Below are positions 1 through 20,000 of a stretch of 20,000 nt of DNA, piece by piece. The position numbers and the translations under genes are program-made. Each line of letters opens with the position of its first letter. Position 1 is the stretch's first letter. The notes under the pieces were generated by a model. The model ran no database searches. It saw only the letters and a program-made list of their open reading frames with translations, and was not told the DNA's origin. The DNA lies in the sequence record SRR20825019_235; one strand, given 5' to 3'.

Positions 1-191
1 TAACCGACGCTAATCGTGCTGTCACTCGTGTAAAAGGCATAAGGACCTTCACGATCAAGTGCTAGTCGAAGTGGGTTCTCGCCATAGCTAAGACTTGCTC
101 CGTGATACAGTCCAATCGGAACTAAGATTGCTAGAAGTAAAAATAGTGTGACAAATAAATGCTTTAGGTAACGAAAAATTCTTTGTTTCAT
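1..191 (-). CDS. 5' end of a membrane-anchored/exported protein, truncated by the window edge; possibly a metallophosphoesterase
   Basis: Not in the ORF track. ATG at 191-189 opens a frame with no stop to the edge: MKQRIFRYLKHLFVTLFLLLAILVPIGLYHGASLSYGENPLRLALDREGPYAFYTSDSTISVG. It has a basic N-terminus and a hydrophobic helix. The EGPY(x)FY segment recalls Bacteroidota metallophosphoesterase N-termini (recollection only). Confidence 0.7.
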   Translation of the reverse strand, partial: MKQRIFRYLKHLFVTLFLLLAILVPIGLYHGASLSYGENPLRLALDREGPYAFYTSDSTISVG

Positions 192-255
192 AATTGGGTG
201 TTTTTTGATGTATGAAAGCAAATGTCTAGATCACATTTTTAAGAATTTCATTTTT

Positions 256-305
256 GTGATCAACTCAGAACCAATTGGGACAGATTCTTCGAATTGGGGT
301 ATGAG
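256..305. promoter_or_regulatory. Candidate LytTR-binding imperfect direct repeats, 21-bp period
   Basis: GTGATCAA (256), GGGACAGA (277) and GGTATGAG (298) are exactly 21 bp apart in the divergent intergenic region beside a LytTR system. A degenerate -7 element (GACATTTG on the minus strand, 220-227) lies towards the 1..191 gene. Confidence 0.4.
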
Positions 306-400
306 TGTACTTTGTCTCGTTTCTACGACTTTATACCCCTGAAAACAGATGGTTCATCACTTTAACTATTTTATTAATTCTAATCTGGCTATTTTTCAGA

Positions 401-1225
401 ATGATTTCAATATTCAAACGAAACAATTGGCTACTCACGAAAGTGCTCGTTCTCATATCTGTGCTGATTCCAGTGGGCGTAATTGCCTATGAATTGATAA
501 TTCTGGGAAAAGACTCAGTGATTGTGCTCGGAGACTATCCAACCGCAGTGGGAATTGTAATAATGATGTATTATACCATTCTTGTCATAGGTGGAATAAT
601 TTGGATGATCATACAGCTAAAGGCGTTGATGAGTCTGAAAAATGAAAATAAGAAGAATGAACTTCTACATTTACAAAGTCAGGTGAATCCGCATTTCTTT
701 TTTAATATGCTCAACAACCTTTACGGTTTAGTAGATAAGGATAGCGCAAAATCGAAAGAACTCATTTTAAAATTATCCGATTTAATGCGTTATAGCATCT
801 ATGAAGGAGAAAGAAATCTGGTTCCAATTGAGGAAGAAATAACTTATTTGAAAAACTATATTGAGTTGCATAAAATGCGTTATCATAAAAACATAGATGT
901 TGAGTTCAATGTCAATTTGGGAGATGATGCTATTGAAGTAATGCCTTTGTTATTCATTATTCTGTTGGAAAACGCATTTAAGCACGGGATCGAGAACTTG
1001 CGAGAAGATGCTTTTGTTAAAATCAATATAAACTCAAGAAATGGAAATGGAAATGTTGATTTTGAAATAGAGAACAATTTTGATCCAAGTGAACTTTCAA
1101 CAGAAAAGGGAATCGGTTTGAAAAATCTAAAACGTAGATTGGAACTCGCTTATCCCAAAAGACATACATTGGTGTTTACAAATGCTGCCCCGATTTTCAA
1201 GGCTCAATTACAACTGCGAAAATGA
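401..1225 (+). CDS. LytS/YehU-type sensor histidine kinase (His_kinase family)
   Basis: H-box LQSQVNPHFFFNMLNNLY, N-box ENAFKHG, G-box GIGLKNL and two N-terminal TM helices. The ORF track starts at GTG 305; ATG 401 (MISIFKRNNW) is preferred because 305 overlaps the putative regulatory repeats. Confidence 0.92.
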   Translation: MISIFKRNNWLLTKVLVLISVLIPVGVIAYELIILGKDSVIVLGDYPTAVGIVIMMYYTILVIGGIIWMIIQLKALMSLKNENKKNELLHLQSQVNPHFFFNMLNNLYGLVDKDSAKSKELILKLSDLMRYSIYEGERNLVPIEEEITYLKNYIELHKMRYHKNIDVEFNVNLGDDAIEVMPLLFIILLENAFKHGIENLREDAFVKININSRNGNGNVDFEIENNFDPSELSTEKGIGLKNLKRRLELAYPKRHTLVFTNAAPIFKAQLQLRK

Positions 1226-1920
1226 TTAATTACATTATTATAGATGACGAGTACATTGCCCATGACATTATTAAAGATTATTGTAGCGCTCTGTCTACGA
1301 TGAACCTAAAAAAGCAGTGTTATGACGCCTTAGAAGCGTTGGACTATTTACGAGAAAATAAAGTTGATTTGATTTTCTTGGATCTGAATATGCCAAAACT
1401 GAAAGGGTTTGATTTTTTAAAAACACTTTCTAATCCACCAAAGGTTATTGTTACAACGGCCTACAAGGAGTTTGCGCTTGAAGGTTACGAGCTGGAAGTG
1501 GTAGATTATCTCTTGAAACCATTCAGTTTTGAGCGTTTTTTGAAAGCACTGAATAAAGCAATTTCTATCCGAGAAACGAGTCCAAAGGTTCAACCTACGG
1601 AGAATACTGAAACGGGGCATGTATTTCTTTACAGCGATAAAAAACACATTCAGGTGAAAGTGGATGACATATTATTGGTAGAAGCCGCGGGGAACTATTC
1701 AAAAGTGGTTTTACAAGATCAAACGATAGTGGTGAGAGAGAAGATTTCTGATATGTTTGAGAAATTACCATCAGATCAGTTTATTAAAATTCATAAGTCA
1801 TTTTTTATAGCGAAAGAACACATCACAAGTATTGAGAATACTAGAGTAGTGATCGGCGACCATACAGTTCCAATTGGAAAACTCTATAAGCTGAATGTAT
1901 TAGAATTAATTAAAGGATAA
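1222..1920 (+). CDS. LytR/AlgR family response regulator (REC + LytTR)
   Basis: IIIDDE acidic pocket, DLIFLDLNMP phosphoacceptor, YLLKPF, LytTR motif FIKIHKSF. ATGA overlap with the kinase stop. Confidence 0.95.
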   Translation: MINYIIIDDEYIAHDIIKDYCSALSTMNLKKQCYDALEALDYLRENKVDLIFLDLNMPKLKGFDFLKTLSNPPKVIVTTAYKEFALEGYELEVVDYLLKPFSFERFLKALNKAISIRETSPKVQPTENTETGHVFLYSDKKHIQVKVDDILLVEAAGNYSKVVLQDQTIVVREKISDMFEKLPSDQFIKIHKSFFIAKEHITSIENTRVVIGDHTVPIGKLYKLNVLELIKG

Positions 1921-2039
1921 CCCTTTCTGATCCTGAGCTAGATGATGTTATTTTGCATTCTTCGGACTGACGGATTTCTATTTTAATTATGCTTTTTTAT
2001 GTTAAAATGTGTGAGATTCGAGCATTTTTGACTGGGCGT

Positions 2040-2069
2040 TGTAACGAAAAGTAGTAATATCGCTATAGT
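2040..2069 (+). promoter_or_regulatory. Possible ECF-sigma-type promoter for the beta-barrel gene
   Basis: TGTAAC-N15-CGCTATAGT lies about 20 nt upstream of the GTG start and resembles AAC...CGT ECF promoters. Confidence 0.25.
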
Positions 2070-2090
2070 GAAAACCTAAACAAACACAAC

Positions 2091-4466
2091 GTGCGAATTA
2101 TTGTCTCCCTCCTTTTTATTTTTTGTTCTTTTCATTTTCTTTTCTCCCAAAACACGCGACTTCATGCTACGATAGAATCTGAAGAAATTCCAAGCGGGAT
2201 AGGACGAGGGATAATTTATTCACTTCCAGACTCTGCGCTCATCAAGGGAAGTTATTTGGACAGCGCGGAATACAATGTTCAATTTCAGGGAGTCAAAGGA
2301 AAAGAGTACTATTTCAAATTAAGCATTCCTGGATACAAAGACACGTTGATTAATTTCATCGTAAACAGCGCTGTTGTTGAACTTGGAACAATTGTGCTTT
2401 TGAATCAACAGGCATTGGGTGAAGTGAGTGTAGTGTACCGAGAACCCTTTTTTGAAAGAACAATTAACGGGATTAAAGTAAATGTTCAAGGGACAACGTT
2501 AGAAGAATTGAACACACTTTTTGATATTCTCAAAGCATCTCCGCGCTTAACATCTCCAGACGACGAGACAATTGAAATTATAGGTCGTGGTGCTCCGCTT
2601 ATTCTCATAGATCGACAACCAATTATGTCCAATGATGAGTTAAAAGCAATTCCAGCTAACCAAGTTGATCGCTTTGAAATTCTCACGAATCCATCAGCGA
2701 AATATAAGGCACAGGGGAGCGGAAATGGTGTAATTGAAGTGTTTACCACTAATTTCTCTTTGGAAGGTTATCGGGCGAATATGCGCTTGGAAGGTGGAGC
2801 AAATACGGAAGGCAAGCCAAATGGGTCAACGAACTTTGGACTCAGCATAAAGCGGAAAAAATTCTCACTGAGTGGATTCGGTGGCGTGTATTATTTCTCA
2901 ACAAATTCCTTTGGGAAATCCTTGGGATATTCAACCGTAAGTGATCTTAATAATACTGGAACTTATGCTGGAGATCGCATAAATATCTGGCGGAATTACA
3001 AAGTCAAAATGGGCTATGCATTTTCCGATTCAAGTCGATTGAGTTTTGGAGTCTACGGAAACGGAAGCACAGGTGAGAACAATTATACCACCAAAAGCTA
3101 TTATTATTCTGGAGACAGTCTCCGCACCTATCGAAATGAGTCTAGTACGAATAATTACAAATGGTTGAATAATAGTGCTTATGTAAATTATACGTTGGAT
3201 ACCGATTCTCTTGGAAGCTATTTTGAAGTAAATGCGAATTTCACTAAACGAGTGAGTGATAGGGATGGAATTTCTGAGAACACTTTCAATTATGGACTTG
3301 GAGATACACAGAACAATGTGCAAACAGCGAGTTTTGATAGACCGAACGTCGGAGAACTTCGTGTTAATTTTGAGCATCATTTTGATACTTCTGAGTTTAA
3401 ATTGGAACTCGGAGCTTCGTACAATATTTTACAAAATGAGAAGAAATTCAGGAGATTTACTGGAGAATCTGGCGCTTGGGAAGAAGATGAATCAGCTCGA
3501 AACTCATACAATTACCATGAACATATTATTGGCGGTTTCGCACAGATCTCAAAAATGCTAACGAAGAAACTAGGAGCACAAGTGGGTGTAAGGGCTGAAT
3601 ATACTTTACTCGATGGATACAGTAAAACGCTAGATCAGCAATTCATGGATTCAAGCTATTTATTGCCTTTCCCGAATGTTGGGATGCAGTATCAATTTTC
3701 TGATAATGTAGTATTTACAACCTATTACGAAACAGGAATTGATCGACCACAGTTCAATAATTACGATCCTTTTGTGCGCGTCGTTGACAGTTTAACAGTG
3801 GAAGTAGGAAATCCGTTTTTGAGACCGTCATATTCTCATACTTTCGGAGCAGAACTAGAGTTATTTTATTCCTATTCACTCAGTTTTTCATACTCGCGCT
3901 ATACTAAAGATCAAAGTACAGTCTCCTTTATTGATACAAACACGCTCATAACAACATCCACTCCATGGAATTCCAATTACAACGAAACCTATAGTTTGAG
4001 TTTTAGCATTCCTATAAAGGCAAAATGGGTAAATGGATGGAATTCATTTTGGGTGGATTACAACAATTATTATTTCACGGAAGTTTTTAGCCGCGATCCA
4101 TTTACGAATATCAACCTTGGATTTTATTCCTATTTGACCTTTGACCTCCCATACGATTTTCAGATAATGAATCAATTTTCGGTGAATAAATGGGCAGATG
4201 ATACGATGGATGGAAATTTAACCCAACGTTGGGGAATTAGAGCAACAAAGAAGTTTAAATCACCTGACATCAATATTTTCGCAGAAGTATCGAACATTAT
4301 TCCTGCGATAAACAAATATGAATTAACCTCAGGGAATTACTTCATAAGCAGTGTCAACCAAAATCAATTTACAACCTTCACAGCAGGGGTTTTCTTTAAA
4401 TTCGGTCGCTTGAAATCTGATCCAACGATCAAAGAGTCTAAATCTGGGCAAAATGATCGATTATGA
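2091..4466 (+). CDS. Outer-membrane beta-barrel protein, TonB-dependent-receptor-like (OMP_b-brl_3 type)
   Basis: Signal peptide; plug-like region (ELKAIPANQVDRFEILTNPSAKYKAQGSGNGVIEV); barrel motifs GVRAEYT, IDRPQFNNYDPF and GNPFLRP; charged C-terminal tail (KFGRLK...NDRL) typical of this Bacteroidota family. Confidence 0.88.
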   Translation: MRIIVSLLFIFCSFHFLFSQNTRLHATIESEEIPSGIGRGIIYSLPDSALIKGSYLDSAEYNVQFQGVKGKEYYFKLSIPGYKDTLINFIVNSAVVELGTIVLLNQQALGEVSVVYREPFFERTINGIKVNVQGTTLEELNTLFDILKASPRLTSPDDETIEIIGRGAPLILIDRQPIMSNDELKAIPANQVDRFEILTNPSAKYKAQGSGNGVIEVFTTNFSLEGYRANMRLEGGANTEGKPNGSTNFGLSIKRKKFSLSGFGGVYYFSTNSFGKSLGYSTVSDLNNTGTYAGDRINIWRNYKVKMGYAFSDSSRLSFGVYGNGSTGENNYTTKSYYYSGDSLRTYRNESSTNNYKWLNNSAYVNYTLDTDSLGSYFEVNANFTKRVSDRDGISENTFNYGLGDTQNNVQTASFDRPNVGELRVNFEHHFDTSEFKLELGASYNILQNEKKFRRFTGESGAWEEDESARNSYNYHEHIIGGFAQISKMLTKKLGAQVGVRAEYTLLDGYSKTLDQQFMDSSYLLPFPNVGMQYQFSDNVVFTTYYETGIDRPQFNNYDPFVRVVDSLTVEVGNPFLRPSYSHTFGAELELFYSYSLSFSYSRYTKDQSTVSFIDTNTLITTSTPWNSNYNETYSLSFSIPIKAKWVNGWNSFWVDYNNYYFTEVFSRDPFTNINLGFYSYLTFDLPYDFQIMNQFSVNKWADDTMDGNLTQRWGIRATKKFKSPDINIFAEVSNIIPAINKYELTSGNYFISSVNQNQFTTFTAGVFFKFGRLKSDPTIKESKSGQNDRL

Positions 4467-4600
4467 GTTTGTTTTTGGGAATCGTTAGAACAATTCCTTC
4501 AACTTATTGAGATTCAGGAAGGCACAGCGAGAGTCTAATTAAGTCAATTATATTCTTCGGAGAATCTCTATTTCACTCGCTATTCCGCAGGAATTTTCTC

Positions 4601-4608
4601 TATATTCG
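4601..4608 (+). promoter_or_regulatory. Bacteroidota -7 promoter element (TATATTCG)
   Basis: One mismatch to TAnnTTTG, about 105 nt upstream of the 4715 start. Confidence 0.45.
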
Positions 4609-4714
4609 TTTCATTGAATGTGGATGAATTTGGTGCAGTTTTCAACCCTCGAATTTGAAGATTCGAAATAAGTTGCAGACTTCACCCGATTCAAGCACGA
4701 TTAATTAGGTTTAG

Positions 4715-5398
4715 ATGAAAAAGCGAATCCTTATTGTTGAAGACGAAGTTTTTATAGCGGAAGAGCTTTCATGTATAGTCCAAGAACTTGGCTACGACAT
4801 TACGGACATTGCCTATGATACAAAAAGTGCAATTAATTCGTTAACTCTACAACAACCAGATTTGGCTATTTTAGACATTCGAATGCACGGCAAAAATCAA
4901 GGATTCGAAATCGCCAAATACATCAATGAAAATCTAGACATTCCTTTTCTGTTTTTAACGTCTTTCGCAGACAAAGGTACTGTTGAAGAAGCTTCCTTGC
5001 TGAAGCCAAACGCCTATATTCTGAAACCATTCAATAATCTGGATATTTATTCAACTCTTGCAATCGTTTTTGAATCGTTTGAGAAGAAAACAAAGAAAAT
5101 TGCTCTTAAAGTAGGTCAGAATTCGACACTTTTTGATGCAAAGGAAATTTTATGGATTAAGTCCGATGATAATTACATTGAAGTCAATACAAAAGACAAG
5201 CGATATGTCGTTAGAGCAACTATTGATGGATTTCTCGAAGAGTATGGACTTTCTCAGTTTGTTCGAGTACATCGATCGTATGCAGTGAATCCAAGTAATA
5301 TAGAAACGTTGACTTCAAATCAACTGACGATTAACGGAATAGAAATACCCGTGTCTAGAAAGCACATCCACGAGCTGAGAGGTCTTTTTCACTCGTAA
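4715..5398 (+). CDS. Response regulator (REC + LytTR)
   Basis: ILIVEDE, PDLAILDIRMHG, FLTS, YILKPF; LytTR motifs FVRVHRSYAVN and IPVSR. Confidence 0.94.
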   Translation: MKKRILIVEDEVFIAEELSCIVQELGYDITDIAYDTKSAINSLTLQQPDLAILDIRMHGKNQGFEIAKYINENLDIPFLFLTSFADKGTVEEASLLKPNAYILKPFNNLDIYSTLAIVFESFEKKTKKIALKVGQNSTLFDAKEILWIKSDDNYIEVNTKDKRYVVRATIDGFLEEYGLSQFVRVHRSYAVNPSNIETLTSNQLTINGIEIPVSRKHIHELRGLFHS

Positions 5399-5469
5399 TT
5401 TTCCTCGGAAATTTATTGAGTAAGTATTGCAATTTGGGTCAATTCTCGAAACTTTAGACTCGATTCTGT

Positions 5470-5539
5470 TCATTCTCCACACCAATTTGTCTGTTCTCCC
5501 CATTCTTCATTAAGGTGATCTCTTTTTGCCTCAACTTCG
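5470..5539 (+). promoter_or_regulatory. Candidate LytTR direct repeats plus weak -7 element upstream of the T9SS/fibre operon
   Basis: TCATTCTCC (5470) and CTGTTCTCC (5491) are 21 bp apart. A degenerate -7 element CAACTTCG is at 5532-5539. Confidence 0.45.
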
Positions 5540-5575
5540 CTAGGAATTTATTTATTAACCAAAACAATAAAATCT

Positions 5576-6049
5576 ATGAAGAACATGAAAAAAGGTCCAT
5601 TTGTGCTCTTTTTTGCTCTTACATCGCTTCATGTTTTAGGACAAGAAGTTGTGTCTACACAAGGTGATTCTTACACGAATGGCAGTGGAAGTATTGCCTT
5701 TACAATCGGTGAAGTAGTTATTAATACGGGAACTGATGGAACAAATGATATTACCCAAGGTTTTCATCAAACCAATTGGAGTTTTTTAGGAGTGATTGAT
5801 TATTCACCAAACTACGAAGCTACAGTTTTCCCAAATCCAGTTGCTGAAACGTTGAACATCAAGACAAACAGTTTTGAAAACGTGTCTTACTTGCTTTATG
5901 ACGAGCAGGGGAGACTTGTACTCCAGGACAAACTCTCTGCAGAAATTACTTCGATTCAAGTAAGTCAACTCGCACCTGGAAGCTATTCTGTTGTATTGAA
6001 TAAAGAGTCAAAAAAACTCAAAACATTTAAACTAGTTAAAACTCATTAG
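5576..6049 (+). CDS. Small T9SS type A sorting domain (Por_Secre_tail) protein
   Basis: Signal peptide ending VLG-Q; short N-domain (GSIAFTIGEVVI...ITQGFHQ); CTD motifs VFPNPV, YDEQGRLV, LAPGSY and KTFKLVK. The start could be ATG 5585. Confidence 0.9.
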   Translation: MKNMKKGPFVLFFALTSLHVLGQEVVSTQGDSYTNGSGSIAFTIGEVVINTGTDGTNDITQGFHQTNWSFLGVIDYSPNYEATVFPNPVAETLNIKTNSFENVSYLLYDEQGRLVLQDKLSAEITSIQVSQLAPGSYSVVLNKESKKLKTFKLVKTH

Positions 6050-6095
6050 AAAGAATTGCTCGGTAATCATAAACTCCCTAAAAAACAAATAAGTT

Positions 6096-7400
6096 ATGTA
6101 TAAAAGAATTTTACTCTCACTCGTTGCGATTGCAACAATCACAGCATCCGCTTTCGGACAAGTACCAGAAGGTTTTAAATATCAAGCAGTTGTTAGAAAT
6201 TCAGGAAATGTCATTTTAAATAACCAGGCAATTGGAATGCAAATAGAAATACTCCAAGGAGGAATTTCGGGAACAGCAGTTTACACAGAGTCATTCGCTC
6301 CAACAACAAATGATTACGGGTTGGTTAACTTGGAAATTGGAACAGGTTCAACTTCAGATAATTTCTCCGCAATTGATTGGGCGAATGATAGCTACTTTAT
6401 TCGTACTTCGATCGACGTTACTGGCGGTTCTTCGTATGTAGTTATGGGAACAAATCAATTAATGAGTGTGCCTTATGCTTTGCATGCAAAAACAGCTGAA
6501 AGTGTAATAAATGACTTAGTGAATGATGCAGACGCTGATCCAGCGAATGAAATCCAAAATTTGTCACTAACAGGTAATATCTTAACAATTACAAACAATG
6601 GAGCTGCAACTTTAATTGATCTTTCGGCTTATTTAGACGATACGGATACACAATTAAGTGAGGCGCAAGTGGATGCAATGGTCGCAAACAACGGGTATAT
6701 CACAAATCCAGATGATGCCGATGCCGATCCAGCGAATGAAATTCAAGATTTGTCTTTAACTGGAAATATCTTAACAATTACGAACAATGGAGCCGCAACT
6801 TCAATTGATCTTTCGGTTTATTTAGACAATACGGATACACAATTAAATGAGGCGCAAGTGGATGCGATGGTAGCAAACAACGGTTACATCACAAGTCCAA
6901 ATGACGCGGATTCTGACCCAACCAATGAAATTCAAAATATTTCTTTGTCAGGAACTAATTTGACACTTTCTAGTGGAGCAACAATTGATCTTTCCGGAAT
7001 TGATACAGACACAGATACGCACATTGATTCTATTGGCATAGCCGGTTTAGGTTTTGTTGCTGGATCGCATAAAATGGTAGATTATTCTTATTCTGAGCAG
7101 GCAACTGGTCGTTTCTGGGTAGATGGTAGTGAAATTTATACTCAAACGTTTATTAGATCAGGAACCGCTTATCCAAACTGGACCGTACCAACTTCTCCAC
7201 AGATGGCTAGAATTGTGAATGTCGAATATATGTTGATCTCCAATATTCCATTCCCGAATAGTAGAACATACAATAGCTATCATGCTTATGTAACTTGGGA
7301 CAATCCAGGATCTCCAGGGTATATTGTAATGACATCCGCAGATGGAAGCACACTGGTACAAGCTGGTACCACACTTACGATTTACTATACTAAACTATAG
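6096..7400 (+). CDS. Exported fibre/adhesin-like repeat protein
   Basis: Signal peptide AFG-Q; conserved Bacteroidota N-domain (GFKYQAVVRN...TNDYGLVNLEIGTG...IDW...SVPYALHAKTA); acidic tandem repeats; C-terminal head starting YSYSEQATGRFWVDGSEIYTQTF; no T9SS CTD. Confidence 0.82.
   Translation: MYKRILLSLVAIATITASAFGQVPEGFKYQAVVRNSGNVILNNQAIGMQIEILQGGISGTAVYTESFAPTTNDYGLVNLEIGTGSTSDNFSAIDWANDSYFIRTSIDVTGGSSYVVMGTNQLMSVPYALHAKTAESVINDLVNDADADPANEIQNLSLTGNILTITNNGAATLIDLSAYLDDTDTQLSEAQVDAMVANNGYITNPDDADADPANEIQDLSLTGNILTITNNGAATSIDLSVYLDNTDTQLNEAQVDAMVANNGYITSPNDADSDPTNEIQNISLSGTNLTLSSGATIDLSGIDTDTDTHIDSIGIAGLGFVAGSHKMVDYSYSEQATGRFWVDGSEIYTQTFIRSGTAYPNWTVPTSPQMARIVNVEYMLISNIPFPNSRTYNSYHAYVTWDNPGSPGYIVMTSADGSTLVQAGTTLTIYYTKL
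6525..7020 (+). repeat. Intragenic tandem repeat, 189 bp (63 aa) x2 plus a diverged partial third copy
   Basis: Units start at 6525, 6714 and 6903: DADADPANEIQ(N/D)LSLTGNILTITNNGAAT(L/S)IDLS(A/V)YLD(D/N)TDTQL(S/N)EAQVDAMVANNGYIT(N/S)P. The end of the third copy is approximate. Confidence 0.95.
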
Positions 7401-7428
7401 TGTTCATAGCTCATAGTTAAATTAGTAC

Positions 7429-7464
7429 GAAACCTTTTCTAGAATTTAGTCTAGAAAAGGTTTC
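7429..7464 (+). terminator. Intrinsic terminator-like hairpin
   Basis: Perfect 15-bp stem GAAACCTTTTCTAGA / TCTAGAAAAGGTTTC with a 6-nt loop, 28 nt after the fibre stop, followed by TCTT. Confidence 0.8.
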
Positions 7465-7648
7465 TCTTCACTATCAACTTATACGACCATTAATCCAATA
7501 ACCACCATTAAACTTAACCACTACTAACAAGTAAACCTTAACAGCAGAATTTCTGTCCTTTCAGAATTGAAAAAGTTTCAATTCACTATTCATCAAAGCT
7601 TTGTGAGTACTCAGTAAAAGAGCTGCCCAAAGCAAAAAAACATCAATT

Positions 7649-8857
7649 ATGTGTACACGCGTTTTTAATAGCCCCCAAACGGAGCTTGAACCAAATCAAG
7701 AAGGATTTAAAGTTGAATTTGACAAAATCGTTAATGATTCTATTTTAGTTACTGGTCGAAATATGGACTGGAAGTGCCCAATGGATATGGATTTTTACAT
7801 TACTCTTAACGATCAAGAGAGAGTTGGACTTACAGATCTTGAATATGCTTCAGCTAGCAAAGCATTATCGGAAAGTCAATTTAAAAAATTCAAATGGAAA
7901 TCGAAATACCGTAGCGTTGTTGCTGTAGTGGGGAGCGTAGGTAGTTCTGACGGGATTAATACTGAAGGATTAGTAGCGAATTTACTGTATCAGTCGGATT
8001 GTCATTTCCCAGAAGGTGCTGAATTAATTGGCACTTCAGGACTAAGTGTTCTATCATGGGCGCAGTATGTTCTTGATTGCTTTGGATCTGTTAAAGAGGT
8101 TGTAAATCACTTTCAATCTAATCCTAAAATCTCAATCATTGGAGCATTGGTTCCAGGTAAAGAAGGAGAGGAATCTAAAGCGCTGCTGCACTTATCCGTT
8201 TCGGATAAATATGGTGATTCGGCTATTTTAGAAGTTGGAAAAGATGGATACAGCATTTATCACAATCCTACGTATAGAGTAATGACGAATGAACCCGTTT
8301 ATAAAAAGCAATTGCTGATTGATGAGTATTGGACATGGCAATGGTCAGAAGAAAATCCATACAAGAGCCAAACGTTGCCTGGGACACCATTTCCAGCGGA
8401 TCGTTTTGCCAAAGCAAGTTATTACATTGAACGAGCGAGACCATTTACTGTTGAAAATCCAACTGAGAGCGATGCTCAAAATCAAAAGTTACGTGAAAAT
8501 GGAGAAGTTGCACAAATGTTTTCGATCATGAGTAATTCATCAGTTCCTCTTGGGTTTGATAAAAATCGATTGCTCGTTGATAAGTCTAAATCTGTGGAAA
8601 GTCCAAATATTTCTCCAACGATCTGGACCACGGTTTCTGCGCATAAATCATTGGTCTACTATTTTCGAGATACAACAAGCCCAACGGTTTTATGGATCGA
8701 CTTAAGCGCTATTGTTGGAAAACCGATCGAATCATCTATTGGTTACCTGAGATTGAAGAAAACCTTGTCAAATTTCTCTAATTACCTTGGGGAAGTGAGC
8801 CCTAGTGATTTTGAAGAGGTTCATCATCTACCGTTTTTAGCTCCAAATACTCATTAG
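7649..8857 (+). CDS. Linear amide C-N hydrolase (Ntn hydrolase, choloylglycine hydrolase / penicillin V acylase family)
   Basis: N-terminal nucleophile M-C-T-R, TGRNMDW, DGINTEGL, LHLSVSDKYGDSAILE, VMTNEP, LPG...DRF, PTIWTTV. No signal peptide. Confidence 0.92.
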   Translation: MCTRVFNSPQTELEPNQEGFKVEFDKIVNDSILVTGRNMDWKCPMDMDFYITLNDQERVGLTDLEYASASKALSESQFKKFKWKSKYRSVVAVVGSVGSSDGINTEGLVANLLYQSDCHFPEGAELIGTSGLSVLSWAQYVLDCFGSVKEVVNHFQSNPKISIIGALVPGKEGEESKALLHLSVSDKYGDSAILEVGKDGYSIYHNPTYRVMTNEPVYKKQLLIDEYWTWQWSEENPYKSQTLPGTPFPADRFAKASYYIERARPFTVENPTESDAQNQKLRENGEVAQMFSIMSNSSVPLGFDKNRLLVDKSKSVESPNISPTIWTTVSAHKSLVYYFRDTTSPTVLWIDLSAIVGKPIESSIGYLRLKKTLSNFSNYLGEVSPSDFEEVHHLPFLAPNTH

Positions 8858-8879
8858 TTTTAATCATGTTGAAATTAGC

Positions 8880-8887
8880 TATGTTTG
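8880..8887 (+). promoter_or_regulatory. Bacteroidota -7 promoter element (TATGTTTG)
   Basis: Exact TAnnTTTG ending 13 nt before the kinase ATG. Confidence 0.6.
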
Positions 8888-8900
8888 CACTTCTTGTACT

Positions 8901-11000
8901 ATGAAGGCACTTTTATCCTTGTTTTTTGTTATTAATGGATTTTGTGCTTGGACGCAGATCTCCAAAGAGTTGCAACGAACAATTGATTCGCTTTTGGAAG
9001 TTGCGCATAATGTAAAATTGCCAGCTGATGATCGCGCAAGTGCCTACAATCGAATTGTCTGGAAATGCGCATACCAAGATTACAATATAGGTTTGAAATT
9101 CAGTTCCGAATATCAAGCGTTCGCCTCTAAAAATAAATTGGTTGAGCGGGAGATTTCGGCGCTGCATTTTTTGGGCTACACTCAGTTAATGTTAGGTAAA
9201 ACGGAGGAAGCTAAGAAAAGTCATCAAAAGGGACTAGAGCTTTGTTTGAAGAGTAAAAACATGGCGAAAGTTGCCGAAGCGTATGCTGATTTAGGGAACT
9301 TGTACTATAGCATAGGTGATACAAAAGGTGCGTTGGAGTTTCATCAGAAGTGCTTAAAAATAGCGGAGAAAAATGGATTTAAACTCAACGAGACAAGATC
9401 GCACATAAATATTGGAGAAATATACGAAGCGCAAGGTAGGTATCGTCGCGGTCTTGAGAGCTTTCAAAAAGCAAAATCACTTGCTGAAGAGTACCGGTAT
9501 ACGGCATTCTATTCCGCCATTTTCGAGCATTTAGGAGATGTAAATATGAACATCGATGAATATGAGATTGCTCAAAAATATTATAGGTTATCATTGACGA
9601 AAGCAATTAGATATGAGAATAAAAACCGAAGAATTCGTGCTAGTAAAAAGATAGGGGAGTTCCACGAAAAACAAGGTCACCTAGATAGTGCTTCAATATA
9701 CTACAATCGAGCGTTGACTCTCAGTATAAAAAACAATGTTCCCTCCCAGCAGGCTTCAATTCGATCGAACATTGCTGGCGTTTTGTTTGCTCAAGGAAAT
9801 CTTGAATCCGCCCAAGCTACAATAAATCAATCCCTGAGTGATTACACACAATACAACGTTCAAGAGGGGATGGATGAAGCTTTTTTAATTGCAGGGAAAA
9901 TCTATTTTGAAGTTGGACAGTACTCAAAAAGCGAGCGTTACTTCAAAAACTGCTACGAATTGGCGCTGAAATCTAAAAAACTAGCCACGCTGAAAGGAAC
10001 GACTTTTGGACTTTATCAGTTATATAAGAAAGCAGGAAAGTCGAATTTGGCATTGCGGTATTATGAAGAATTTGATTCTTTTAATAATCGTTTAAGAGGA
10101 GAAGAGGAAATTAAAGAGGTCCTTAAAATGGAAATTGCTGCGGATTTTAAGAATCGGGCCATTTCCGATAGTCTCGAACAGTTGCGTAAGTTTGAGAAAA
10201 TGGACTTTGAACATCAACGATCCGAAGCTAAATCGAAGTTCAATTTTTACCTTTCTCTCAGTGGAATTGCCCTTCTTTCATTGGCGTTGCTATTTACAGC
10301 CTTCATTTTAGTTCAAAAACGAAAAAGTACACACTTGCTTAATCTGAGTAATGAAACAATCACACAAGCGTTGAAAGACAAAGAAGTTCTGTTGAAAGAG
10401 GTACATCACCGTGTGAAAAACAACATGCAAGTCGTTTCATCACTTTTGTATTTGAAATCGAAAAATATGCCGAATGAAATCGCAAGGGAAGCAATTTTAG
10501 ATAGCAAAAAGCGCATTGATTCGATGCAACTTTCTCACCAGCGAATGTATCAGAACGGAAACTATGAGCAAATTGACATTGTTGGATATTCTAAAGATAT
10601 TTTTCAAGTACTTCTCGATCCAATTCAAGGAGAGTCGGATAGTTTTGAAGTAAAAGGCGAGGCACAAATGATACATGTTGAACAGTCCCAAACATTGGGG
10701 TATATCATACATGAATTTTTAGTGAATAGTATTAAGCACGCTTGGACTGATGATAAACCGAAACACGTGGAATTGTCGATTGAACGAAGAGGTGAAACAA
10801 TTCGCTTGACGTATCAAGACAATGGCAAAGGCCTGCCCAAAAGCTTTGATATCAGCACGACAAAAACATTTGGGATGATGGTCGTGAATTCCTTGGTAAA
10901 TAGACAACTCAACGGTTCGATTCACATTAATTCTATAAATGGAGTGAACATTGTTGTTGAATTTGAGGCACGACCATACGAATTTGAAGACTTCACTTAA
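8901..11000 (+). CDS. TPR-repeat sensor histidine kinase (HisKA_2 type)
   Basis: Signal peptide, multiple TPRs (e.g. AYADLGNLYYSIGDTKGALEFHQKCLKI), one TM helix, H-box KEVHHRVKNNMQVVSSLL, N-box HEFLVNSIKHA, DNGKG and TFGM. Confidence 0.94.
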   Translation: MKALLSLFFVINGFCAWTQISKELQRTIDSLLEVAHNVKLPADDRASAYNRIVWKCAYQDYNIGLKFSSEYQAFASKNKLVEREISALHFLGYTQLMLGKTEEAKKSHQKGLELCLKSKNMAKVAEAYADLGNLYYSIGDTKGALEFHQKCLKIAEKNGFKLNETRSHINIGEIYEAQGRYRRGLESFQKAKSLAEEYRYTAFYSAIFEHLGDVNMNIDEYEIAQKYYRLSLTKAIRYENKNRRIRASKKIGEFHEKQGHLDSASIYYNRALTLSIKNNVPSQQASIRSNIAGVLFAQGNLESAQATINQSLSDYTQYNVQEGMDEAFLIAGKIYFEVGQYSKSERYFKNCYELALKSKKLATLKGTTFGLYQLYKKAGKSNLALRYYEEFDSFNNRLRGEEEIKEVLKMEIAADFKNRAISDSLEQLRKFEKMDFEHQRSEAKSKFNFYLSLSGIALLSLALLFTAFILVQKRKSTHLLNLSNETITQALKDKEVLLKEVHHRVKNNMQVVSSLLYLKSKNMPNEIAREAILDSKKRIDSMQLSHQRMYQNGNYEQIDIVGYSKDIFQVLLDPIQGESDSFEVKGEAQMIHVEQSQTLGYIIHEFLVNSIKHAWTDDKPKHVELSIERRGETIRLTYQDNGKGLPKSFDISTTKTFGMMVVNSLVNRQLNGSIHINSINGVNIVVEFEARPYEFEDFT

Positions 11001-11026
11001 TTTCTCACGTAACATACCGTGTTGAC

Positions 11027-11323
11027 TCAGCCAAAGATCCAAACGTAGATTAAGAAAAGGAGCATAAAGACAACTGAAACGGCGATAACGTATGTAATAA
11101 CGACTTTCTTTCTCTGCTTAGTGAACACTTTTTTAATTCGAATTCGTTCTTCTCTAATCTGGGATTGAGTCAAGTGAGAAAAATCCAGTTTTTGAGAGCT
11201 GTCGCTATCCACAATCCCTTTGTCGCTGTGATTTCCTTTGAACTTTTCACGCCTCGCAGCCTTTTGAGCTCGATCTTTTCGATTTGTATCAGAAGCATGT
11301 TGCATAAATCCACCACCACCCAT
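11027..11323 (-). CDS. Small basic protein with C-terminal TM anchor, unknown function
   Basis: 98 aa, MGGGGFMQHA start, Arg/Lys-rich body, terminal hydrophobic helix; promoter match upstream. Confidence 0.75.
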   Translation of the reverse strand: MGGGGFMQHASDTNRKDRAQKAARREKFKGNHSDKGIVDSDSSQKLDFSHLTQSQIREERIRIKKVFTKQRKKVVITYVIAVSVVFMLLFLIYVWIFG

Positions 11324-11424
11324 GATTATTTTCCTTTAGTGTTTGGTGAAACTAAGGTTGTTCTCTTATTTACTCGACTCACGGATTTATTTTTTGTCAA
11401 AGGTCTGCTCTTGACATTCGTTCA

Positions 11425-11432
11425 CAAATTTA
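11425..11432 (-). promoter_or_regulatory. Bacteroidota -7 promoter element (TAAATTTG)
   Basis: CAAATTTA on the + strand is an exact TAnnTTTG on the - strand, upstream of 11323. Confidence 0.55.
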
Positions 11433-11489
11433 CAAAAGGAATCTTTTCCAAGAACAGATAGTTAGGTCGAATTTTTATTGCCCCTCAGA

Positions 11490-12167
11490 TTATGAAATGC
11501 TTCCAGAGCGAATTAGCCACTGTGCTTGTCCTCCTAATTGATCATCTTGCGTCATGTCTTTGTCAATTTGAATTCCATTTACAGTGCTGTTCAAATCATA
11601 TTGAACGAGTTGATATCCGCGGGTCATAACATCGGGAACATTACTGCCAGATTTCCAATAGTGACTGAATTTTAATGACTGATATAATTGAGTTGAGTTT
11701 AATATACACGAAGCACCGATATATATTCCCGGAGCGAAACCTGCCTTGGATACCGCGTCATACCAGTTGTTGCAATAATTGATCACGGTTTGTGCCGAAG
11801 TGCCAGCAGCTACTCCTTCTAAGTCGCACCAAATGTTAACTCCAGGCGGAATCCCAATTTCTGTTGCAAATTTCGCGGCATTCGTTCCGTATTCCGTTCC
11901 TAGAGAGGCAGAAGGCGTCCATCCCCAAGCGGCGACATGTTGCACTACCATTAGCGCCAATCCCGAATCTAAAATAGCATTTGCTTCTTCAGTTGTAAGG
12001 TCAAAACTGGCCATCGTTGTTCTTCCTACATAGCGCACGCAGAATTGATATCCGTCCGCGAAAAATGCTTTTGCGTTAGCCGAAGTAATAACCGTATTTG
12101 AATCGAAACCCATTGATTTCGGTGGAGCAGAGGCTACTTCCCCTGCAAGTAGATTTGTTGATGCCAT
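11490..12167 (-). CDS. DUF1906 / GH25-like glycoside hydrolase (Rv2525c-like, putative peptidoglycan hydrolase)
   Basis: GFDS, GYQFCVRYV, LTTEEANAILDSGLALMVVQ, IWCDLEG (DxE), GFAPGIYIG, LVQY...IDKD pattern. No signal peptide. Confidence 0.82.
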   Translation of the reverse strand: MASTNLLAGEVASAPPKSMGFDSNTVITSANAKAFFADGYQFCVRYVGRTTMASFDLTTEEANAILDSGLALMVVQHVAAWGWTPSASLGTEYGTNAAKFATEIGIPPGVNIWCDLEGVAAGTSAQTVINYCNNWYDAVSKAGFAPGIYIGASCILNSTQLYQSLKFSHYWKSGSNVPDVMTRGYQLVQYDLNSTVNGIQIDKDMTQDDQLGGQAQWLIRSGSIS

Positions 12168-12199
12168 AGTGGTTGTTTTGTCATGTTGAACATTAAAAA

Positions 12200-12246
12200 C
12201 AAATGTAGCGATAAGCTCTTAGTGAAATGTAGGTGAATATACCCGA
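12200..12246 (-). promoter_or_regulatory. -7 element TACATTTG with upstream imperfect palindrome
   Basis: CAAATGTA at 12200-12207 (exact TAnnTTTG on -). TAGGTGAATATACCCG at 12230-12245 occupies roughly the -33 to -45 zone. Confidence 0.55.
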
Positions 12247-12314
12247 ATTGAGATCGACACTTTCAATTTATCAGCCATATCTTAAGTGAAATCAATACTT
12301 CAGATAAGGTTCGT

Positions 12315-13025
12315 TTAGTTATTCGGTGAAATATACGTTGGGCTTTTCTTCATAGAACCCACATCATCAAAATTTCTATCGAATGTCCATTTTTGACCAC
12401 CATAAATTTCAAAAACTACATTTCCATTTTCCAAGACAAGGGGCGGGTTGACATATCCAAAGAAATCTGTTCCTGGAATCTCAGTTAATCTAATTCTTTT
12501 CGATTTTTTCGTATCTAATTCATAGCGATAAGCGCATAAATCGCTGTTATCGGAAAACCCCCAATAGAAGAGTGTATTTTCATCAACACAAAACGCCGAA
12601 AAATAAGGATCAAAACCTACTGGACTTAGCGGGATATGAGAACTTCCATTGTACATAATCAAATCGGTCAGTTCCCCATGGTAGTAATTCGGATCTGAAT
12701 CGGCAAACTCTTCTTCAAATTCTCCTTTAGTTCTTCGTGCACGTGTATAAATCAAGCTATCTTTCCCATAAATAAATGCGCCTGAATAAGTAAACATCGT
12801 GTCGATGGGAACAGAATAATCGTAAACAATTTGGTATGTTCCGTTAGCTACGGTAAAATCAATCGCTTCTTCTTGAGAGAAGGTATAGCGCGTGCGATTA
12901 TCAACGGATAGTTTTGTTTCATTGGAATCATTTTCGCTACAGGAGAATAAAAGAAATCCAAGTAGTGAAGCGGAAACGGCTTTTTTGAATAGAGAAGTTC
13001 GGAAGGTTTGATTTCTTTTTGCCAT
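12315..13025 (-). CDS. Hypothetical lipoprotein
   Basis: Basic N-terminus, hydrophobic stretch, lipobox LFSC followed by acidic SENDSNE; beta-rich mature region. Confidence 0.75.
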   Translation of the reverse strand: MAKRNQTFRTSLFKKAVSASLLGFLLFSCSENDSNETKLSVDNRTRYTFSQEEAIDFTVANGTYQIVYDYSVPIDTMFTYSGAFIYGKDSLIYTRARRTKGEFEEEFADSDPNYYHGELTDLIMYNGSSHIPLSPVGFDPYFSAFCVDENTLFYWGFSDNSDLCAYRYELDTKKSKRIRLTEIPGTDFFGYVNPPLVLENGNVVFEIYGGQKWTFDRNFDDVGSMKKSPTYISPNN

Positions 13026-13092
13026 TCGTTAAGAGGAATATGTTTTTTATGAGAATTCAAATTCGTAATTGAATGATGAATATAAAAAAATG

Positions 13093-13146
13093 ATTGTGTA
13101 ATAATGTGTAAATCGAAAGATCGACTCTTATGCGTTGGTAGACAAT
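13093..13146 (+). repeat. 54-bp imperfect inverted repeat (degenerate attC-like or antisense terminator)
   Basis: ATTGTGTAATAATGTGTAA pairs with TTATGCGTTGGTAGACAAT (two mismatches, four G-T pairs) around an inner TCGA-AAGA-TCGA hairpin. It begins 3 nt after the stop of the 13150 gene. Confidence 0.45.
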
Positions 13147-13149
13147 TGT

Positions 13150-13521
13150 TTAAAAATCGGAATGTTTTTTTTCTTTGTACGCTCTTCCTCTTAGAAACAC
13201 ATAAATTCCATAGGCCAAAAAAAGACTTCCCATGGTAATTAGAAACGGATCGACTTTTCTAAAATAAATAAGCGGCGCTAGGACAAAGAGCGCGCCAAGT
13301 GTTATGTAGAGTAATCCTGAACTTGTCCAATTACTTCGAGTATCGTTAATTACTTTTTTGTTATGTTGGATTACTCGATTGATCATTTTTACTTCTTCTG
13401 AACAATTCCCCTTGCAGGCAATTCCATCACCCGTATCGTTTAGGCAATTTTGACAAATTCCTTTGTGGCAGTGTTTACAAATACCTAAAGCTGGCTGTTC
13501 TTGGTGATTATAGCAGTTCAT
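13150..13521 (-). CDS. B-box-like zinc-finger membrane protein
   Basis: CYNH-x8-CKHC-x4-CQNC-x9-CKGNC followed by two C-terminal TM helices. Confidence 0.8.
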   Translation of the reverse strand: MNCYNHQEQPALGICKHCHKGICQNCLNDTGDGIACKGNCSEEVKMINRVIQHNKKVINDTRSNWTSSGLLYITLGALFVLAPLIYFRKVDPFLITMGSLFLAYGIYVFLRGRAYKEKKHSDF

Positions 13522-13605
13522 AGCGTCTACTGATTTCTTTGGTTTGTTAAAATAGCGTTGGTTGCTATTCGACTAAAATAGCAAATAAGTTAAATGATTT
13601 GGAAT

Positions 13606-14265
13606 CTATTTATCTTTGACAAAAATCTCGCTGATATTACCATCTACCGAGATTTTTACTCTAGCAGAATGCTTTTCCGCTAGGTGATCGGTAGGGAACC
13701 ATTTTCTGTTCGTTTCCACAATTATGAACAATCCATGATCATCTCCCAAGGATGCGAATTTCTCACTTCTAGCGCCCTTTTCGAAGTAGAATAGGTGATT
13801 GTCATTAATGAGTTTTTCCGCAAGTGTTATCGGCTCGTCCGTCACGATACCTATTTCGCTGATCGATTCGATGGAAGAAATGTCAAATGGTTTCTCGGAT
13901 GAATTATCGAGATCAAAGCGTGCGATAAATTCTAAAATATTGTCGTTGTTATCGTAGAAATAAATGGCTTTGGCATTCCAACTTTCAAAGTGCGCAATTA
14001 TTTCTGTGTTTTCTTTTTTCAATAATTCAAGTCTTGAACTCGCCCAAGTCATTGACTCTTCCAGTTGATTATTGGGAATGTTGAATGCAAAATGATACTT
14101 CGGATTCAAGTTCGTTGATTCGACGAAAGTTAAGGTCGAACTACCAGCGGAAAACGAAACGAAGTTAGTTCCTCTATTCGTGATTCGAAGACCCAAAACT
14201 TCAGTATAGAATATTTCCGTTTTGGTAAGATCATCGGTTTGTAGTTCTATTTCTAAAATGTTCAT
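13606..14265 (-). CDS. VOC / glyoxalase superfamily protein
   Basis: FYTEVLGL, YHFAFNIP, AIYFYDNNDNILEFIAR, ISEIGIV, GDDHGLFI. Confidence 0.9.
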   Translation of the reverse strand: MNILEIELQTDDLTKTEIFYTEVLGLRITNRGTNFVSFSAGSSTLTFVESTNLNPKYHFAFNIPNNQLEESMTWASSRLELLKKENTEIIAHFESWNAKAIYFYDNNDNILEFIARFDLDNSSEKPFDISSIESISEIGIVTDEPITLAEKLINDNHLFYFEKGARSEKFASLGDDHGLFIIVETNRKWFPTDHLAEKHSARVKISVDGNISEIFVKDK

Positions 14266-14297
14266 TTTGTGTAAACTTCTTTTTGAATTTATTATGT

Positions 14298-14804
14298 TTA
14301 ATTGGTGTTCAATAGCTGCTCTACAATAATACTATCTCGATCTATTCGTGAATAGTAAGTATCACATGCTGTTTCTGTATAGATCACATCGTAGTTATTC
14401 ATTCTAAAGCTTGAAAAACCGCTTGCGGTTAGCGGACATTCCTCGTAGCCAAAGAGCTGGACTTCATTTAATTTATCACCAGTTGAATTATATACTTCTA
14501 AGATCGGAAGGCGAATGTCCGCTGGATAAGAGTAGATAATTAGATGTTTCCCCTCTTTGGATTGCAATTTACCAATAAGCGCAGCGCCTTCAGGGATGAA
14601 GTTACTTTGAATGTCGGAATGCTTTATTTCATCAGAAGTAGTTAGTTTGAACGGCAGCGGAATGAATGGAATACTATCGACGAATTGCTCGAAAGGCGTT
14701 TTTGCATTTTTAGATGTCTTGAATGGAATGGATTCATCCATGCATGAGATGAGTATTATGAGAACTGAACAAGAGATTGACAATATGGAGGCGAGAGTTT
14801 TCAT
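14298..14804 (-). CDS. Hypothetical lipoprotein
   Basis: Hydrophobic signal with lipobox LISC; no recognisable domain. Confidence 0.7.
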   Translation of the reverse strand: MKTLASILSISCSVLIILISCMDESIPFKTSKNAKTPFEQFVDSIPFIPLPFKLTTSDEIKHSDIQSNFIPEGAALIGKLQSKEGKHLIIYSYPADIRLPILEVYNSTGDKLNEVQLFGYEECPLTASGFSSFRMNNYDVIYTETACDTYYSRIDRDSIIVEQLLNTN

Positions 14805-14829
14805 TATGACCTTAAGATTGTGAATCCAG

Positions 14830-16971
14830 TTAAAAAATAATTTTCGTGTATGGGAGTTCTATTCTTATCCTGTTTTTATCCGATTCGGACAACCCGTTTC
14901 CAGATAGATTAAGTTCTTCAAGTCGATCTAGTGAAGACAAATCTGATGGTAAAGAAGTAATCTTATTATTTGAAAGATTAAGTATTCGCAGCTTCCATTG
15001 ATAGGGTAAGTTTGTTGGTAGGCTAGTTAATTCATTTCCAGAAAGATTGAGTTCCACCAGTGCTCGTTGTCTATTGAATTGACCATCTACACTTTCAATG
15101 TTATTGTTTGCTAGGTTTACCTTTTTCAAGTGACGAGATTTCAACGATTGAAATTTTGATAGGTTGTTATTAGCCAGATCCAGTTCAACTAAATGGCTTA
15201 GGTTCTTGATTTCTTTTGGAAATTCAATGAGTAAGTTATTGGACGCGTTTAAGTGGGTAAGGTATTTAATGCGCACAAAGTTTTTAGGTAGTTCCTTAAT
15301 CTCATTAAAAGAGATGTCTAATTTGGACAAGTAGAGAAGCCCATCCAAAACCTGTGAGAGCTCCTTTAATTCATTGTGACTTAAATTCAGGTCACGCAGA
15401 CGAGGACATTTAAATATCCAATTGGGGATTTTTCCGAGTTCAGAGCTACTTGCATCAAGTATTCTCACTTTTCGCTTTTTATATCGTCCAGTTTTTAATG
15501 TATATGTCGTGACATAATCACGTTTTTTAAAATACTTTACGTCGCATTTGTTGGATGTTAACTTAATTCGATCATCTTCAACCCCGACGACTTCACTATC
15601 TTTATTGCGTTTTAATATCAGTCTTTCAATGTCTTCATCAATGGTATAAATTCCACCACCAGTAATTTCTGCAAGATGCACGTAACTAGCATTTACACCG
15701 TAATTTTTTGAATATCCGCAGAGAATAATTCTTACAGGGACATCAATAAGATCTGCCAATTCAATGTCTCGCACGCACGCATTGTTATCAGCAACGAGTA
15801 CGACTTCGGAAAACTGAGGGTTTTCTTCGATGGCGCTCAGAATCGCTTCAATATCGTTCTCAGGACCATCACCTCCTCCTCCTTTAAGCATTACGTAGTT
15901 AAACAAATCAATGACTTGTGGAATATTGTCAGCCTTTTCGGTATAAATCCCTTCGGTTTCCCCAATTTCTTTTTCCGTAGTCAATTTATGATTCCCATCA
16001 TTGAACAGCGTGATTGTTTGAATTCCAGAAGTTTGAAAATTCAATAAATGCCATTGTAGTACCTGAGCACCATAATGATACATACTTCCAGTCCAATCGT
16101 TAACAATGAGCATATTTTTCCATTCTGGATGACGATCGAGAACCCTGAGAACAACAGGGTCAACTCCTTGGTAGCGAGACATAAACGTTTCAATTTCACT
16201 TTTGAAGCGATTATATGTTGTAGAATCGATTTTCGAAAGTTCAACATCGTCGGACGTAAGTATACGTTCTTCATAGAATCTTTTAAGGTGAGCAATTTTC
16301 AGATCTAAGGTCTGAGAGTCGAGATAATCACGAAGAGAGTCGGGTATTACATCGCTGTTGACCATGAACGCGACATTACTTTCAATTTCTTCATAGCTCA
16401 ATTGCTCGGAAACTAACTGCTCCTTAGCTCTGTTGATTTTTTCTGATTTACTTATAGGATCTTCCCCTTTAATTCGCTGAGATTCAACTTCTGTTCGATA
16501 CCAAATTACTACTCCATGAAAGAGAGAATCTACTTGTTTGTCATTCACGCAATGTGTTTGTAGGACTTTGTTCCAAGTAAGTTGCTCGTCGTTAAGTGAA
16601 GGATCCATTTTAAAAATGGCTCTTATTCTGTCAAATAATAAAGGATAAATTTCGTAGTATATTCCCTTGCGTAAGGGATACTTAGAATAAACAATATCGA
16701 TTCTAAACGCGTTAACAGAATCGCTCATTTTCAACCAAGCATCTTCATTTACGAATCGAGATGACCGTAAATCATTCTCCAGAAAAATGCAATTTGCACT
16801 ATCAGACGAATATTCATAAAGTTCTATGGTATTTAACTTTTCTGCAATTTCATTTCCATATTTTCTAGGATTTTCAAGAAGAGTTGGATCAAATTTGATT
16901 TGAGCCTGAGACTTAATTGGTACAATTGAAAGAATAATAAGCAGGGTTATTAGGAGTAGCGTTTTTTGCAT
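14830..16971 (-). CDS. Exported vWA-like domain + leucine-rich repeat protein
   Basis: Signal peptide SQA-Q; MIDAS-like NDWTGSM, GGDGPENDIEAI and VVLVADN; nine LxxLxLxxNxL-type repeats at 14830-15468 with C-cap RIRIELPYTKIIF. Confidence 0.88.
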   Translation of the reverse strand: MQKTLLLITLLIILSIVPIKSQAQIKFDPTLLENPRKYGNEIAEKLNTIELYEYSSDSANCIFLENDLRSSRFVNEDAWLKMSDSVNAFRIDIVYSKYPLRKGIYYEIYPLLFDRIRAIFKMDPSLNDEQLTWNKVLQTHCVNDKQVDSLFHGVVIWYRTEVESQRIKGEDPISKSEKINRAKEQLVSEQLSYEEIESNVAFMVNSDVIPDSLRDYLDSQTLDLKIAHLKRFYEERILTSDDVELSKIDSTTYNRFKSEIETFMSRYQGVDPVVLRVLDRHPEWKNMLIVNDWTGSMYHYGAQVLQWHLLNFQTSGIQTITLFNDGNHKLTTEKEIGETEGIYTEKADNIPQVIDLFNYVMLKGGGGDGPENDIEAILSAIEENPQFSEVVLVADNNACVRDIELADLIDVPVRIILCGYSKNYGVNASYVHLAEITGGGIYTIDEDIERLILKRNKDSEVVGVEDDRIKLTSNKCDVKYFKKRDYVTTYTLKTGRYKKRKVRILDASSSELGKIPNWIFKCPRLRDLNLSHNELKELSQVLDGLLYLSKLDISFNEIKELPKNFVRIKYLTHLNASNNLLIEFPKEIKNLSHLVELDLANNNLSKFQSLKSRHLKKVNLANNNIESVDGQFNRQRALVELNLSGNELTSLPTNLPYQWKLRILNLSNNKITSLPSDLSSLDRLEELNLSGNGLSESDKNRIRIELPYTKIIF

Positions 16972-17178
16972 TTATGCGAGTTAGTGTTCAATTCAAGTTC
17001 AAGAATTGAATGGTTAAATTTCATCATATAACGAAGGAGAAGTGGAAATATTTTAATATTACCCTGTTGAATTCATCTTTCTCGATACACCGATAATGAA
17101 AAATTAGTATAAACTTCTCAAGTGATTTTACCGTTCTTCGGGTAGAACTCAGCTACTTACAATTTAGAATTGATAAAA

Positions 17179-17664
17179 TCATATTAATACTTTCCATTCA
17201 GAGTTAGCATTTGTGAGATTTTTCAACAGCCAATCGCCTCCTTGTTCTTTGATTTGTGATTCAACATTCGTTACAATTCGCAGAATGTCATCTTCCAGCA
17301 TTGGACCTTCTCTTTTTATCGGAATACTTGTTTCGTTATGATCATAAGTGTTCTTTTGAATAAGGGTGTTGTCGGCCACCACATAATGTTTAAATCCACC
17401 TTGTTCAATTACAAATACTTTGTTGTTCGGTGGAATTGAAAAGGATTCATTCACACGATTATACTCCTCAGAATTACATAAATGAATTCTACAATTGTTG
17501 AATCGAAGAGGAAGTTCCATGTAACGAACCCCAGAAAATAAAATATCAGTATTTGTTTTAGATTCAGTATCGTGCGATCGATAGAGAATTTGATTGTGAG
17601 TGTTTGAATAATCGATCATCGAAAATATACCTTTCTCATCTATTTTGTGTACCGTGTTTTTCAT
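17179..17664 (-). CDS. Hypothetical cytoplasmic protein, possibly immunity-protein-like
   Basis: 161-aa ORF with the motif YSNTHNQILYRS...DILFSGVRYMELP. The functional guess is from recollection only. Confidence 0.65.
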   Translation of the reverse strand: MKNTVHKIDEKGIFSMIDYSNTHNQILYRSHDTESKTNTDILFSGVRYMELPLRFNNCRIHLCNSEEYNRVNESFSIPPNNKVFVIEQGGFKHYVVADNTLIQKNTYDHNETSIPIKREGPMLEDDILRIVTNVESQIKEQGGDWLLKNLTNANSEWKVLI

Positions 17665-17800
17665 CGTTGACTCAATTAACGAGTAGTAAAGTTATCTCTT
17701 TTGGTACATTTCCAAAAATGAAACCTCCCCATTTGCTGAGATTCTGTGATGTCTAGGATTAGTCGTTCCATCTTGTGCTTTTCATTCTAGAGATAGTGCC

Positions 17801-17808
17801 CAAAGATA
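17801..17808 (-). promoter_or_regulatory. Bacteroidota -7 promoter element (TATCTTTG)
   Basis: CAAAGATA on + is an exact TAnnTTTG on -, just downstream of the MscS gene. Confidence 0.5.
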
Positions 17809-17831
17809 AGTCAAAGTGCATTAAATACTTG

Positions 17832-18746
17832 CTATTCGGTTGTTTTTTGTTCATTCACATTAACGCTAAAATTGGGTGGCTCAACCAATTGAAAAGTCGC
17901 GGAAGCAAACTTAATCTTTCCATTCGTTTCTTCAATGCGCGTAAGAATTCTTGAAAACAATTCCGTTTTTGTCGCCCTACGTTTTCGATATTCGACTACA
18001 TATCTGAGCGTAAATTCTACCCAGTTATCATTCGCAACCAACGAAATCATCGGATCCGTTTGTGCATCTTCCAAGCGGTATTTGTTTTGTAATGTCTTCC
18101 ACATTTCAAGTGATTGCGCCGTTAGATCACCAGCGACTTCTTTTCCAACTTGTATGAATATTTCTTTTGCCTTTTCATAGTCGCTGCCATATTGGATAGG
18201 AATTTTAATTTCATCCCAGAGAAATGGAAAATCTCCAGAATAGTTAAAAACAGGCTCTTTTAGGACAAAACTATTGGCAACTAGCACAATTCTACCGTTA
18301 TACAAATCTCCGTCCACCCATTGTCCTGTTTCCATAATGGTAGTTCTCAAAACTCCGATATCCATCACATCTCCCTTGATTCCTCCAAGTTGAACCCTGT
18401 CTCCAGATTTGTAAAATCCACCGAATAGAATAGCGAGCCAACCTGCAAATGAGGCAATGACTTCCTGCAAAGCGAAAGCGATACCAGCACCAGCGACTCC
18501 AAATGCCATGGTAAACCCACCCAGTTTGTCGCTAAAAACGATGATTAGAAGAATAATCGTCAAAAAATAACCTATGAAACTACTGAACTTCTTTGCGCGA
18601 TATTTGTTGTCGTTATCCTTGATTTTTAAGAATAATTTCCGCTGAATGATTTTGATAATTACCCAAATAAAAATAATTCCGATAAGAATAGTTGCGATTT
18701 TTCCAACGGTTGGATTATATAAGAATTTTTGAAATTGTTCTTCCAT
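17832..18746 (-). CDS. MscS family small-conductance mechanosensitive channel
   Basis: TM helices, GVAGAGIAFALQEVIASFAG pore helix, GDRVQLGGIKGDVMDIGVLRTTI, PVFNYS. Confidence 0.94.
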   Translation of the reverse strand: MEEQFQKFLYNPTVGKIATILIGIIFIWVIIKIIQRKLFLKIKDNDNKYRAKKFSSFIGYFLTIILLIIVFSDKLGGFTMAFGVAGAGIAFALQEVIASFAGWLAILFGGFYKSGDRVQLGGIKGDVMDIGVLRTTIMETGQWVDGDLYNGRIVLVANSFVLKEPVFNYSGDFPFLWDEIKIPIQYGSDYEKAKEIFIQVGKEVAGDLTAQSLEMWKTLQNKYRLEDAQTDPMISLVANDNWVEFTLRYVVEYRKRRATKTELFSRILTRIEETNGKIKFASATFQLVEPPNFSVNVNEQKTTE

Positions 18747-18887
18747 TAATTAGCGTTGTTATTAAGAACAAGTACGATTGAAGGTTTCATACAAACGAGC
18801 TCTTTCTCGAAGATAACAATTTTAAAGCATGTGAATTCCTCGCGAGGTTGAATGTAGAATCGGTTTCATACGATTGACTTGTTTCGA

Positions 18888-19388
18888 CTAACTTAAGACT
18901 TTAACAATTATGGAAGCGCTTCTGCGAGGTTTAAATCTTCTCTTAATACTGTCCTCTTCAAAAGAGAGAGAATCGGAAGAATAATACGCGCAACTTTTCC
19001 TTTGTATACCAGTTGGACACCATTCAATTAGGACTGTATCAACTCCCACAGAAGTAGCCTCAAATGTCCAGAAAGTGCTTCCGCCACCACCAATGTAGCC
19101 GTTCTTTTCTCTTTCGCTACTTACGTATTTTCGTTCTTTGAGTTCTATTGAATTGCAGTGATATTGATTCGTCCAACAGTTGGAAAAACCGATAGAACCG
19201 TTTTCGTACAATTCAATGGTGAATGTTTCACCTAATTTTAACTGATACTCGGATTTATTGACAACGGGTTTCTTTTTTTTCGTTTCCGCTGGAAGAGGAT
19301 CGCCTTGGTCAGTGCATTGAGATAAGGAACTGATAATTAGAAGTAAAATAATGGTGATTGGAAAAGGCTTCATAGTATTTTTGCTCAT
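18888..19388 (-). CDS. Chagasin-like (peptidase inhibitor I42) domain, probable lipoprotein
   Basis: LKLGETFTIELYENGSIGF (cf. NPTTGY loop), IGGGG..FWTFEA..VG (GxGG loop); hydrophobic signal ending LSQC. Confidence 0.72.
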   Translation of the reverse strand: MSKNTMKPFPITIILLLIISSLSQCTDQGDPLPAETKKKKPVVNKSEYQLKLGETFTIELYENGSIGFSNCWTNQYHCNSIELKERKYVSSEREKNGYIGGGGSTFWTFEATSVGVDTVLIEWCPTGIQRKSCAYYSSDSLSFEEDSIKRRFKPRRSASIIVKVLS

Positions 19389-19406
19389 TTATTTTAACTC
19401 TGTCGG

Positions 19407-19982
19407 CTAATCTTTCAATCTGAAAACACAGGAGATACTGCCTTCACCACTGTCATTCATAATGTAGAAATACCCAGTTCCAACGACCAATAATCCGTCT
19501 CCTAGAGTGGTAAAGTGCCAATTTTTACCGAATACTTCCGCTAGTTGAATACTGGTGAAGGCGTTGTTAAGAGCGCTGAACACGTATCCTTCATGAAATG
19601 AAGAAGCCGGAGAACAGCAGGGATTATCGAAGGCAAAAAGTTCAACGGATTCTAATTGCCAGTTTCCTTTGATCAAGGTGTCCTTTCGATCGCGGTAAAA
19701 ACCATGAATTTCTTGTTTAGCGCGCGCAAGTACGTTCAGCGTTGAATCCCGTTCACTTAGTTGTCGAAATTGACGAAACAACGTTGTGTCGTTTTTTAAT
19801 GGTGAATACGGTCTTCTGTCGAATTGCGTCACAAAATCTAAGGGATTGTTTACTGAATCAAATTCAATGAAATACGCCGTAGTAACTGAATCTCTTGGAC
19901 CGTCAAAAAGTTGTGCGTTTGCATAAAGTCCGAGATGAGTGATTAGGAGAATTGAGAGTAAGAATCGCACTGAGAGTTTCAT
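19407..19982 (-). CDS. Hypothetical exported protein
   Basis: Signal peptide ANA-Q; no recognisable domain; 18-nt gap to the chagasin-like gene. Confidence 0.72.
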   Translation of the reverse strand: MKLSVRFLLSILLITHLGLYANAQLFDGPRDSVTTAYFIEFDSVNNPLDFVTQFDRRPYSPLKNDTTLFRQFRQLSERDSTLNVLARAKQEIHGFYRDRKDTLIKGNWQLESVELFAFDNPCCSPASSFHEGYVFSALNNAFTSIQLAEVFGKNWHFTTLGDGLLVVGTGYFYIMNDSGEGSISCVFRLKD

Positions 19983-20000
19983 TTTATTGAATGTACAGCC

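Follow-up and report, generated by a model that had tools for sequence, protein, structure and literature searches.

A recurring Bacteroidota gene pair suggests that a minimal T9SS cargo exports or anchors a MAT-like fibre

How might a fibre that carries no T9SS signal of its own come to stand on the bacterial cell surface, and what does the very small T9SS cargo encoded immediately ahead of it contribute? These questions are raised by two adjacent genes in the window, by which we mean the whole 20,000-nucleotide stretch of sequence record SRR20825019_235 that was analysed. Targeting to the T9SS is usually taken to work in cis. In the structural work of PMC10994853, each substrate attaches to the translocon by its own CTD, with a fusion lacking the CTD as the control. 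A sequence-only reading of the locus had proposed instead that the small protein works in trans, as an adaptor that binds the N-domain of the fibre and carries or anchors it through the T9SS. This interpretation is partly supported by the present analysis, in that the recurrence of the pair, the variable fibre C-termini and the link to SprA all held up, while the adaptor role itself is put forward here as a tentative proposal.

Anatomy of the two genes

The partner gene (5576..6049, on the + strand, as are all genes, gene parts and the hairpin described below) encodes a 157-aa protein which, as originally described, consists of a putative signal peptide, a short region and a type A CTD. Its putative Sec signal peptide (residues 1-22; 5576..5641) was recognised by eye only, from an N-terminus of MKNMKKGPFVLFFALTSLHVLG followed by QEVV, in which a basic n-region precedes a hydrophobic core and a G/Q site, placing a Gln at +1. 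This residue, Q23, is invariant in 58 homologs, as are K149 and K155 near the other end of the protein. The CTD (residues 69-157; 5780..6046) is modelled by AlphaFold2 (AF2) as a beta-sandwich and scores above the curated cut-offs for T9SS type A cargo with both PF18962 (Pfam Por_Secre_tail; residues 84-148, E 3.3e-11, 43.8 bits against a cut-off of 27) and TIGR04183 (type A sorting domain; residues 84-155, 40.6 bits against 23).

Between these two parts lies a conserved N-region (residues 23-68; 5642..5779) with the motif QEVVSTQGDSY..GSI.FTIGEV..T..G.NDxTQGFHQTNW, in which 16 positions are invariant among 58 sequences; the invariant residues include G45, E46 and positions in the stretch Q61-W68. 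It is the best-conserved part of the protein, with a mean pairwise identity of 0.79 compared with 0.66 for the CTD, yet its pLDDT in AF2 is 40-50, whereas residues ~68-157 exceed 90. The ‘roughly 50-aa domain’ of the sequence-only reading is therefore present as a stretch of sequence, but because AF2 gives it no fold in isolation we call it a conserved region rather than a proven domain. Such conservation in a region that the model leaves unfolded by itself fits a docking peptide that folds on binding, and this is the role proposed for it here. The partner has 1400 relatives, mostly 153-157 aa long and ~70% identical, and a profile search with the N-region reached 8507 representative clusters at E <= 1e-3. 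The canonical N-region was found on a single longer protein (566 aa, with PF18962).

A 46-nt spacer (6050..6095) separates the partner from the fibre gene, just as first reported. The spacer is shorter in relatives, where its median is 10 nt and 63 of 74 pairs have 16 nt or fewer, and a median gap of this size fits co-translation of partner and fibre in equal amounts. At the other end of the unit, 29 nt past the fibre stop codon, there is a perfect 15-bp hairpin (7429..7464; dG -21.1 kcal/mol, z -5.5) that none of 200 shuffles equalled in stability. The earlier claim of a terminator closing the two-gene unit is thus upheld as far as a strong hairpin goes, but a canonical intrinsic terminator it is not: no T-tract follows and a consensus terminator scan omits it. 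The neighbouring genes in the 20-kb window comprise regulators, an outer-membrane barrel and hydrolases. These flanks are not conserved, each of the four neighbours being common to 0 to 2 of 79 loci.

The fibre gene (6096..7400) encodes a 434-aa, CTD-less MAT-like protein. Its signal peptide contains no Cys and hence no lipobox, a Pfam search at E <= 0.1 gave no match to PF18962 or CHU_C, and no beta-barrel appears in the AF2 monomer, all in agreement with the initial description of an exported protein lacking CTD, lipobox and barrel. Directly behind the signal peptide is a conserved beta-rich N-domain (residues 22-118; 6159..6449), compact in AF2 (residues 28-117, pLDDT 84-93). It is followed by a near-invariant segment (residues 119-142; 6450..6521; QLMSVPYALHAKTA...), with an identity of 0.88 over residues 119-135 and a pLDDT below 50 in the monomer, which could conceivably form a trimer neck or a contact with the partner. 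The shaft (6522..6954) is built from a tandem repeat of 189 nt (63 aa) present in 2.3 copies (TRF: 85% matches, score 649), and AF2 renders the repeat region as recurring units of three strands plus a helix. Last comes a C-terminal beta domain (residues 319-434; 7050..7397; pLDDT 50-80), which we regard as the variable tip from the coverage of its relatives: more than 3192 share the N-terminal part, and among the 120 listed relatives 4 cover at least 96% of the query.

Structural comparisons with the fibre model yielded little. Foldseek against the PDB returned nothing at E <= 1e-3, and the tip had a weak likeness to 6cxb (E 0.027). The best hit in a wide VIA-align search, again of the tip, was a phage P1 tail-baseplate chain (9ay5_Y) at Z 6.3, a score that does not decide the matter; all matches were generic beta-sandwiches below Z 8, and no fold was assigned from them. 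A likeness of the N-domain to a T9SS CTD (8qb1, Z 4.8) was regarded as noise. PF22484 (DUF6986), taken from the closest full-length relatives, proved to be a short match lying within the repeats; no distinct stretch exceeded the threshold, and the hit was discarded.

The layout of the fibre resembles that of the mosaic adhesive trimer (MAT) fibres of Bdellovibrio bacteriovorus, a species with 21 MAT genes; these fibres have a signal peptide, a ~130-aa beta-rich base, a shaft and exchangeable tips (PMC10769870). The window fibre matches NF053851 (Bdello_MAT_N) over residues 14-116/117 (E 5.6e-9 to 6.2e-10, 36-39 bits), as do 92 of 92 aligned fibre N-domains at E <= 1e-3. All of these fall below the curated cut-off and, since the window fibre reaches 39 bits against a required 60, the profile places it in a related family and not within the Bdellovibrio MAT subfamily itself. 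Exchangeable tips on a common base, both S74 and non-S74, are also found among its relatives, whose C-termini include Lcl_C/DUF1566, PF26696, Peptidase_S74, phage tail collar, collagen, C1q/TNF and YadA head modules, among others, so that the variability claimed for the fibre C-terminus was confirmed. Collagen, C1q/TNF and S74 modules are obligately trimeric, and their presence in relatives suggests that the window fibre is a putative trimer as well.

Conservation of the pair across Bacteroidota

Retrieval by the partner gave 79 loci. In 75 of them the gene that immediately follows on the same strand encodes the fibre N-domain; of the other four loci, two have no room downstream, making it 75 of the 77 loci with room. 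For the reverse test, the best-scoring fibre locus was taken from 40 of the 83 genomes that carry the fibre N-domain in a phylum sample of 401 Bacteroidota genomes, and a PF18962 protein was directly upstream of the fibre in 35 of these 40 phylum-wide loci. As a background for CTD adjacency, 6 of 191 flanking ORFs (at least 100 aa) match the CTD profile built here. The pairing of partner and fibre is beyond chance, and the statement in the sequence-only reading that it recurs in Bacteroidota proved correct from either side. The pair keeps its order and close spacing even between deeply diverged relatives, where partner identity falls to 9-30%.

Copy number and arrangement vary. Each of the five fibres has its own partner in one genome (G212) and three of four do in another (G148), while seven fibres go with five partners in a third, where tandem fibres share one (G368); a fourth has 10 fibre matches and only 3 partner matches (G172). 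Fibres without a nearby partner were seen at L085, L099, L103 and L116 and in a five-gene tandem fibre array (L126), and partners without a fibre at L033 and L052. In one locus a partner-like ORF lies downstream of the fibre (L089), and in another the N-region motif begins a divergently transcribed 849-aa CTD protein (L097). At L084 the N-region stands at the start of a 1109-aa CTD protein, whose gene immediately precedes that of a 1331-aa S74-type fibre; the N-region is therefore portable.

The two products are complementary in domain content. The CTD profile matched 0 of 107 fibres, and PF18962 is absent from the Pfam annotation of the 120 listed fibre relatives. A CTD is present in 111 of 116 full-length N-region proteins, i.e., those of at least 140 aa among the best 150 of the 8507 N-region representatives. 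Co-variation was less informative, as the mirror-tree distance test correlated the fibre N-domain with the partner N-region (r 0.93) and with the partner CTD (r 0.92) and gave no N-region-specific signal; within 34 divergent pairs the CTD correlated better with the fibre N-domain than the N-region did. We read this correlation as co-inheritance only, and it is uninformative on binding.

The co-occurrence with sprA that an adaptor of this kind implies was also found. SprA exceeded its cut-off in every one of 5 genomes carrying the canonical pair and, when two result tables from the 401-genome sample were compared, was present in 83 of 83 fibre-positive genomes, with the fibre in 0 of 89 SprA-negative genomes, an association that is confounded by phylogeny.

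Export or anchoring in trans, and competing explanations

Our best reading of this recurring pair, tentative and somewhat short of an even chance, is that the partner is an in-trans T9SS adaptor which carries and/or tethers a MAT-type fibre. Together the two genes would make up a self-contained cassette for a fibre on the cell surface, the fibre being a Bacteroidota relative of the Bdellovibrio MAT fibres with a base domain, a shaft of repeats and a tip that can be exchanged. The fibre would reach the periplasm via Sec, without a T9SS signal of its own, while the partner would be a minimal T9SS type A cargo whose only other part is the conserved peptide of ~45 residues. In the periplasm this peptide would fold onto the fibre base domain, and the partner CTD would then deliver the complex to the SprA/PorV translocon. 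After removal of the CTD, the short peptide would remain on the fibre base and tether the fibre to the cell surface. The complete chain of events, in which the ~45-residue peptide docks a CTD-less trimeric fibre, draws it through SprA in assembled form and afterwards tethers it, is possible, and we hold it more loosely than the general reading. A difficulty for such a carrier is that SprA would need to pass preassembled fibres reaching 1340 aa in length and bearing C1q or S74 heads.

This difficulty does not arise if the partner is an anchor only, with the T9SS secreting and fixing it and the fibre leaving by some other route, as MAT fibres must in Bdellovibrio, before its base docks on the exposed N-region; long assembled trimers would then be spared passage through SprA. 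The evidence from adjacency, complementarity and conservation fits this explanation equally. The N-domain family also occurs in Bdellovibrio, which is not known to have a T9SS and, because the homologous N-domain serves surface fibres there, a MAT-type base domain is not dependent on the T9SS as such. We nevertheless judge an anchor alone rather unlikely, as nothing else in the cassette would take a Sec-exported soluble trimer across the outer membrane and the neighbouring genes are not conserved. Furthermore, the tight coupling of 1-16 nt suggests that partner and fibre meet during their synthesis, and the 89 SprA-negative genomes hold no fibre, though phylogeny confounds that count.

It is less probable again that the partner is a periplasmic assembly factor, whose N-region would transiently bind fibre protomers, as a chaperone or quality control for trimerisation or against aggregation, before the partner is discarded through the T9SS. 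An N-region that is unfolded when modelled alone would suit such a role, as would the stoichiometric co-expression implied by the short gaps, and the non-S74 fibres lack the built-in S74 chaperone of the others. However, S74 fibres, which already have an intramolecular chaperone, are partnered too, as at L084. A T9SS CTD is of no obvious use to a chaperone but is retained by nearly all members of the N-region family (111/116), and the same motif at the head of large multi-domain CTD proteins (L084, L097) would be odd for one.

We attach a similarly small probability to the absence of any physical interaction, the genes then encoding co-regulated but independent products, e.g., a small secreted peptide and an adhesin. 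The lack of a specific mirror-tree signal agrees with this, as do the lone fibres (such as L085 and L126) and lone partners. Without functional dependence, however, it is hard to explain why order and tight spacing outlast the divergence of the partner to 9-30% identity while the flanking genes change, and the complementarity of the CTD (0/107 fibres against 111/116 N-region proteins) suggests that one product makes up for what is missing in the other.

A prophage remnant, consisting of a tail fibre and its assembly protein, is hardly credible: modules of phage type, namely tail collar, S74 and phage spike, do occur in relatives and the tip has weak structural matches to phage P1 and pyocin fibre chains, but both proteins have putative signal peptides, PHROGs gave no match to either at E <= 0.01, no phage genes were found in the 20-kb window, the partner belongs among T9SS cargo proteins and the cassette occurs in varied chromosomal contexts, and an identity as phage tail fibre was accordingly rejected on both family and context.

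Relation to known systems and implications

The proposed adaptor and its fibre share features with several described systems. Compared with Bdellovibrio MAT fibres, the window family has the same order of signal peptide, conserved base domain, shaft and tips, but its host phylum has a T9SS, the fibre gene is accompanied by a CTD-bearing partner gene, and the family has no known link to predation; in the available text on the Bdellovibrio fibres no partner or anchor is identified (PMC10769870). The partner resembles ordinary T9SS type A cargo, e.g., RemA, in its standard CTD, in which lysines close to the C-terminus are invariant. Type A CTDs are described as having a conserved lysine that matters for function (PMC10994853), and an invariant lysine of the partner may correspond to it. 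Unlike such cargo, the passenger of the partner is only ~45 residues, unfolded alone in the model, and the large functional protein is a separate CTD-less polypeptide.

The arrangement proposed here also recalls Tat ‘hitchhiker’ co-export and peroxisomal piggyback import, in which a folded protein without a targeting signal travels on that of its partner subunit (PMC9251779), although the machine and the membrane are different; the available text of that review does not describe T9SS co-transport of this kind. Finally, phage tail and R-type pyocin fibres with their adaptors are likewise modular with swappable tips, the trimer being putative here, and collar, S74 and spike modules occur in relatives of the window fibre. 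It differs from them in being a chromosomal, putatively Sec-exported protein outside any phage context, with the secretion tag on its partner. The literature that we covered, mostly from outside subscription journals and hence weak evidence, held no published description of the partner-fibre cassette, nothing on MAT-like fibres in Bacteroidota and no earlier case of a protein without a CTD being co-transported by the T9SS.

If the adaptor reading is true, it would represent a new mode of T9SS substrate recruitment, with CTD-less fibres depending on a separate mini-cargo, and a modular display system of the ‘adaptor plus fibre’ type across the phylum. What the conserved MAT base domain binds is given as an open point by its discoverers in the available text of PMC10769870, and the partner would be the first candidate named for the surface element bound by MAT fibre bases. 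The hypothesis is directly testable by ordinary genetics in cultured carriers, among them an Aquimarina isolate (L039). The family is large, with more than 3192 fibre relatives, 8507 N-region clusters and carriage by 83 of 401 Bacteroidota genomes, often in several copies with different tips. Given this size and spread, the cassette is probably one of the main factors deciding what its hosts, which abound in water and soil, adhere to.

The gene pair in the window

The two genes lie on the plus strand, the partner ORF (157 aa) at 5576..6049 and the fibre ORF (434 aa) at 6096..7400, with a gap of 46 nt between them. The partner opens with a hydrophobic N-terminus and a G|Q site, by inspection a putative signal peptide, continues into a conserved stretch at residues 23-68 (the N-region) and closes with a type A T9SS C-terminal domain (CTD), which scored above the cut-offs of both PF18962 (43.8 bits; cut-off 27) and TIGR04183 (40.6 bits; cut-off 23). 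The fibre has a Cys-free signal peptide, and a Pfam search of its 434 residues detected neither a type A nor a type B CTD at E ≤ 0.1. The sequence-only reading, which described a small CTD protein followed closely by a CTD-less fibre, was thus correct on both genes. In each protein the first residue past the likely signal-peptidase site is Gln (window 5639-5644 and 6156-6161), and it is invariant among relatives (Q23 in the partner, Q22 in the fibre). Exported Bacteroidota proteins typically have such a +1 Gln, which is converted to pyroglutamate.

Starting 29 nt past the fibre stop codon is a perfect 15-bp hairpin (dG -21.1 kcal/mol, z -5.5) that lacks a T-tract and is unlisted by the consensus terminator scan. 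The neighbours of the cassette are two LytTR regulators, a His_kinase, an OMP_b-brl_3 barrel, a CBAH hydrolase, a TPR-HisKA_2 kinase and an LRR protein, and this neighbourhood is not conserved, the four nearest genes each being present in only 0-2 of 79 related loci. One LytTR regulator forms a pair with a LytS-type His_kinase (window 305-1920). The second is an orphan response regulator (4715-5398) ending 177 nt upstream of the cassette, and is probably not dedicated to it, since it occurs in only 2/79 related loci. In sequencing run X1 the whole window is contained in a 76.6-kb contig. A second contig (107 kb) matches the window only at 6435-6469, 35 nt at the end of the conserved fibre N-domain, therefore the sample probably contains at least one further fibre paralog.

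A relative of mosaic adhesive trimer fibres

The AlphaFold2 (AF2) monomer of the fibre shows a compact beta domain (residues 28-117, pLDDT 84-93), the units of a 63-aa repeat present in 2.3 copies, and a C-terminal beta domain of moderate confidence. Residues 119-142 are unfolded in this model yet near-invariant (identity 0.88), and may form a trimer neck or contact site. A base beta domain, a shaft and an exchangeable tip are the architecture of the mosaic adhesive trimer (MAT) fibres of Bdellovibrio, and the sole curated family matching the fibre is NF053851 (Bdello_MAT_N, mosaic adhesive trimer family chimeric fiber protein; residues 14-116, E 5.6e-9), at 36 bits against a cut-off of 60. 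All 92 N-domains in our alignment match this family at E ≤ 1e-3 (best 8e-14), and against other curated families they gave no match beyond two single chance-level hits. As the match is below cut-off and the architecture fits, we class the fibre, by sequence, as a homolog of MAT fibres outside the curated Bdellovibrio subfamily. In the accessible sections of the primary description, the MAT family is divided into S74 and non-S74 subfamilies whose tips can be swapped (PMC10769870), and those of a 2026 review name no anchor for MAT fibres (PMC13689555).

More than 3192 relatives were found at E ≤ 1e-3 among the best 8000 candidates scored, having the N-terminal 40-75% of the query in common before diverging at their tips. 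The tips include Lcl_C/DUF1566, PF26696, phage tail collar and Peptidase_S74 modules, with collagen triple helix, C1q/TNF, YadA head and phage spike modules in more distant paralogs. At the loci retrieved with the small protein, the 56 closed fibre ORFs of at least 200 aa span 280 to 1259 aa. The sequence-only reading had named variable C-termini for this gene pair, and on a conserved N-domain this is what the relatives display. The tip modules are those of trimeric fibres, and a trimer of the window fibre itself is putative. At four of the canonical loci, retrieved with the small protein (L006, L031, L037 and L057), the fibre frame closes after 58-161 aa and is followed by separate fragments, some of them tip-like ORFs with VRAVRAF or VRSVRSF as their last residues, which may reflect pseudogenes, programmed variation or assembly breaks of metagenome-assembled genomes at variable tips.

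Pairing across the Bacteroidota

Searching species-representative genomes with the partner sequence yielded 79 loci, 75 of which carry a fibre N-domain directly downstream on the same strand, with a median gap of 10 nt (≤ 16 nt in 63/74). The four misses are two loci ending at a contig edge (L068, L076) and two with other genes downstream (L033, L052). L033 looks rearranged: at 651-3517 its canonical partner is followed after 11 nt by a 788-aa protein with its own CTD-like C-terminus instead of a fibre, and then by a 122-aa DUF1566-like tip fragment.

From the fibre side, an N-domain profile detected the fibre in 83 of 401 genomes drawn evenly across the phylum, and the best-scoring locus was taken from each of 40 positive genomes, down the E-value list. 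A PF18962 protein stands directly upstream in 35/40 loci (gaps -4 to 53 nt), against 6/191 other flanking ORFs (≥ 100 aa) matching the CTD profile, two of these six being the L097 and L114 partners. Of 39 upstream ORFs searched against Pfam, 35 contained PF18962, and the L114 partner was identified with a custom CTD profile. About 17 of the 40 loci are not independent, because synteny and a KMLLIK C-terminus are common to them. Most upstream partners measure 156-192 aa, with two longer ones of 248 and 339 aa. Without an upstream partner, L097 encodes, on the opposite strand, a CTD protein of 849 aa with the same motif at its start, and L089 a motif-bearing ORF downstream; at L099, L103 and L116 the upstream genes are unrelated or unassignable. 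The recurrence of the pair, which the sequence-only reading proposed, is strongly confirmed from both sides and widens to phylum scale.

The arrangement varies, with the partner downstream of the fibre in L082, L128 and L129, two tandem fibres per partner in L087, L101, L107 and L127, and, in an Aquimarina isolate (L083:2088-6131), a 410-aa outer-membrane barrel of the OmpA family between a 179-aa CTD partner and a 751-aa fibre. Several distinct pairs can coexist in one genome: all five fibres of G212 have their own partner, five partners cover seven fibres in G368, and 3/4 fibres are partnered in G148. Exceptions are G280, whose partners were missed by the profile, yet a 148-aa CTD protein precedes the fibre in L130, and G172, with ten fibre and three partner matches. 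In the latter genome, L126:4213-15405 holds five tandem fibre genes (577-919 aa) with no motif-bearing partner in 18 kb; their N-termini are nearly identical, as are their C-terminal ends (QQIKSLLLKK). At L081:4238-8251, a collagen/DUF7151 fibre (553 aa) lacks an upstream partner. Three paralogs come after it, small exported proteins of 136, 134 and 116 aa without a Pfam family, as well as a CTD protein of 390 aa, and these may be a different accessory set.

SprA, the T9SS translocon protein (TIGR04189), is above cut-off in 5/5 genomes carrying the canonical pair and in 312/401 of the phylum sample; a T9SS in the window's organism is inferred from these relatives. In this sample SprA is present in 83/83 fibre-positive genomes and the fibre in 0/89 SprA-negative genomes (two tables compared), where independence would predict about 18, but the co-occurrence is confounded by phylogeny, as the 20 SprA-negative genomes listed are small and maybe related.

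Possible roles for the small partner

Within canonical partners, mean pairwise identity is highest in the N-region (0.79; CTD 0.66, signal peptide 0.40), where 16 positions are invariant across 58 sequences, and AF2 gives it a pLDDT of 40-50, compared with > 90 for the CTD. This is the behaviour expected of a segment folding upon a partner; strong constraint without an autonomous fold makes the N-region a candidate fold-on-binding segment. Its consensus, [signal peptide]-Q-x(3-10)-S-x-G-x(5-8)-G-x-[IVLA]-x-[FYW]-[ST]-[IVLA]-G-[EQ]...Q-G-[FVL]-[QH]-Q, is still recognisable in partners with only 9-30% identity to the window's. The N-region is a portable module: in L084, for example, it stands at the head of an fn3/cupredoxin/CTD protein of 1109 aa whose gene immediately precedes that of an S74 fibre (1331 aa). 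The N-region profile matched 8507 representative clusters at E ≤ 1e-3 (483 at E ≤ 1e-10). Among the best 150 representatives, 116 have a length of 140 aa or more, and the CTD profile matches 111 of them; many of the 34 shorter ones inspected look truncated. The same CTD profile matched 0/107 fibres (one from the window, 56 canonical and 50 at the genome loci L080-L125), and PF18962 is absent from the precomputed Pfam assignments of the 120 fibre relatives listed. Given 111/116 versus 0/107, the peptide nearly always has a CTD attached, and all fibres searched lack one.

The reading that at present best accounts for this pattern is an in-trans adaptor. In its fuller form, to which we give somewhat less than even odds, the partner would bind the fibre, carry it through the T9SS and tether it; that it anchors the fibre without carrying it is possible, if rather unlikely. 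An assembly-factor role, independence of the two products and a phage remnant share the remaining weight. In a distance-correlation test, the divergence of fibre N-domains followed that of the partner N-region and that of the partner CTD to the same degree, which shows co-inheritance only. No phage context was found among the genes neighbouring the cassette in the window. The literature searched, of partial coverage, gave no description of a fibre with a mini T9SS cargo. The cassette is a phylum-wide combination of a MAT-type fibre and a mini T9SS cargo, the latter with a conserved, putatively docking peptide as its passenger.
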